From positions 1,742-65,741 of the forward strand of contig CAMAWM010000009.1 in NCBI GenBank assembly GCA_945861965.1: a DNA stretch of 64,000 nt, read 5' to 3'. The translations under genes and the position numbers were made by a program. Below are positions 1 to 64,000 of the stretch, piece by piece. The notes under the pieces are model-generated. The model was not told the origin of the DNA and searched no databases. It was given only the letters and a program-made list of their open reading frames with translations. Numbering within the stretch: position 1 is the first letter of the stretch; the number at the start of each line of letters is the position of its first letter. Source of the DNA: Chitinophaga pinensis. GTDB lineage: Bacteria; Bacteroidota; Bacteroidia; UKL13-3.

Positions 1-2170
1 AGAAAAAATGTGGATTAATTTAGATTCGCTTGAAGGCAAATGGGATTCGTTAGATGTTACTAAAAACTTTCTGTTTCATCAATACAACAAAGTAAAAGAC
101 CCAAACGCTTGGGTTACTACAGGATTGATTGTTAAAAACGGAAACTGTTACGATACGGCTTGGTATCATCACATGTTTCAACTTCTTGATTTGAAACCCG
201 CATTTAGAGTAAAAGTTGAGGGGATTTGCGCGCCTTACAAAGTTACTATTTCATTAATTGATTCAATTCAGGATAGTTTAGTCCGCGCTCAATTTTACTT
301 TAATGGAATTTATATTACTCAAAATTTTTCAATTACCGATTCTGTCATTAATTCTAAATCATTTACGTTTAATACAAGCGGAATAAAAACATTGGCTGTA
401 ATACTTACCAATAGAAAAGGGTGTATTCTAAATTACGACACGGCTTTAAACTTAGGGATTTTTGTATATATGTTGCCTTCAAAATTGCCGAAACCTATTT
501 ATTGCCAAGGCGATAGTGTCGAGTTTTTAGACCAGGTTTATTATTATGGCGATACTCGAAAATTTTGGAAAGATCCAAATCGAGCAGCTTCTGGGAAAGA
601 GCAATTGCTTTGGGATTTTGGCGATAATAGCAGTCCGCCATTTACAATTTCAGGAGCTTCGCCCAAACATAAATACACAAAAATTGCAAATTATAAAGTG
701 CGAATGTTAGCAATTGATAGTATGGGTTGCCGCGATACTTTTAATTATGTTTTGAAGGTTATAGGAGTCAAAGCTGTAATAGCACCATTGACAGAAAACT
801 TAGCTTGTGCGCCTAAAATAATTTCATTTAAAGACCGATCATACGAAATTGATTCATCTGCACTTTATGGACAATTGCCTTACGATGTCGATACTTTTAA
901 TATTTGGGATTTTGGTGATGGGAAGCCGTACAGTTTTTTGCGAAATCCAATTCATGATTACACAAGCAATGGATTGTTTAAAGTTCGAAATGTTGTGATG
1001 ACTTTAGAAGGATGTACAGACACCGCTTTTATGGATGTATTTATTAAAGGACCAAATCCTTCGTATAGTTTCTTAAGTGGTGACACTATGGGTTGTAGTC
1101 CTGTAACTTTGAAAATGAAAAACACAACTGGTAGGCAATTGTTAAATTGGCAATGGTTGATCGCAGGGCCTCAAAATTCGGTACTTTCAACCAACCGCGA
1201 CACGGACGTTGCGTTTACTTTTAACCTACCTGGAATTTATCGAATACTGTTGCTTGGAGTAGATACAGTAACAAATCCTGTAACGGGATTAACTTTTAAT
1301 TGCTCAGCAGTTGCGCCCGATACATTGAATCCAAATACGCCACCAACTTTTGTTTATGTTTACGACAACCCTTTGGCAAAACTATTTGGTCCTGACAGTG
1401 TTTGTATCAATACGCCATTTTATTTATTTTCATCATCCGATTCTATTTACAATTCGTACATATACGATTTTGATGATGGCAATAGTATAACTAGAACAAA
1501 ATATAAAGACACTGTTACTTATTTATATTCAACAGCTGGGAACTATACTATTCGTTTAATTCCATCGTCTCCGTTTAGTTTGCAATGTATTGATACAGGA
1601 AAAGTGTCAGTAACTGTGAGAGATGTAATTGCTGATTTTGATTTTGACGATAGCAATTCTCCAATTTATAAGTTTATCAATAAATCGCTTTATGCCAATT
1701 CGTATCTATGGAGTTTTGGTCAGCCTAGTTCAGGAATATTTAATACTTCGACAGACGAAAACCCAAGCCATAATTACAATTCGATAAGCGATACTTTTAA
1801 GGTTTGTTTAATAGCAATTCATCTAGCAGGGTGCACAGATACTATTTGCAAAGAAATAGTTCCTGCATCCATGTTAATTAAAGTTCCGAATGTATTTACA
1901 CCAAATAACGATGGCGTTAACGATGCATTTGACATTGACATTCAGGGATACAAAAAATATAGTTTACAGGTTTTTAACCGTTGGGGAAATTTGGTTTTTG
2001 AAACAGATAAAGATGGAAAAGGGAATGATGGAATTAATTGGAATGGAAAAATAAATAACAACGCTTCAGAATGCAGTAACGGAGTGTATTATTATATTTT
2101 TAATTACAAACTTGCTAGCGAATTGAATGAAAAATCTTTGCATGGAACAATTACATTAATAAGAGATTGA
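1..2170 (+). CDS. PKD-repeat surface protein with gliding-motility-associated (T9SS type B) C-terminal domain; 5'-partial
   Basis: Repeated WDFGD..P.H.Y...G.Y.V PKD motifs; C-terminal VPNVFTPNNDGVND...VFNRWG...WNG...GVYYY...GTITLIR type B CTD; frame is open upstream of ATG 8 to the window edge. Confidence 0.85.
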   Translation, partial: EKMWINLDSLEGKWDSLDVTKNFLFHQYNKVKDPNAWVTTGLIVKNGNCYDTAWYHHMFQLLDLKPAFRVKVEGICAPYKVTISLIDSIQDSLVRAQFYFNGIYITQNFSITDSVINSKSFTFNTSGIKTLAVILTNRKGCILNYDTALNLGIFVYMLPSKLPKPIYCQGDSVEFLDQVYYYGDTRKFWKDPNRAASGKEQLLWDFGDNSSPPFTISGASPKHKYTKIANYKVRMLAIDSMGCRDTFNYVLKVIGVKAVIAPLTENLACAPKIISFKDRSYEIDSSALYGQLPYDVDTFNIWDFGDGKPYSFLRNPIHDYTSNGLFKVRNVVMTLEGCTDTAFMDVFIKGPNPSYSFLSGDTMGCSPVTLKMKNTTGRQLLNWQWLIAGPQNSVLSTNRDTDVAFTFNLPGIYRILLLGVDTVTNPVTGLTFNCSAVAPDTLNPNTPPTFVYVYDNPLAKLFGPDSVCINTPFYLFSSSDSIYNSYIYDFDDGNSITRTKYKDTVTYLYSTAGNYTIRLIPSSPFSLQCIDTGKVSVTVRDVIADFDFDDSNSPIYKFINKSLYANSYLWSFGQPSSGIFNTSTDENPSHNYNSISDTFKVCLIAIHLAGCTDTICKEIVPASMLIKVPNVFTPNNDGVNDAFDIDIQGYKKYSLQVFNRWGNLVFETDKDGKGNDGINWNGKINNNASECSNGVYYYIFNYKLASELNEKSLHGTITLIRD

Positions 2171-2175
2171 TGTTT

Positions 2176-3171
2176 TTATCGTGCGCTTGGCGTACAATCT
2201 AAACTTGCAAAATCGCCTGCTAAATATTTGAAATGTGCAGCCATTGCAATCATTGCAGCATTGTCGGTGCAGTATTCAATTGCCGGAATAAATGTTTTCC
2301 AGCCCAAATCTAATCCGCTTTGTTCAACAGCATTTCTCAATCCGCTATTTGCCGAAACTCCTCCGGCTAAAGCAATTTGTTTTATGCCAGTTTGTTTTGA
2401 AGCTAAAAGCAATTTCTTCATCAAATGATCTACAATACTTTGTTGAATTGATGCGCATAAATCGTGTAAATTATTTTGAATAAAATTAGAATCCTTTTTC
2501 AATTCGTCTCTTACAAAATAAAGGTATGATGTTTTTAAACCGCTAAAGCTGTAATCCAAATTTGGAATATTGGGTTTTGCAAACTGGAACATTTTTGAAT
2601 TACCATTTTCGGCATATTTGTCAATCAAAGGGCCGCCAGGATAGCGAAGCCCCAGAATTTTTGCCGCCTTATCAAATGCTTCTCCAGCCGCATCGTCTAA
2701 TGTTTTTCCGGTAATTTCACTTTTGAAATAATCACGCATTACTACCAATTGGGTATGCCCGCCACTTACTGTTAAACACAAAAAAGGAAAGCTTGGCTTT
2801 GGTTCGTTTATAAAATGAGCCAACACATGTGCTTGCATATGTTCAACTGCAATAAGCGGAATGTTTAAACTTTGTGCTAATGATTTTGCAAACGATGCAC
2901 CAACCATCAAGGATCCAATCAATCCTGGGCTTTGCGTAAATGCAATTGCAGTAAGTTCATTCAAATTAATATTTGACTGTTTCAATGCCAAATCTACCGT
3001 TTCAACAATATTTTTTTGATGTTCGCGACTTGCCAATTCGGGCACAACGCCACCGTATTTTTCGTGTACTAATTGTCCCGCAACAATATTACTCAACACT
3101 TTCCCGTTTTTCATTACCGCAGCCGCAGTATCGTCACAACTAGATTCTATGGCAAGTATTATTGTATTCAA
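2176..3171 (-). CDS. tsaD: tRNA N6-adenosine threonylcarbamoyltransferase
   Basis: ILAIESSCDDT, GGVVPELASREH, HMQAH, VSGGHT, DDAAGEAFDK, TDNAAMIA motifs. Confidence 0.97.
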   Translation of the reverse strand: MNTIILAIESSCDDTAAAVMKNGKVLSNIVAGQLVHEKYGGVVPELASREHQKNIVETVDLALKQSNINLNELTAIAFTQSPGLIGSLMVGASFAKSLAQSLNIPLIAVEHMQAHVLAHFINEPKPSFPFLCLTVSGGHTQLVVMRDYFKSEITGKTLDDAAGEAFDKAAKILGLRYPGGPLIDKYAENGNSKMFQFAKPNIPNLDYSFSGLKTSYLYFVRDELKKDSNFIQNNLHDLCASIQQSIVDHLMKKLLLASKQTGIKQIALAGGVSANSGLRNAVEQSGLDLGWKTFIPAIEYCTDNAAMIAMAAHFKYLAGDFASLDCTPSAR

Positions 3172-3212
3172 GTGGATGCGATTGCGTTATTGGGCGATTA
3201 AAATTTTGTAAT

Positions 3213-3220
3213 TAACTTTG
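3213..3220 (+). promoter_or_regulatory. Bacteroidota sigma-A -7 element (TAACTTTG) for tamB
   Basis: Matches TAnnTTTG 10 nt upstream of the GTG start. Confidence 0.5.
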
Positions 3221-3230
3221 GCAAATTAGC

Positions 3231-6200
3231 GTGAAGAAAATTTTTATCAAAATATCTTATGTTTTTTTAGGCATCTTATTTTTTATGATGACCTTATTCT
3301 ATTTGATTTTCAATAACAATAGCTTTCAAAATTTTCTTATTCAAAGAGTAAGCTCGTATCTAAGCAGCGCCTTTAAAACTGAAATTACAATTGGCCATAT
3401 AAATTATGATGGATGGACTTATTTTAGCATAGACGATGTGTATTGGGGCGATCAGAAAAAAGACACGCTTTTTTACCTTAAAAACATGCAGTTTGATATT
3501 GGCGGAATTGAAATAGATTCAAGCCGTTTTGTGTTAAGTAAACTGAATGTAGATGGCGCAATTTGCAATATAGTAACATACCCTGACGGCACTTTTAATA
3601 TAAATACAGTATTCAATATTATTGATCCAAATGATACGTTGCCAAAGGATCCAAATGCTCCGAAATTTAAATTGATTTTTGACGAAGTTAATTTAACAAA
3701 CAGTCAATTTAGAATAATTGACTCTACGCAACAATTTGAATCAGAAGGATTCGATCCATTCAACGAAAATTTTTATAACATAAATTTAAAGGCCTTGCAT
3801 TTTAAAATAATTGAAGATTCATTGCATTTTAATCTGCAAAATCTAAGCGCAATAGAGCAAAGTGGCTTTGAGTTAAAGTCAATGAAAGCGAAAGCGATTG
3901 TCTGCAGTAAATTAATGCAATTTGACGATCTGGAAGCTGAAACTGGAAATAGTTTAATTAAAAATTTTGTGAGTATGTCGTTTGAAAACTGGGATAGCTG
4001 CGCAAATGATTTCATGAGCAATGTGTATTTAAAAGGAAATCTGAAGCAGAGCGAAATTAGCATGAATGATATTGCGTTTTTTGCTCCAGCATTAGAAATT
4101 TTTAATTATTCGGTAATTGCAGACGCAAAAATTAGAGGCACAATTCGAAACTTAAAAATACGCGATGCAAATATAAAGTACGCAAACAATACTTCATTTA
4201 GCGGCAATATTAGCATGAATGGTTTGCCAGATATAAATCAAACATTTATTGAAGCCAATGCAGATTTTGCAGCAACAGATAAAAGCGAACTTGAAAAAAT
4301 AATTGGAATGCCTTTGCCTGATGAATTAAATAAATTAGGTGTCTTAAAGTTTAAAGGCCACTATACTGGTTTTATTAATGATTTTGTGAGTTACGGAAAA
4401 TTTGAAACTCATTTTGGCAATATAAGTACGGACTTAAATATGAAACTTGCTAAAGATGCAAGACAAAGCGTTTATTCGGGTATTTTAAATATAAATAATT
4501 TCAATTTAGGTGCGTATTTAGAAAACAAAAACTTTGGATTTACTACTTTAAATGCAACAATTAATGGCAAGGGTTTGGATTTTAAAACCTTGAAAGCTAA
4601 ACTAGAAAGCAATTTAAGTTATTTTGATTTCAACGGATATCGTTATACTAATTTGTCATTAAAAGCATTGTGTGATAAGAAAAATCTGAACGGAGATTTT
4701 GAGATTAAAGACGAAAACATAAAAATAAAATTGCTGGGAAATGTAGATTTGAGCAAAGACATTCCTGAATTTAATTTTAATTCTATAATTGATGGCGCTT
4801 CTTTGAAAGTATTGAATTTTTCGAAGAATGAAATTTATTTAAGCACAAAAATCAATGGTGATTTTGCGATTAAAACGATTGATAAAAATAGTGGAACAAT
4901 TAATTTTCGAAATACAATTTGCGATTTCAACGGAAGGGATTTTACTATTAATCATATAAAACTATTTTCTTCAAATACGAACAAAAGAATTCTGAATTTT
5001 TCAAGTGATTTTGCAGATGGAAATATTCAAGGCCAATACAACTTTGCAGATTTGCATAAATGTTTTTACAATTTATTATGCAAAGTAGCGCCTGCATATT
5101 TAAAGCCGTATCACGAAAAAGAAATTACTAAGCAAAATTTTGATTTTGAATTGTCAGTTAGAAATACAGATAATTTATCGCCTATGTTTTTTCCGGAAAT
5201 TGATGTGAATGATTTAAATGTAAAAGGAAGTTTTAGTAACGTAAATAATACTGCAGAAATAATTGGATTTACCGAAACATTCAGGTACAATAATTTTTAT
5301 TTCAGCGACCTTATTTTAAAAACCAAACTAATTGAAGGTAAAAAAGCGGAGCTGTTATTCGGCATTTCGCGCTTTTCTAAAAGCGACACGTTGATGATTC
5401 ATGAGTTTGCAGTTAAATCGACAATAGAAAACAATCGAGCAGATTTACATCTTATTGTTCAAGATACTTCAAGCTTAATTTATTCAAATATTAATGCAAA
5501 ACTTTTGTTTGAATCGGAGAATATAAAATTGCTTTTTGACGAATCTAATTTTGTTTTTAACAGCTCGAAATGGAATATTAACAAAACTGGAATTGTAGAT
5601 TTCGGAAATCGAAATTTAAGTTTTTCTAATTTCTCTATAAACAATAATGATCAACAGATTTTCTTGACGGGATTTTATAATTTCAAAAACAAGGAAAGAA
5701 ATGTACTAATCGCTTTAAATGATTTTAACCTTTCAAATATCAATATATTTTTACCGCGAATAGAGATCAAATTTGCTGGATTGACAAATGGAAATGTTGT
5801 ATTGAGAACGATGGACGGAAAAAATTTGTTTACCAATAATTTATGGGTTACTCAATTTGCACTTGATAACGATACGGTAGGAGATTTTGAAATAAACGGA
5901 AGATTAGATAGTAAATTTGATCGATTAACTTTTGATGCAAAATCGCTAAAAGGCAAGTTGAATAATTTTAATGCCGTAGGATATTGGATTTTAGAAAGTG
6001 GCGAAATAAATGCGGACATTGGTTTTGAAAATGCCGAGATAAAATCGTTGCAAGCTTTTGCCAAAGAATACATCACCTTGTATGATGGAAAAGCATCGTT
6101 GAATGCCAAATTAACAGGAACTTTAGCCAAGCCAGTTGTGAATGGAAGTTTGATGGCAAACAATATTGTAACTCGAATAGAATACCTAAAAACAATATAT

Positions 6201-7610
6201 AATTTATCAGGGAAATTCAATTTTAATAAAAACGAAATTGCATTTGAACCGTTTAAAATTTACGATTCGAAAAAACATACTGCCGATGTTTCAGGAAAAA
6301 TTGCACATAAAAACTTTAGTGATTTTTCATTCGATGTATTGATAAATAATTTCAACGAATTTCAAATACTAAATACAACATCTAAAGACAATTATTTGTT
6401 TTATGGAACTGCTTATGGAAGTGGTGATGTAACAATTAAAGGACCAATTGACGACATAGAATTAAATATTAAAGCAACTGCATCAAAAAACACAAAAATT
6501 TACATCGCGCCTTTTGGTAGTTCAGAATCTAGCGTTGAAGAATTAATACATTTTGTAGACAAAGACACTTTGAATAAATCGGTAATAAATCGAAATCCAT
6601 CTTTAAGTGGATTTTCACTTAACATGCTTATTAATGCAACTACTGATGCTGAAGTTCAAATTGTTTTTGACGAAAATACTGACGACAAAATAAGTGCAAT
6701 AGGGGATGGCACCATTAAATTAGAGTTGAATAAACAAGGTGTTTTTAACATGTTTGGCGAATACAATGTTTTGGAAGGCGATTATGTATTCAGTGCGTTG
6801 AATGTGGTTAACAAAAAATTCAAATTGCAAAAAAGTACAATTGAATGGAATGGCGATCCGCTTGATGCAAAGTTGAATATTAATGGTGTTTACAAACATC
6901 GAACTACAATTAGTGAGTTGTTAAATACATCTGCAACATCCAATTCGAATGATCAATCTGGACAAAGCAATCAGCGCATGTTAGTTGAATGTTTGCTAAA
7001 TATTAATGGAAGTTTACAATCGCCACAGTACAATTTTGATCTTAATTTTCCGGAGATTGACAACAGTATGAATGGAAGTAATTTAAGTGATTTGAATGTG
7101 GCATTAAACAACTTGCGTAAAGAGCCACAGCAAATGACTCAACAGATAATTAATTTGATGGTTTTCGGAAAATTTGCAAGGATTAGCAACTCTAATACAG
7201 CAACCACAAATGCTGGAACGGCATTAGGCATAAATACGCTTTCGGAACTTGCGTCAACCCAACTTACAAATATGTTGAATAAAGTAATTCCAAATATGAA
7301 TATTACAATTGATGTATTGAATGCTGTCGATCCATTAAAAGGAAGAAATTTTTTGTTTACAGCATCCAAAAGGGTTTTGGATAACAGGCTTGAATTGCAA
7401 GGAAGTTATGCAACAGATAATTCGCAAAATAATTTCTTGGCTCAATACAATATTTCAAAAAATGGAAACTTTAAGGCACGTGCATTTAACCGGCAACTTG
7501 TAGATCCAATTTTTAGCCGAAACGTAAGCACTCAAGGATTTAGTTTGTTTTATCGCAAAGAGTTTGACAATCTTTTAGATTTATTCAAGCCAAAGAATTT
7601 AGGCTATTAA
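3231..7610 (+). CDS. tamB: translocation/assembly module TamB (AsmA-like) protein
   Basis: 1459 aa, N-terminal TM anchor, long beta-rich body, C-terminal DUF490-like region (I.W.GDP.DA.LNI.GVY ... QGFSLFYRKEFD); divergent from tsaD as is typical in Bacteroidota. Confidence 0.85.
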   Translation: MKKIFIKISYVFLGILFFMMTLFYLIFNNNSFQNFLIQRVSSYLSSAFKTEITIGHINYDGWTYFSIDDVYWGDQKKDTLFYLKNMQFDIGGIEIDSSRFVLSKLNVDGAICNIVTYPDGTFNINTVFNIIDPNDTLPKDPNAPKFKLIFDEVNLTNSQFRIIDSTQQFESEGFDPFNENFYNINLKALHFKIIEDSLHFNLQNLSAIEQSGFELKSMKAKAIVCSKLMQFDDLEAETGNSLIKNFVSMSFENWDSCANDFMSNVYLKGNLKQSEISMNDIAFFAPALEIFNYSVIADAKIRGTIRNLKIRDANIKYANNTSFSGNISMNGLPDINQTFIEANADFAATDKSELEKIIGMPLPDELNKLGVLKFKGHYTGFINDFVSYGKFETHFGNISTDLNMKLAKDARQSVYSGILNINNFNLGAYLENKNFGFTTLNATINGKGLDFKTLKAKLESNLSYFDFNGYRYTNLSLKALCDKKNLNGDFEIKDENIKIKLLGNVDLSKDIPEFNFNSIIDGASLKVLNFSKNEIYLSTKINGDFAIKTIDKNSGTINFRNTICDFNGRDFTINHIKLFSSNTNKRILNFSSDFADGNIQGQYNFADLHKCFYNLLCKVAPAYLKPYHEKEITKQNFDFELSVRNTDNLSPMFFPEIDVNDLNVKGSFSNVNNTAEIIGFTETFRYNNFYFSDLILKTKLIEGKKAELLFGISRFSKSDTLMIHEFAVKSTIENNRADLHLIVQDTSSLIYSNINAKLLFESENIKLLFDESNFVFNSSKWNINKTGIVDFGNRNLSFSNFSINNNDQQIFLTGFYNFKNKERNVLIALNDFNLSNINIFLPRIEIKFAGLTNGNVVLRTMDGKNLFTNNLWVTQFALDNDTVGDFEINGRLDSKFDRLTFDAKSLKGKLNNFNAVGYWILESGEINADIGFENAEIKSLQAFAKEYITLYDGKASLNAKLTGTLAKPVVNGSLMANNIVTRIEYLKTIYNLSGKFNFNKNEIAFEPFKIYDSKKHTADVSGKIAHKNFSDFSFDVLINNFNEFQILNTTSKDNYLFYGTAYGSGDVTIKGPIDDIELNIKATASKNTKIYIAPFGSSESSVEELIHFVDKDTLNKSVINRNPSLSGFSLNMLINATTDAEVQIVFDENTDDKISAIGDGTIKLELNKQGVFNMFGEYNVLEGDYVFSALNVVNKKFKLQKSTIEWNGDPLDAKLNINGVYKHRTTISELLNTSATSNSNDQSGQSNQRMLVECLLNINGSLQSPQYNFDLNFPEIDNSMNGSNLSDLNVALNNLRKEPQQMTQQIINLMVFGKFARISNSNTATTNAGTALGINTLSELASTQLTNMLNKVIPNMNITIDVLNAVDPLKGRNFLFTASKRVLDNRLELQGSYATDNSQNNFLAQYNISKNGNFKARAFNRQLVDPIFSRNVSTQGFSLFYRKEFDNLLDLFKPKNLGY

Positions 7611-7635
7611 AAAACTAATATTAGAAATTTAAACT

Positions 7636-8457
7636 ATGCAACAAGCACCGATTGGTATTTTTGATTCGGGTTATGGAGGGCTAACAGTGATGCAAGAAAT
7701 TGTAAAAAAGTTGCCGGAATACGATTATATTTATTTGGGAGATAATGCTCGTTCGCCATACGGAACACGATCGTATGAAATAGTGTATCAATATACATTA
7801 GAAGCTGTTAAAAAATTAGCGGATTTAGGATGTAAATTAATTGTTTTGGCGTGTAACACTGCATCAGCAAAAGCACTTAGAACAATTCAACAAAACGATT
7901 TGCCAAAAATGCAAAAAGATTTGCGTGTGCTTGGAGTAATTCGACCAACAACAGAAATAATTGGCAACTACTCTAACACAAATCACATTGGTGTTTTTGC
8001 AACCAACGGAACGGTTGATTCTAATTCATATCCAATTGAAATCGAAAAGTTTTTTCCTGATGTGAAAGTGTTTCAACAAGCTTGCCCATTATGGGTTTCA
8101 CTAATTGAAAACAATGAATACAAAAATGAAGGGTCTGATTTTTTTATTAAAAAAAATATCGAAGATTTAATGCTTCAATCAAATAAAATTGACACAGTTC
8201 TGCTCGGTTGTACTCACTATCCTTTGCTGTTAAATAAAATAAAAAAATATTTAGACCCTTCGGTAAATATTATTTCTCAAGGCGAAATTGTAGCGAATAG
8301 TTTAGTCAATTACTTAAGTAGACATTCTGAAATTGAGCAATTGTGTAGTAAGAATAAATCGAGAACATTTTATACAACAGATAGTCCAGAAAATTTCGAT
8401 TTAAATGCTTCTAATTTTTATAACGAAAAAATTAGAAGCAACCATTTAGAGTATTAA
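7636..8457 (+). CDS. murI: glutamate racemase
   Basis: IGIFDSGYGGLTV, ACNTAS, LGCTHYP catalytic motifs. Confidence 0.97.
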   Translation: MQQAPIGIFDSGYGGLTVMQEIVKKLPEYDYIYLGDNARSPYGTRSYEIVYQYTLEAVKKLADLGCKLIVLACNTASAKALRTIQQNDLPKMQKDLRVLGVIRPTTEIIGNYSNTNHIGVFATNGTVDSNSYPIEIEKFFPDVKVFQQACPLWVSLIENNEYKNEGSDFFIKKNIEDLMLQSNKIDTVLLGCTHYPLLLNKIKKYLDPSVNIISQGEIVANSLVNYLSRHSEIEQLCSKNKSRTFYTTDSPENFDLNASNFYNEKIRSNHLEY

Positions 8458-11270
8458 TTTAATTTTGATTTAAGGAACTTAGCTGTAAAACTATTTTTTA
8501 CTTTAATCAAGTCTTCAGGAAATCCTTCAAAAACTAAATTGCCGCCTTTTTCACCGGCTTCTGGACCTAAATCAATTATCCAATCTGCACATTTTGCAAC
8601 GTCCATATTGTGTTCGATCACAAGAATGCTATGCCCTTGATCAATCAATGCATTAAACGAGGTTAATAGTTTTTTGATGTCGTTAAAATGTAAGCCAGTA
8701 GTGGGCTCATCAAAAATAAATAAAATATGTTCTGATGCATTGCGTTTGCTAATAAACGAAGCCAATTTAACTCGTTGCGCCTCGCCACCAGAAAGCGAAT
8801 TGCTGCTTTGTCCCAATTGAATATAGCCCAATCCAACATCGGCTAATGGTTTTATTTTATTTGAAATTGATGGCTCGTTTTCGAAAAATAATAAGGATTC
8901 GTCAACACTCAAATTAAGCACATCGCTTATGTGTTTATCTCTATATTTTACCTCCAAAACATCCTCTTTAAATCGTGCTCCTTTGCAATCTTCACAAGTT
9001 AAATGTATGTCGGCCATAAATTGCATTTCAATTGTTACTTCACCTTCGCCTTGGCAAGTTTCGCATCTTCCGCCATCAACATTAAAACTAAAATGTTGAG
9101 GTCTGTAATTGCGGCTTTTGCTCATTGATTGCGAAGCGTAAAGTTCACGAATTGAATCGTATCCTTTTAAATAAGTTATTGGATTGCTTCGGCTTGATTT
9201 CCCAATTGGATTTTGGTCAATCATTTCTACTTGAGTTATGCTTTTAAAATCGCCCTCTAAAGAATTATATGATCCTGTTTTTTCACCACTATAATTTCCT
9301 AATTGTTTTTGTAATGCATGGTACAATATTTTTTTCACCAAAGTTGTTTTCCCGCTACCGCTAACACCAGTAACTACAGTTAAATTATGCAAAGGAAATT
9401 TCACATCAATATTTTTTAAATTGTGTTGATTTGCTCCTTTTAACTCAATACAATTCGTCCACTTTTTGCGTTTTTTTGGCAGTTCTATTTTTTCTATTCC
9501 ATTCAGGTATTTTGCTGTTAAGCTGTTTGCGTTTTTTTTAATTTCATCAATACTTCCAACTGCAATTTTCTGCCCTCCGTTAACTCCTGCAAGCGGCCCA
9601 ATGTCAATAATTTCATCGCAAGTTTTCATTATTTCCTCATCGTGTTCAACTACGACAACAGTATTTCCAATGTCTCTTAACGTTTTTAAAACTGAAATTA
9701 ATGTTTCGGTATCTCTTGGATGTAAGCCAATACTTGGCTCATCTAAAATATAAAGCGATCCAACCAAACTACTACCTAACGAAGTGGCAAGATTTAATCG
9801 TTGAGTTTCGCCACCACTAAGTGAGTTTGATAATCGATTTAGGGATAGGTATCCAAGTCCAACATTTTTGAGAAAAGAAAGCCTACTTTTTATTTCAAGT
9901 AAAATTCTTTTAGCTATTTTTTGATGGTATTCTGACAAAATCAATTCGTTAAAATAATCTGTCGATTCGGAAATATTCATCAACAGAATCTCAGATAACG
10001 ATTTGTAATTTTTCTTATTTTTCTTCGACTCGTCAATAAGTTTCACATAGTTTGTATCGTGCCTAAGTCTTGTCCCTTTACAGGTTTGGCAGATAGTTTT
10101 ACCTCTATATCTGGCCAACATAACTCGGTATTGAATTTTATATGTTTGCTTTTCTAGCTCTTTGAAAAATCCATCAAGTCCAACCCAAACTTTATTTCCA
10201 TGCCACAAAAAATCTTTTTGTTTTGATGTAAGTTCAGAATAAGATTTATGAATTGGGAAATCATTTTTGCGACAATGCAAGATGAATTGATTTTTCCATT
10301 CGCCCATATGTTCGCCTCTCCAACAAGCAATAGCATCATCGAAAATACTTTTGCCGGTATTTGGAACAACTAAATCTTCGTCAATTCCAATTACACTGCC
10401 AAAACCTTGGCAGGTTTTACATGCGCCATAAGGATTGTTAAAACTAAAGAAGTTTACCGTAGGCTCTTCAAATGTAATTTGGTCTAATTCGAAACGATTA
10501 TTGAAATAGATTTTTTCAGCATCTTTTTTATTTTCGTTTATTGTTTGAATGATTATTTCTCCATGCCCTTCGTAAAATGCCGTTTGTATTGAATCTGAAA
10601 TTCGATTTTGGAAATCTTCGTTTTCAATTTGAACAGAGAATCTATCAATCAACAAATATATTTTTCGCTTTTCTTGTTTTATTTTTTGCGATAAATAATC
10701 TTCGATTAACATCGTTTCGTTTTCAACAACCAATCTGCTAAACCCGTTTTGCAAAAAAGTTTCAAGTGGAATTTTAAATTCCTTTTCAATTGATTTTATT
10801 TCGACAAGTAAAAATATTTTCTTGTCAACCTCAAGTGTCAATATGTAATTAACTACATCTTCAACTGTATGTCGTTTTACTATTTTTCCTGAAACTGGAG
10901 AGATTGTAACTCCAATTCTTGAAAATAATAATTTCAGATAATCATAAATTTCGCTTGTGGTCGCTACTGTTGAACGAGGATTTCTAATATTTACTTTTTG
11001 TTCGATTGCGATGGATGGAGATATTCCGTGTATGTAATCAACATCGGGTTTATTCATTTTTCCAAGAAACTGTCTGGCATAAGCAGACAGGCTTTCAACG
11101 TATCTTCGTTGCCCTTCGGCATACAAAGTATCAAATACCAAACTACTTTTCCCGCTTCCTGAAACACCAGTAACAACTGTAAGTTTATTTCGTTTAATTT
11201 CAACATCTATATTCTTAAGGTTGTGCATTCGTGCACCTTTAATCAAAATATTTTTAGTTTTTCCGTTCAT
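8454..11270 (-). CDS. uvrA: excinuclease ABC subunit A
   Basis: Two ABC ATPase modules (GVSGSGKSS, LSGGE, DEPSIGLH; GVSGSGKTT, DEPTTGLH) and CxxC zinc fingers; start taken at ATG 11270. Confidence 0.96.
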   Translation of the reverse strand: MNGKTKNILIKGARMHNLKNIDVEIKRNKLTVVTGVSGSGKSSLVFDTLYAEGQRRYVESLSAYARQFLGKMNKPDVDYIHGISPSIAIEQKVNIRNPRSTVATTSEIYDYLKLLFSRIGVTISPVSGKIVKRHTVEDVVNYILTLEVDKKIFLLVEIKSIEKEFKIPLETFLQNGFSRLVVENETMLIEDYLSQKIKQEKRKIYLLIDRFSVQIENEDFQNRISDSIQTAFYEGHGEIIIQTINENKKDAEKIYFNNRFELDQITFEEPTVNFFSFNNPYGACKTCQGFGSVIGIDEDLVVPNTGKSIFDDAIACWRGEHMGEWKNQFILHCRKNDFPIHKSYSELTSKQKDFLWHGNKVWVGLDGFFKELEKQTYKIQYRVMLARYRGKTICQTCKGTRLRHDTNYVKLIDESKKNKKNYKSLSEILLMNISESTDYFNELILSEYHQKIAKRILLEIKSRLSFLKNVGLGYLSLNRLSNSLSGGETQRLNLATSLGSSLVGSLYILDEPSIGLHPRDTETLISVLKTLRDIGNTVVVVEHDEEIMKTCDEIIDIGPLAGVNGGQKIAVGSIDEIKKNANSLTAKYLNGIEKIELPKKRKKWTNCIELKGANQHNLKNIDVKFPLHNLTVVTGVSGSGKTTLVKKILYHALQKQLGNYSGEKTGSYNSLEGDFKSITQVEMIDQNPIGKSSRSNPITYLKGYDSIRELYASQSMSKSRNYRPQHFSFNVDGGRCETCQGEGEVTIEMQFMADIHLTCEDCKGARFKEDVLEVKYRDKHISDVLNLSVDESLLFFENEPSISNKIKPLADVGLGYIQLGQSSNSLSGGEAQRVKLASFISKRNASEHILFIFDEPTTGLHFNDIKKLLTSFNALIDQGHSILVIEHNMDVAKCADWIIDLGPEAGEKGGNLVFEGFPEDLIKVKNSFTAKFLKSKLN

Positions 11271-11529
11271 AAATAAAATAAGCTGCAAGATTAACTAAAA
11301 TCTTCAATCAAAAGCTTTTAGTAAAACACTTCTTATGCAATAGCTTTTCATTACAAATCACTTTCTAATTGTGCAGATTTTTTTTTAAATAGTTTATTTT
11401 TTTTGATTTTTAATTAAATAAACCTACATTCGTAATACAAAAATCAAAAAACGCCCAAAGAAAAAACTCTACACTAACCAATTTAATTCTGTATAGCAAT
11501 ACATTTACTCAACAGTAAAGTTTAACATT

Positions 11530-12126
11530 ATGCAAACACAGAGAGTTAGTGATCAGGAGTTGATTCTGCGCTACCTTCAGGGCAATTCATATAGCTTTGA
11601 AGTACTTTTACGCAGACACAAGCAAGCAATTTATAGCGTTTTGCTTTCACGAGTTAGAGATAGAAATTTAGCCGATGATCTTTTTCAAGAAGTTTTTATC
11701 AAAATAATCAAAACCATACACGATGGCAGGTATAACGAAATGGGTAAATTTCAAAGTTACGCTACACGAATGGCGCGTAATTATGCAATTGATTACTTGA
11801 GAAAGAAGAAACACGAAATTGTTTTTAGTAGCTTCGCTTCTGACGATGAGTCGTATAATCCCATTAATTATTTTGCTGACAATTGTTTAAATGCATCTCA
11901 GCAAATGATTTCAACTCATGAACAAGATGTAATTCGTAAATTAATTATGCAGATACCAGAAGATCAGCGCGAGGTTTTGATTATGCGCCACTGGGGTCAA
12001 ATGAAATTTAAGGACATTGCCGAACACAAAGGAGAAAGTATCAATACAATTATGGGCAGAATGCGCTATGCATTGCAAAATATGCGCAAATTGATTCAAG
12101 AGCAACAGATTGATATTGCAATTTAA
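11530..12126 (+). CDS. ECF-type RNA polymerase sigma-70 factor
   Basis: Region 2 (ADDLFQEVFIK...RNYAIDYLRK) and region 4 (PEDQREVLIMRH...FKDIAE...INTIMGRMRYA); divergent from uvrA. Confidence 0.92.
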   Translation: MQTQRVSDQELILRYLQGNSYSFEVLLRRHKQAIYSVLLSRVRDRNLADDLFQEVFIKIIKTIHDGRYNEMGKFQSYATRMARNYAIDYLRKKKHEIVFSSFASDDESYNPINYFADNCLNASQQMISTHEQDVIRKLIMQIPEDQREVLIMRHWGQMKFKDIAEHKGESINTIMGRMRYALQNMRKLIQEQQIDIAI

Positions 12127-12172
12127 TGTCCTCAACAAGTATATTTGGCATTAAATTTTCTTTTGCTTTTTA

Positions 12173-12697
12173 ATGAAAAAAATACTCTTAATTTTCTTTT
12201 TATTTAATTTTTTTGGAAATCGTACCGCTGCTCAAGATTCGCCAATTGTATATCAATTGCCTGATTTTATTGTAGTAGCCAAAAGCGATCCTGAATACGA
12301 AGCAAAATACCAACGACTTGTTAGAAATGTAAAGAAAACCTTGCCTTATGCAAAACTTGCAGCTTTTCGATACCAAATGCTGGAACAAAATTTACAAATA
12401 CTTCCAACAAATAAAGCAAGAAAAGCCTATTTGAAAAAAACAGAAGAAACCATCAAAGCACAATTTATGGATGATTTGAAAAGTCTTTCTATCAATCAAG
12501 GAAAGATATTGATCAAACTAATTTATCGCGAAACTGGGAAGTCGAGTTATGAAATGTTAACTACATACAGAAGCGACTTCACCGCTTTGTACTGGCAAGG
12601 TGTGGCAAAGTTTTTTGGCGGAAATTTAAAAGATGAATACAACCCGATAGAGGATTGGCAAATAGAGCAAATAATTAAACAACTTGGGTTTGATTAA
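12173..12697 (+). CDS. DUF4294 family secreted protein
   Basis: Signal peptide; Y.RLVRNVKK.LPYAK...QGKILIKLIYRETG...WQ.VAK.FG.NLK.EY.P pattern. Confidence 0.8.
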   Translation: MKKILLIFFLFNFFGNRTAAQDSPIVYQLPDFIVVAKSDPEYEAKYQRLVRNVKKTLPYAKLAAFRYQMLEQNLQILPTNKARKAYLKKTEETIKAQFMDDLKSLSINQGKILIKLIYRETGKSSYEMLTTYRSDFTALYWQGVAKFFGGNLKDEYNPIEDWQIEQIIKQLGFD

Positions 12698-12702
12698 TCT
12701 AT

Positions 12703-13884
12703 TTATCTGTAATCGCTATACAGCAAATATTTTTTTCTTATTTGTTTGAATGCAAGCAAATCACTTTCCCAGGATTTTTTTATTTCGTCTTCATTCATTC
12801 CTTGCTCAATTTGTTTTCTTAATTTATCACTTCCTGCAAGCTTGTCAAAAAACGAGTTAAAAAATTTTGTTTTCTCTTGATCGTTTTTATAAAATTCAAT
12901 AAGCCAAAACAAATTTATTGTTGGTATTTGAGAAGCGAAATTTTTTCCGTAATTAGTCAATGAAAATCCATTGCAAATTTGGTCTTTCCAAGGTGGATTT
13001 TCGGCAACGCCAAGAATTTTTTTTGGCGTGAATTTGTAATCGCCAATAGTTGAGTTTGGCTTGCCAATGCATTCAAATGGTTTTTCAGTTCCTCTTCCTA
13101 AACTAATGCTTGTGCCTTCAAAAAAACAAAGACTTGGATAAAGATAAATAGCTTCTATCGTTTTTAAATTTGGCGATGGAAAAACCGGAGGAGTGTATTT
13201 TGTTTCGTGCGAATAAAAATAATTTTTAATGACGATTACTTTGCATTGAATTCCATTTGCAAGCCAAGCTTCTCCATTTATCATTTGAGCGTATTCTGCA
13301 ATCGTCATTCCGTGAACAATTGGAATTGGATGCATGCCGACAAAGGATCTAAATGCTGTATCTAAAATTGGTCCGTCAACATAAAATCCATTTGGATTAG
13401 GTCTATCTAGAATTAATAGCGTTTTGTTGTTTTCGGCACAAGCCTCCATTACATAATGCAAAGTAGAAATATATGTGTAAAATCTTGCGCCTACATCTTG
13501 AATGTCAAAAATTAACAAGTCAATATTTTTCAATTGCGATGCAAAAGGTTTTTTGTTTTTACCATAAAGCGAAACAATTGGAATTCCTGTTTTTTTATCT
13601 ATAGTAGAAGCTACTTTTTCGCCTGCAGAATGATTTCCGCGAAATCCATGTTCTGGAGCAAAAACAGTTTTTACTTTAACTTTTAATTTCAACAAAGTAT
13701 CGAGCAAATGCACATTTCCTATATTACTTGTTTGGTTTACTACCAATGCTACTTTTTTATTTTGCAAGTAATGAAGATATTGAATCATTTGATCAGCGCC
13801 TGTTTTAAGCTGGCAAAATGATTTATTGATATGAAAAAATCCTGTTAATACTATCAAAATACTGATTTTGAAATTGCTTTTCAT
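12703..13884 (-). CDS. DUF1343 family exo-beta-N-acetylmuramidase (NamZ-like)
   Basis: FAPEHGFRG, FDIQDVGARFYTYIST, LDRPNP, PSPNL, GRGT motifs; start refined to ATG 13884 (signal peptide). Confidence 0.9.
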   Translation of the reverse strand: MKSNFKISILIVLTGFFHINKSFCQLKTGADQMIQYLHYLQNKKVALVVNQTSNIGNVHLLDTLLKLKVKVKTVFAPEHGFRGNHSAGEKVASTIDKKTGIPIVSLYGKNKKPFASQLKNIDLLIFDIQDVGARFYTYISTLHYVMEACAENNKTLLILDRPNPNGFYVDGPILDTAFRSFVGMHPIPIVHGMTIAEYAQMINGEAWLANGIQCKVIVIKNYFYSHETKYTPPVFPSPNLKTIEAIYLYPSLCFFEGTSISLGRGTEKPFECIGKPNSTIGDYKFTPKKILGVAENPPWKDQICNGFSLTNYGKNFASQIPTINLFWLIEFYKNDQEKTKFFNSFFDKLAGSDKLRKQIEQGMNEDEIKKSWESDLLAFKQIRKKYLLYSDYR

Positions 13885-13949
13885 CCTTAGTTTATAATAA
13901 ATTATTTTAATTAAATTATATTCGAACCTTATATTTTTCATTTTTCTTT

Positions 13950-15167
13950 TTGAACTTAAATTATTTCATATCGTCACGATTAACAACGCACAAACAAGCT
14001 GGTTTTTCAAAGCTAATTGTGCGAATTGCAATTGCAGCTGTTGCCATTAGCATTGCTGTAATGATTTTGGCTGTTGCCATTTCAAATGGGTATCAACGAG
14101 AAATAAAAAATAAAGTTTCTGGGTTTCATTCTCACATTCAAATTTCTGCGCCAACACAAGATCATTCGTACGAAAACAAACCCATAGTTCATGACTCAGT
14201 TTTTTATAAAAAGGCTGCATCCATTTCTGGTGTCAAACATATTCAAAAATTTGCTAACAAGGCTGGCATTATAAAAACCAATGAAGATTTTCAAGGAATT
14301 GTATTGAAGGGAATTGATGAAAATTTTGATTGGAGTTTTGTTGAAACAAACACAAAAGAAGGTAAAAAATTCAGTGTAAACGCAGACTTCAATTCAGACA
14401 AAATCTTTATTTCCAGATCAATTGCACAGAAATTAAAATTTAAGGTTGGCGAAAATTTCTTTGTTTACTTTATTCAAGATCCAATGCGTGTTCGAAAGTT
14501 TGTAATTAGCGGAATATTTGATTTTGGACTTGATGATTTTGATAATTTGTATGCATTTGTTGATATCAAACACATACAAAAGCTGAACAATTGGCAGCCA
14601 AATCAAATAAATGGATACGAGATTTTTGTTGATGATTTTGAAACTATTGATAAAGAAATTGGTTTAATACAAAACATTTTGCCGTACAGTTTGAACATAC
14701 AAAGTATAAATGAAATGTATCCTGCTCTTTTCGATTGGCTTAAAATGTTGGACATGAATGTTGTTATCGTTTTGATTTTAATGCTAATTGTTGCGGCAAT
14801 AAATATGATAACTGCGCTTATGATTTTAATTTTGGAACGAAGCAACATGATTGGAATTCTAAAATCTCTTGGCGAAAGCGATTCAAACATTGTTAAAATA
14901 TTTTTGTACATGGCTTCGTTTATTATACTTCGCGGATTGGTATTTGGAAATATATTGGGATTTGGATTAGGATTTTTACAAAAATATACTGGAATTATTT
15001 CATTGCCCGAAGAGGAATATTATCTCAATCGTGTTCCAATTCAATTCGATTGGATTGATTTTGCATGGATAAACTTAGGCAGTTTTTTAATTTGCATTCT
15101 AATTTTACTTATCCCATCATCCTTTGTAAGTCGTATTTCGCCAGCAAAAACTATAAAGTTTGATTAA
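13950..15167 (+). CDS. LolC/E-family (FtsX/MacB-like) ABC transporter permease
   Basis: N-terminal TM, periplasmic domain, VAAINMITAL.ILILER..MIGILKSLG, C-terminal TMs. Confidence 0.88.
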   Translation: MNLNYFISSRLTTHKQAGFSKLIVRIAIAAVAISIAVMILAVAISNGYQREIKNKVSGFHSHIQISAPTQDHSYENKPIVHDSVFYKKAASISGVKHIQKFANKAGIIKTNEDFQGIVLKGIDENFDWSFVETNTKEGKKFSVNADFNSDKIFISRSIAQKLKFKVGENFFVYFIQDPMRVRKFVISGIFDFGLDDFDNLYAFVDIKHIQKLNNWQPNQINGYEIFVDDFETIDKEIGLIQNILPYSLNIQSINEMYPALFDWLKMLDMNVVIVLILMLIVAAINMITALMILILERSNMIGILKSLGESDSNIVKIFLYMASFIILRGLVFGNILGFGLGFLQKYTGIISLPEEEYYLNRVPIQFDWIDFAWINLGSFLICILILLIPSSFVSRISPAKTIKFD

Positions 15168-15173
15168 AAAACG

Positions 15174-15971
15174 ATGAAGCAATTTATCCCTCAGTTTATA
15201 AAATTTCCTTTGTGGTTTTTATTTAAATCGCCTCAACGAAAATTTGCTTGGTTTACCTTGTGGCTTGATATTTTGAGTCTAATTTCCTTTGCGTTCTATT
15301 CCGTTTTCAAAATCAAAAAACTGAAGCCAATAAGCATTTGTGTCGGATTGTCAAACCGAAGTCCAATTTTTTTGAATACATTTTTATCAAGCTTAAACAA
15401 TGTCAAAAACAAACATTTAATAGAGCTTTCAGTATTTGATTGCAATTCGACTGATGTTGAAGATTTAGAAACTGAAATCAAAAAAAAATGGGTTGGCAAT
15501 TTGATTTTTTCAAACAAAGAAATGAAATTCACTCGAGCTGCGACTTTTAACAACGCAGTTTTACAAAGTAATAACGAAACGATTTTAATATGCGATGCCG
15601 ATTTTTCGTTGCCAATCAATATTGTCCAGCTATGCAACAATTATACAAGAGGTAGCATGGTTTGGTTTCCAATTGTTTTTTATTTATATAAAAACAAACC
15701 GAAAATATTTGACAAAAAAAATGGCGAATGGATGCAATGGGGAGGAAAAGGAATATTGGCGACAAGCAAAAAACATTTTATCAATGTCGGAATGTTAAAT
15801 ACAGATTTCACAGAGTGGGGAAGAGAAGACGATGAATTATGGCAAAGATTTTATCAGCATAAATACCTTGTTTTCCGCAGTAGATGTAAAGGATTTTTGC
15901 ATCACTGGCATCCAAGTTTAAATCCAAAGTACCAAGAATTGGCAACTATGGTTGACGAAGGGAAAATATAA
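15174..15971 (+). CDS. GT-A fold glycosyltransferase, GT7C / chondroitin GalNAc-transferase-like
   Basis: CDAD (DxD), WGREDDEL, HHWH motifs; hydrophobic N-terminal segment. Confidence 0.75.
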   Translation: MKQFIPQFIKFPLWFLFKSPQRKFAWFTLWLDILSLISFAFYSVFKIKKLKPISICVGLSNRSPIFLNTFLSSLNNVKNKHLIELSVFDCNSTDVEDLETEIKKKWVGNLIFSNKEMKFTRAATFNNAVLQSNNETILICDADFSLPINIVQLCNNYTRGSMVWFPIVFYLYKNKPKIFDKKNGEWMQWGGKGILATSKKHFINVGMLNTDFTEWGREDDELWQRFYQHKYLVFRSRCKGFLHHWHPSLNPKYQELATMVDEGKI

Positions 15972-15987
15972 ATATCTTGCTGCCCGA

Positions 15988-16752
15988 ATGAACGAACCTC
16001 TTGTTAGTATAATTACTCCTTCTTATAATCAAGCACAATTTTTAGAGCAAACGATTCAATCAGTGCTTGGCCAAACGTATAAAAACATTGAATATTTTGT
16101 GATGGATGGTGGTTCAATAGATGGCTCCGTTGAGATAATAAAAAAATACGAAGAAAAGTTAACGTATTGGCAAAGTAAATCTGATGACGGCCAATCGGAT
16201 GCTATCAATAGTGCATTTAAAAAATGCAAGGGCGATATTATCGCCTATATCAATTCGGATGATTTATTGATGCCCGAAGCAGTAGAAACTGTAGTCCGTT
16301 GTTTTGAAGTGAATGCAGATTATGCTCTTGTTTTTGGAATTTGTAGCACTATTGATGAAAATGGAAATGAAATTGCCGCTCCTCAAGGCGATCATATAAG
16401 TTTCAATCATTTACTCATGAACGGAATGTTGCCTAAGATTTTTCAGCCAGCGTGTTTTTTTAATAGAAAATATATTAACAGAGAATTTTTCTTAGATAAA
16501 AATCTGAAGTACGCTTTTGACTATGAGTTGTTGCTGATGCTAATGAAATGGAATACCAATTTGTTTATCTACAAGCATTTTGCTGCATATAGAAAGCATA
16601 AAGACGCTAAATCGTTAAATATAAAAGAAGCGTATTTTGAAAAGCTAAAAGTGCAAATGAGATACGGAAAAAGATACACTTTGCTTTGGGTGTATCGCTG
16701 GCTTAAATTTCTAATTTCAATGCAATTGAAGAAATTTGTTAAATCTAAATAA
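15988..16752 (+). CDS. GT2 family glycosyltransferase (WcaE-like)
   Basis: VSIITPSYNQ, DGGSIDGS, GQSDAIN, INSDD, DYEL motifs; start refined to ATG 15988. Confidence 0.92.
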   Translation: MNEPLVSIITPSYNQAQFLEQTIQSVLGQTYKNIEYFVMDGGSIDGSVEIIKKYEEKLTYWQSKSDDGQSDAINSAFKKCKGDIIAYINSDDLLMPEAVETVVRCFEVNADYALVFGICSTIDENGNEIAAPQGDHISFNHLLMNGMLPKIFQPACFFNRKYINREFFLDKNLKYAFDYELLLMLMKWNTNLFIYKHFAAYRKHKDAKSLNIKEAYFEKLKVQMRYGKRYTLLWVYRWLKFLISMQLKKFVKSK

Positions 16753-16923
16753 CATCAATTTTACTATTTTGATTAGTAGTGTATTTATAATTCAATTCTC
16801 TGAATATTAGCGTGTAACCTTATTGATTCAAAAAATTCAATTTCGAAAAGTGATTTAATTTCAATCATCAAAAAAACTTTCTTATTAATTAAATAAAACC
16901 GCTATTTTCGCGCCTTGTTATAT

Positions 16924-17721
16924 ATGAGTCGATTAGGCATATTTTTAATCTTATTATTGCTTGTTTTCGGTTCGTGCCGAAGCAAATTTCAGAAGTCGCT
17001 AAAAAATACCGACCCAAAGAAAAAGCTAGAGCAAGCAGAATATTATTTTAATAAGAAAGATTTCTATCGGTCTCAACTGTTATTTGAACAATTAGAAGGT
17101 GCATACGAAGCCACTAACATGGCTGAAAAAATTGCATATTACATGTCCGAATGTGATTTTGGTTTACGTAATTACGCTTTGGCGGGATTTAGATACAAAT
17201 CTTATTACGAAACATATCCTACAGGATTGTTTGCCGAGGAGTGTTTGTATAAACATGCTTATTGCAATTATCTTGAATCGCAGGATTACGAACTTGACCA
17301 AACGGATACATACAAAGCCATCGAAACATTTAAGATTTTTATAAATGTTTATCCCGATAGCAAGTATGTTAGCGAATGCAATGTGCTGTTGGATCAACTT
17401 AGAACTAAGCTGTCGCTGAAAGCATATAACAGTGCGAAATTGTATTTTAACATTGGCGATTTTAAAAGTGCGAAAGTGGCTTTGCGAAATGTTGTAAATG
17501 ATTTTCCTGAAGTTACACAGCGCGAAGAAATTGATTTTTTAATTGTAAAGGCCACCTATTTGTTAGCTGAAAATAGTATGGCGCAAATTCAAAAACAACG
17601 CTACGATGAAACAATTGAAGCGTTCTATCAGTTCAGCGAATATTACAGCGAAAGCAGTAAATATATGGACGAAGCCAAATCGTATAAAATAAAAGCAGAA
17701 ATTGCTATAAAAAAATTATAA
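16924..17721 (+). CDS. bamD: outer membrane protein assembly lipoprotein BamD (YfiO)
   Basis: Lipobox (FGSC), TPR helices, LDQTDT.KAI..F..FIN.YPDS motif; upstream of rpoZ. Confidence 0.9.
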   Translation: MSRLGIFLILLLLVFGSCRSKFQKSLKNTDPKKKLEQAEYYFNKKDFYRSQLLFEQLEGAYEATNMAEKIAYYMSECDFGLRNYALAGFRYKSYYETYPTGLFAEECLYKHAYCNYLESQDYELDQTDTYKAIETFKIFINVYPDSKYVSECNVLLDQLRTKLSLKAYNSAKLYFNIGDFKSAKVALRNVVNDFPEVTQREEIDFLIVKATYLLAENSMAQIQKQRYDETIEAFYQFSEYYSESSKYMDEAKSYKIKAEIAIKKL

Positions 17722-17740
17722 AGTAAACAACAAACAAAAA

Positions 17741-18079
17741 ATGACAAACATTACAAACAACTATCACAACGCACCAACTACTACAGTTATTCGCGACCTT
17801 CGTAAATTGGAGGCAGAAACCGGAAATTTGTACGAAACCATTGCGATTATTTCAAAACGTGCTAATCAGATTTCGGCACAAATGAAAGAAGAATTGCACA
17901 ACAAATTGAATGAGTTTGATAACGACAGCGATACCTTAGAAGAAATTTTTGAGAACCGCGAGCAAATTGAAATTTCACATTGCTACGAGAAGTTGCCAAA
18001 AGCAACATTGATAGCAACTGAAGAATATATTAACGATAAAATTCATTACCGCAATCCAGCAAACGAAACTGCTGAGTAA
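17741..18079 (+). CDS. rpoZ: DNA-directed RNA polymerase subunit omega (Bacteroidota type)
   Basis: TGNLYETIAIISKRANQI...LEEIFENREQIEIS..YEKLPK. Confidence 0.9.
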   Translation: MTNITNNYHNAPTTTVIRDLRKLEAETGNLYETIAIISKRANQISAQMKEELHNKLNEFDNDSDTLEEIFENREQIEISHCYEKLPKATLIATEEYINDKIHYRNPANETAE

Positions 18080-18099
18080 TTCTCTAGATTTATTTATTG

Positions 18100-18135
18100 A
18101 ACGGAAATGCTTGAAAAAGTATTTCCGTTTTTTTG
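18100..18135 (+). terminator. intrinsic terminator after rpoZ
   Basis: ACGGAAATGCTT-gaaa-AAGTATTTCCGT hairpin followed by a T-run. Confidence 0.8.
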
Positions 18136-18187
18136 TTTTTGAATAATTTAGAAAAAGAACGAAATTCGCCAATATTTTTTCAATCAA

Positions 18188-18790
18188 ATGGCTGTATATA
18201 AATTTAAAATAACTTTCGAAGATTACGAAGATACTTACCGAGTAATTGAAATAAAATCAAGTCAAACCTTTTTAGATTTCCATAAAACTATTTTGAAATC
18301 TATTGGTTTTGACGAGAAACAATTGGCCTCATTTTATATGAGTGATGATTCATGGCGAAAGGGTACGGAAATTACTTTGGAAGACATGACGGAAGATCCA
18401 GAAAATCCAATTGTAGAAATGCAAAAGGCAAAACTCAGCCAATTTGTAAACGATCCTCACCAGAAAATAATTTACGTGTACGACTTTATTCAGCTATGGA
18501 CAATGCAAATGGAATTAATTGGAATTGAAATAAAAGAGAATCCGAAATTTGAATATCCACGAATTGGAAAATCAGTTGGTTTGGCTCCAAAACAATACGA
18601 TAAAGTGCAAAAATTAGGATTGGTTGAAGACGATGAATTTGAAGAAATAGCGAGCAAATATTTGAATAAAACTGAAGATATTGGAAATGAAATAAGTGAC
18701 GATGAGGCTGGCGAATTTGGACTGTTTGAAGACGAACAAGACGAAGCAAGCGGCTCGGAAGAAACTCCAACTGACGATGAAAATATTTGA
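18188..18790 (+). CDS. pRiA4b ORF-3-like / IS1096 passenger TnpR family protein with acidic tail
   Basis: YKFKITFED...RVIEI...TFLDFHK.I...ASFYMSDD.W...YVYDF..W...EL; D/E-rich C-terminus. Confidence 0.7.
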   Translation: MAVYKFKITFEDYEDTYRVIEIKSSQTFLDFHKTILKSIGFDEKQLASFYMSDDSWRKGTEITLEDMTEDPENPIVEMQKAKLSQFVNDPHQKIIYVYDFIQLWTMQMELIGIEIKENPKFEYPRIGKSVGLAPKQYDKVQKLGLVEDDEFEEIASKYLNKTEDIGNEISDDEAGEFGLFEDEQDEASGSEETPTDDENI

Positions 18791-18830
18791 CGATTCAATA
18801 AATTAATACTAAACTAATTTTTAAAAACCA

Positions 18831-19589
18831 ATGCAATTAAAACTTAATCGGCCGCTTGTAATATTTGATATAGAATCTACCGGAATGAGTATTTCAAACG
18901 ACAGAATTGTAGAATTAGCAATGATAAAAGTTTTCCCAGATGGAACTGAAGAAGAAAGATTGCAACGATTTAATCCAACCATTCCAATTCCGAAAGTAGT
19001 ATCAGAAATACATGGAATATATGATGACGATGTAAAAAACGAACCTGTATTTTCAGAAAAAGCAAAAGAGCTTTCAGACTATTTACAAGGCTGCGATTTT
19101 GGAGGATTCAACTCAAATAAATTTGACTTCCCAATGTTGGTCGAAGAAATGCTTAGAGCCAATGTTGATTTTGGTGTTGACGATAGAAAATTTGTTGACG
19201 TTCAACGAATTTTTCATCAAATGGAAAGAAGGGATTTAACTGCAGCGTATAAATTTTATTGCGAAAAAAACTTAGAAAATGCACACAGCGCACAAGCCGA
19301 TACGCGCGCTACTTTGGATGTGCTGATTGCACAGATTGAAAGATACGATGCAATAGAAAACGACATTGATTTTTTACATAATTTTAGTGGCCAAAGCAAA
19401 AGTGTTGACCTTTCAGGAAGAATGATTTTTGATTCGAAAGGAAGAGAAATTTTTAATTTTGGGAAGCACAAAGGAAAAATTGTAACTGATGTTTTAAGAG
19501 TTGAGCCAAGCTATTATAAATGGATAATGGAGAACGATTTTGCATTGGATACAAAACGCAGACTTACTCAAATAAAATCAAGAGCGTAA
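18831..19589 (+). CDS. DnaQ-like 3'-5' exonuclease
   Basis: FDIESTG, GFNSNKFD, AHSA.AD DEDDh motifs; C-terminal FNFGKHKG. Confidence 0.9.
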   Translation: MQLKLNRPLVIFDIESTGMSISNDRIVELAMIKVFPDGTEEERLQRFNPTIPIPKVVSEIHGIYDDDVKNEPVFSEKAKELSDYLQGCDFGGFNSNKFDFPMLVEEMLRANVDFGVDDRKFVDVQRIFHQMERRDLTAAYKFYCEKNLENAHSAQADTRATLDVLIAQIERYDAIENDIDFLHNFSGQSKSVDLSGRMIFDSKGREIFNFGKHKGKIVTDVLRVEPSYYKWIMENDFALDTKRRLTQIKSRA

Positions 19590-19604
19590 GGTTTAAATTA
19601 AAGT

Positions 19605-20039
19605 TTATTCTATTACGGCAATTGTATAACTCATGCGTACTGGAAATATTCCATTTTTGTTATTAAATCCATTTACTTTAAAATCTTTTAAAATATACAC
19701 ATCGCCAATTTTGCATTGCGCGAAAGAGCTTTTTATTTCGTCCGAAAACATCTGAGTTGTGCACAGGAAATCAGTATTGTTTTTATTTCCTTTTGAAATG
19801 TAACTAACCTTATATTCAACAGGTGGTCCGTATTTTACTTTTTTGCTTTTCGAATACAAGAAAATTAATTCTATAGTTTGTATCCATTTTTTCTTCATGT
19901 ATATTGTGTCGCTTCCACTCGCTTTATACATATTTGCGACACTCCCACCGCCCATGACGAATAAAATTGCAGCATTGTTTGTTTGAGCAGAAACTGTCAA
20001 ATAAACAATAGAAAATGCTATAAAAAGTAAAAATCGCAT
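19605..20039 (-). CDS. secreted hypothetical protein, possibly GldM/PorM C-terminal-domain-like
   Basis: Signal peptide (..VSAQ); C-terminal FS.EIK..F...K.GD...L.D.KV.G pattern. Confidence 0.5.
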   Translation of the reverse strand: MRFLLFIAFSIVYLTVSAQTNNAAILFVMGGGSVANMYKASGSDTIYMKKKWIQTIELIFLYSKSKKVKYGPPVEYKVSYISKGNKNNTDFLCTTQMFSDEIKSSFAQCKIGDVYILKDFKVNGFNNKNGIFPVRMSYTIAVIE

Positions 20040-20116
20040 ACAACAACATTATAAACATTTTCAGTAAAAAACAATTATTAATTCAGTTACTTTATTGCGA
20101 ATATTGTATTCTGAAA

Positions 20117-21328
20117 ATGCTGAAAAACGAACGAATTTTACTTATAACACTTGCTGTTTTAAATTTCACAAACATTATGGATTTTATGATCATGATGCCT
20201 TTGGGTCCATTTTTATTTGAATCGCTCGGCATTGACGTAAAACAATTTGCCTTGCTTGTTTCATCCTATTCTATCAGCGCATTTATTTCTGGAATTGTTA
20301 CAACATTTATCATTAACAAATTTGACCATAAGAGTTATTTGTTAAAAATTTATATCGGATTTTTGATTGGAACTTTGCTTTGCGGATTATCTACCACTTA
20401 TTCTATGTTATTAGCTGCTCGATTTTTTACTGGACTTTTTGGTGGTGTGCTTGGAGCAATAATATTAACCATTGTTAGCGATAATGTACCATTAGAACGA
20501 AGAGGCCACGCAATGGGAATTATTATGTCTGCTTTTAGTTTCGCATCAGTACTTGGAATTCCATTTGGAATTTATATTGCCACTCATACTTCATTTGGTT
20601 GGCAGGCACCATTTTTATTTTTAGCCGTATTGGGCATTCCTGTTTATTTTTTAATTTCAAAATTTGTCCATTCTCAAAGTACAGATGTACGAGAAACGCA
20701 TGCGCAATTAAATATTTTGTTGAATATAAAAAGCATCTTCTCAAACAAAAACAATCGCCTTGCATTGTCAATTGGAATTGTAATAATAGTAGGGCATTTT
20801 AGTATAATACCTTATTTAAGTCCATACATGACTGGCAATGTAGGATTGCGAAAAGAAGATCTCCCATTGATATATTTGGTAGGAGGAGGCGCTTCGTTTT
20901 TTACATCATTGCTTGTTGGAAAAGCGGCTGATAAATATGGAAAACTTCGCGTTTTTGTATTTTTTGTTTTGCTTTATACTATTCCAGTTTATTTAGTTAC
21001 CAATATGCAGCCAGGTACTATGTTTTATTTATTATCGGTTTCGGCTTTGTTTTTTATGTTTTCGAGCGGACGATTTATACCTTCGCAAGCAATGGTAACA
21101 GGCGCAGTTGATGCTAAAACTAGAGGGAGTTTTATGAGCTTAAATAGCAGTGTTCAACAATTAGCAATTGGATTGTCATCATTTCTTGCTGGATTAATTG
21201 TTACAACAGATCCCATCACAAAAAAAATATACAATTACGATGTTGTTGGATATTTTGCGATTGCAATGGCGTTTGTAAGTTTGATAATTGCAATGCAATT
21301 GCGAACTTCTGAAGGCGAAAAATATTAA
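20117..21328 (+). CDS. MFS transporter
   Basis: About 12 hydrophobic segments; NIMDFMIMMPLGP, ARFFTGLFGG, ADKYGK motifs. Confidence 0.92.
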   Translation: MLKNERILLITLAVLNFTNIMDFMIMMPLGPFLFESLGIDVKQFALLVSSYSISAFISGIVTTFIINKFDHKSYLLKIYIGFLIGTLLCGLSTTYSMLLAARFFTGLFGGVLGAIILTIVSDNVPLERRGHAMGIIMSAFSFASVLGIPFGIYIATHTSFGWQAPFLFLAVLGIPVYFLISKFVHSQSTDVRETHAQLNILLNIKSIFSNKNNRLALSIGIVIIVGHFSIIPYLSPYMTGNVGLRKEDLPLIYLVGGGASFFTSLLVGKAADKYGKLRVFVFFVLLYTIPVYLVTNMQPGTMFYLLSVSALFFMFSSGRFIPSQAMVTGAVDAKTRGSFMSLNSSVQQLAIGLSSFLAGLIVTTDPITKKIYNYDVVGYFAIAMAFVSLIIAMQLRTSEGEKY

Positions 21329-21351
21329 AAATAGAGTCCGATTTTAAAACT

Positions 21352-22548
21352 ATGAAATACGATTTTATACTAATAGGAGGAGGGATTGTTGGATTGGCTA
21401 GCGCATATAGTTTACTTAAAAAAGATTCAAGATTGAAAATTTGCATCCTTGAAAAAGAAAATGCCTTAGCTGCCCATCAGACAGGACATAACAGCGGTGT
21501 TATTCATTCCGGTATTTATTATAAGCCAGGAAGTTTAAAAGCTCAAAATTGTTTAGTTGGCTACCAAATGTTGATTGATTTTTGTGATGAGCATCAAATA
21601 AAATACGATTTATGTGGTAAGTTAATTGTAGCGGTTAGCGAAAATGAATTGCAAGAGTTAGATAAACTGTATCAGCGTGGATTAGAAAATGGATTAACTA
21701 AAATTGCTTTTGTAAATCAAGAGGCGATTAAAAATTTCGAGCCAAAACTTGCAGGCATTAAAGCCATTCATGTTCCATACACAGGTATAATTGACTATAC
21801 GCAAGTTTGCAAAAAATTAGCTGAGTTGGTTTTAAATATGGGAGCTGAAATCTTTACATCTCATAAAGTAGAAGACATTCAACATAATTTGAATGAAGTT
21901 GTAATAAATACCGAACAAGAAAGTTTTTTGACAAAGCAATACATTAACTGCGCTGGTTTGTTTAGCGATAAAATAGCTGCACTAAATAACAAAAAATTAG
22001 ATACTCGAATCATTCCATTTAGAGGCGAATATTATTTGTTAAAACCTGAACGAAGAAATTTAGTACGGAATTTAATTTACCCAGTTCCTGATCCTAACTT
22101 TCCTTTTTTGGGAGTTCACTTTACGCGAATGATTGATGGAGGAATTGAAGCCGGGCCAAATGCTGTATTTGCTTTTAAACGCGAAGGATACAAAATGAGT
22201 GATGTTGATTTGTTTGAACTTTACGAATCATTGTCGTGGCCTGGATTTCAAAAAGTGATGATGAAATATTGGAAAACAGGAATTGGAGAATTTTACCGTT
22301 CGTTCAGCAAAACAGCATTTACAAAAGCGCTTCAAAGATTAATTCCAGAAGTAAATGAAGATGATTTAATTGTAGCCGATGCAGGAGTTAGAGCTCAAGC
22401 ATGCGATAGAATGGGAGGATTAATTGACGATTTTAAAATTATAGAAGAGGCAAATGCCATTCATATCTTAAATGCGCCAAGCCCAGCAGCAACTTCTAGT
22501 CTAAGTATTGGAAATACAATTGCCGAATTGGCAATTAAACGTTTGTGA
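21352..22548 (+). CDS. lhgO: L-2-hydroxyglutarate oxidase
   Basis: GGGIVG FAD motif, HQTGHNSGVIHSGIYY.PGSLKA, YPVPDP.FPFLGVH, NAPSPAATSSL. Confidence 0.93.
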   Translation: MKYDFILIGGGIVGLASAYSLLKKDSRLKICILEKENALAAHQTGHNSGVIHSGIYYKPGSLKAQNCLVGYQMLIDFCDEHQIKYDLCGKLIVAVSENELQELDKLYQRGLENGLTKIAFVNQEAIKNFEPKLAGIKAIHVPYTGIIDYTQVCKKLAELVLNMGAEIFTSHKVEDIQHNLNEVVINTEQESFLTKQYINCAGLFSDKIAALNNKKLDTRIIPFRGEYYLLKPERRNLVRNLIYPVPDPNFPFLGVHFTRMIDGGIEAGPNAVFAFKREGYKMSDVDLFELYESLSWPGFQKVMMKYWKTGIGEFYRSFSKTAFTKALQRLIPEVNEDDLIVADAGVRAQACDRMGGLIDDFKIIEEANAIHILNAPSPAATSSLSIGNTIAELAIKRL

Positions 22549-22570
22549 TTTTTAAAAATATGAATTTGCA

Positions 22571-22684
22571 ATGAAACGAAAAACATTACTATTGACAATT
22601 GCTGGAATTGTTTTGATATCGTCTTTGCTTTTTGCGATTCCAAAAACAAGGATTGGATCTTTTTCCTATGGTAGGTGTCAATAA
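22571..22684 (+). CDS. possible 37-aa membrane/secreted peptide (not in ORF track)
   Basis: MKRKTLLLTIAGIVLISSLLFAIPKTRIGSFSYGRCQ*: basic N-terminus plus hydrophobic core, filling the lhgO-thioesterase gap. Confidence 0.35.
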   Translation: MKRKTLLLTIAGIVLISSLLFAIPKTRIGSFSYGRCQ

Positions 22685-22715
22685 AAAAAGCTTCCTTAAA
22701 TAATAATCAAATAAG

Positions 22716-23135
22716 ATGTTTACACACGAAACAAAAATAAGAGTTCGCTATGCAGAAACCGACCAAATGGGATATGTATACTATGGAAATTTTGCGCAAT
22801 ACTACGAAGTGGCGCGTGTTGAATCAATGCGAAGTTTTGGTTTGACATATAAAGAAATGGAAAAAGATGGAGTGATGATGCCTGTACTTAAATTAGTTTG
22901 CAATTATTTTAAACCTGCCAAATACGATGATTTATTAAGCATCAAACTTTGCTTGAAAAAAATGCCAGGAGTTCGAATTCACTTTTATTTTGAAACCTAT
23001 AACGAAGAAAATATTTTACTCAATACGGGCGAAGTTGAATTGGTTTTTATAAATACAGTTACAAAGCGACCAACTAAATGTCCGCAAAATCTTTTGGATA
23101 AATTAGCACCCTATTTTATAAAAAAAAATTCGTAA
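22716..23135 (+). CDS. YbgC/FadM-family acyl-CoA thioesterase
   Basis: RVRYAETDQMGYVYYGN hotdog-fold motif. Confidence 0.92.
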   Translation: MFTHETKIRVRYAETDQMGYVYYGNFAQYYEVARVESMRSFGLTYKEMEKDGVMMPVLKLVCNYFKPAKYDDLLSIKLCLKKMPGVRIHFYFETYNEENILLNTGEVELVFINTVTKRPTKCPQNLLDKLAPYFIKKNS

Positions 23136-23166
23136 TTTAAATTCAATTACTTTTGCAAAGCGAAAA

Positions 23167-24156
23167 ATGAAACGGTTAAAGATTCTACATACAAGGCCTG
23201 TAAAGTGGCTTTATACTATTACGCAAAAGATTTCATTTCCTGGCGATAAAGATTTATCGATATACGCAGTGCTTGAATTTTTTGTCAGGTCTTTTAACAA
23301 AAAAGATATTCAGATGCGAACTTCAGCACTTTCGTTTTCTTTTTTTCTTTCGCTTTTCCCAACTGCTATTTTCTTTTTTACATTGATTGCGTACATGCCA
23401 ATTCAGCAGGATAAGGATAAGATTTTACTTTTTATTGCTCAATTGATACCAAGCAATGCATACGAAACAATACGCGAAACGCTGGATGATATTTTAAATA
23501 ATCAACACGGAAATCTTTTGTCAATTGGGTTTTTTTCGGCATTGTTTTTTTCAACCAATGGTTTTCATTCTTTAATGAATTCATTGAATAAATACAGCCA
23601 TACAAAAGACAATCGGCCTTATTGGAAACAAAGAATGGTTGCAGTTGGTTTAGCATTTTTTGTTTCGGCATTAATTTTTGTATCCGTTTTGCTACTTACA
23701 GTTGGCGGAATTGTGATTGAGTGGATTGATGAAAAAGGACTTATCCCAAAAGGCGGAGCAGCATTTACACTAAATGTTTTGAATTATGTTGTTGTAGCTG
23801 GAATTTGTCTGGCAATTATTTCCGCAATATTTTATTATGCACCAGCAAAAGCAAGAAAATTTAAATTGTTTTCTCTAGGAGCAGTATTTACTTGTATCGT
23901 AATTTTGATTACTACAACTGGGTTTTCGTATTATGTAAACAACTTCAACATGTATAATAAAGTATATGGATCCATTGGCGTTTTGATTGTAATAATGATG
24001 TTAATTTATATCAATACTTATATTTTATTAATGGGTTACGAATTGAATGTATCGATTGAAATGGCTAGAGATCAAAAGAAAAAATTCAAAGATTATCAGC
24101 AACGTAGCAATCGAATAATTTATTTAGAAGACACTTTGAAAGATAACAGTTTGTAA
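23167..24156 (+). CDS. YihY/virulence factor BrkB family membrane protein
   Basis: SALSFSFFLSLFP, YNKVYGSIG...LLMGYELN. Confidence 0.9.
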   Translation: MKRLKILHTRPVKWLYTITQKISFPGDKDLSIYAVLEFFVRSFNKKDIQMRTSALSFSFFLSLFPTAIFFFTLIAYMPIQQDKDKILLFIAQLIPSNAYETIRETLDDILNNQHGNLLSIGFFSALFFSTNGFHSLMNSLNKYSHTKDNRPYWKQRMVAVGLAFFVSALIFVSVLLLTVGGIVIEWIDEKGLIPKGGAAFTLNVLNYVVVAGICLAIISAIFYYAPAKARKFKLFSLGAVFTCIVILITTTGFSYYVNNFNMYNKVYGSIGVLIVIMMLIYINTYILLMGYELNVSIEMARDQKKKFKDYQQRSNRIIYLEDTLKDNSL

Positions 24157-24166
24157 GTAGCAACAC

Positions 24167-25507
24167 ATGAACAAAACAACTTTAATACGCAACGCAACTA
24201 TTGTAAATGATGGAGAAATATTTACTGCAGATGTTTTTATAAAAGATGGTTTTATTGACAAAATAAATAAATCTGGGATTGAAATTTCTGCTGATATAGT
24301 TATAGATGCCAAAGGGAAATATTTGTTGCCTGGTGTTATTGACGACCAAGTTCATTTTCGCGAGCCCGGATTAACTCAAAAAGGAGAAATTTATACAGAA
24401 GCCAAAGCGGCTGTTGCTGGTGGGGTTACTTCATTTATGGAAATGCCAAACACATTTCCTGCTGCAACTACCATTGAATTGCTCGAACAAAAATATGCTC
24501 GAGCAAAAGAATGTTCCTTAGCAAATTATTCTTTTTTCATGGGCGCAAGCAATTCCAATTTAGACGAATTGCTTCGTGTGAATGAAAAAGAAGTTTGTGG
24601 AGTAAAAATTTTTATGGGAAGCAGTACTGGCGTAATGTTAGTTGATAATCAAAAAGCACTTGAAAATATTTTTGCAAATGTTCAAACATTAATTGCAACG
24701 CATTGTGAAGACGATTCAATCATAAAAGCAAATGCTGACAGGTTGAAGCAAAAATTTGGAGAGGACATTTCATTAAAATACCATCCAATTATTCGAAGTG
24801 CTGAAGCGTGTTATTCTTCATCAAGCTATGCTGTTGATTTAGCTAAAAAATTCAATACCCGATTGCATATTTTACATATTAGTACAGCAAAAGAATTGGA
24901 GCTTTTTAGTAACGATGTTTCTTTAAACGAAAAAAGAATTACATCAGAGGCGTGCATTCATCACCTTTGGTTTTGCGATGAAGATTACGAAACAAAAGGA
25001 AATTACATTAAATGGAATCCAGCAATAAAAACCGCAGCAGATAGAGATGCAATTTTTGCCGCATTGCTTGATGGAAAAATTGATGTAGTTGCGACAGATC
25101 ATGCGCCACACACGCTTGAAGAAAAACAACAAAAATATTTTAATGCGGCTTCTGGCGGACCATTAGTTCAACATAGCTTACAAGCCATGTTGCAATTTTA
25201 TCAGCAACAAAAAATCAGCTTAGAAAAAGTGGTAGAAAAGATGTGTCACAATCCGGCAATTCTATTTAATGTAGATAGGAGAGGTTTTGTTAAGGAAGGA
25301 TTTTATGCCGATTTGGTTTTAGTTAATTTGAATAAATCTTACACCGTTTCAAAAGAAAATATTTTATACAAATGCGGCTGGAGTCCATTTGAAGGAACTA
25401 CATTTAATTCAACAATTGAGAAAACATTTGTTAATGGCAACTTAGTTTTCGATAACGGAGAATTTGAAGAAGAGAAAAAGGGAATGCGTCTGAAGTTTTT
25501 GAGGTAA
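24167..25507 (+). CDS. pyrC: dihydroorotase (multifunctional-complex type)
   Basis: PGVIDDQVHFREPG, EMPNT, KWNP, ATDHAPH, KCGWSPFEG. Confidence 0.9.
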   Translation: MNKTTLIRNATIVNDGEIFTADVFIKDGFIDKINKSGIEISADIVIDAKGKYLLPGVIDDQVHFREPGLTQKGEIYTEAKAAVAGGVTSFMEMPNTFPAATTIELLEQKYARAKECSLANYSFFMGASNSNLDELLRVNEKEVCGVKIFMGSSTGVMLVDNQKALENIFANVQTLIATHCEDDSIIKANADRLKQKFGEDISLKYHPIIRSAEACYSSSSYAVDLAKKFNTRLHILHISTAKELELFSNDVSLNEKRITSEACIHHLWFCDEDYETKGNYIKWNPAIKTAADRDAIFAALLDGKIDVVATDHAPHTLEEKQQKYFNAASGGPLVQHSLQAMLQFYQQQKISLEKVVEKMCHNPAILFNVDRRGFVKEGFYADLVLVNLNKSYTVSKENILYKCGWSPFEGTTFNSTIEKTFVNGNLVFDNGEFEEEKKGMRLKFLR

Positions 25508-25621
25508 ATTATAGTAGCTTTGCGGCTGTTGTTAAAGAACTAAGTTTTTTAAAATTTGAAAGCAAATCTCGGCTACGAAAAAAAATTACAACTTTCCATA
25601 TCTTCGCAAAAATCAATTGTT

Positions 25622-25981
25622 ATGAAATCAATTTTTCTTTTTCTGTTTTTCAGTTTGGTTGCAATAGCCACTTTTAGTCAAAGCAAGGATTCAAAAATTA
25701 ATGTACCCGATTCAACTAAAAAAATAATTACACTGGATGCTTCTTGCGGCAGTTGCCAATTGGGTTTGAAAGGTGATGATTGTTTATTGGCCGTTCGTAT
25801 AGATGGAAAATCGTATTATGTAACTGGCTCAGGAATTGATGATCACGGGGACGCACATGGAACAGACGGATTTTGTAATGCTATTCGCAAAGCAGAAGCA
25901 CAGGGAACCATTGTTGATAATCGCTTTGTAGCTACTTATTTTAAACTACTTTTGCCGCAGAAAAAAACTTCTAAAAAATAA
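25622..25981 (+). CDS. DUF6370 family secreted Cys/His-rich protein
   Basis: Signal peptide; ASCGSCQ..L...C.LAVRIDGK.Y.V.G..IDDHGDAH..DGFCN; start refined to ATG 25622. Confidence 0.75.
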   Translation: MKSIFLFLFFSLVAIATFSQSKDSKINVPDSTKKIITLDASCGSCQLGLKGDDCLLAVRIDGKSYYVTGSGIDDHGDAHGTDGFCNAIRKAEAQGTIVDNRFVATYFKLLLPQKKTSKK

Positions 25982-26027
25982 AGAAGCCATCGAACAGACA
26001 TTTGGTTAAATTTTTTGCGGTAAATAA

Positions 26028-27125
26028 TTACACATTAAATTTAAAGTGCAAAACATCGCCATCTTTAACAAGATATTCTTTGCCTTCCATACGCAAAGCA
26101 CCGGCTTCTCGACAACCTGATTCCGATTCGTATTTTTTATAATCTTCAAATGCAATGGTTTCGGCTTTGATAAAGCCACGCTCAAAATCGGTATGAATAA
26201 CTCCAGCTGCTCCTGGCGCTTTTGTTCCATCGGTTATTGTCCAAGCTCTAACTTCAACTACACCTGCAGTAAAATAAGTGATAAGATTTAATAGTTTATA
26301 TGCCGATTTAATAAGTTTAGAAACTCCAGATTCTGTCAAACCCAAGTCGTTTAAAAATAACATTCGCTCTTCGTAAGTTTCCAATTGTGTAATTTCACTT
26401 TCGATTTCCGCGCTAATAATTAAAACTTCTGCATTTTCATTGGCAACGTTTTCTTTTACTAATTGCACATACTTATTTCCATTTGCTACGCTTGCTTCAT
26501 CTACGTTGCATACATACATAACAGGCTTTGCAGTAAGCAAAAACAAATCGGCAACATGTTCTTTATCTGTTTCGCTAACATCAATACTTCTTGCTGATTT
26601 TCCTTCTTCAAAATGAACCTTGTATTTCAGTAAAATTGTTTCCGCTTTTACTGCATCTTTATCTCCAGTTTTTGCAGCACGAGATACTTTTTGTAATTTT
26701 TTTTCTACCGAATCTAAATCCTTCAATTGCAATTCAGCGTCAATAATTTCTTTATCGCGAATTGGATTTACTGATCCGTCAACATGTATCACATTGTCGT
26801 TGTCAAAACAACGCAACACATGAATAATTGCATCTGTGTTTCGAATATTCCCTAAAAATTGATTTCCTAATCCTTCTCCTTTGCTTGCGCCTTTTACCAA
26901 TCCGGCAATGTCAACAATCTCAATAGTTGTAGGTATGATTTTTTGCGGAGAAACCAATTTTGCTAAATCATTCAACCGTTCATCAGGCACTGTAATTACA
27001 CCAACATTTGGTTCTATTGTACAAAACGGAAAGTTTGCAGCTTGTGCTTTTGCATTGCTTAAGCAATTAAATAAAGTTGATTTTCCTACATTGGGCAAGC
27101 CCACAATTCCGCACTGTAATGACAT
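26028..27125 (-). CDS. ychF: redox-regulated ATPase YchF
   Basis: GIVGLPNVGKST, ANFPFCTIEPN, DIAGLV.GAS.GEGLGN, TGS domain. Confidence 0.97.
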   Translation of the reverse strand: MSLQCGIVGLPNVGKSTLFNCLSNAKAQAANFPFCTIEPNVGVITVPDERLNDLAKLVSPQKIIPTTIEIVDIAGLVKGASKGEGLGNQFLGNIRNTDAIIHVLRCFDNDNVIHVDGSVNPIRDKEIIDAELQLKDLDSVEKKLQKVSRAAKTGDKDAVKAETILLKYKVHFEEGKSARSIDVSETDKEHVADLFLLTAKPVMYVCNVDEASVANGNKYVQLVKENVANENAEVLIISAEIESEITQLETYEERMLFLNDLGLTESGVSKLIKSAYKLLNLITYFTAGVVEVRAWTITDGTKAPGAAGVIHTDFERGFIKAETIAFEDYKKYESESGCREAGALRMEGKEYLVKDGDVLHFKFNV

Positions 27126-27190
27126 GTTTAAATTTTAATTTGTTGATGATTTATTTTGAATTCATTTTTAATTTAATAAACTTCTAAAAG

Positions 27191-28600
27191 TTAAATTAAA
27201 TGTTTGATATCCATTATCATTTTTTCGGCTAAGTGCTTAGCGGTTGATTCGCTTGCGCTTTCTGCATAGATACGGATGATAGGTTCTGTATTTGATTTTC
27301 TTAGATGAACCCACTCTTTTTCAAATTCTATTTTCAATCCATCTGTTGAATTCAATGGTTGTTTTTTGTATTTTTCTTTTAGTTTTATAAATAACTCGTC
27401 AATATTTATCGAATCGTCTAAATCAATTTTCTTTTTCGCAATAAAATAATTTGGATAAGACGCACGTAACATGGAACAAATTTTATTGCTTTTGGCTAAG
27501 TGTGATAAAAACAATGCTATTCCAACCATCGCGTCACGACCATAATGCAATGCAGGATAAATAATTCCACCATTGCCTTCGCCTCCAATTACAGAATGTG
27601 TTTCTTTCATTTCGTTTACCACATTCACTTCGCCAACTGCACTTGCGCTATAACTTGCGTTGTTTTTTTCTGCAATATCTGCCAAAGCACGAGTTGAAGA
27701 AAGATTAGAAACAGTGTGTTTTTTAAGATGTAACTTTTTCAATTCCGCATCCGAAATATTTTTTAAAACATAATCAGCGATAGAAACCAAAGTATATTCT
27801 TCGCCAAACAAACTACCGTCTTCGCTTACCAAAGCCAGTCTATCAACATCGGGATCAACAGCAATTCCTAAATCAGCACCTACTCTTTTAACTTCTGCCG
27901 AAATGGTTGAAAGGTTTTCGGGTAATGGTTCCGGATTGTGCGGAAATTTTCCATCAGGAGTACAATAAAGTTCAACGATGTCATCAACGCCCAATGCTTT
28001 TAATAACATGGGAACTGCAATTCCGCCCGAAGAGTTTACTGCATCAACTACTATTTTAAATTTCTTTTCTTTGATTGCATTCACATCAACCAAATCCAAT
28101 TTTAGAATTTCGTCAATATGCTTTTTTATATACTCATTGCTTTCAGTAATTTTTCCGAGCGTGTCAACTTCTGCAAAAACAATTTCGCCACTTTCAGCAA
28201 GTGCTAAAACTTTTTTCCCAAATGCATCCGAAATAAATTCACCAGAAGAATTTAATAACTTTAAAGCATTCCATTGTTTTGGATTATGACTAGCGGTTAA
28301 AATAATTCCACCTTGAGCATTCTCCATCATCACAGCCATTTCAACTGTTGGTGTAGTTGATAATCCTAAATCCAGCACATCAATTCCCAATCCAGATAAT
28401 GTTGCCGAAACCAATCGATTTAACATGTCTCCACTTAGTCTTGCGTCTCTGCCAAGAACAATTTTGCAGTTTTTGTGTTTGCCTTTTATAAGTGAGCCAA
28501 ATGCAGAAGTATATTTTACAATATCAATTGGAGTTAGTGAATCGCCTGCTTTTCCACCAATTGTACCACGAATTCCAGAAATAGATTTAATGAGTGTCAA
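27191..28600 (-). CDS. glmM: phosphoglucosamine mutase / phosphomannomutase
   Basis: TASHNP phosphoserine loop, DPDVDR, GGEGNGG, RKSNTEP. Confidence 0.88.
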   Translation of the reverse strand: MTLIKSISGIRGTIGGKAGDSLTPIDIVKYTSAFGSLIKGKHKNCKIVLGRDARLSGDMLNRLVSATLSGLGIDVLDLGLSTTPTVEMAVMMENAQGGIILTASHNPKQWNALKLLNSSGEFISDAFGKKVLALAESGEIVFAEVDTLGKITESNEYIKKHIDEILKLDLVDVNAIKEKKFKIVVDAVNSSGGIAVPMLLKALGVDDIVELYCTPDGKFPHNPEPLPENLSTISAEVKRVGADLGIAVDPDVDRLALVSEDGSLFGEEYTLVSIADYVLKNISDAELKKLHLKKHTVSNLSSTRALADIAEKNNASYSASAVGEVNVVNEMKETHSVIGGEGNGGIIYPALHYGRDAMVGIALFLSHLAKSNKICSMLRASYPNYFIAKKKIDLDDSINIDELFIKLKEKYKKQPLNSTDGLKIEFEKEWVHLRKSNTEPIIRIYAESASESTAKHLAEKMIMDIKHLI

Positions 28601-28742
28601 ATTTTAATTTAATAATTTTAGTGTGCAAAAGTAATGTATTTAAGCCAATTGAATCAGCTCAATTTGACTAATGAATATCAACATTTACTCGCAACTGTAC
28701 ATGAAAAGCGATTTCATTTTGTAAGCAATGCAAATACAATCC

Positions 28743-29870
28743 TTAAATCAGAGATTTGTAAAGGTTTATTATTTCTGAGCTAATTTTTTCAGCATTAAAT
28801 TTTTCCGCTTGTTCCAACCCGTTTTTAATACAATTTCCTCTAAGTGTCGTATCTGAAATTATCCTGTTTATTAAGCCAGCAAGCTGCTTATCGTCTTTTG
28901 TATCCATCTGTAAACATGCATTTCCACCAACTTCTGGCAAGGATGAAGTGTTAGAAATAATAGTTGGCGTTCCGCATCGCATTGACTCCAAAACGGGAAT
29001 GCCAAATCCTTCAAATTCTGAAATGTAAACTGAACAAATTGCAGATTGATAAAGTGATGGCAATTCTGTTTTTTCAAAATAAGGAATAAAAACAACTCTA
29101 TCTGCCAACTTGTTTTTAGAAATATACCTTTTTATTTTATTTACATAATCGCTTTGGTTTCCGGCAAGCACAATTTTAACAGATTTGTCTTCAATTTTCC
29201 CAATTGATTTTACGAGTGTCAACTGATTTTTTCGTTCTTCAATTGTTCCAACCGATAAAATATATTTTTCAGAAAGTCCGTATTTTCGTTTAACAATGTT
29301 GCAAAATTCAACATCCATTTTATTATTAAATACTTCATCGCAATTCTGGTAAATCACGTTAATTTTAGAGCTGCTAATTCCAAAAAAATCTACACTATCA
29401 GATTTGGTTTGCTGGCTCACACTAATAACGGAATCAGCATTTTGTGCGGCTCGTCTAAATTTCTTTTTGTAAATCCGTTTGTCAATAAAATTATAGTATT
29501 GAGGGAAGCGCAAAAAAATTAAATCGTGAATTGTTACCACAGATTTTACAGTACTTTCTGCAATTCTATGCGGCAACTCATTGCTTAATCCATGAAACAG
29601 ATCAATCTTGTGTTTTTCTAAGATTTTGGTTAGCCAAATACTTCTCCATGTGGCTGGGAATTTTTTATGAATGAATTTTTCAGGGGTAATTATTTTAACA
29701 TTTTCTTGATGAGTAAAATAATTCTTGAATCTATTGCTTACGCGTGGAGTAAATAAATAGTATTCGTTTTCGGGATAAAATTTTATTAGGGACGAGATTA
29801 CAAATCGACTGTAGTTTCCCAAGCCGGTCGAATTATTAAAAGCTCTTTTGGCATCAAACCCTATTTTCAT
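28743..29870 (-). CDS. GT4 family glycosyltransferase
   Basis: IGFDAKR..N.TGLGNYSR, VTIHDLIF, EGFGIPVLE motif. Confidence 0.92.
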   Translation of the reverse strand: MKIGFDAKRAFNNSTGLGNYSRFVISSLIKFYPENEYYLFTPRVSNRFKNYFTHQENVKIITPEKFIHKKFPATWRSIWLTKILEKHKIDLFHGLSNELPHRIAESTVKSVVTIHDLIFLRFPQYYNFIDKRIYKKKFRRAAQNADSVISVSQQTKSDSVDFFGISSSKINVIYQNCDEVFNNKMDVEFCNIVKRKYGLSEKYILSVGTIEERKNQLTLVKSIGKIEDKSVKIVLAGNQSDYVNKIKRYISKNKLADRVVFIPYFEKTELPSLYQSAICSVYISEFEGFGIPVLESMRCGTPTIISNTSSLPEVGGNACLQMDTKDDKQLAGLINRIISDTTLRGNCIKNGLEQAEKFNAEKISSEIINLYKSLI

Positions 29871-29875
29871 TTTTA

Positions 29876-30688
29876 TTACACAGCTACATTATACTCTCTC
29901 AATGCTTCGTTCAACGAAGTTTTTGTATTGGTCGATTCTTTTCTTTGTCCAATTATCAATGCGCAAGGAACTTGAAAATCTCCAGCAGCAAATTTCTTGG
30001 TATAACTTCCAGGAATAACAACAGATCTTGAAGGAACCACGCCTTTATATTCTTTAGGTTCAGATCCCGTTACATCAATAATTTTAGTGCTCATTGTAAT
30101 AGTTACTCCCGCACCAAGCACAGCCTCTTTTTCAATTCGAACGCCCTCAACTACAATACATCTTGAACCAATAAAACAATTGTCTTCAACAATTACAGGC
30201 GCTGCTTGAATGGGCTCTAAAACTCCGCCAATTCCAACCCCACCGCTTAAATGAACATTTTTTCCGATTTGTGCGCAGCTTCCTACTGTAGCCCAAGTAT
30301 CCACCATCGCTCCTTCGTCAACATAAGCGCCAATGTTTACATACGATGGCATTAATATAACACCGCGCTGCAAAAAAGATCCATATCGAGCAATAGCATG
30401 AGGAACTACTCTAACGCCAAGTTCGGCATAATTGGTTTTGAGTTTCATTTTATCGTAAAACTCCATTGGACCAGCATGAAATGTTTCCATTTTTTGAATA
30501 GGGAAATACAATATAACTGCCTTTTTTACCCATTCGTTTACTTGCCAACCAGATGCTGTTGGCTCTGCAGTTCTAAGTTTTCCTTTGTCAAGCAATTCTA
30601 TCACTTCATTGATTGCTATTTGAGTAGATTTCTCGCTAAGCAATTCTCTATTGTCCCAAGCTTGTTCTATAATTTGTTGTAATTTCAT
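29876..30688 (-). CDS. dapD: 2,3,4,5-tetrahydropyridine-2,6-dicarboxylate N-succinyltransferase
   Basis: WQVNEWVKKAV, MPSYVNIGAYVD, DTWATVGSCAQIG, GGVLEP; true start ATG 30688 (the track ORF is over-extended). Confidence 0.96.
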   Translation of the reverse strand: MKLQQIIEQAWDNRELLSEKSTQIAINEVIELLDKGKLRTAEPTASGWQVNEWVKKAVILYFPIQKMETFHAGPMEFYDKMKLKTNYAELGVRVVPHAIARYGSFLQRGVILMPSYVNIGAYVDEGAMVDTWATVGSCAQIGKNVHLSGGVGIGGVLEPIQAAPVIVEDNCFIGSRCIVVEGVRIEKEAVLGAGVTITMSTKIIDVTGSEPKEYKGVVPSRSVVIPGSYTKKFAAGDFQVPCALIIGQRKESTNTKTSLNEALREYNVAV

Positions 30689-30704
30689 GGCTTCAATGAT
30701 AGTT

Positions 30705-30737
30705 AAAATAAAAAAACCTCGCAATTTTACGAGGTTT
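30705..30737 (-). terminator. terminator-like hairpin directly upstream of dapD
   Basis: Minus strand AAACCTCGTAA-aa-TTGCGAGGTTT followed by a T-run. Confidence 0.65.
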
Positions 30738-30785
30738 AATTTGGGTGCAAATAAAATTTGCGAAAGAGGGAAACATTTTATGTAC

Positions 30786-31379
30786 TTAAGGAAAAGTAAT
30801 GGTACTTTGTTGATTACATTTAATTGTTCCTGAATAACTTTTATCAATCGGAGTTGTAGTAAATCCGCTAATTTGAAGCACGCGTGCAGTGTAATTTCCA
30901 AGAGGCAAATTTACCAATGATTTAGGCGCACCAGCGGCTACATCAAAAACCAAAACGCCATTATAATATACATGATATGGATCGGGCGAAATGTTTAAAA
31001 AACTCAATGTTCCGGTACTTATTAATACAGATGAAGCCGTATCACTTCCGTTGACTGTAATTGCTACAGGTGTTTTTGTTTTGCCGTTATAATTGTTTTG
31101 ACATCCTTTGCTAGCAAGCCAATAATAAACAGAAATTGGAATTTTTGAAAAAGTTACATAACCAAAAGTGTCAGACATCTGAGAAGCAACTAAATTAGTT
31201 TTGTTTGTGAAATCAGCTTGGCTTTTGAACAACTCAACCAATGTCGAAGTCATCGCTTTGTTAAGATTATTAACTAATTTAATTTTTAAACTGCCAGTTG
31301 GCACTTCATTGCTTTCGTCTTTGTTGCAATTTGTAAAGCCCAAGGATAAACAGGCAAGCAGGAAAAATATTTTATTCAT
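30786..31379 (-). CDS. putative surface lipoprotein with two beta-sandwich (prealbumin/Ig-like) domains
   Basis: Lipobox FTNC followed by NKDES (K-D/E lipoprotein export signal-like); TGSL.I / TGTL.F domain starts; start refined to ATG 31379. Confidence 0.65.
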   Translation of the reverse strand: MNKIFFLLACLSLGFTNCNKDESNEVPTGSLKIKLVNNLNKAMTSTLVELFKSQADFTNKTNLVASQMSDTFGYVTFSKIPISVYYWLASKGCQNNYNGKTKTPVAITVNGSDTASSVLISTGTLSFLNISPDPYHVYYNGVLVFDVAAGAPKSLVNLPLGNYTARVLQISGFTTTPIDKSYSGTIKCNQQSTITFP

Positions 31380-31469
31380 TTTTTTTAATTTTATAAAACT
31401 GACGCAATGTAATTTTTCTAAAGAAAAAAACAAAATCCAGATTGATTTAATGGGTTTTTCGATAGCTGT

Positions 31470-31503
31470 AAATAAAAAAACCTCGCAGAATTGCGAGGTT
31501 TTG
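31470..31503 (-). terminator. intrinsic terminator of tRNA-Arg(TCT)
   Basis: Minus strand AAAACCTCGCA-attc-TGCGAGGTTTT followed by a T-run. Confidence 0.85.
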
Positions 31504-31577
31504 TAGTCCCTGAAGGGCTCGAACCTTCGACCTACGGTTTAGAAAACCGTTGCTCTATCCAGCTGAGCTAAGAGACC
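31504..31577 (-). tRNA. tRNA-Arg(TCT)
   Basis: GGTCTCTTAGCTCAGCTGGATAGAGCA-ACGGT-TTTCTAA-ACCGT-AGGTCGAAGGTTCGAGCCCTTCAGGGACTA cloverleaf; no encoded CCA. Confidence 0.95.
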
Positions 31578-31671
31578 AATTTTTTGAGGTGCAAAGAAAA
31601 TTTATTTTTCCACTTTTGCCAAAAACATTTTTAGTATTAAATAATCTGCATTAATTTGAAGTTGTAAAACG

Positions 31672-33591
31672 ATGATTCAGCAAAGTAAAATAGAAGAGAT
31701 TATCAATGCGGCTTCCATTGATCAAGTAATTGGCGATTATATTCGATTGAAGAAAAGAGGTGCTAATTTACTTGGTTTGTGCCCTTTCCATTCAGAAAAA
31801 ACGCCTTCGTTTACAGTAAGTCCAAGCAAAGGGATTTACAAATGTTTTGGTTGTGGCAAGGCGGGAAATGTGATAAATTTCATAATGGATCACGACAGCT
31901 TGGGCTACATTCCTGCATTGAAGTTTTTGGCTGAAAAATTTAACATCGAATGGCCTCAACAAGATTTTGTAAACAGCGATGAAGCAAAGCTGCAACAAAA
32001 CGAACGAGAAAGTTTACAAATATTAAACCATTGGGCTAACACTTATTTTCAGAACAATTTATTTGAAGTTGAAGAGGGTAAAAATATTGGTCTTTCTTAT
32101 TTCGAAGAAAGAAATTTCAGACACGATATCATTAAAAAATTTCAATTAGGATTTGCACTTGACTCCTGGAATGCATTTTATGATGAAGCGCAAAAAAACC
32201 AATTTAACGAGGATATATTGTTTAGTTCTGGCTTGGTTAAAAAATCGGAAGATGGTAAAATTTACGATGCGTATCGCGGAAGAGTTATTTTTCCGGTTCA
32301 CAATATCAATGGAAAAGTAATTGCATTTGCTGGTAGATTTTTAAAACAAGATACCAAATCGCCTAAATATGTAAACTCGCCAGAAACTTTGCTTTATTAC
32401 AAAAGCAACGAATTATACGGATTGCATTTTGCTAAAAACGCCATTCGTCAAAATGATTTCACTTACCTAGTTGAAGGATATACGGATGTTATCAGCATGC
32501 ATCAAGCCGGAGTTGAGAATGTAGTTGCATCAAGCGGAACATCCTTAACTGAAGGTCAAATCAAACTAATAAAACGATTTACTGAAAATGTTACTGTGCT
32601 TTACGATGGCGATGCTGCAGGAATTAAAGCAAGTATTCGCGGAATTGATATGTTGCTCGAAAACGGATTGAATGTAAAAGTACTCTTATTCCCTGATGGA
32701 GAAGATCCTGACAGTTACAGCAACAAGGTAGGATTCGAGGCGTTCAACGATTATCTAAAAACAAAAGCACAAGATTTTATTTTTTTTAAATCAAGTTTAA
32801 TGTTGGCTGATGCCGGAAAAGATCCGATTAAAAAAGCTGAACTCACCAAAGATATTGTCGGAAGTATTAGCAAAATTCCGGATGCTATAAAACGCGCAGT
32901 TTATATTAAAGAATGTTCTGTGTTGATGAGGGTGGATGAAAATATATTAATTGCTGAGTTGAACAAACTGCGCAAACAATTTATTATTCAAACTGAAAAA
33001 GACCAAGCATTTCAAGCGACAAATGAAAGTTCGCTAAAAGAAGATTTAAGCGAAATTTATGAGCAACAATCTTTTGACACACAAGAAAGGGATTTGATTC
33101 GATTGTTATTGCATTATGCCAACAAGCCGATTGATGGATTTATGAATGCAGCGCATTACTTATTGGATGAAATAAATAAAGATGAAATAGAAATTTCGCA
33201 TCCTATAGTTGACGAGATTTTAAGCACTTTTAAAGTTGCGATTGAAGAGAAAACAATTCCCGAACAAAGTCATTTTACTCAACATTCAAATCCATTGGTT
33301 TCAGCATTGGCTGCAGATGTGTTGTCAGTAAAGCATGAAGTTAGTCCTGTTTGGGAAAAGCGATACGATATGCAAATGGACGAGCCTGGTTCAAATTACA
33401 AAAGCGATATTGATTCGGCATTGTTGCATTTAAAAATAAGGCATATTGATAAATTGTTAAGTGAAAACCAAAAAGAATTAGCAAAAGATTTAGATGACGA
33501 AAACCTTTTGCTTCATCAGCATGTGCATATTCATTTACTACAACGAAGAGCGGAATTGACCATTAAAATCGGGACGGTCATTGTTCGTTAA
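31672..33591 (+). CDS. dnaG: DNA primase
   Basis: CPFH.EKTPSF...YKCFGC zinc finger, KYVNSPET, VEGYTDV and YDGDAAG TOPRIM motifs. Confidence 0.97.
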   Translation: MIQQSKIEEIINAASIDQVIGDYIRLKKRGANLLGLCPFHSEKTPSFTVSPSKGIYKCFGCGKAGNVINFIMDHDSLGYIPALKFLAEKFNIEWPQQDFVNSDEAKLQQNERESLQILNHWANTYFQNNLFEVEEGKNIGLSYFEERNFRHDIIKKFQLGFALDSWNAFYDEAQKNQFNEDILFSSGLVKKSEDGKIYDAYRGRVIFPVHNINGKVIAFAGRFLKQDTKSPKYVNSPETLLYYKSNELYGLHFAKNAIRQNDFTYLVEGYTDVISMHQAGVENVVASSGTSLTEGQIKLIKRFTENVTVLYDGDAAGIKASIRGIDMLLENGLNVKVLLFPDGEDPDSYSNKVGFEAFNDYLKTKAQDFIFFKSSLMLADAGKDPIKKAELTKDIVGSISKIPDAIKRAVYIKECSVLMRVDENILIAELNKLRKQFIIQTEKDQAFQATNESSLKEDLSEIYEQQSFDTQERDLIRLLLHYANKPIDGFMNAAHYLLDEINKDEIEISHPIVDEILSTFKVAIEEKTIPEQSHFTQHSNPLVSALAADVLSVKHEVSPVWEKRYDMQMDEPGSNYKSDIDSALLHLKIRHIDKLLSENQKELAKDLDDENLLLHQHVHIHLLQRRAELTIKIGTVIVR

Positions 33592-33631
33592 AATACTCGT
33601 TTTCAAAATTAATATCTTTGCAATTTGATTT

Positions 33632-34828
33632 ATGAAAATAGGAATTATTAGAGAAGGCAAAACGCCACCGGATTTGCGAAGCCCACTTACTCCGCTGCAA
33701 TGCGTAGAGTTGATGCAGCATTTCCCGGAAACTGAAATTGTAGTTCAGCCATCGGAATTCCGCTGTTTTAAAAATAGTGATTTTGAAAAAGTGGACATAT
33801 CAATAAATGAAAACATTTCAGACTGTGATATTTTACTTGGAATAAAAGAAGTTCCGTCTGAAGAATTGATTGCAAACAAAACGTATTTATTTTTTTCTCA
33901 TACAATCAAAAAACAACTTCACAATCGCAATTTATTGCGCAGCGTTTTAAAGAAAAACATTACACTTATTGATTATGAAGTTTTGCAATGGGATGGCGGA
34001 AATCGCATTATTGGCTTTGGAAGATTTGCCGGAATTGTTGGTGCGCATTATGCACTTTTAATGTATGGAAAAAAATACGGCAGCTATCATTTAAACCCTG
34101 CACATATTTACAAAGATTACAATGAAATGTTGGGGCAATACCATGGATTAAGTTTGCCTGAAATGAAAATTATTTTGTGTGGCGATGGCAGAGTTGCTCA
34201 TGGATGTATCGAACTTTTTAAGAAATTAAAAATTCATCATGTAAGTCAAGAAGAGTTTTTAGAAAACGATTACAATGAGCCCGTTTATGCGCAATTAAGA
34301 AGTGAAGATTATTACACTCGAAAAGATGGACACGAATGGGACAAGTCCGATTTTTATAAACATCCTGATGATTACATAAGTTCATTTAAGCCGTATTATA
34401 AAAAAGCAGATGTAATGCTGAATGCAATTTTTTGGAAAGAAGGCGTCCCGAAATTTTTCAGCAACGAAGAAATGAAATCTGCAGATTTTAGAATTAAATT
34501 TATTTCGGATATAACCTGCGATATTCCAGGGCCGCTTCCATCAACACTTAGAAGCACCACAATAGAAAATCCGTTTTATGGATACAATCCGTTTTTAGAA
34601 AAAGAAACTGCTCCATTTATAAAAGGTTCGATTGATGTGCAGGCAGTTGGGAATTTGCCATGCGAGTTGCCTGTTGATGCTTCTGTTGAATTTGGCGAAC
34701 AATTGTTGCGGCATGTTTTGCCTTGTCTTTTAGTTGAAGATAAAGAGAAAATACTACACAATGCAACCATTGCAAAAGGAGGAGAGTTAATGGAAAAATA
34801 TCATTACTTAACTGATTTTGTAGCATAA
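33632..34828 (+). CDS. saccharopine dehydrogenase / lysine-ketoglutarate reductase-like NAD(P) oxidoreductase (AlaDh/PNT fold)
   Basis: GIIREGK.PPD.R.PLTP, GIKEVP, FFSHTIKKQ, DITCD, NLPCELP. Confidence 0.8.
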   Translation: MKIGIIREGKTPPDLRSPLTPLQCVELMQHFPETEIVVQPSEFRCFKNSDFEKVDISINENISDCDILLGIKEVPSEELIANKTYLFFSHTIKKQLHNRNLLRSVLKKNITLIDYEVLQWDGGNRIIGFGRFAGIVGAHYALLMYGKKYGSYHLNPAHIYKDYNEMLGQYHGLSLPEMKIILCGDGRVAHGCIELFKKLKIHHVSQEEFLENDYNEPVYAQLRSEDYYTRKDGHEWDKSDFYKHPDDYISSFKPYYKKADVMLNAIFWKEGVPKFFSNEEMKSADFRIKFISDITCDIPGPLPSTLRSTTIENPFYGYNPFLEKETAPFIKGSIDVQAVGNLPCELPVDASVEFGEQLLRHVLPCLLVEDKEKILHNATIAKGGELMEKYHYLTDFVA

Positions 34829-34834
34829 TATCCA

Positions 34835-36193
34835 ATGCAAAAAATATATTTATTTCTAATAATTCTACTTTCATTCGTTTCGTGCAATTCATCAAAACAA
34901 TTTGCAAAAGAAGCCGATAGTTTTGCTTCTGGAGGAAATTTTGATGTTGCGGCCAACTATTATTACAACGCGTTGTTGTTAGACCAAACGAACGTTTCGG
35001 CCAAAATAGGATTGCAAAAAACTGCGCAAAAAGTACTGGAGTCTAAATTTACTATTTTTTCGAAACTTGTACTTGATAACAAAATTGAAGATGCATTGAT
35101 TCAATATAAATACAATAAAAAATATTATGAAAAAACGAAAGAAGTAGGAGTGATGCTTGAGTGGCCAGAAATGTACAATGAAATATTTGCTGATATAAAA
35201 AGCGAGTATATTAACACTGCTTACGACAATGCACTTGAACTAATGAAACAGAATAAATACGATAAAGCTGAAACATTATTTGAAAACATTTCGGATTTGG
35301 ATTCAACATTTAAAAACATTTCCGTTTTGCGATTGAATACCGTTTTAGAGCCAATGTATAATCAAGGAATTTTGCAAATGAGTGCTGATGATTATAAAAA
35401 AGCATATTACAGTTTTGCTAAAGTTTTGAGTTACGATGAAAACTATAAAAATTGCAAACAATTATTTGAAGAAGCGAAACGAAAAGCGAATGTCGCGTTA
35501 GCCATACTGCCAATAAATGCAAAGCATTATCAAGATTTGGAAGACGAAAAATTGTACCAACAAATTAGTAAAGAAATCAAATTAAGCTCCAATCCTTTTT
35601 TAAAAATAATAGACAAAATGGATTTCGAAACTCAATTAAAAAGCAAACAAATTTACGCCAACAATTTCATTTCGAGCGACTCTTTAATTGTTGTAGGAGA
35701 AAAATTAGGAATCAATTATTTTTTGTTAATCGATGTGAGAGAAGTAAATTATATTGAGCAAGCTTTGACATTCGATACCGTAATTGCATATGAATCATTT
35801 AGCGATAAAGTTATAGATCCTGCAACAGGAAATAATCAATTTGTAACTCGATTTAAAAAAACATTTTATCTCAATTCAAATCAGAGTAGAATTGTAAATG
35901 CAAAAATTCAATACTCGTTGAAGTCAGTAAAATTAAATCAAGTTTTACTACGCGATGAAGTTTTTTTCGAGAAAAAAGACAATCAATCTTTCTCGCGATT
36001 TGATGGCAATTATTTAAATCTTTATCCAGCATTACCTGCAGGTAATTTTTTACCGACTCTTGATATTGCTTGGAGAGATAAATTTGCAGAATTCAAAAGA
36101 GATTTATTACCAGCATCAAAACTAAGAGCTGATTGTTTTGAAAAAATAGCGCAGAAAATTTCTGAAGATGTAAATTTGTATATTGACAAATAA
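34835..36193 (+). CDS. TPR-containing lipoprotein, unknown function
   Basis: Lipobox FVSC; helical TPR-like repeats followed by an alpha/beta C-terminal domain. Confidence 0.65.
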   Translation: MQKIYLFLIILLSFVSCNSSKQFAKEADSFASGGNFDVAANYYYNALLLDQTNVSAKIGLQKTAQKVLESKFTIFSKLVLDNKIEDALIQYKYNKKYYEKTKEVGVMLEWPEMYNEIFADIKSEYINTAYDNALELMKQNKYDKAETLFENISDLDSTFKNISVLRLNTVLEPMYNQGILQMSADDYKKAYYSFAKVLSYDENYKNCKQLFEEAKRKANVALAILPINAKHYQDLEDEKLYQQISKEIKLSSNPFLKIIDKMDFETQLKSKQIYANNFISSDSLIVVGEKLGINYFLLIDVREVNYIEQALTFDTVIAYESFSDKVIDPATGNNQFVTRFKKTFYLNSNQSRIVNAKIQYSLKSVKLNQVLLRDEVFFEKKDNQSFSRFDGNYLNLYPALPAGNFLPTLDIAWRDKFAEFKRDLLPASKLRADCFEKIAQKISEDVNLYIDK

Positions 36194-36237
36194 TAGATGA
36201 TTGTTGAAATATATTTTTAATTAAATAGGATAGATAA

Positions 36238-36888
36238 TTGAAAACAATTGCACAACTTATAAAAAAGGATTTGCTGATTGAGTGGCGCCAACGCTACGCA
36301 ATAAGCGGAATACTAATCCATATTTTTTCGGCAACATTTATAGTTTATTTGTCGGTTAGAATTGTAAACGCACCAACATGGAATGCGCTTTACTGGGTCA
36401 TTATGCTTTTCACTTCAGTTAGTGCCGTTGCAAAAAGTTTTATTGCAGAAGGAAGAGGAAAAAATCTTTACTATCATAGCATTGCCACGCCTCAAGAAAT
36501 TATAATTTCAAAGATTATTTACAATTCGATGCTTTCTGTTTTTTTAGGAGCGACATCTATTTTGGTTTATATTTTATTTATGAATAATCCAGTTCAAAAT
36601 ACAGCTTCATATTTATTAATTGTACTTCTTGGATGTATAGGATTTTCTTCGACTTTTACAATGCTTTCGGCTATTGCGTCTAAATCAGGAAGCAGCAATT
36701 TGCTTATGCCGGTATTGAGTTTTCCGATTATTATTCCGCTGTTGCTTGTGCTAATTAAAGCAAGCAAAAAATCAATGGACGGATTGGAAATGAGTTTAAT
36801 TTGGCCCGATTTGGGAATTCTACTTTTATTAAATCTAATGGTTGTAGTTATGGCTTACGTACTTTTTCCGTTTTTGTGGAAAGAGTAA
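36238..36888 (+). CDS. ccmB: heme exporter protein CcmB
   Basis: KKDLLIEWR.R, six TMs, LMPVLSFPIIIPLL, LFPFLWKE. Confidence 0.85.
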   Translation: MKTIAQLIKKDLLIEWRQRYAISGILIHIFSATFIVYLSVRIVNAPTWNALYWVIMLFTSVSAVAKSFIAEGRGKNLYYHSIATPQEIIISKIIYNSMLSVFLGATSILVYILFMNNPVQNTASYLLIVLLGCIGFSSTFTMLSAIASKSGSSNLLMPVLSFPIIIPLLLVLIKASKKSMDGLEMSLIWPDLGILLLLNLMVVVMAYVLFPFLWKE

Positions 36889-36892
36889 AATA

Positions 36893-37318
36893 TTATCTCC
36901 AGATCGACAATATTACAGACGACAGCGTAATTCCAACAATGTGATAGCCGCAATCGATAATATACAACATGCTTGGCTTGTTTAGATAAACATAGCTCAT
37001 AGAAATGGTAGCAGCGCTAAAACAAATGCTGCATAACAATCCAAGTTTTAATCCTGACATTATATCGTGAGCAGAAAACACATAAACCATTACAGCCAAT
37101 CCGAATGAAATAATAAGATTAAGAATTAGGCTTTTTGCCATAATTGCGCCCATTCCTTTTTTTGCATCGGGATTGTCTTCCATTTTGATTCCTTGAATTC
37201 CTGCCCATGTTGCACCGAAACACATTTTCGAATACCACAATGCGCCTAAAAAGAAATAAGCAAAAGCTGAAACTACCAAAGCCAAGTAGTTAATAGTTGT
37301 TAAGATTTCGTTTAGCAT
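36893..37318 (-). CDS. DUF1761 family membrane protein
   Basis: INYLALVV.A...F.LGALWYS..FG..W ... I..GYH motif. Confidence 0.82.
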   Translation of the reverse strand: MLNEILTTINYLALVVSAFAYFFLGALWYSKMCFGATWAGIQGIKMEDNPDAKKGMGAIMAKSLILNLIISFGLAVMVYVFSAHDIMSGLKLGLLCSICFSAATISMSYVYLNKPSMLYIIDCGYHIVGITLSSVILSIWR

Positions 37319-37390
37319 ATGAATTTTATTAAAGTTTAATGTGCAAGTAAAAGTATTTATTTTTAGAAAAAAATATTTTTTGAGTAAAAA

Positions 37391-38260
37391 TTACCCAATA
37401 TGCCTTTCAGCATGATACGATGAACGGACTAAAGCGCCACTTTCAACGTATTTAAATCCTTTTTCCAAACCTACTTGTTTGTAATATTCAAATTTTTCAG
37501 GGTGAATAAATTCTTCAACTGCTAAATGCATTTTTGTTGGTTGAAGATATTGACCTAATGTCAGTACATCGCAACCGTTTGAATTTAACTCGTCCATTGC
37601 TTCAAGTATTTCATTTTCGGTTTCGCCCAATCCAAGCATTATTCCGCTTTTGGTTCTCAATCCTCTTTCTTTTGTTCGCTTTATTTGCTCAAGACTGCGT
37701 TCGTATTTAGCTTGTGGCCTTACTTTTCGATAAAGTCTTGGTACAGTTTCCATGTTGTGGCTTACAACTTCTGGTTTTTCATCTATAACCTGATAAAGTA
37801 AATCCCATTTACCCATAAAATCCGGAATCAATGTTTCCATAGTTAAGGATGGATTCAACTTTTTAACCAAGCGAATTGTATCAGCCCAAACATCAGCACC
37901 TTTATCTGGAAGTTCGTCACGATTTACAGACGTAATAACCGCGTGCTTTATATTCATTAATTTAATTGCTTCCGCAACTCTCATCGGTTCGTCCAAGTCG
38001 TACGTATTGGCTCTTCCAGTTGCAACTGCGCAAAACGAACAACTTCTAGTGCAGATATTTCCAAGTATCATAAAAGTTGCAGTTCCTTCGCCCCAGCATT
38101 CGCCCATGTTTGGACAATTTCCGCTTTCGCAAATTGTATGTAGTTTATTTGAATCTACAAGCTGTCTAACTTTTCGGTAATTTTCTCCAGTAGGTAATTT
38201 TACTTTAAGCCAACTGGGCTTTCTAATTCTTTCTTCGTTTAGAATTGGCAAATCAATCAT
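37391..38260 (-). CDS. lipA: lipoyl synthase
   Basis: CxxxxCPNMGEC and CTRSCSFC clusters, VRSSYHA; start refined to ATG 38260. Confidence 0.97.
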
Positions 38261-38276
38261 GTATTTATAATAAATT

Positions 38277-39035
38277 TTATCTCTTCCAGCCAAACATAAA
38301 TGCTAAGTATACGCTGATAAAATATTGCTCTTGAGAAACATAAGCAAGCATTGGAATTCCTTTTGCAAAAGCATCTGCAGTTAAACCTACTTCAAACGAG
38401 TAATAGCTGTCTGTATATTCTCCCATTTCGATACTTAAAGCAGCTCGGCCATACAATCCCATTACAGGATCAATTTCTTTAAAACCATTACTAAAAGATG
38501 CATTTCCATAAATGTTATAAATATCGGTATGAATTGCTGGGTCGTATTTTTCTGTGGTCAAATATCCACCACGACCATCGGTTCCGTGATAAATATCTAA
38601 ATACACAGGTTTAAGAAGCGCTAAATTAATACCTGCTGCATAAATAAAATTCAATCCAATTGCATTGCGGTAGGAGCGCTCAGTTATTTCAACTTTTCTT
38701 CCAAAACCATTTCTGAAAAAGAAAACTTGATTCAGCTTTCCGTATTTAAATGTATTTGGGTTTTCATTAAAATTACTGTAGCGACTTACTTCTTTTGGAT
38801 GATTAACCCAAGTGAGTTCGGATTCGAATGTTTTTTTAATACTTCCAGTTTTATGCCAAGCGTACCTGAATTGAATTGCTGCCAACCATGCTGTAGAACT
38901 ACTATTTACATTTGCACCAAAATTGAAATCTTTATACGTGATAATTTGAGCATCAGCAATAGGTGTATTTTGCGCAATACTAAATGTTGCACTAAACAAA
39001 GCAATAAAACCCAATTTGAATTTATTTTTAATCAA
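38277..39035 (-). CDS. conserved hypothetical outer-membrane beta-barrel protein
   Basis: Signal peptide, alternating beta strands, HPKE...FKYGKLN, C-terminal [10 protein letters not shown]. Confidence 0.6.
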
Positions 39036-39073
39036 GTTGAAAAGATTAATTTTGTGTCAAAAATAATTAAAAA

Positions 39074-39481
39074 ATGGATACTGCAGAAGTAATTTATTTG
39101 GGCAATTTCAGAACCGAGTCTACTCATTTGCAATCGGGGAATAAAACAATTAGCGATGCGCCAACAGATAATTTCGGGAAAGGCGAATTCTTTTCTCCAA
39201 CTGATTTATTGGCAACTTCTCTTGCGCAATGTTTGATAACAACAATTGGAGTTCAAACAAGATTAGAGGGCATTAATATTGACGGAGCCAAACTTAGCGT
39301 GAAGAAACATATGTCTGCAAATCCAAGAAGAGTGTCGCAAATCGATATTCATATACTTGTCCCGGCTGGAAATTTAACTACAGAACAAAAAATAAAAATC
39401 GAAACGATAGCTAAGAACTGCCCCGTTGGGAAAAGCTTGCATCCCGATTTGATTCAGAATATCAACTTTGAATACAAATAA
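39074..39481 (+). CDS. OsmC/Ohr family protein
   Basis: DAP.DN.GKG..FSPTDLLA.SLA.C and A.NCPV..SL. Confidence 0.9.
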   Translation: MDTAEVIYLGNFRTESTHLQSGNKTISDAPTDNFGKGEFFSPTDLLATSLAQCLITTIGVQTRLEGINIDGAKLSVKKHMSANPRRVSQIDIHILVPAGNLTTEQKIKIETIAKNCPVGKSLHPDLIQNINFEYK

Positions 39482-39501
39482 TATTTATTTGATTGGAAAA
39501 A

Positions 39502-39585
39502 TTAAAAATTCGGGCACGCGCCTTTGCAAGATGCTATGAATAATATAGCAAAAAACAGCAAGGCTAATAATGTATTTTTTTTCAT
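39502..39585 (-). CDS. 27-aa micro-lipoprotein (not in ORF track)
   Basis: MKKNTLLALLFFAILFIASCKGACPNF*: SPII signal with IAS-C lipobox; A-rich start context; own TACTTTTG promoter. Confidence 0.75.
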   Translation of the reverse strand: MKKNTLLALLFFAILFIASCKGACPNF

Positions 39586-39623
39586 TTAGTATTTTTAATA
39601 TTAAAACTATAACGCTTATCTAA

Positions 39624-40844
39624 GTGCAAAAGTATAAAGTAACAGATGAGCTTTTAGAATTTGATTTGGAAAATTTTCTGTCGAAATATTCCGAATCCGA
39701 TTCCGATAAACTTATTCTAAAATTAAAATCTTCATGGAATGAAAATTTCGATCTTAGTTTTTTAATTCATCAACTTAAACTTTATAAAAAATGCAAGGAC
39801 AAAATTCCTTCTTTTGCCAATACTTTTTGTTGGCTGACACCTAAAAGTTATGAACAAGCATCAAGCGAGTTGTCTGCTTTATACAAATCATCCATTTTTA
39901 AAGGCGATAAATTATTTAGCGTTTGTGGCGGTTTAGGGGTTGATGATTGGGCTTTTAGCAAAACATTTTCTCAAGTAATATCCTTAGACTTAGATGAGGA
40001 GTTGAATAAATTAGTAAGGCATAATTTTAGAAAGCTGAAGATTGAAAATTTTAAAAGGATTACAACTAAAGCTGAAGATTTTATAAAGGAAGTCAACAAT
40101 AGCACTTACGATTTAATTTATATTGATGCTGATAGAAGGTCCGATTCGAAGAAAAAAAGTTTTCTTTTCGAAAATAGTTCGCCAAATCCGCTTGAAATAA
40201 TTTCTGCTTTGTTTGAACAAACTGAAACTATATTAATTAAACTTTCGCCATTAATTGATTTGAATTATTGCGAAAAAATAATTCCTCAAATTTCGAAAAT
40301 ATTCGTTATTTCTGTTGAGAATGAAGTGAAAGAAGTTTTATTAGTTTTATCTAAAACAAATACTAAGCAAATTGAATGCGAAATTCAGGCTGTAAATATT
40401 GACCCTAAAGGAATTTCTTCAGTTTTTACAGCTTTTGACAAAAAAAAGAATTGTACCTATATTGATAATGGAATCTATTTTATTGAACCTTATCTATCTA
40501 TCATAAAAGCTGGATTGGTTGCACAGTTTTCCGAATCAATTAACGCAAAAATGATTTCAAAAAATTCCAACTTTTTACTTTCAGATAGTTTAGTAGAAAA
40601 TTCAATGGGGAGATTTTTTAAAATTGTTTCCATATTAGATTTCAAGAAAAGCGAATTGAAAAAATATCTGGCTTCGAATTGTATTTCAAAAGCTAATATC
40701 AGCAAAAGAAATTTCCCCTTGAAAGTTGACGAATTGCGAAAAGTATTAAAACTAAAAGACGGGGGAGAAGATTATATTTTTTTTACTCAAAACTCTGAGA
40801 ACAAAAAGCTAGTTTATCATTGTCGAAAAATAAAAAGCGAATAG
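39624..40844 (+). CDS. class I SAM-dependent methyltransferase with THUMP-like C-terminal domain
   Basis: EQASSE, CGGLGVD, IYIDADRR, IKLSP..D, ANISKRNFP...LRK.LKLKDGG; start uncertain (possibly TTG 39666). Confidence 0.8.
   Translation: MQKYKVTDELLEFDLENFLSKYSESDSDKLILKLKSSWNENFDLSFLIHQLKLYKKCKDKIPSFANTFCWLTPKSYEQASSELSALYKSSIFKGDKLFSVCGGLGVDDWAFSKTFSQVISLDLDEELNKLVRHNFRKLKIENFKRITTKAEDFIKEVNNSTYDLIYIDADRRSDSKKKSFLFENSSPNPLEIISALFEQTETILIKLSPLIDLNYCEKIIPQISKIFVISVENEVKEVLLVLSKTNTKQIECEIQAVNIDPKGISSVFTAFDKKKNCTYIDNGIYFIEPYLSIIKAGLVAQFSESINAKMISKNSNFLLSDSLVENSMGRFFKIVSILDFKKSELKKYLASNCISKANISKRNFPLKVDELRKVLKLKDGGEDYIFFTQNSENKKLVYHCRKIKSE
39627..39634 (-). promoter_or_regulatory. Bacteroidota sigma-A -7 element (TACTTTTG-CAC) for the micro-lipoprotein
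   Basis: Perfect TAnnTTTG on the minus strand, 41 nt upstream of ATG 39585. Confidence 0.65.
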
Positions 40845-40848
40845 CTTT

Positions 40849-41406
40849 TTATTTTTTTCTTGGTCTCCATTCTGTTTCTTTTGCATTGGCATCTTTTACA
40901 ATATTTCTTGACAAAACAAACAAATAATCGCTCAATCTATTTAAGTATTTAATTACAATTGGAGAAACGGTGCTTTCGTCAGATAGTTGTACTGAAATCC
41001 TTTCTGCTCTACGGCAAACGCACCTTGCGACATGGCAAAAAGATGCCAATTGTGTTCCGCCAGGCAAGATGAAATTTTTTAATGCTGGGAGATTTTTTTC
41101 CATTCTATCAATTTCTTTTTCCAGTAATTTTATGTCCGATTCAATCAAATCCGGGATTTGCATTTTTGTATTTTTCGAGTCGTTTGCTAATTGGCTTCCA
41201 ATGGTAAAAAGCCTGTCTTGAATTTCAGATAATATTTCTGACATTTTCAAGTTTTTTAAATCGCATTTCAAAACTCCGATGTATGAATTTAACTCATCAA
41301 TTGTACCGTAAGCCTCTATTCTTAAGTGGTATTTGGGGACACGCGTTCCGCCAATCAACGAAGTTTTTCCTTTGTCGCCCGTTTTGGTATATATTTTAAA
41401 TGTCAT
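40849..41406 (-). CDS. PduO-type cob(I)alamin adenosyltransferase
   Basis: KIYTKTGDKG.T, YGTIDELNS, RCVCRRAER, YLNRLSDYLF. Confidence 0.93.
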   Translation of the reverse strand: MTFKIYTKTGDKGKTSLIGGTRVPKYHLRIEAYGTIDELNSYIGVLKCDLKNLKMSEILSEIQDRLFTIGSQLANDSKNTKMQIPDLIESDIKLLEKEIDRMEKNLPALKNFILPGGTQLASFCHVARCVCRRAERISVQLSDESTVSPIVIKYLNRLSDYLFVLSRNIVKDANAKETEWRPRKK

Positions 41407-41476
41407 CTTTTAAACAATTTAAGTGTGCAATTATAACAACAAATAGCTGTATTTTTCTAATCTTTGCGAACTGCAA

Positions 41477-43492
41477 ATGCAATTTCAACTTACTTCTGAA
41501 TACCGACCAACTGGCGATCAACCCGCTGCAATTAAATCCTTAGTGGATGGATTGATCGATGGCGAAAAAGCGCAGGTATTGCTTGGAGTAACAGGTAGCG
41601 GAAAAACTTTTACAATAGCAAATGTAGTTCAACAAGTGCAACGGCCTATTTTGGTTTTATCACACAATAAAACGTTGGTTGCGCAATTGTATAGCGAATT
41701 CAAACAGTTTTTCCCTGAAAACATAGTCGAGTATTTTGTTTCATATTACGATTATTACCAACCAGAAGCGTTTATTCCATCCTCAGGAACTTATATCGAA
41801 AAAGATTCGAGCATAAACGAAGAGATTGAAAAAATGAGATTGGCAACTATTTCATCCCTTTTGTCTGGGAGAAGAGATATAATAGTTGTGGCATCTGTGA
41901 GTTGCATCTATGGTGCAGGAAATCCAAAGGATTATGAAAATAGCATTATTCGACTTCGTGTCGGTCAAAAAATTGCGAGAAATACATTGCTGTATTCATT
42001 GGTTGATTCGTTGTACTCAAGAACAACAGCAGAATTTAATCGAGGCAATTTTCGTGTAAAAGGCGATGTAGTTGATGTATTTCTGGCTTATGCAGATTTT
42101 GCTTTTAGGATTTCATTTTTTGCAGATGAGATTGAAAGTATTGATAAAATAAATCCAATAAGCGGAAAAAAATATCAGAGCGAAAACGATGTTGCCATAT
42201 TTCCGGCAAATATATATGTAACACCTCGCGAACAGCTAAATTCTGCAATGCACGAAATTCAAGACGATCTAATAAAACAACTAGATTATTTAAAAACAAC
42301 TGGAAAATTTATTGAAGCAAAACGATTAGACGATCGTGTGAATTTTGATTTGGAAATGATGCGCGAGTTGGGTTATTGCAGTGGAATTGAAAATTACAGC
42401 CGCTATATGGATAGGAGGCAAGCAGGGGAAAGGCCTTTTTGCTTGATTGATTATTTCCCCAAAGATTTTTTATTGATTGTTGACGAAAGCCATGTAAGCA
42501 TTCCACAATTGCGAGGGATGTATGGTGGAGATAGAAGCAGAAAACAAAACTTGGTTGAGTATGGATTTCGATTACCAGCTGCAATGGATAATCGGCCATT
42601 GATGTTTAATGAATTTGAAAGCGTTGTAGGTCAAACTATTTATCTAAGCGCAACTCCTGCCGAATATGAAATAAGAGAAGCCGAAGGAGTTGTAGTTGAA
42701 CAAATAATTAGGCCAACCGGATTGCTTGATCCAATAATTGAAATTCGCCCATGTTTAAATCAAGTGGATGATTTATTAGATGAAATTGATGAAAGAATTA
42801 AAATGGGCGATCGCATTTTAATTACAACATTGACAAAAAGAATGGCGGAAGAGTTGAGTAAATACATGGCGAAATTAAATATTAAATGCCAATACATTCA
42901 TAGCGAAGTAAAGACTTTAGACAGAGTTGAGATTTTGAGAAACTTGCGACTTGGAATTATTGATGTATTAATTGGAGTCAACTTATTAAGAGAAGGATTG
43001 GATTTACCCGAAGTAAGTTTTGTAGCCATTATGGATGCCGACAAAGAAGGTTTTTTGCGTAGCGAAAGATCCTTAACTCAAACGATAGGAAGAGCTGCAC
43101 GAAACGAACGCGGAAAAGTAATAATGTATGCCGACAGAGTTACTGATAGTATGCAAAAAACCATTGACGAAACCAATAGAAGAAGAGAAAAACAAATAGC
43201 TTATAATTTATTGCACAACATTACTCCTACAACAATTAAACGAACGCGCGAAGAAATATTGAAACAAACAAGCATAGCAGATTCCAAACAACATGGTGAG
43301 GTAAATGCGTATATCGAATCATCAGAAATCAAGATTGCAGCAGATCCAATTTTAGAATATTTATCTAAAGATAAAATTAAAAAACTACTTGACGAAACTG
43401 AAAAAAGAATGAAACGAGCAGCTAAAGAAATGGATTTTATGGAAGCTGCAAGATTAAGAGACGAAATGTTTGAATTGCAGAAAATGTTGTAA
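41477..43492 (+). CDS. uvrB: excinuclease ABC subunit B
   Basis: GVTGSGKT, YYDYYQPEA beta-hairpin, DESH, QTIGRAAR, C-terminal UVR domain. Confidence 0.98.
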   Translation: MQFQLTSEYRPTGDQPAAIKSLVDGLIDGEKAQVLLGVTGSGKTFTIANVVQQVQRPILVLSHNKTLVAQLYSEFKQFFPENIVEYFVSYYDYYQPEAFIPSSGTYIEKDSSINEEIEKMRLATISSLLSGRRDIIVVASVSCIYGAGNPKDYENSIIRLRVGQKIARNTLLYSLVDSLYSRTTAEFNRGNFRVKGDVVDVFLAYADFAFRISFFADEIESIDKINPISGKKYQSENDVAIFPANIYVTPREQLNSAMHEIQDDLIKQLDYLKTTGKFIEAKRLDDRVNFDLEMMRELGYCSGIENYSRYMDRRQAGERPFCLIDYFPKDFLLIVDESHVSIPQLRGMYGGDRSRKQNLVEYGFRLPAAMDNRPLMFNEFESVVGQTIYLSATPAEYEIREAEGVVVEQIIRPTGLLDPIIEIRPCLNQVDDLLDEIDERIKMGDRILITTLTKRMAEELSKYMAKLNIKCQYIHSEVKTLDRVEILRNLRLGIIDVLIGVNLLREGLDLPEVSFVAIMDADKEGFLRSERSLTQTIGRAARNERGKVIMYADRVTDSMQKTIDETNRRREKQIAYNLLHNITPTTIKRTREEILKQTSIADSKQHGEVNAYIESSEIKIAADPILEYLSKDKIKKLLDETEKRMKRAAKEMDFMEAARLRDEMFELQKML

Positions 43493-43496
43493 AGTT

Positions 43497-44111
43497 TTAT
43501 TTCCCAAAGTAAAATCCTACTCGAATATCGAAAGGGTCAGAATAAAAATTATACGCTGAATTTTTATCGTACATTACATTGTATAGAAACATAATATAAG
43601 CATTACCTTGAGAGTATCCGCCACCCAAAAAAAGATTGTCTGACCAACTTCTAACGGAGCCAATATCGCCATTGTTTTTTTCGTAAAATCGGCTGTAACT
43701 AAGTCCTAGATATTCACCATAAATAAAAAGATTTTCTAACACATTGAAACGAGCAAAAAGTCCTGGCCCATATATGTTGTCCGAAACTATAATTGGCTTA
43801 TTGTTATAATTAAAGTATGTGTTAGATACGTACATATACAATGGACTAATTCCAACTGCAAAATTTTCTGAAAGTTTGTATCCTATATTTGGTTGAAGTA
43901 ATATACGTGAATAGCCATTGCTAATCGAACCTCCAAAATTCCCTCCGAAAAATAAATTGTCTTTCCAACTATCGTCTTTTCCGTAATCGCGCTCTTCAGA
44001 TTTTTGTTCGTCTTGTTTTTGTTCATCCAATTCTTTTACTTTTCGTTGCGCTTGTGCATTGAAACTAAAAAGTATAATTGGTATCATTGCAACTAATAAA
44101 TTATTTTTCAT
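43497..44111 (-). CDS. hypothetical outer-membrane beta-barrel protein
   Basis: Signal peptide (AQAQ), FFGGNFG, amphipathic strands, terminal RVGFYF. Confidence 0.6.
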   Translation of the reverse strand: MKNNLLVAMIPIILFSFNAQAQRKVKELDEQKQDEQKSEERDYGKDDSWKDNLFFGGNFGGSISNGYSRILLQPNIGYKLSENFAVGISPLYMYVSNTYFNYNNKPIIVSDNIYGPGLFARFNVLENLFIYGEYLGLSYSRFYEKNNGDIGSVRSWSDNLFLGGGYSQGNAYIMFLYNVMYDKNSAYNFYSDPFDIRVGFYFGK

Positions 44112-44214
44112 TTCGATTAATTGATTAAAGTCTTCACAAATTTATAAAGTTTGAATTGGTTTATTCAAGTTTCAAGTATTTAATTTGACAAAAATAATAA
44201 CGTCAATTTTTTCA

Positions 44215-45294
44215 ATGAGTAAAATACATAACTTTTCGGCAGGACCAGCTATACTTCCGCAATCAGCAATTGATGCAAGCATTGAAGCATTGAAGAATTT
44301 TTCCAACACCGGTTTGTCCTTAATTGAAATTAGTCACCGAAGTAAAGAATACGAGGCGGTATTAAGAGAAGCTTGCGAGTTGGTCAAAGAAATTTTAAAT
44401 CTAGGAAACGATTACGATGTGGTTTTTCTACAAGGCGGAGCAAGTCTTCAATTCGATATGGTTCCTATGAATTTATTAAACGAAAACGGAACGGCTTGTT
44501 ATATAAATTCTGGAGTGTGGGCAAGCAAAGCAATTAAAGAAGCAAAATATTTTGGAAATGTAAATGTTGTGGCAAGTAGCGAGGATAAAAACTTTAGCTA
44601 CATTCCTAAAGATTATACAATTCCTGCAGATGCCAATTACTTCCATTGTACAAGCAACAATACAATTTACGGAACCGAGATGTTTGAATTTCCCCATTCG
44701 CCAATTCCAATGATTTGCGATATGAGTAGCGATATATTTAGTCGCCCTTTTGATGCTGGAAAATTTTCATTAATTTATGCAGGCGCTCAAAAAAATATGG
44801 GACCAGCCGGAACAACATTAGTTATAATTAAAAAAGGATTGCTTGGAAAAGTTACACGAAAAATTCCAAGTATGTTAGAGTATAAAAACCATATTGAAGG
44901 AGAAAGCATGTACAACACTCCAAGTGTTTTTGCAATATTCGTTTGTATGCATACTTTACGATGGATAAAATCAATTGGACTTGAAGCAATGGAAGCGCGA
45001 AACATAGAAAAATCTAATTTACTATACTCTGAAATTGACAGAAATTCAATATTTGAAGGAACGGTAGCGATTGAAGACAGAAGCCGAATGAATGTAAATT
45101 TTGTTTTGAAAAACAAAGAATTTGAAGACGATTTTTTAAAACTTTGCAAACAAAGAAACCTTAACGGATTAAAAGGACATCGATTGGTTGGCGGATTGCG
45201 CGCCTCTTTATACAATGCATTGGAAATAGAAAGCGTACAAGCTTTGGTTGAAACAATGCAAGAATTTGAAAACGAAAAAAATAAATCTAACTAA
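44215..45294 (+). CDS. serC: phosphoserine aminotransferase
   Basis: HNFSAGPA, FLQGGA, DMSSD, YAGAQKNMGPAG, GHR.VGG.RASLYNA; start ATG 44215. Confidence 0.97.
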   Translation: MSKIHNFSAGPAILPQSAIDASIEALKNFSNTGLSLIEISHRSKEYEAVLREACELVKEILNLGNDYDVVFLQGGASLQFDMVPMNLLNENGTACYINSGVWASKAIKEAKYFGNVNVVASSEDKNFSYIPKDYTIPADANYFHCTSNNTIYGTEMFEFPHSPIPMICDMSSDIFSRPFDAGKFSLIYAGAQKNMGPAGTTLVIIKKGLLGKVTRKIPSMLEYKNHIEGESMYNTPSVFAIFVCMHTLRWIKSIGLEAMEARNIEKSNLLYSEIDRNSIFEGTVAIEDRSRMNVNFVLKNKEFEDDFLKLCKQRNLNGLKGHRLVGGLRASLYNALEIESVQALVETMQEFENEKNKSN

Positions 45295-45308
45295 ATAATA
45301 GCGAATAA

Positions 45309-46274
45309 ATGATTAAAATATTAGCCAACGATGGAATTGATGCAAATGGGAAAAAAATGCTCGAAGAAGCTGGTTTCATTGTTGATACAAATAAAATTCC
45401 ACAAGAGAAATTAATTTCAGAACTAAACAATTTTGACGCAATTTTAATTCGCAGCGCTACAAAAATTCGAAAAGAATTAATTGATGCCTCGCCAAATTTA
45501 AAATTAATTGGAAGAGGAGGTGTTGGGATGGACAATATTGATATTGAATATGCCAAGAAAAAAGGAATAAAAGTTATAAATACTCCTGCATCTTCTTCAA
45601 TTAGCGTTGCAGAATTGGTATTTGCACATTTATTTTCATGCGCTAGATTCATTCAAATAAGCAATCGTGCAATGCCAGTAGAAGGCAATACGAAATTTAA
45701 TTCATTAAAAAAAGACGCTTCAAACGGACTGGAAATTCAAGGCAAAACCATGGGAGTTTATGGTTTTGGGAGAATTGGACAAGAGGTTGCAAAAATTGCA
45801 GTCGGATTAGGTATGAATGTACTTGCGTTTGATCCGTATGTTAGCCAAGTTGATTTAAGTTTGAATTTGCCAGCGCTAGGAAATAACTCAAGAATTAAAG
45901 TAACAATAAAAACAGTTTCAGAAGAGAAAGTTGTTGCTGAAAGTGATTTTATAACATTTCATTTGCCGTTTAACGAAGGATCAAAACCTATTGTTGACGC
46001 TCCAAAAATTGCAAAAATGAAAAAAGGTGTTGGTTTAATTAATTGTTCGCGCGGTGGAGTTATTAGCGAATCAGATTTATTAGATGCATTAAATTCTGGA
46101 CAAGTAGCCTTTGCAGGATTGGATGTTTTTGAAAAAGAACCACCCGAAAATACCGCAATACTAAAACATCAAAATCTGTCTATGAGTCCGCATATTGGTG
46201 GAAGTACAAAGGAAGCTCAAAACAGAATTGGCTTAGAATTAGCCGAAAAAGTAATTGAGTATTTTAGAAAATAA
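45309..46274 (+). CDS. serA: D-3-phosphoglycerate dehydrogenase (short form, no ACT domain)
   Basis: RGGVG.DNID, GFGRIG, N.SRGG, LDVFE.EP, PHIGGST; follows serC. Confidence 0.85.
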   Translation: MIKILANDGIDANGKKMLEEAGFIVDTNKIPQEKLISELNNFDAILIRSATKIRKELIDASPNLKLIGRGGVGMDNIDIEYAKKKGIKVINTPASSSISVAELVFAHLFSCARFIQISNRAMPVEGNTKFNSLKKDASNGLEIQGKTMGVYGFGRIGQEVAKIAVGLGMNVLAFDPYVSQVDLSLNLPALGNNSRIKVTIKTVSEEKVVAESDFITFHLPFNEGSKPIVDAPKIAKMKKGVGLINCSRGGVISESDLLDALNSGQVAFAGLDVFEKEPPENTAILKHQNLSMSPHIGGSTKEAQNRIGLELAEKVIEYFRK

Positions 46275-46402
46275 TTGCTATTATTCTTAATTTATTTAAG
46301 CTGTTTATACTTATTTCAAATAGGATTTAATTACATAATTTAACTCCTTTAAAATTTAAAACTTGTTTCGAATCTATTTTTTTGCAATATTTGTAGTGAT
46401 TT

Positions 46403-47095
46403 ATGCTTAGAATTAACATTATACTACTGCTTTCATTTTTTATTAGTTTTGAAGTAAAATCTCAAAACGATGAAAATCCAGTTGCCATTTACAGCAATGT
46501 TGGATACCATATTACAGATTTTACAGAAAATACACCCACAACTTTTTACGGAGATTTAGGAGTAAAATATAATTTTTTCGAAGGTTTGTCTGCCTATATT
46601 GGATTGAATTATACATGGTTTTTTAGAGGATACAATGTTAATAACGGTTATGTAAGAAGGTACAATACAGAAATGTATGGGATTGACATTGGTGGAATAT
46701 ACGAATTTGAATTAAATGGAGGTTGGCGCCCTGGAATTGGAGCTGCAATGAATTTCAATAAATTTAAAACAAGTTCAACTAAAGCAAGTATAAATACTGG
46801 ACTTGACAGCATAACTACTGAGCTTAATTGGCCTTTTTCAAAACCAATTTACAATTATAAATTAATGCTTCAAGTTAGAAAAAATCTTGGGGATGTAATA
46901 GATATGCAATTAGGTTTTTGTTATAATTTTCTCGAGTCGTATTATGCTGACGATTACGCACCAACTCCTAAATTAGACAAATACTATACGATTTATTTCG
47001 GCTTGCTGTACAAAGTTGGCTCAAGCCCAGGATTAAAAAAAGCAAAAGCTCCGAAGAGGAGATTCTCAAAAAAAATAAGCTGTCCTACCTTCTAG
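46403..47095 (+). CDS. outer-membrane beta-barrel protein with basic C-terminal tail ending CPTF
   Basis: Signal peptide, about 8 amphipathic strands, KKAKAPKRRFSKKISCPTF tail. Confidence 0.6.
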   Translation: MLRINIILLLSFFISFEVKSQNDENPVAIYSNVGYHITDFTENTPTTFYGDLGVKYNFFEGLSAYIGLNYTWFFRGYNVNNGYVRRYNTEMYGIDIGGIYEFELNGGWRPGIGAAMNFNKFKTSSTKASINTGLDSITTELNWPFSKPIYNYKLMLQVRKNLGDVIDMQLGFCYNFLESYYADDYAPTPKLDKYYTIYFGLLYKVGSSPGLKKAKAPKRRFSKKISCPTF

Positions 47096-47110
47096 TTACA
47101 CTTCAATATT

Positions 47111-48064
47111 TTAATTTTCGATAAAAGAACCCATTGATGAAAATTTTTGGATTCGTGTATCTATTAGTTTCTTAGGCGAAAGCTTTTTCAACTCATTTAA
47201 TAATTTAATCACCTCTGATTTAAAAATCTGATAGGATTCAATAGGATTTTCATGTGCGCCACCAAGCGGTTCAGGTATCACTCCATCAATTAATTTATTT
47301 TTCAACATATCTTCAGCCGTAAGCTTTAAAGCATCGGCTGCTTTTTCTTTGTGCTCCCAACTTCTCCATAAAATAGAAGAACAACTCTCTGGTGAAATTA
47401 CAGAATACCAAGTATTTTCCATCATCATTACTCTGTCTCCAACTCCAATCCCCAATGCTCCGCCACTTGCTCCTTCGCCAATAATTATACAAATTATTGG
47501 AACTCTCAACATGCTCATTTCCATTAAATTTTTAGCAATGGCTTCTCCTTGTCCACGCTCTTCGGCATCCAATCCTGGAGATGCTCCAGGCGTATCAATT
47601 AATGTAATAATTGGTTTATTAAATTTTTGCGCTAGTTTCATTAATCGCAATGCTTTCCTGTACCCTTCAGGGTTAGGCATTCCGAAATTTCTAAATTGTC
47701 TTTGTTTGGTATTTCTACCTTTTTGATGGCCAATTACCATTACAGTTTCACCATTAAATGTTGCAAAACCGCCTACTATTGCTTTGTCGTCTTTTACATT
47801 GCGATCGCCATGCAATTCAATAAAATTCTCGAAACAATTTTCTATATAATCCAATGTATAAGGTCTATCTGGATGACGACTGATTTGCACACGTTGCCAA
47901 CCATTGAGATTTTTATACAATGACTTTTTAGTCTCAATTATTTTTTGCTCCAATTCTTTAATACTTGCCGAAACATTTACTTTTCCTTTTTCTGCAACCT
48001 CTTTAACTTTTTTCAGTTGCTCTTCCAAGTCCTGAATTGGTTTCTCAAAATCAAAATATGCCAT
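47111..48064 (-). CDS. accA: acetyl-CoA carboxylase carboxyltransferase alpha subunit
   Basis: [37 protein letters not shown]. Confidence 0.98.
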
Positions 48065-48168
48065 AATTAATTTAATAGTTTTTCTAAAAACAATTTAATA
48101 CAGAAGTGTTTTTAGAGAGCGCAAGTTTAATGATAGAAATTGTTTTATTAAAATTTTTATCTAATCAC

Positions 48169-48198
48169 TTGAAAAAGGGAAATATCGTTCTATATTTG
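48169..48198 (+). promoter_or_regulatory. sigma-A promoter of the tRNA-Asp/tRNA-Arg operon
   Basis: TTG (48169) - 19 nt - TATATTTG (48191), matching the Bacteroidota -33/-7 consensus. Confidence 0.75.
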
Positions 48199-48222
48199 CA
48201 TCGCTATTTCAGCAAACAAAAT

Positions 48223-48299
48223 GGTGTGGTAGTTCAGCTGGTTAGAATACGTGCCTGTCACGCACGGGGTCGCGGGTTCGAGTCCCGTCCGCACCGCCA
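48223..48299 (+). tRNA. tRNA-Asp(GTC)
   Basis: GGTGTGG...CGTGC-CTGTCAC-GCACG...GGTTCGAGTCC...CCGCACCG plus CCA. Confidence 0.96.
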
Positions 48300-48310
48300 G
48301 TAGTTAGTTT

Positions 48311-48384
48311 GGTTTCGTAGCTTAACTGAACAGAGCATCTGATTACGGATCAGAAGGTTACAGGTTTGAATCCTGTCGAGACCA
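48311..48384 (+). tRNA. tRNA-Arg(ACG)
   Basis: GGTTTCG acceptor, TCTGA-TTACGGA-TCAGA anticodon arm, ACAGG-TTTGAAT-CCTGT T arm. Confidence 0.9.
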
Positions 48385-48399
48385 CAAAAGATAATTGTT

Positions 48400-48434
48400 A
48401 GCCCACTATTAAACTTAATAGTGGGCTTTTTATT
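48400..48434 (+). terminator. intrinsic terminator after the tRNA pair
   Basis: AGCCCACTATTAA-ac-TTAATAGTGGGCT followed by a T-run. Confidence 0.88.
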
Positions 48435-48493
48435 TGTTGATTACAAAAACCTATTTTCGTGTTTGATAAATTCAAAAAAATATTTTCTGAAAC

Positions 48494-49693
48494 GTGAAGA
48501 GTAGAAAAATTTTATTAGCCATTACAGCAAGCATTGCAGCATACAAAGCAGCTATGCTGGTAAGACTTTTGATTAAATCAGGTGCTGAAGTGAAGGTGAT
48601 AATGACCGAATCGGCAAAAGAATTTATTACACCATTAACTTTATCCACGCTTTCAAAAAATCCTGTTTATTCAGAATTTACAACATCAAAACAAGGCGAA
48701 TGGGTAAATCATGTCGAACTTGGATTATGGGCCGACTTAATGTTGATAGCTCCAGCAACTGCAAATACCATTGCAAAAATGGCAACTGGTGTTTGCGATA
48801 ATTTAGTGCTTGCAACTTATTTGTCTGCAAAATGCCCTGTATTTATTGCTCCGGCAATGGACTTAGACATGTTTGCTCACCGCACAACTCAAAAGAATTT
48901 GAAGACTTTAGAAAGTTTTGGAAATATTATAATTGATGCGGAAACTGGTGATCTTGCAAGTGGATTGACAGGCAAAGGGAGAATGGCTGAGCCAGAAAAT
49001 ATTATTGCATTTATTGAAAATAAACTCTCGAAAAACAAGCCATTAAAAGGCAAAATAGCCTTGGTTACAGCTGGTCCGACTTATGAGAATATTGACCCTG
49101 TTAGATTTATCGGAAATTACTCAAGCGGTAAAATGGGTTATGCAATTGCTGAAAATTTAGCAGAGCAAGGTGCTGAAGTTTTTTTAGTTTCAGGACCTAC
49201 AAATTTAAAAATAAATAATTCTGCAATTAAAATTATCGATGTAAAAAATGCAGCCGAAATGTACGAGCAGTCGGTAAAATATTTCAAAAAATCAACCATT
49301 GCCGTTTTGAGTGCAGCCGTTGCTGATTATACTCCGACAAGTATTTCTTCAAATAAAATTAAAAAATCAAACGACAGTATTTTAGTAAATCTGAAAAAGA
49401 CAAAAGATATATTAAAACAGTTGGGCGCAATTAAAAAACAAAATCAAATTCTAATTGGATTTGCATTGGAAACTGATAACGAAGAAAAAAATGCGCTCAA
49501 AAAACTGAAAGAAAAAAATGCAGATATGATTGTTTTAAATTCATTGAAAAATAAAGGCGCTGGATTTAAATACGATACAAATCAAATTACAATTTACACT
49601 AAAAAAGGAGCCAAAATTCCATTCCCACTTAAATCGAAACAAGATGTCGCAAGCGACATCGTTAATCAAATAATTATTGAATTCAATGCGTAA
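48494..49693 (+). CDS. coaBC: phosphopantothenoylcysteine decarboxylase/ligase
   Basis: SIAAYKA, HVELG, APATAN, PAMD, TAGPT.E.IDPVRFI.N.SSGKMG, GFALET. Confidence 0.97.
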   Translation: MKSRKILLAITASIAAYKAAMLVRLLIKSGAEVKVIMTESAKEFITPLTLSTLSKNPVYSEFTTSKQGEWVNHVELGLWADLMLIAPATANTIAKMATGVCDNLVLATYLSAKCPVFIAPAMDLDMFAHRTTQKNLKTLESFGNIIIDAETGDLASGLTGKGRMAEPENIIAFIENKLSKNKPLKGKIALVTAGPTYENIDPVRFIGNYSSGKMGYAIAENLAEQGAEVFLVSGPTNLKINNSAIKIIDVKNAAEMYEQSVKYFKKSTIAVLSAAVADYTPTSISSNKIKKSNDSILVNLKKTKDILKQLGAIKKQNQILIGFALETDNEEKNALKKLKEKNADMIVLNSLKNKGAGFKYDTNQITIYTKKGAKIPFPLKSKQDVASDIVNQIIIEFNA

Positions 49694-50591
49694 TTTTATT
49701 TTTTGTTTAGTTCTATTTCTTTTTGCGACTGAAGGAATTTCGCAAGATTTTAATATAACCGTTAAAGTAAGCGATGCGCAAATTCAGATTTCGGATAAAT
49801 CTATTTTCAGAAGACTTGAACAAGACATCAAATCTTTTGTAACTAATTATAAATGGACTCAAGAAAAAATACAAACAAACGAAACCGTAGATCTTTACAT
49901 TGAAATTATTTTAAATTCTTACAACTCGACAAATGGAAGTGTTTCTGCTGCTGCAATCATTCAAAGTAGAAGACCTGTTTTTGGGACAAATTACAGTTCA
50001 GTAATTTTTAATTTTAGAGATGAAAATTGGGAATTTACTTACACCGATCAACAAAGATTTGATTTCAATGAAAATAGTTTCACCACAAATCTCACCTCGC
50101 TAATTGGATTTTATTGCTACTATATAATAGGATTAGATTTTGATAGTTTTGGAGAAGAGGGAGGAACTTATTATTTTAATAAAGCATCCTTGATTATGAA
50201 TCAAGCGCAACAGAGTAATATAGTTGGCTGGATGCCTTTTGAAAGAACATTAAGAACTCGATATAATTTAATTGACAATATTTTGAATGAACGATTTAGG
50301 CCAATGCGCACAGCATATTACATTTATCATCGCAAGGCAATGGATCAGTTTTCTGTAAATCAATTAGATGCAAGAAAACAAATTTTGAAATCATTAGACG
50401 AAGTCAAAAAAGTATTTTCATTGGCGCCAAATACCGTTATAATGCTAATGTTTTTTGAAGCAAAGCGTGACGAACTTATTAATATTTTTAAAGGTGCAAG
50501 CGATATCGAAAAGCCAAAAGCAATTGAAATATTAACACAATTGGATATTGCCAATGCAAGTAAATATGAAGTGATAAATCAAAATAAATAA
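49686..50591 (+). CDS. DUF4835 family protein (T9SS-associated PorD-like)
   Basis: QSRRPVFGTNY.S..FNF.D, Y.IIG.DFDSF...GG, YHR..MD; directly follows coaBC. Confidence 0.85.
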   Translation: MRNFIFCLVLFLFATEGISQDFNITVKVSDAQIQISDKSIFRRLEQDIKSFVTNYKWTQEKIQTNETVDLYIEIILNSYNSTNGSVSAAAIIQSRRPVFGTNYSSVIFNFRDENWEFTYTDQQRFDFNENSFTTNLTSLIGFYCYYIIGLDFDSFGEEGGTYYFNKASLIMNQAQQSNIVGWMPFERTLRTRYNLIDNILNERFRPMRTAYYIYHRKAMDQFSVNQLDARKQILKSLDEVKKVFSLAPNTVIMLMFFEAKRDELINIFKGASDIEKPKAIEILTQLDIANASKYEVINQNK

Positions 50592-50610
50592 TTTTTTATT
50601 TTTTAAGAAA

Positions 50611-52485
50611 ATGAAACAGTATAAAATATATTCATTCGTATTATTATTTATAACATTTGCCGCAAAAGGTCAATTTACATATAAATCAAATGCTATAAAT
50701 ACAGCACGAATTGCTGTAATTGATTTAAGTATTTCAGAACCGGAATACGATCCAAAATTAAAATTGATTCAATCCAATCCACAACCAATAACAAATTTAG
50801 ATAAGCTGAAATTGCAATTGGATGAAATTAGAAAAGTAAAATTAAACCGTACAAATACAAAATCTTCTCTTGGAAAAGCTGGAGCGCCTTTGCCAATACA
50901 ATTGAAAGGTTGGCCTGCAAATTATACGCAAGGAACACCAAACGACAACGACATTGCAATCAGTAACAATGGAATTATTGCAACTTCTGTCAATACAAAT
51001 GTTCGTTTTTATAACGATACGGGAATGTATCTATCAGGAAAATCTTTATCAAGTATCGCAAGACATTTTATTTCAAAAAAGGACACATCTGCATTAAACA
51101 GAACTTTTGATCCGCGAGTGATTTACGATCCAGAACAAGACCGATTTATTTTGGTTTTTATGCAAGGAAGTAGCAGTGTTGATACACGAATTGTTGTTGG
51201 ATTTACACAAACGAATGATCCAACAAAACTGTGGAATTTTTATATCATTCGAGGAAATATAACTGGCGATAGCAGTTGGAGCGATTACCCAATAATTTCA
51301 ATTACTAAAGACGAATTATTCATTACAGTAAATAGATTGAAAGACAATACTTATTGGAAAAATGGATTTATTGAAAGCTATGTTTGGCAAGTTGATAAAA
51401 TCAAAGGATACAATGGCGATTCGCTTTTTAAAAAGGTTTATTACGATATAAAATACAATGGCAATGCTATTTGGAGTATGTGTCCAGCAAAAGGCGGAAG
51501 TAAAAGTTATGGCCCAGGATTGAGTTTGTTTTCAGTTAAGCCGGACGAACTAATCAACGATTCTATTTTTGTAAATGACATAACAAATACAATTGCTTCA
51601 GGGAAAGCTGAAATGAAATTAAAAATACTTAGAACTAATAAGTCATACGGACTTCAGCCAAATGCAATACAACCAAACGGAAGAAAACTACAAACAAATG
51701 ATTCTCGTGTTTTAAGTGCGATGTATGAAAACGGAATATTTTATTTGGTTGGAAACTGCATTGACACTTCAACTTATAGCACAGGATTTTATTTGATTAC
51801 CATTGAAGATTATTGGAAAATAAATCCAAAAACAAACCTGCAATTATTTTCATCCGACACTATGGATTTTGGCTATCCAAGTATTGCGTATTGTGGCGGT
51901 GGGGTAGGAGACAATAGCGCAATGATTACATTTAGTCATGTGTCGCCAAAAAGTTTTCCTGGAACTTCACTTGCTTATGTTGCAAGAGATCTAACAATGT
52001 CAAATCCTGCAATTATGAAAGCAGGAGAGAGTGTAATTAGTTTAGGAATTGTTGTAGGCGATACTATAAATCGTTGGGGAGATTATACAGGGATTCAAAG
52101 AAAATACAACGAGCTTGGCGTTGTTTATTTTAGTGGAAGCTATGGATTTAATAACAACAATCTAACTTGGGTTGGAAAAGCCAAAAGTCAAGACGCAAGA
52201 TTGGCTATTGATAACGCAACAAATAAAAATTCGGACTTAACTATTTTTCCAATTCCAGCAAGCGAATATGTTTTTGTAAATTTTGAAGTGCCTGAAAAAA
52301 TTCAAGTTTATTTTGAGCTAATCGATATGCAAGGTAAAAAGATTCCATTGCTGCGCGATACAGCAAAATCAGGATTGAACAGCTTTTCTTTTAACACTTC
52401 AGATATTGCAAACGGAATTTATATGTTGAATGTTTTTAACGCTGAAAAAATAATTTTGTCTAAAAAAATTGTAGTTTCTCATTAA
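50611..52485 (+). CDS. secreted protein with T9SS type A C-terminal sorting domain
   Basis: Signal peptide; FDPR..YD..DRF, WSDYP, RWGDY motifs (propeller-like); CTD IFPIPA.E.V...LIDMQGK...G.Y.L...KKIVV. Confidence 0.8.
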   Translation: MKQYKIYSFVLLFITFAAKGQFTYKSNAINTARIAVIDLSISEPEYDPKLKLIQSNPQPITNLDKLKLQLDEIRKVKLNRTNTKSSLGKAGAPLPIQLKGWPANYTQGTPNDNDIAISNNGIIATSVNTNVRFYNDTGMYLSGKSLSSIARHFISKKDTSALNRTFDPRVIYDPEQDRFILVFMQGSSSVDTRIVVGFTQTNDPTKLWNFYIIRGNITGDSSWSDYPIISITKDELFITVNRLKDNTYWKNGFIESYVWQVDKIKGYNGDSLFKKVYYDIKYNGNAIWSMCPAKGGSKSYGPGLSLFSVKPDELINDSIFVNDITNTIASGKAEMKLKILRTNKSYGLQPNAIQPNGRKLQTNDSRVLSAMYENGIFYLVGNCIDTSTYSTGFYLITIEDYWKINPKTNLQLFSSDTMDFGYPSIAYCGGGVGDNSAMITFSHVSPKSFPGTSLAYVARDLTMSNPAIMKAGESVISLGIVVGDTINRWGDYTGIQRKYNELGVVYFSGSYGFNNNNLTWVGKAKSQDARLAIDNATNKNSDLTIFPIPASEYVFVNFEVPEKIQVYFELIDMQGKKIPLLRDTAKSGLNSFSFNTSDIANGIYMLNVFNAEKIILSKKIVVSH

Positions 52486-52510
52486 TTGAATTGATGATTT
52501 TCAAATTGTT

Positions 52511-53497
52511 TTATTTGATATCTTTTAACGATTTGATAAAAACTATTTTCCCCTTTTCTCTTTGCTGCAATCCATAATCATACGTTTTGTCGTAATACGC
52601 TAAAACTATTTTCAACCAATCAGAAAGATTGCCATTTGACAAATAACTTATTGCTTGATTTGTTTTTAAATCTCCCAAACGTTTTTTTAATTTTTGTGTT
52701 GAAGCAATAAGCAAGTCGATACCATATTTTGCATATTCATCTAAAATATTTTCCATCCTTTGTTCAAATGGAATTTGCAAAAAATAAATTTCGGCATTTC
52801 GCATTTGATCATACAAATTAGTTGGCGTTTGTAATATTCCCGTCATTCTTGATTCGTCTTCAATCCAAATGTTTTGATTTAAATCCAATTTATACATTTC
52901 AAATGCAAGATTATTTTCAAATTGTTCTTGAGTAGGTTGCGGAGGCAATCCAATATTTCCAAATGCCGAACCGCGATGATTGGCCAATGCTTCAATATCT
53001 ATTGTTTGCTTCCCATTATTTTTCATTTCATTCAGCAACTCAGTTTTTTTGCTTCCGGTATATCCACCTAAAATTTTTAATTTAAATTGCTGTTCGAATG
53101 TTTGAAGCACATGTTGCCTATACGATTTGTATCCACCCTCAAGAATTTTTATTTCGAAACCAGCTGTTTGTAAAAGATTAGCCATAATCTTACTTCGCAA
53201 TCCACCGCGCCAACAATGCATCATTATTTTTTTTTGAGGAAACAATTTATTGGCTGAAGAAATATATTCATGAAATTTATTCCCCACTAATTTATATCCA
53301 AGTATTACAGCTGCATCGTGGCCTTGTTCTTTGTAACAAGTTCCTACAGACGCTCTTTCTTCATTGTTTAACACTGGAAAATTTATCGCGCCCTGAATAT
53401 GTCCAGCATCAAATTCATTTGAACTGCGAACATCAAGCAATGGAAATTCATTCAAATTATTTAAAACAAATTCAGTTGTTACCAATTCAAATTCCAT
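52511..53497 (-). CDS. selU: tRNA 2-selenouridine synthase (SelU/MnmH)
   Basis: Rhodanese DVRS..EF..GHI.GA...CWRGGLRS; P-loop GYTGS.KT; ANHRGSAFG; EDES. Confidence 0.92.
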   Translation of the reverse strand: MEFELVTTEFVLNNLNEFPLLDVRSSNEFDAGHIQGAINFPVLNNEERASVGTCYKEQGHDAAVILGYKLVGNKFHEYISSANKLFPQKKIMMHCWRGGLRSKIMANLLQTAGFEIKILEGGYKSYRQHVLQTFEQQFKLKILGGYTGSKKTELLNEMKNNGKQTIDIEALANHRGSAFGNIGLPPQPTQEQFENNLAFEMYKLDLNQNIWIEDESRMTGILQTPTNLYDQMRNAEIYFLQIPFEQRMENILDEYAKYGIDLLIASTQKLKKRLGDLKTNQAISYLSNGNLSDWLKIVLAYYDKTYDYGLQQREKGKIVFIKSLKDIK

Positions 53498-53500
53498 TGA

Positions 53501-54172
53501 TTATTTATTTACTCTTTCTCCAAAAATTAAACTTCCAATTCGCAACATAGTACTTCCTTCATCTACGGCAATTAAATAATCTGAACTCATTCCAATTGAC
53601 AATTCGCAAAATAAATTTTGGCTTTTAAAATAGCTTGATTTCACTTCATCAAATATTTTTTTAATTGAAGCAAACTCATTTCGTATTTGCAATTCGTTTT
53701 CAGTATTGCTTGCCATTCCCATTAATCCAACAATTTCAATATTTGATAAATTGCAGTTTGGTAAAGTATTTAAAAGCTCAAACAATTCATCTTTCGATAA
53801 TCCAAACTTAGTTTCTTCTTCCGCTATAAAAACCTGCAACAATACTTTTTGAATTCGATTGTGCTTTGCCGCTTGTTTATTTATTTCAAGCAATAATTTT
53901 TTGCTATCAACTGAGTGAATTAAGTGAACAAATTGCGCTATGAATTTTACTTTGTTTGTTTGTAAATGTCCAATCAAATGCCACTCAATATCCGAAGGGA
54001 GTTCTGATTGTTTTGTGCAAAGTTCCTGTACTTTATTTTCAGCAAAAATTTTGTGTCCAGAATTGTATGCTTCTAAAATCTCTTGATTAGATTGCGTTTT
54101 GCTAACAGCAATTAATTTTATTTTAGGATTAGATTCTTGCTTTATTTTTTCAATATTTGCAGCGATGCTCAT
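53501..54172 (-). CDS. yggS: YggS family PLP homeostasis protein
   Basis: LIAVSKT, ENKVQE, WHLIGHLQTNK, GMSSDY, RIGS.IFG; start ATG 54172. Confidence 0.95.
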   Translation of the reverse strand: MSIAANIEKIKQESNPKIKLIAVSKTQSNQEILEAYNSGHKIFAENKVQELCTKQSELPSDIEWHLIGHLQTNKVKFIAQFVHLIHSVDSKKLLLEINKQAAKHNRIQKVLLQVFIAEEETKFGLSKDELFELLNTLPNCNLSNIEIVGLMGMASNTENELQIRNEFASIKKIFDEVKSSYFKSQNLFCELSIGMSSDYLIAVDEGSTMLRIGSLIFGERVNK

Positions 54173-54182
54173 TTTTAATAAT

Positions 54183-54518
54183 ATGGTTTGCAAATATGCA
54201 CTTGTACTTTTAATGTTTTGTATTTTTTCGTGCGATGAAAACAAACAAAAACCAGTTCCATTTATCGCAAGAGATAAAATGGCTGCAATTCTTTCCGATC
54301 TTCATATTGCCGAAGCGGGAATAAACAACAGCACTTCAAACAAAGATAGTATTGCTGCAAAAATGAAAAGCTACCAACAGTTTATATTCGAAAAATTTGC
54401 GGTTAACGAAACTCAGTTTAACGAAAACTTCGAGTATTATTTAAAAAACACTTCTGAGTTGGATAGTGTTTACAGCGATGTGCTTTCAAATATCAACAAG
54501 ATTCAATTAAAGAAATAA
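54183..54518 (+). CDS. DUF4296 family lipoprotein
   Basis: Lipobox FSC; I..DKMAAIL.DLHIAEA...IFEKF.V...QF..NF.YY. Confidence 0.8.
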   Translation: MVCKYALVLLMFCIFSCDENKQKPVPFIARDKMAAILSDLHIAEAGINNSTSNKDSIAAKMKSYQQFIFEKFAVNETQFNENFEYYLKNTSELDSVYSDVLSNINKIQLKK

Positions 54519-54524
54519 TCTAGA

Positions 54525-54930
54525 TTATTTGTCCCAGCCGTCTTCTTTTTCAATCTCGTCTTCATCGCCCCATGAACTTTTGTTTTTAAATTTTCTAGGA
54601 ATTGGTACTATTATTTCTCGATCGTATTTCCAATTAAATAATAAAGATGGTATTGTCCCATAAAATGGAACTAATGCAAAAAGAATTGTACCTGCAGTTA
54701 TTTTTCGTTTAATGGTGATTGGAAGTGATTTCATTTCCTTTAAAATCTTTTACAGAAACATGCTTTGCATTTGGAAGTCCATTTCGCGTAATTGTTACAG
54801 GGCTTGTGCCTCTGTTTTCTCCATCTATATAAATATTGGCTTTGATATTATGACTTAAACTAATTCTTGTCGTACCGCAACTAACAAATACCAATAATAA
54901 TATGAAAAGTAAAGAATGGTTTATTCTCAT
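54525..54930 (-). pseudogene. PEGA-domain lipoprotein, frameshifted near 54720
   Basis: Lipobox FVSC and ANIYIDG..RGTSPVTI PEGA motif in 54709..54930; protein continues in another frame (ITIKRKITAG...) to stop 54525. Confidence 0.7.
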
Positions 54931-55969
54931 TATTTTCTAAATAATATTTCTAAACGCATCATAATTCCAGCTGATGTGCCAAAGCTTTTATCTTTAGTGG
55001 AATAAAAACTTGAAGTATAATCCGTTTCATATCCTTTTACATTATAAAATCCTTGAAAATAGTTTGCTGAAATTCTTATAGATACGGATGAAGTTCTATT
55101 GAAAATATAACCACCACCAGCCAATAGCATCATTCCATTTCCAAACCCCTCTTCATAATAATTTCTTCCCGGGGTATAATCCGATCTAATTTCGTAATCA
55201 GTAAGTGAAAAAGAAGCGCCTAAATTCCAAAATGGTGTATTGCTTTTATTATTATAAGTGGTTTATTCATTTCAAGTGCTAAGGACAATATATCATATTC
55301 ACTATTAAAGCACCAAGATGGTTTTATATCGAAAATATAATCTCGTGCATCAAAACTCCAATTTAAACTAAAACCAGAAAGCATTGCATTTTTATCAAAA
55401 TTATAACCATGTGTTAAAGTTGGAATTGCGCATAAACCAACTCCAAAATTATTGCTTGCTTGTTTTTTCTTTAATTCTTGTTGTTCGGTCGCAGTTACTG
55501 AATAAATATCATCTGAATTATCGCCTTTATTTACCGTGCCTAAGTTTTGAGCCATTCTTAGTAATATGGGGTCTAAATCTTCGGGTCCTTGCGCTTTTAA
55601 TTTATCGCTCCACACTTTTGTTCCGTTTGCAGTTTCGTACATTGATAAAGATACAATAACCACTTCGCCCATTCTATTTAATGAACCTAATAAATAATAT
55701 TTAGCTCCCAATTCAATTGCTTTTGATTTTACAGCATCCGCATTTTCTGAATTCACAACATTGCTGTCTGATTTAGTTTGCATAATTGAAATGTATTTAT
55801 TTTGCAAGTCTGTGTAATCTTTTAATAATCTTGATGTAGAATATGAATAATCTTTTTTCATATTTATCACCTCAAACAAAGGAATAAATACTTTGTCTTG
55901 TGCCAATAGTACATTCTGCAAACAAAGCATTGATGCTAATGCTACTATCATTTTCGAATACATTTTCAT
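54930..55969 (-). pseudogene. secreted TolB-N/CsgG-like domain + beta-barrel protein, frameshifted near 55250
   Basis: ORF 55220..55969 changes frame around CCACTTATAATAATAAAAGC; the other frame reads YNNKSNTPFWNLGASF...GNGMMLLAGGGY...LEILFRK without stops to 54930. Confidence 0.7.
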
Positions 55970-56009
55970 ACGTATATTTTTATTATTTATAAAGCGAATA
56001 TAGCAGAAA

Positions 56010-56996
56010 TTAATTAATTAATTCCCATAGCTTATCTTTCAGTTTATCAATTGCCAAACCTGTTGCTGAGCTAATAAATGCATGCGGAATTTTCGGTAGG
56101 TTTTTTTTCAGTACTGCAATTTGCTCTTCTGAAATTAAATCACATTTTGTAATGGCCAACAATCTTTTTTTATCCAACAATTCTTTGTTGTATTTTTTCA
56201 ATTCATTCAATAAAATGGTGTATTCCTTTTTAATGTCATCGCTAGTTGCCGGAATCATAAAAAGCAAGCTTGCATTTCGTTCGATATGTTTTAAAAATCG
56301 AGTTCCCAATCCTTTTCCTTCGCTTGCACCTTCAATTATTCCTGGAATATCTGCCATCACAAAACTTTGAAAATTTCGATACTCAACTATTCCAAGGTTT
56401 GGAACCAACGTTGTAAAAGGATAATCCGCAATTTCAGGCTTAGCTGCCGAAACTACAGAGAGAAGCGTAGATTTTCCGGCATTAGGAAATCCAACCAAAC
56501 CAACATCGGCAAGAATTTTAAGCTCAAGAACTTTCCATTCTTCTTTTCCGTCTTCGCCAGGTTGCGATCTTCTTGGAGTTTGATTGGTCGAAGTTTTGAA
56601 ATTGTGATTCCCCAATCCACCTCTTCCACCTTTTAATATTATTTTTTCTTCGTTGTTTTCTGTTATTTCAAAAACAATTTCTCCTGTTTCAAAATCTCGG
56701 GCAACTGTACCCAGCGGAACTTCAATAATTTTATCTTTCCCGTCTTTTCCACTTCTTAGTCCGCCTTCACCTCTTGCGCCACTTTCTGCCATTATGTGTT
56801 TGCGAAATTTCAAATGAAGCAATGTCCATAAATTAGAATTTCCTTTTAATATAATATTTCCGCCTCTTCCTCCGTTTCCACCATCCGGACCGCCCATTGC
56901 AGTATTTTTATCGCGATGAAAGTGCATAGCTCCAGAGCCGCCTTTTCCAGTACGACAACATATTTTTACATAGTCAACAAAGTTTGATTCGGACAT
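56010..56996 (-). CDS. obgE: GTPase ObgE/CgtA
   Basis: Gly-rich Obg fold, [22 protein letters not shown]. Confidence 0.97.
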
Positions 56997-57007
56997 TATA
57001 AGTAATA

Positions 57008-57039
57008 AATTAGTGAATTATTGAATTTGTAATTTAGTG
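57008..57039 (+). repeat. degenerate octamer tandem array (AATTAGTG-like x4) at the 3' flank of the four-helix-bundle gene
   Basis: AATTAGTG AATTATTG AATTTGTA ATTTAGTG. Confidence 0.6.
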
Positions 57040-57057
57040 ATTGTATATGAAAATAAT

Positions 57058-57438
57058 TTATTCGGTTTTTTTACAAATATTCTCACTTACTGTTTTATGA
57101 GCTTTAGAAAATACTTGTACTATTTCAATGCTTTCTGTTTTTAAATGAGCTAATATTTCCGATTTGCTAATTTCAGACTTCTCAACAATTTCTATCCAAA
57201 GTAAAGTTTCATCTGCCTCTTCTATTGTGATGCTAAGATTAGCGTGCAATTCTTTTTGAGATATGCCTCTACACGCGGCACGATAGTTTGCTGCAACTGA
57301 TGTAGCTGATCGAATAATTTGCCTTCCTACAATTTTAGATTCCTCAGTTTTTGGCAAAGTTTGGTATAGTTTAATTATTTCTATGGCTAAATTTTTTGTT
57401 CTTTTTCTAAAAGTTTCCGCAAAATCATATTTTCCCAT
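57058..57438 (-). CDS. four helix bundle protein (23S rRNA IVS protein / bAvd-like family)
   Basis: RTK.LA..IIKLY..LPK..E..I.GRQ..RSATSVAANYRAACR...EEADETL.W. Confidence 0.9.
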   Translation of the reverse strand: MGKYDFAETFRKRTKNLAIEIIKLYQTLPKTEESKIVGRQIIRSATSVAANYRAACRGISQKELHANLSITIEEADETLLWIEIVEKSEISKSEILAHLKTESIEIVQVFSKAHKTVSENICKKTE

Positions 57439-57464
57439 TTACAATAATACTAATTTGACAATAA

Positions 57465-57503
57465 AATTTATTCGCTATTCATTCATTCACCAATTCGCTA
57501 ATT
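57465..57503 (-). repeat. degenerate octamer tandem array at the 5' flank of the four-helix-bundle gene, inverted relative to the 3' array
   Basis: Minus strand AATTAGCG AATTGGTG AATGAATG AATAGCG AATAAATT; the first unit contains the adk TAG stop. Confidence 0.6.
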
Positions 57504-58070
57504 GTTATCAATTGCAGAGCACAACAATTCGAAAATAGTTGCAATCTCTCCAACTCCATTTACTCCTTTGTATTTATTTTGTGAAGTATAAAATTCTTTT
57601 AAAGGCAAAGTTTTTTTGTTGTACTCATCAATTCGGTTTTGAATAACCTCTGGATTTTGATCATCTGCTCGCCCGCTATCTTTACCTCTTAACAAAAGTC
57701 TTTTTCGCAATTCGTTTTCTTCTACTTCCAAAGCCAACATCATTGTTATAGATTGATTTTTCGAAAATAAAAATTCGTCTAAAGCTTTTGCTTGAGTTTC
57801 TGTGCGAGGAAATCCATCAAAAATAAATCCGTTTGAATTTTGATGTTTGTCAATTTCGCTTTCAAGCATTTTAATTGTTAGTTCGTCTGGCACAAGCTGT
57901 CCACTATCAAGATATGTTTTTGCCAATGCTCCAAGATTAGTTTCGTTTTTTATGTTTGCTCTAAAAATATCGCCAGTGGATAAGTGAACAAGATTATATT
58001 TCGCTAAAAGCTTTTCTGATTGGGTTCCTTTCCCTGCTCCAGGAGGGCCAAACAATACAATATTCAACAT
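57498..58070 (-). CDS. adk: adenylate kinase (short LID)
   Basis: GPPGAGKGTQ, STGDIFR, DGFPR, R.DD; start ATG 58070. Confidence 0.97.
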   Translation of the reverse strand: MLNIVLFGPPGAGKGTQSEKLLAKYNLVHLSTGDIFRANIKNETNLGALAKTYLDSGQLVPDELTIKMLESEIDKHQNSNGFIFDGFPRTETQAKALDEFLFSKNQSITMMLALEVEENELRKRLLLRGKDSGRADDQNPEVIQNRIDEYNKKTLPLKEFYTSQNKYKGVNGVGEIATIFELLCSAIDNN

Positions 58071-58134
58071 TTTTAAGGATGATTTACACAGCAATTTTAT
58101 TAAAACATTTCAAACAAAATAAGTTTATTTACTT

Positions 58135-58584
58135 TTGTTGCAAACAATCATAAAAGTGCAGATAAATATTTTGACATTAGATACAATTAACAAAACGGCT
58201 GCTGCTATTATTAAACATGCAAACGGCAGAATGATTTGGACTTTTAAAGGCGAAATGGGATCTGGGAAAACAACACTAATTAAAGCAATTTGTAAATTAT
58301 TAGGAACAAATGATGACATATGCAGTCCAACTTTTTCATTAGTAAATGAATATCTGTTGTATGAAAAAAATAACATTTCAAGCAACAAAGTTTTTCATTT
58401 CGACTTTTATAGGATTAATAATTTGAATGAAGTATATGATATTGGATACGAAGATTATTTCTACAGTGGAAATATTTGCATGATTGAATGGCCAGAAAAA
58501 ATTGCAGAGTTATTACTAGAAGAAAATGTTTTTGAAATTAAAATCGAAATAGTAAATTCAATTCGTCAAATATATTTCAATTAA
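58135..58584 (+). CDS. tsaE: tRNA threonylcarbamoyladenosine biosynthesis ATPase TsaE
   Basis: GEMGSGKTT, SPTFSLVNEY, HFDFYR, IEWPE; start uncertain (possibly GTG 58156). Confidence 0.95.
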   Translation: MLQTIIKVQINILTLDTINKTAAAIIKHANGRMIWTFKGEMGSGKTTLIKAICKLLGTNDDICSPTFSLVNEYLLYEKNNISSNKVFHFDFYRINNLNEVYDIGYEDYFYSGNICMIEWPEKIAELLLEENVFEIKIEIVNSIRQIYFN

Positions 58585-58597
58585 AATCAAACCGAAT

Positions 58598-59839
58598 TTA
58601 TAGCTCTAACAAAATTTTCCTTAACATATCCAAAGCAACGATTGAAGTTTTCTGAATGTTGTATTCTCGGTTTTCACCAAAGTTCGATTTCTTTGTAATT
58701 GTTTTTTCTTTTGTTGCAATTGCAATCCAAACTGTGCCAACTGGTTTTTCATTTGTGCCGCCATCAGGTCCTGCAATTCCACTTGCAGAAATTGCATAAT
58801 CCACATTGAATTTTTTAAAAATTCCTTCAGCCATTTGAACAACACATTCTTCACTTACTGCTCCTAAAGTATTTAAAACATTTTTACTTACTCCCAATTC
58901 TGATTCTTTTATAGCATAAGAATATGCAATGATGCTTCCCAAATAAAATTTTGAACTTCCAGCAACAGAAGTTAATTGATGAGCAATGTATCCACCCGAA
59001 CAACTCTCTGCAGTTGCTACAGTTTTATTATTCTGCATTAATAATTTCCCAACTGAATTTGCTAAAGAATCATTTCCTTCTCCGTAAATATATTCAGCAA
59101 TTTCAAAATAAATTTTTTCGGCAAATACATTAACTTCTTTTTCAAGTAAACTTTTGTTTTCACCAAAAGCGCTCAAACGTAAACGGACCATATTAACCGA
59201 AGGAAGGTAAGCTAGCTTAATATGCGATGGCAATTCATCTTCAATATATTTTATTTTATCAGCCAAAAAACTTTCGCCAATTGAAACAGTATTTATAGTG
59301 CGATTAAAAATACTTGGCAATGAAAATTTTTGTTTGATGCGTGGTAAAACTTCTTCATCAAAAATTGTTTTCATTTCAAACGGAACTCCAGGAAGCGAAA
59401 TAAAAATTTTATTGTTTTCATTAAACCACATTCCAGGTGCAGTTCCTGTTCTGTTAAATAATATTTCACAATTCAATGGAACCATTGCTTGCAACAAATT
59501 AGATTCAAGCATCGGAAGATTTTTGTTGTTAAATATTTTACATACCCAATCTTTAACAATTTTATTTTCAATTAAAGTAGTATTAAAATATTCGCACAAA
59601 GTAGCTTTGGTTATATCATCATTTGTTGGTCCTAATCCACCAGTTAAAATAATTATATCTGCTCGCAATTCGGCATCGTGCAAAGAATCTAAAATCTGCT
59701 TACGGTTGTCACCACAAGCAGTTCGCTGATACAATTGAATTCCAACTTCTGTAAGTCTCTGACCAATCCATGCGCTGTTTGTATCAATTACTTGACCAAT
59801 TAATAATTCATCTCCTATAGTTATTATCTCAGCTTTCAC
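58598..59839 (-). CDS. cinA: competence/damage-inducible protein A (NMN deamidase CinA)
   Basis: IGDELL.G...DTN, GGLGPT.DDIT, LPGVP.EM, TAESCSGG, SGIAGPDGG. Confidence 0.95.
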   Translation of the reverse strand: MKAEIITIGDELLIGQVIDTNSAWIGQRLTEVGIQLYQRTACGDNRKQILDSLHDAELRADIIILTGGLGPTNDDITKATLCEYFNTTLIENKIVKDWVCKIFNNKNLPMLESNLLQAMVPLNCEILFNRTGTAPGMWFNENNKIFISLPGVPFEMKTIFDEEVLPRIKQKFSLPSIFNRTINTVSIGESFLADKIKYIEDELPSHIKLAYLPSVNMVRLRLSAFGENKSLLEKEVNVFAEKIYFEIAEYIYGEGNDSLANSVGKLLMQNNKTVATAESCSGGYIAHQLTSVAGSSKFYLGSIIAYSYAIKESELGVSKNVLNTLGAVSEECVVQMAEGIFKKFNVDYAISASGIAGPDGGTNEKPVGTVWIAIATKEKTITKKSNFGENREYNIQKTSIVALDMLRKILLEL

Positions 59840-60320
59840 TTTTTCAAAAATAATTTAAAATTACTTTTTGTTAAATTAATTTTTCAATAAAAAAATCAAC
59901 TTATATGTTTCATTAAAAAAATAAAAAATCGAAGTGTATAAAATAATGTACTTATTTTTATTCTTTTTACATTAAAAAAAATGAAAGTTAAAATGTAAAA
60001 TCATTTTTTAAAATCTAGAGAAAATATAAATAAAAAACAAATAGTAAAAAATCAAACTGCTCGAAACGCCTGTAATATCAATACTATCGGGCGATTGAAA
60101 ATATTTATTTTCTCGTTCAATTAAATTTTATTTTCAAAATAATTACAATGAAATCAAAACGTACTCAATTTTTTAATTAATCAAAAATCAAAGAGTTAAT
60201 CACATTTCACTAAAACATAAAATCATTGCAAGTGATTGTGAATTCAAATGTTTACGGAATTCGTATTCACTTATCAACACATTTAAAAGTACTTTTAAAA
60301 AAAACTAAAGATTGAAAAAC

Positions 60321-60350
60321 TTGCATATTTATTTTCGTATTATAAATTTG
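60321..60350 (+). promoter_or_regulatory. sigma-A promoter of the histone-like gene
   Basis: TTG (60321) - 19 nt - TAAATTTG (60343), 36 nt upstream of ATG 60387. Confidence 0.7.
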
Positions 60351-60386
60351 TTCTTGTAATCAATTAAATCAATTACAAAAAAAAAA

Positions 60387-60548
60387 ATGGCAACAACTAA
60401 GAAAACTAAAAAAGCGGCTCCTACAAAGAGCGCTGCTAAAAAAGCTGCTCCTAAAAAAGCTGCTGCTAAGAAAGCTGCTCCTAAGAAAGCTGCAAAAAAA
60501 GCTGCTCCTAAGAAAGCTGCAAAAAAAGCTGCTAAGAAAAAACGTTAA
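60387..60548 (+). CDS. 53-aa histone H1-like Lys/Ala/Pro repeat protein (not in ORF track)
   Basis: MATTKKTKKAAPTKSAAKKAAPKKAAAKKAAPKKAAKKAAPKKAAKKAAKKKR*; has promoter, A-rich start context and terminator; synonymous variation among repeats. Confidence 0.88.
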   Translation: MATTKKTKKAAPTKSAAKKAAPKKAAAKKAAPKKAAKKAAPKKAAKKAAKKKR

Positions 60549-60561
60549 TTTTTTCTTACCT

Positions 60562-60598
60562 AAAAAAAGCCTCGCCATTAATTTGACGAGGTTTTTTT
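60562..60598. terminator. bidirectional intrinsic terminator
   Basis: A7-GCCTCG.CA...TG.CGAGGT-T6 between the convergent histone-like and M48 genes. Confidence 0.8.
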
Positions 60599-60655
60599 GT
60601 TTTTAAACTAAAACTGCTTTTTATTTTTATCAATAATTAAAACAATTATTGAAGT

Positions 60656-61441
60656 TCATTTTAGATAATTCTTCAACAAAATATATTCTTCTTCGTATTT
60701 CTTTCCTGCTTTCCCGCCTAAACTTTTCCATTCGTCTAACATTTTATCGTAGCGTTTTTCTGGCGATGGATGAGTACTTAAAAACTCAAGCAATTCTTCT
60801 GCGTTTTTTTCAGATTCTAATTTCTTAAAAAAACCATTTGCTTCTCGCGCATCGAAATCGGTATTATATAAATAATTAATAGAAAGTTTATCCGCTTCTT
60901 CTTCGTTGTTGCGACTAAATTTTAATCCAACAAGATTCTGAGCAATACTTATTAATTGATTGTTATCGCTTCCAAAAACTATAGATAGCAGAACACTTAA
61001 ACCTAGTTGACTTGTTATGTTATCAATCGCATGTCGATTATCTGCATGTGCAATTTCGTGGCCAAGTACGCCTGCTAATTGCGCTTCGTTATCTAAGTAT
61101 TTTATTAATCCTGTATAAACAAAAATATATCCTCCAGGCAAACAGAATGCATTTAAAGTTGAATCGTCATCAATTATTTTCAACTCCCAAACAAAATTGT
61201 CTTTGTTTTTTATTTTACCAGAATTTAAAATTTTATTCTTGATGGAATTTATAATTCTATAAACATCTTGATGTTTTGTTTCGGATAAAATTTTATTGCT
61301 CAAGCCATTTTCATATTGAGTAGATGCTTGCTCGCCAAGCATTTTGTCAATATCTGTACTTATAAATTTTTTCAACCCTTCATCACCACAAGATGAAAAA
61401 ACGAAAATCAAAAAAATAAACAGGAGAAACTTTCTTGCCAT
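60656..61441 (-). CDS. M48 family metallopeptidase lipoprotein
   Basis: Lipobox FSSC, NAFCLPGG, HEIAH, FSR..E.EAD, STHP. Confidence 0.93.
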   Translation of the reverse strand: MARKFLLFIFLIFVFSSCGDEGLKKFISTDIDKMLGEQASTQYENGLSNKILSETKHQDVYRIINSIKNKILNSGKIKNKDNFVWELKIIDDDSTLNAFCLPGGYIFVYTGLIKYLDNEAQLAGVLGHEIAHADNRHAIDNITSQLGLSVLLSIVFGSDNNQLISIAQNLVGLKFSRNNEEEADKLSINYLYNTDFDAREANGFFKKLESEKNAEELLEFLSTHPSPEKRYDKMLDEWKSLGGKAGKKYEEEYILLKNYLK

Positions 61442-61492
61442 AAACAAAAATCAAATAAAAAAAATACTGGATTTAAAAAGCAAAATCAAATA

Positions 61493-63553
61493 CTACCAAA
61501 TATAAACTCTTTCGTTTTCGTTTTTAAACATAGCTTGATTTTCTTTCACATTAAATGCATCGTAAAATGCGGGCATATTTGGCAAAACCCCGTTCACTCT
61601 ATATTCGCCAGGCGAGTGCGTGTCTGTCAATACAAGTTGACGCATTGCTTCAGTTCTAATATTATTTTTCCAAATCTGCGCAAAGGCGATAAAAAATCTT
61701 TGGTTAGGAGTGAAGCCATCTTTAACAATATTATCAGATGGGTTTTGAATTAAATAAATTTGAAAAGCATCGTATGCAATATTTAAACCACCTAAATCTG
61801 CAATATTTTCTCCCATCGTAAGTTGTCCGTTTATATATAAACTGTCACCTACTTTATACCTTCCGTATTGCGCTCCTAATTTTTTAGTGTGCATAGTAAA
61901 CATATTTCTATCTTGTGCATTCCACCAACTATTTAGATTTCCATTTGCATCGTATTTACTTCCTTGATCATCGAATCCATGTGTTATTTCATGACCAATA
62001 ACTGCTCCGATAGCACCATAATTTGCTGCTGCATCCGCATTTTCATCAAAAAACGGAGCTTGTAATATTGCTGCAGGAAAAACTATTTCATTATTAACTG
62101 GATTGTAATATGCATTGACAGTTTGAGGAAGCATATGCCATTCGTTTTTATCAACTGACTTTCCCATTTTTTCAATCATTTCGTTGTAATCAAATTCATT
62201 TGATCGTAAATGATTTTGCAAATAGCTGTCGCTTTTAATTTCTAATTTCACAAAATTTTTCCATAAATCAGGAAATCCAAATTTGCGAGTTATCGTATTT
62301 AATTTGCCCATCGCATTTTGTTTTGTCTCTGGACTCATCCAATCTAATTGATTAACTCTGCTTGCAAACGATTGAGAAATTATTTCAACCATTTCGTTTA
62401 CTTTTATTTTAGCATTATGGCTGAATGCTTTGTTTACAAATTGCTGTCCTAGTATTTCGCCCAAATCATTGTTACATGCTGCAATTGCTCTTTTCCATAA
62501 AGGTTTTTGTTCTTTTACACCATTGAGTATTGTAGAATAAAAATGGAAATGCGCTTGTTCAATTGATGGCGACAAAAATGCGGCTGTTGCATTCATCACA
62601 GTCCAGTTTATATATGTTTTTAAATCTTCAATACTGTATTTATCTATGATGCTATTTAATTGATTATAAAATTCGGGTTGAGAAACAATCACACTGTCAA
62701 ATCGTAAAATATTTGTAGCGGCTATGTAATCATTTAAATTAAAATTCTTCATTTTGTTTTCGGCAAAATCATCAAATCTAAATTTGTTATACTGTTTGTC
62801 AGGATCTCTTCTCTCTACACGATTCATACTGCTTTGCGCTAAATCATTTTCAATTTGCAATACAATCGAAGAATTTATTTCTGAATCCTTTGTATTAAAA
62901 CCAAACAATTCAAAAAGATTTGAAATGTATTGACTGTATTCTTTTTTTATTTGAATAGATTTATTATCCATTTTAAAATAAAAATCTCGATCAGGCAATC
63001 CTAAACCACCTTGAGAGAAATACGGAATATAAACTCGACTGTTTTTTAAATCTTGCGCAACTCCAAAATTAAAAAGTGTTCGAATTCCTTTTCGGTGCAA
63101 CGATGCAATTAACGGAAGCAAATCTTTTTTCGATTCAGTTTTCTTAACTTCTTCCAACAATTGAGATGCTGGAGTAAAACCATCTTTTTCTCTTTTTAAA
63201 GTATCAATGTATAGTTTATAAAATATTGATAGCTTACTCTCAATACTTGAGGCTGGTAAATCTTTCAACTTTGCATTTTCTTCTAAGATTTTACGCAAAA
63301 CAGTATTGTTGCGTTCGTTAACCAAATTAAAATTTCCCCAACGGCTTTCGCTTGCTGGAACTGGATTTTCTTTTAACCAATTGCCATTTGCATACCTAAA
63401 AAAATCAACTCCAGGCTCAATAGTTTTATCCATTGATTTTAAATCAACAGCCGTTTTAATTTCAACAGGCACTGGCTTTTGTTTATTTTTTTGCGATAAA
63501 GCGCTTTGAGCAAAGAGTATTGTAATTGCAACAGTTACTAATTTCAATTTCAT
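61493..63553 (-). CDS. M13 family endopeptidase (PepO/neprilysin-like), secreted
   Basis: DFFRYANG.W, VNAYY, HEITHGFDDQG, GENIADLGG, HSP..YR.NG; start ATG 63553. Confidence 0.95.
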   Translation of the reverse strand: MKLKLVTVAITILFAQSALSQKNKQKPVPVEIKTAVDLKSMDKTIEPGVDFFRYANGNWLKENPVPASESRWGNFNLVNERNNTVLRKILEENAKLKDLPASSIESKLSIFYKLYIDTLKREKDGFTPASQLLEEVKKTESKKDLLPLIASLHRKGIRTLFNFGVAQDLKNSRVYIPYFSQGGLGLPDRDFYFKMDNKSIQIKKEYSQYISNLFELFGFNTKDSEINSSIVLQIENDLAQSSMNRVERRDPDKQYNKFRFDDFAENKMKNFNLNDYIAATNILRFDSVIVSQPEFYNQLNSIIDKYSIEDLKTYINWTVMNATAAFLSPSIEQAHFHFYSTILNGVKEQKPLWKRAIAACNNDLGEILGQQFVNKAFSHNAKIKVNEMVEIISQSFASRVNQLDWMSPETKQNAMGKLNTITRKFGFPDLWKNFVKLEIKSDSYLQNHLRSNEFDYNEMIEKMGKSVDKNEWHMLPQTVNAYYNPVNNEIVFPAAILQAPFFDENADAAANYGAIGAVIGHEITHGFDDQGSKYDANGNLNSWWNAQDRNMFTMHTKKLGAQYGRYKVGDSLYINGQLTMGENIADLGGLNIAYDAFQIYLIQNPSDNIVKDGFTPNQRFFIAFAQIWKNNIRTEAMRQLVLTDTHSPGEYRVNGVLPNMPAFYDAFNVKENQAMFKNENERVYIW

Positions 63554-63674
63554 TGTTTTTTTTATATTAATTATATCCTGCAAGTATAAAAATTATGTGT
63601 GATAAATTAATATCAAAATAGGGGGGACTTCATTCTGGATTTATCAGTATATTCTCATTATTTCATTTTAGCAC

Positions 63675-63710
63675 AAAAAAACCTGCTTAAATAAATTAAG
63701 CAGGTTTTTA
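63675..63710 (-). terminator. intrinsic terminator after the GH25 gene
   Basis: AAAAACCTGCTTAA...TTAAGCAGGTTTTT inverted repeat. Confidence 0.85.
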
Positions 63711-63732
63711 TTATTGATTCAAAAATTAAATT

Positions 63733-64000
63733 CTATTTCTTACATAGTTTCAAAAGTTCATCGTAAGTACCATTAAATACATTGAAATCAACGCCTGATT
63801 TTATACCGCTTACTTTTCCGCTTTCGTTATGTTGCCAAAAATTCCAATTACTTAGTTTATTGTTTAAATCCTCAGTTTGGTAATGTGCAATCCACATTGG
63901 ATACTTTGCAAACTCTTTTCCTGAAAAATAATTTTTATAAAAACTGAAGTTCGTGTAAATAATAGGAGTGACTCCATATTGTTTTTCGGCTAATACTAAC
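63733..64000 (-). CDS. GH25 muramidase/lysozyme, C-terminal part (5'-partial, not in ORF track)
   Basis: Manual translation: ...YGVTPIIYTN..FYK.Y...YPMWIAHY...WNFWQH.ESG.VSGI...VDFNVFNG...LCKK*. Confidence 0.88.
   Translation of the reverse strand, partial: LVLAEKQYGVTPIIYTNFSFYKNYFSGKEFAKYPMWIAHYQTEDLNNKLSNWNFWQHNESGKVSGIKSGVDFNVFNGTYDELLKLCKK

Follow-up and report, generated by a model that had tools for sequence, protein, structure and literature searches.

A 27-codon frame on the minus strand of the 64,000-nucleotide stretch of DNA analysed here (the window) is, judged by its conservation in related genomes, a real and strongly conserved gene and not a chance ORF. It is also the shortest member of a widespread and almost unannotated family of the Bacteroidia. 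The gene for this predicted mini-lipoprotein precursor occupies 39502..39585 on the minus strand (27 codons plus a TAA stop at 39502–39504), and its translation is MKKNTLLALLFFAILFIASCKGACPNF. An earlier note on this DNA had proposed such an ORF in a gap of about 140 bp between osmC and a methyltransferase gene. The gap measures 142 nt and holds the ORF, which was found exactly as described and reads MKKNTLLALLFFAILFIASC-KGACPNF before the stop. Codons 1–19 (39529..39585, minus strand) specify a predicted SPII signal peptide, MKKNTLLALLFFAILFIAS, with a KK n-region, a hydrophobic core and an I-A-S lipobox ahead of the Cys. The remaining codons (39505..39528, minus strand) specify a predicted mature octapeptide, Cys20-Lys-Gly-Ala-Cys24-Pro-Asn-Phe27, in which Cys20 is the predicted lipidation site and Cys24-Pro-x-Phe is a conserved "hook."

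The surroundings of the mini-gene are conserved as well. A divergent gene for a THUMP-like class I methyltransferase with a GTG start (39624..40844, plus strand; PF18096, PG_1098_Fer, E 1.9e-23) is the neighbor at 43 of the 45 family loci, and in the window its start codon lies only 38 nt from that of the mini-gene. On the other side lies a convergent OsmC-like gene (39074..39481, plus strand; Pfam OsmC PF02566, E 1.8e-13), present in 39 of the 45 family loci and in 37 of 80 loci of the related CPAY type. Downstream, the strand of the mini-gene also carries p252 (38277..39035, minus strand), which encodes an uncharacterized 252-aa predicted outer-membrane beta-barrel, and the lipoyl synthase gene lipA (37391..38293, minus strand; Radical_SAM and LIAS_N). 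The latter is the end gene of the conserved block and falls within the flank in 41/45 family loci and 36/80 CPAY-type loci. The window shows the full order of this syntenic slot (divergent gene, mini-gene, convergent osmC, p252, and lipA), and the same osmC/p252 slot also occurs in other families. Within flanks of 1.5–2.5 kb the only recurrent neighbors were ung, the THUMP methyltransferase gene, osmC, p252, and lipA. No recurrent maturase, transporter, receptor or immunity gene stood beside the mini-gene in these flanks, and a RiPP or bacteriocin precursor, for which a recurrent neighboring maturase, transporter or immunity gene was sought, was rejected on this ground.

Conservation of the frame, the lipobox and the second Cys was among the points on which the earlier proposal turned, and all three are kept in related genomes. 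The residues M1, K2, K3, C20, K21, C24, and P25 are invariant in 21 relatives, and of the 119 genomes from its family, 92 contain one strong profile match each (E ≤ 1e-8, ≥ 37 bits); background from the signal peptide alone scores E ≥ 7e-5 with the family profile. Genus g16 adds five genomes in which the same slot holds a divergent copy, C-H-R-Q-K-C-P-[TS]-F followed by a tail. The window ORF matched the profiles of its relatives with E values of 7.3e-12 (A1; partly circular, because this profile includes the window sequence), 1.8e-11 (A3), and 2.7e-8 (A5), and was the only strong match in its own genome. In a sample of the class, 227/401 genomes were matched (E ≤ 1e-7), mostly once and in open frames of 40–100 aa, and the syntenic slot of 5 of 10 "negative" genomes still carries a divergent copy. 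Subject to such divergent copies, the lineages lacking the gene in the class and phylum samples are f2, f11, f12, f19, and f35. The sequence is also kept in other gene contexts (loci L024 and L026), independently of its neighbors, and a single free Cys beside Pro is retained in all forms. Overall, the mini-gene is single-copy and vertically inherited among housekeeping genes. A lipobox-like short ORF by itself is weak evidence, and when the 2.1-Mb genome was scanned loosely in all six frames, five others turned up, a rough background only, as the regular expression missed the mini-ORF itself by one residue of spacing. What raises this ORF above chance is that its frame, its lipobox and its second Cys are conserved.

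The codons themselves indicate purifying selection on the peptide, another point that had been put up for checking. For the eight mature codons pN/pS is 0.107 in the ORF frame vs. 0.29–8.6 in the other five frames, and the signal peptide region is weakly constrained (0.46–0.56). Among 23 distinct 27-codon genes the core pN/pS is 0.015, and identity in the flanks drops to 37–42% (ungapped). Across 45 loci, the entropy of mature codons +1 to +8 is about 0 at positions 1 and 2 and 0.6–1.75 bits at position 3; all four synonyms of the Pro codon are used, and Ser at +4 is encoded by both TCN and AGY. Third-position variation together with both Ser codon families is not the pattern of a DNA or RNA element, and a scan of the locus against Rfam gave no match (best E 0.62, 15.5 bits vs. 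a threshold of 60).

The precursors of SPII lipoproteins follow a rule (PROSITE PS51257-type) of a basic n-region, an uncharged core and a lipobox [LVI..][ASTVI..][GAS]-C with the Cys at 15–35. The window ORF conforms to this rule with K2 and K3, an uncharged stretch from L6 to I17 and the lipobox I-A-S-C20, so that the SPII-type signal claimed for it (basic N-region, hydrophobic core and IAS-C lipobox) is borne out. Applied as a regular expression, the lipobox rule holds in 40/45 family loci and 77/79 CPAY-type loci; in the five failing family loci lipobox position −2 is E or N, outside the classical rule. The genome also encodes both processing enzymes, LspA (PF01252, 116.6 bits) and Lgt (PF01790, 120.9 bits), above their cut-offs. 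After post-translational export of the 27-aa precursor, Lgt would place diacylglycerol on Cys20 and LspA would cleave between Ser19 and Cys20, which would leave the lipidated octapeptide CKGACPNF. Surface lipoproteins of the Bacteroidota, which share the phylum and the Lgt/LspA entry route, reportedly carry an acidic lipoprotein export signal. Compared with that consensus, no acidic signal was seen past the lipobox Cys in the window family: residues +2 to +6 are KGSCP in 31/45 family loci and KGACP in the window, whereas CPAY-type forms have KSHEK or KTHER, with a single Glu at +5. Neither K-G-[SA]-C-P nor a lone Glu at +5 predicts surface export, and the octapeptide is therefore predicted to stay on the periplasmic face of the membrane, most likely at the inner leaflet of the outer membrane. 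Its functional part would be the end formed by Cys24-Pro-x-Phe, kept only a few residues away from the membrane. The preferred mechanism, favored with moderate confidence, is that the product is an Lgt/LspA-processed, tail-less mini-lipoprotein whose Cys-Pro-x-Phe hook docks on an envelope protein or becomes disulfide-bonded to it, the peptide thereby serving as a minimal lipid-tethered accessory subunit. Because the tail varies greatly between lineages, docking would have to rest on about four residues plus the lipid. Export, lipidation, location, partner binding and thiol chemistry are what we infer from these features.

Across the class the family has a constant architecture of M-K-K, a hydrophobic core, a lipobox Cys, 3–9 mostly basic or polar residues, and Cys-[Pro, rarely Ala]-x-[Tyr/Phe]. 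An optional tail of 0 to about 25 residues (8–25 where present) follows and is hydrophobic, basic or absent depending on the lineage. Mini-lipoproteins of the form SC...CP[AT]Y, mentioned in the earlier note, do exist, with 366 stretches confirmed. These CPAY-type forms are syntenic relatives of the window gene and probably its orthologs. The suggestion that such genes escape gene calling also holds, since they are essentially uncalled and the few existing calls are named "hypothetical protein." No relative of the mini-protein was found in Pfam, NCBIfam or the PDB, where no profile search (A5, A7) reached an E value under 0.06. A protein homology search with a 42-aa family member returned no candidate, and one with a 45-aa CPAY form returned three close relatives only. 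A profile search of 1.84 billion representatives gave seven true short matches and one spurious 2657-aa protein. The strings EKCPAY, CKSHEKCPAY, SCKGSCPKF, and HERCPAY occurred in no paper in the literature searched. Searches of the literature on small lipoproteins and small proteins in Bacteroidetes brought up no mention of such a family, and neither did passages from Ryan (2020).

The promoter proposed for the gene fared less well. A candidate Bacteroidota-type −7 box, TACTTTTG, is present on the minus strand at 39634..39627 (39627..39634 in forward numbering), 41 nt from its G to the ATG as claimed. It overlaps the methyltransferase coding sequence, however: the GTG start at 39624 is preceded by an in-frame TAA, which places the box inside codons 2–4 (Q-K-Y), and the closest genera likewise show this box as the reverse complement of these codons. 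Counts of the motif TANNTTTG show no enrichment, with 94 sites in the window vs. 115.7 ± 9.9 in shuffles. TAnnTTTG occurs 4–53 nt upstream of the mini-gene in 29/45 family loci. In the window the box is not independent evidence, and the promoter argument is weak here. Scans for sigma-70 promoters and terminators gave one promoter-like site vs. 2.5 expected and no terminators. Metatranscriptomes from eight freshwater or lake runs were available as contigs, and four were compared with positions 38000–42000. Two RNA contigs over osmC (39084–39513 and 39139–39511) end in the final 10–12 nt of the mini-ORF, and none covers 39514–39741; the depth is low (2–15), and contigs cannot show short RNAs. 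Both covering sets (X1 and X2) come from the same study, and these contigs are evidence neither for nor against expression of the mini-gene.

The length of the window gene bears on whether it is intact. Most relatives are 35–46 aa long, with 8–14 or more residues past the F/Y, and the 8-residue product is thus a derived, shortened form. All 24 short forms stop directly past the F with TAA or TAG. The exact 27-codon form recurs in 23 genomes of three genera, with several in-frame stops downstream and no tail remnant. The window copy is the only short form with core changes (Ser to Ala at +4 and Lys to Asn at +7). The possibility that the ORF is the truncated remnant of a longer lipoprotein, raised as a test of the proposal, is therefore true in that the relatives are longer and the product is derived, yet the short form is stable. 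That the window genome holds a decaying remnant, or that the whole signal is a conserved element without coding function or an ORF arisen by chance, is a highly improbable reading. The longer relatives, the two unique core substitutions, the ORF body without RNA contig cover and the five other lipobox-like short ORFs of the genome would fit it, but the constant length and stop among the 23 short forms, their very low core pN/pS, the codon pattern and the empty Rfam result all argue the other way.

Gene order raises two further readings, both centered on p252. This protein belongs to no Pfam or NCBIfam family; its Atlas model has a pTM of 0.77, and its structural neighbors are named outer-membrane beta-barrel (TM 0.88). 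A specific partnership, in which the mini-lipoprotein would be a plug, cofactor or assembly factor of p252 expressed from one shared transcription unit, is suggested by the downstream, same-strand position of p252 in 42/45 family loci and 41–43/80 CPAY-type loci, and by at least 10 loci in which p252 follows the mini-gene directly, with a gap of about 110–300 nt and no osmC between. In addition, p252 is present in 14 of 15 mini-positive genomes (15 families), often adjacent, genera g5, g7, and g15 of the family show neither gene, and invariant polar residues in p252 suggest a site and not a passive pore. The partnership is nonetheless unlikely. One whole family (f28) has the mini-gene in 12/12 sampled genomes and p252 in 0/6, with lipA right after osmC in 3/6 loci, so that p252 is missing from the slot; p252 is hence a weak candidate partner. 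The converse, p252 with no detectable mini-gene, is seen in genus g6 (7/7 genomes) and at loci L199, L201, and L204. The unrelated genes ung (63/80) and lipA (36/80) are linked equally often, for which reason the block looks like inherited gene order, and in the window p252 has no Cys to offer for a disulfide and antisense osmC lies between the two genes. That osmC gene, convergent in 39/45 family loci as well, also separates the mini-ORF from the genes it would control if its translation had a regulatory role, as a leader or upstream ORF such as an export-monitoring peptide acting on p252-lipA, and its product no function in itself. Known monitoring peptides such as SecM and MifM have arrest motifs at or near the C-terminus; the C-P-x-F/Y motif is conserved in a like position, and the mini-ORF heads the same-strand genes p252-lipA. 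The mini-gene persists, however, where p252 is absent or elsewhere in the genome, the full lipoprotein signal-peptide features are conserved, and a tail of 0 to about 25 residues past the motif is unlike a fixed arrest geometry, all of which leaves such a leader scarcely probable. A lipopeptide that is released or vesicle-borne and acts outside the cell as a signal, antimicrobial, or carrier of metal or haem would account for a very small mature part that is the only strongly constrained segment, and for the free Cys next to Pro kept everywhere; the His and Glu near the Cys of CPAY-type forms could bind metal. These two residues are lacking in the window subfamily, however, and the single-copy, vertically inherited gene in housekeeping surroundings, the flanks with no recurrent transporter, maturase or receptor gene and the missing acidic surface-export signal make this reading very unlikely. 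Another conception keeps the peptide in the envelope. The family could be, in place of an ordinary protein subunit, a ribosomally made thiol-lipopeptide processed by Lgt and LspA, a small-molecule-like membrane cofactor that holds a lipid-anchored Cys a few residues from the outer membrane for core envelope chemistry in most Bacteroidia (examples would be exchange between thiols and disulfides, the trapping of an oxidant, a metal or haem, and a covalent adduct on the Cys), with the octapeptide as the minimal active unit; this idea is speculative and rather unlikely.

The docking mini-lipoprotein preferred here has partial parallels among known systems. The entericidins EcnA and EcnB and the Braun lipoprotein Lpp are likewise very small products, tens of residues long, that are processed by SPII and often missed by gene callers. 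Their mature parts are helical and have about 20–58 residues, whereas the mini-lipoprotein has a mature part of 8 residues with Cys-Pro-x-aromatic, occurs in Bacteroidia and matches no Pfam or NCBIfam model. The best, though weak, match to a curated model was the PG1828 family lipoprotein (NF050142), a small Bacteroidota lipoprotein with a model of 59 positions. The mini-proteins score 16.8–22.3 bits where the cut-off is 50, with most of the match in the signal peptide, and the model misses the mini-ORF when run on the window's own genome, so that membership was dropped. LptM (YifL) of the Enterobacteriaceae is also a small SPII lipoprotein whose docking part is a short lipidated N-terminal peptide with Pro and an aromatic residue. 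According to published work, the lipidated N-terminal peptides of LptM in E. coli and of LptP in Bacteroidota bind the lateral gate of LptD, and LptM is tied to thiol-disulfide maturation of its partner. There is no sequence relationship, however: PF13627 matches none of seven mini-proteins scanned, NCBIfam NF047847 scores 10.2 bits vs. a cut-off of 27.7 and covers the signal peptide (residues 1–20) only, and LptM has no second Cys and a mature part of about 48 aa. A preprint by Liu et al. describes two Bacteroidota translocon structures in which LptP occupies the LptM position on LptD. An LptM analog at LptD is weakened by this result, as a large lipoprotein already fills the site in Bacteroidota, and the same site is thus unlikely for the mini-lipoprotein.

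If made as predicted, the window product, with its 8 mature residues, would rank with the shortest lipoproteins known in nature. It would represent a single-copy family under very strong selection, present in over half of the Bacteroidia sampled and nearly absent from gene calls and curated libraries. The case indicates that genuine micro-genes can be recovered from intergenic DNA by reading the raw sequence, and its outcome is a testable list comprising the motif, the profiles, the syntenic slot and the lineages with and without the gene. The outer-membrane machines of the Bacteroidota (BAM, the LPS translocon, T9SS, and SusCD) are now being solved, and their maps hold unassigned density. This conserved peptide, with its predicted lipid anchor and free Cys, offers a concrete candidate, as it could be a small subunit so far missing or a redox handle.

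The 142-nt gap between an OsmC-like gene (39074..39481, plus strand; Pfam OsmC, E 1.8e-13) and a THUMP-like class I methyltransferase gene (39624..40844, plus strand; PF18096, E 1.9e-23) holds a minus-strand ORF at 39502..39585, hereafter the mini-gene, with an ATG start, 27 codons and TAA. Its translation is MKKNTLLALLFFAILFIASCKGACPNF, and the earlier note had its place, strand and length right. The candidate -7 box proposed there, TACTTTTG (39634..39627, minus strand), has the reported sequence and lies 41 nt 5' of the ATG as written. The promoter argument drawn from it is weakened. The methyltransferase starts at GTG 39624 with an in-frame TAA immediately before, so that the divergent start codons are just 38 nt apart (39586-39623) and the box falls within methyltransferase codons 2-4, and TANNTTTG is no commoner in the window (94 sites) than in shuffled sequence (115.7 +/- 9.9). 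With this spacing the promoter of each gene must fall inside the other. TAnnTTTG is found 4-53 nt upstream of the mini-gene ATG in 29/45 loci of the window genome's family, against a chance expectation of about 2/45 that is estimated from motif density in the window and applies to related, hence not independent, genomes. Metatranscriptome contigs on the region leave the ORF body uncovered and have no bearing either way on expression. The osmC-covering RNA contigs of two runs of one study end at 39511-39513, no more than 3 nt apart, about 30 nt beyond the osmC stop and opposite the last codons of the mini-ORF; these ends may be the 3' end of the osmC mRNA.

A translated search of the 27 residues against 61 relatives returned many weak matches that span the full length and lie in tiny open frames; 23 of the 30 loci among the matches listed have an ORF that reads M-K-K, hydrophobic stretch, [AS]-C-K-[GS]-x-C-P-K-F. 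An alignment of 21 of these 23 shows no variation at M1, K2, K3, C20 (the lipobox Cys), K21, C24 and P25, and conservation of 90% or more at K26 and F27. The family profile built from this alignment was run on all 119 family genomes, which are also the order-level set, and gave bimodal scores, with one match at E <= 1e-8 (>= 37 bits) in 92 genomes and ordinary lipoprotein signal peptides at E >= 7e-5. Strong matches are absent from five genera (g5, g6, g7, g15 and g16), the last of which has a divergent copy (lipobox, C-H-R-Q-K-C-P-[TS]-F and a tail) in exactly the same genomic slot in 5/5 genomes examined, of 6. The frame, the lipobox and the second Cys, on which the earlier note had staked its proposal, are thus conserved in relatives.

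In the eight codons that run from the lipobox Cys to F/Y, compared over 45 distinct loci, entropy is close to zero at the first two positions and 0.57-1.75 bits at the third, with all four Pro codons in use and Ser +4 encoded by both TCN and AGY. The pN/pS is 0.107 in the mini-gene frame (Nei-Gojobori, 990 pairs), and 1.4-8.6 in four other frames; the antisense frame that shares its wobble position gives 0.29. Signal peptides (0.56) and tails (0.63) are far less constrained than the mature octapeptide, so the selected part is the mature N-terminal octapeptide and not the signal peptide. Judged by its codon pattern, the mini-gene is read as protein, and it is very probably a real gene.

Most family members run 8-14 residues past F, with hydrophobic or amphipathic tails. 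The window's genus and genera g4 and g8 all have TAA or TAG directly after F, in 23 genomes and as many different nucleotide sequences; genus g9 also stops there, with a longer n-region. The short forms have further in-frame stops downstream and no tail remnant. Core pN/pS in the 23 is 0.015 at pS 0.60, and their flanks are just 42% (81 nt upstream) and 37% (60 nt downstream) identical. The window copy is the sole short form with core changes (Ser->Ala at +4, Lys->Asn at +7) and retains C, K, G, C, P and F. The earlier note had allowed for a truncated remnant of a longer lipoprotein; from these comparisons, with 23 genomes keeping the exact length, the 27-codon form has been stably maintained and is no fresh truncation.

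The family profile found no strong matches outside the family in a class sample of 401 genomes. Three weak matches and one earlier locus are mini-ORFs with a lipobox, C-x4-5, C-P-A-[YF] and a hydrophilic tail (CPAY-type), adjoining homologues of osmC and of the gene for p252, a predicted barrel protein. A broader profile reached 279/401 class genomes at E <= 1e-3, noise included, and a 56-sequence profile at E <= 1e-7 reached 227/401 (203/363 high-quality genomes, 102/200 genera), mostly as a single match in each, covering almost all of the model and lying in an open frame of 40-100 aa. The 227 include two unpublished genomes (G210, G293), on which no claim depends. Profile counts understate divergent members: the 56-sequence profile under-detects the window's subfamily (7/13 versus 12/13 with the family profile), and 5 of 8 genomes examined, from 10 scored negative, have divergent slot copies (C-x5-9-C-[PA]-[AG]-[YV]) in the region around p252, so the true range exceeds the count. 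A scan for CKx[HR]ExCPAY in 185,579 species, each represented by one genome, gave 420 stretches, 366 of them confirmed, and the SC...CP[AT]Y mini-lipoproteins mentioned in the earlier note do exist. The 80 titles listed are all Bacteroidota lineages, including Flavobacteriales, Crocinitomicaceae, Cryomorphaceae, Salibacteraceae, Vicingaceae, Sphingobacteriales, Chitinophaga and Bacteroidales, save one 2.8-kb contig binned 'uncultured Akkermansia sp.' (L173), which bears a typical Bacteroidia CPAY-type mini-gene and is probably mis-binned. At phylum level, matches among 341 sampled genomes, a set rich in families that lacked the mini-gene in the class sample too, were confined to the window's own genome and one other. 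Some genomes have a tandem pair of mini-lipoprotein genes (loci L110 and L114; also G187, G261, G357 and G190/L222); the second copy in L110 and L114 carries a long basic tail whose last residues are ...K-K-L-Y-[SA]-K-D-R-D-[LV]-F-G-N-K-R.

As had been supposed, such genes almost all escape usual gene calling. Only 7 short proteins among 1.84 billion representatives match the family profile, and word-index searches gave nothing for one query and 3 close relatives for another. Exact look-ups of 10 forms found three, all of 40-43 aa; the window peptide, five others below 40 aa and one 42-aa form were absent. Every called member seen is named 'hypothetical protein' at source, and no paper containing the family motif strings was found in the literature searched. 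No Pfam or NCBIfam model reached its cut-off on 7 members, with matches confined to signal peptides, and no PDB chain matched.

The window ORF, 40/45 family loci and 77/79 CPAY-type loci conform to the classical PROSITE-type lipobox rule, the exceptions having E or N at position -2, which bears out the SPII lipobox first proposed. LspA and Lgt genes are present in the window's own genome above Pfam cut-offs. The product would be exported, lipidated and cleaved, and the mini-gene is likely to encode an SPII lipoprotein precursor. The surface-export signal consensus of Bacteroidota consists of acidic residues after the lipobox Cys. KGSCP in 31/45 family loci and KGACP in the window contain no acidic run, so surface exposure is not predicted and placement among the surface-exported lipoproteins is rejected. 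Profile searches also exclude the PG1828 family, and an entericidin-type lipoprotein is excluded with Pfam and NCBIfam models below cut-off.

Family gene order is methyltransferase (divergent; 43 of 45 loci), mini-gene, osmC (convergent; 39), p252 (mini-gene strand; 42) and the lipoyl synthase gene lipA (41). Genus g11 has no osmC, and in g10 the mini-gene lies elsewhere with its sequence unchanged. The divergent neighbour at 63/80 CPAY-type loci is one that we take, from reading the sequence by eye, to be a uracil-DNA-glycosylase-like gene (ung); osmC (37/80), p252 (41-43/80) and lipA (36/80) lie downstream. At one locus of another family (L068, 1130-1468, minus strand), a 113-aa ORF with the motif F-F-K-H-S-T-R-C-S-I-S, presumably resembling a monothiol YtxJ/DUF2847-like protein, lies between osmC and the mini-gene.

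The neighbour p252 (38277-39035, minus strand; 252 aa) has a signal peptide and is a predicted outer-membrane beta-barrel; no Pfam or NCBIfam family and no PDB relative was found by sequence. Its Atlas model (pTM 0.77) matched, at TM 0.88, clusters bearing the name outer-membrane beta-barrel. It is conserved across Bacteroidia, usually between osmC and lipA, and its invariant (K81, K142, P143, Y145, E215) and near-invariant (H79, E82, H169, D221) polar residues suggest a catalytic or binding site. In some genomes two p252 paralogues occur in tandem 3' of the mini-gene, as at L172 (3310-4065 and 4143-4988) and G203:C10:56513-58185. That p252 is the envelope partner of the mini-lipoprotein is unlikely. 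The two genes adjoin on the same strand in many families, directly in at least 10 loci, are both absent from three genera of the family, and p252 is present in 14/15 mini-positive genomes drawn from 15 families. However, another family (f28) has the mini-gene in 12/12 genomes and p252 in 0/6, with lipA directly after osmC in 3/6 loci; g6 and three other genomes have p252 but no mini-gene that could be detected; unrelated housekeeping genes are linked to the mini-gene equally often; and the window's p252 contains no Cys. The block is therefore read as mostly inherited gene order, with p252 as a weak candidate.

In published accounts of LptM, an enterobacterial lipoprotein of about 6 kDa, the lipidated N-terminal peptide occupies the gate of LptD and helps the disulfides of LptD to mature. 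Unlike a member of that family, the mini-protein has no PF13627 match and scores far under the NF047847 cut-off, and membership is rejected. The LptM-type site also appears to be already taken in Bacteroidota, where the N-terminus of the large lipoprotein LptP fills the same LptD site. LptM is nevertheless the closest working analogy, and the mini-lipoprotein may work like it. Somewhat short of an even chance is given to the reading that the product is a periplasm-facing lipidated octapeptide whose Cys-Pro-x-Phe end would engage an envelope partner.
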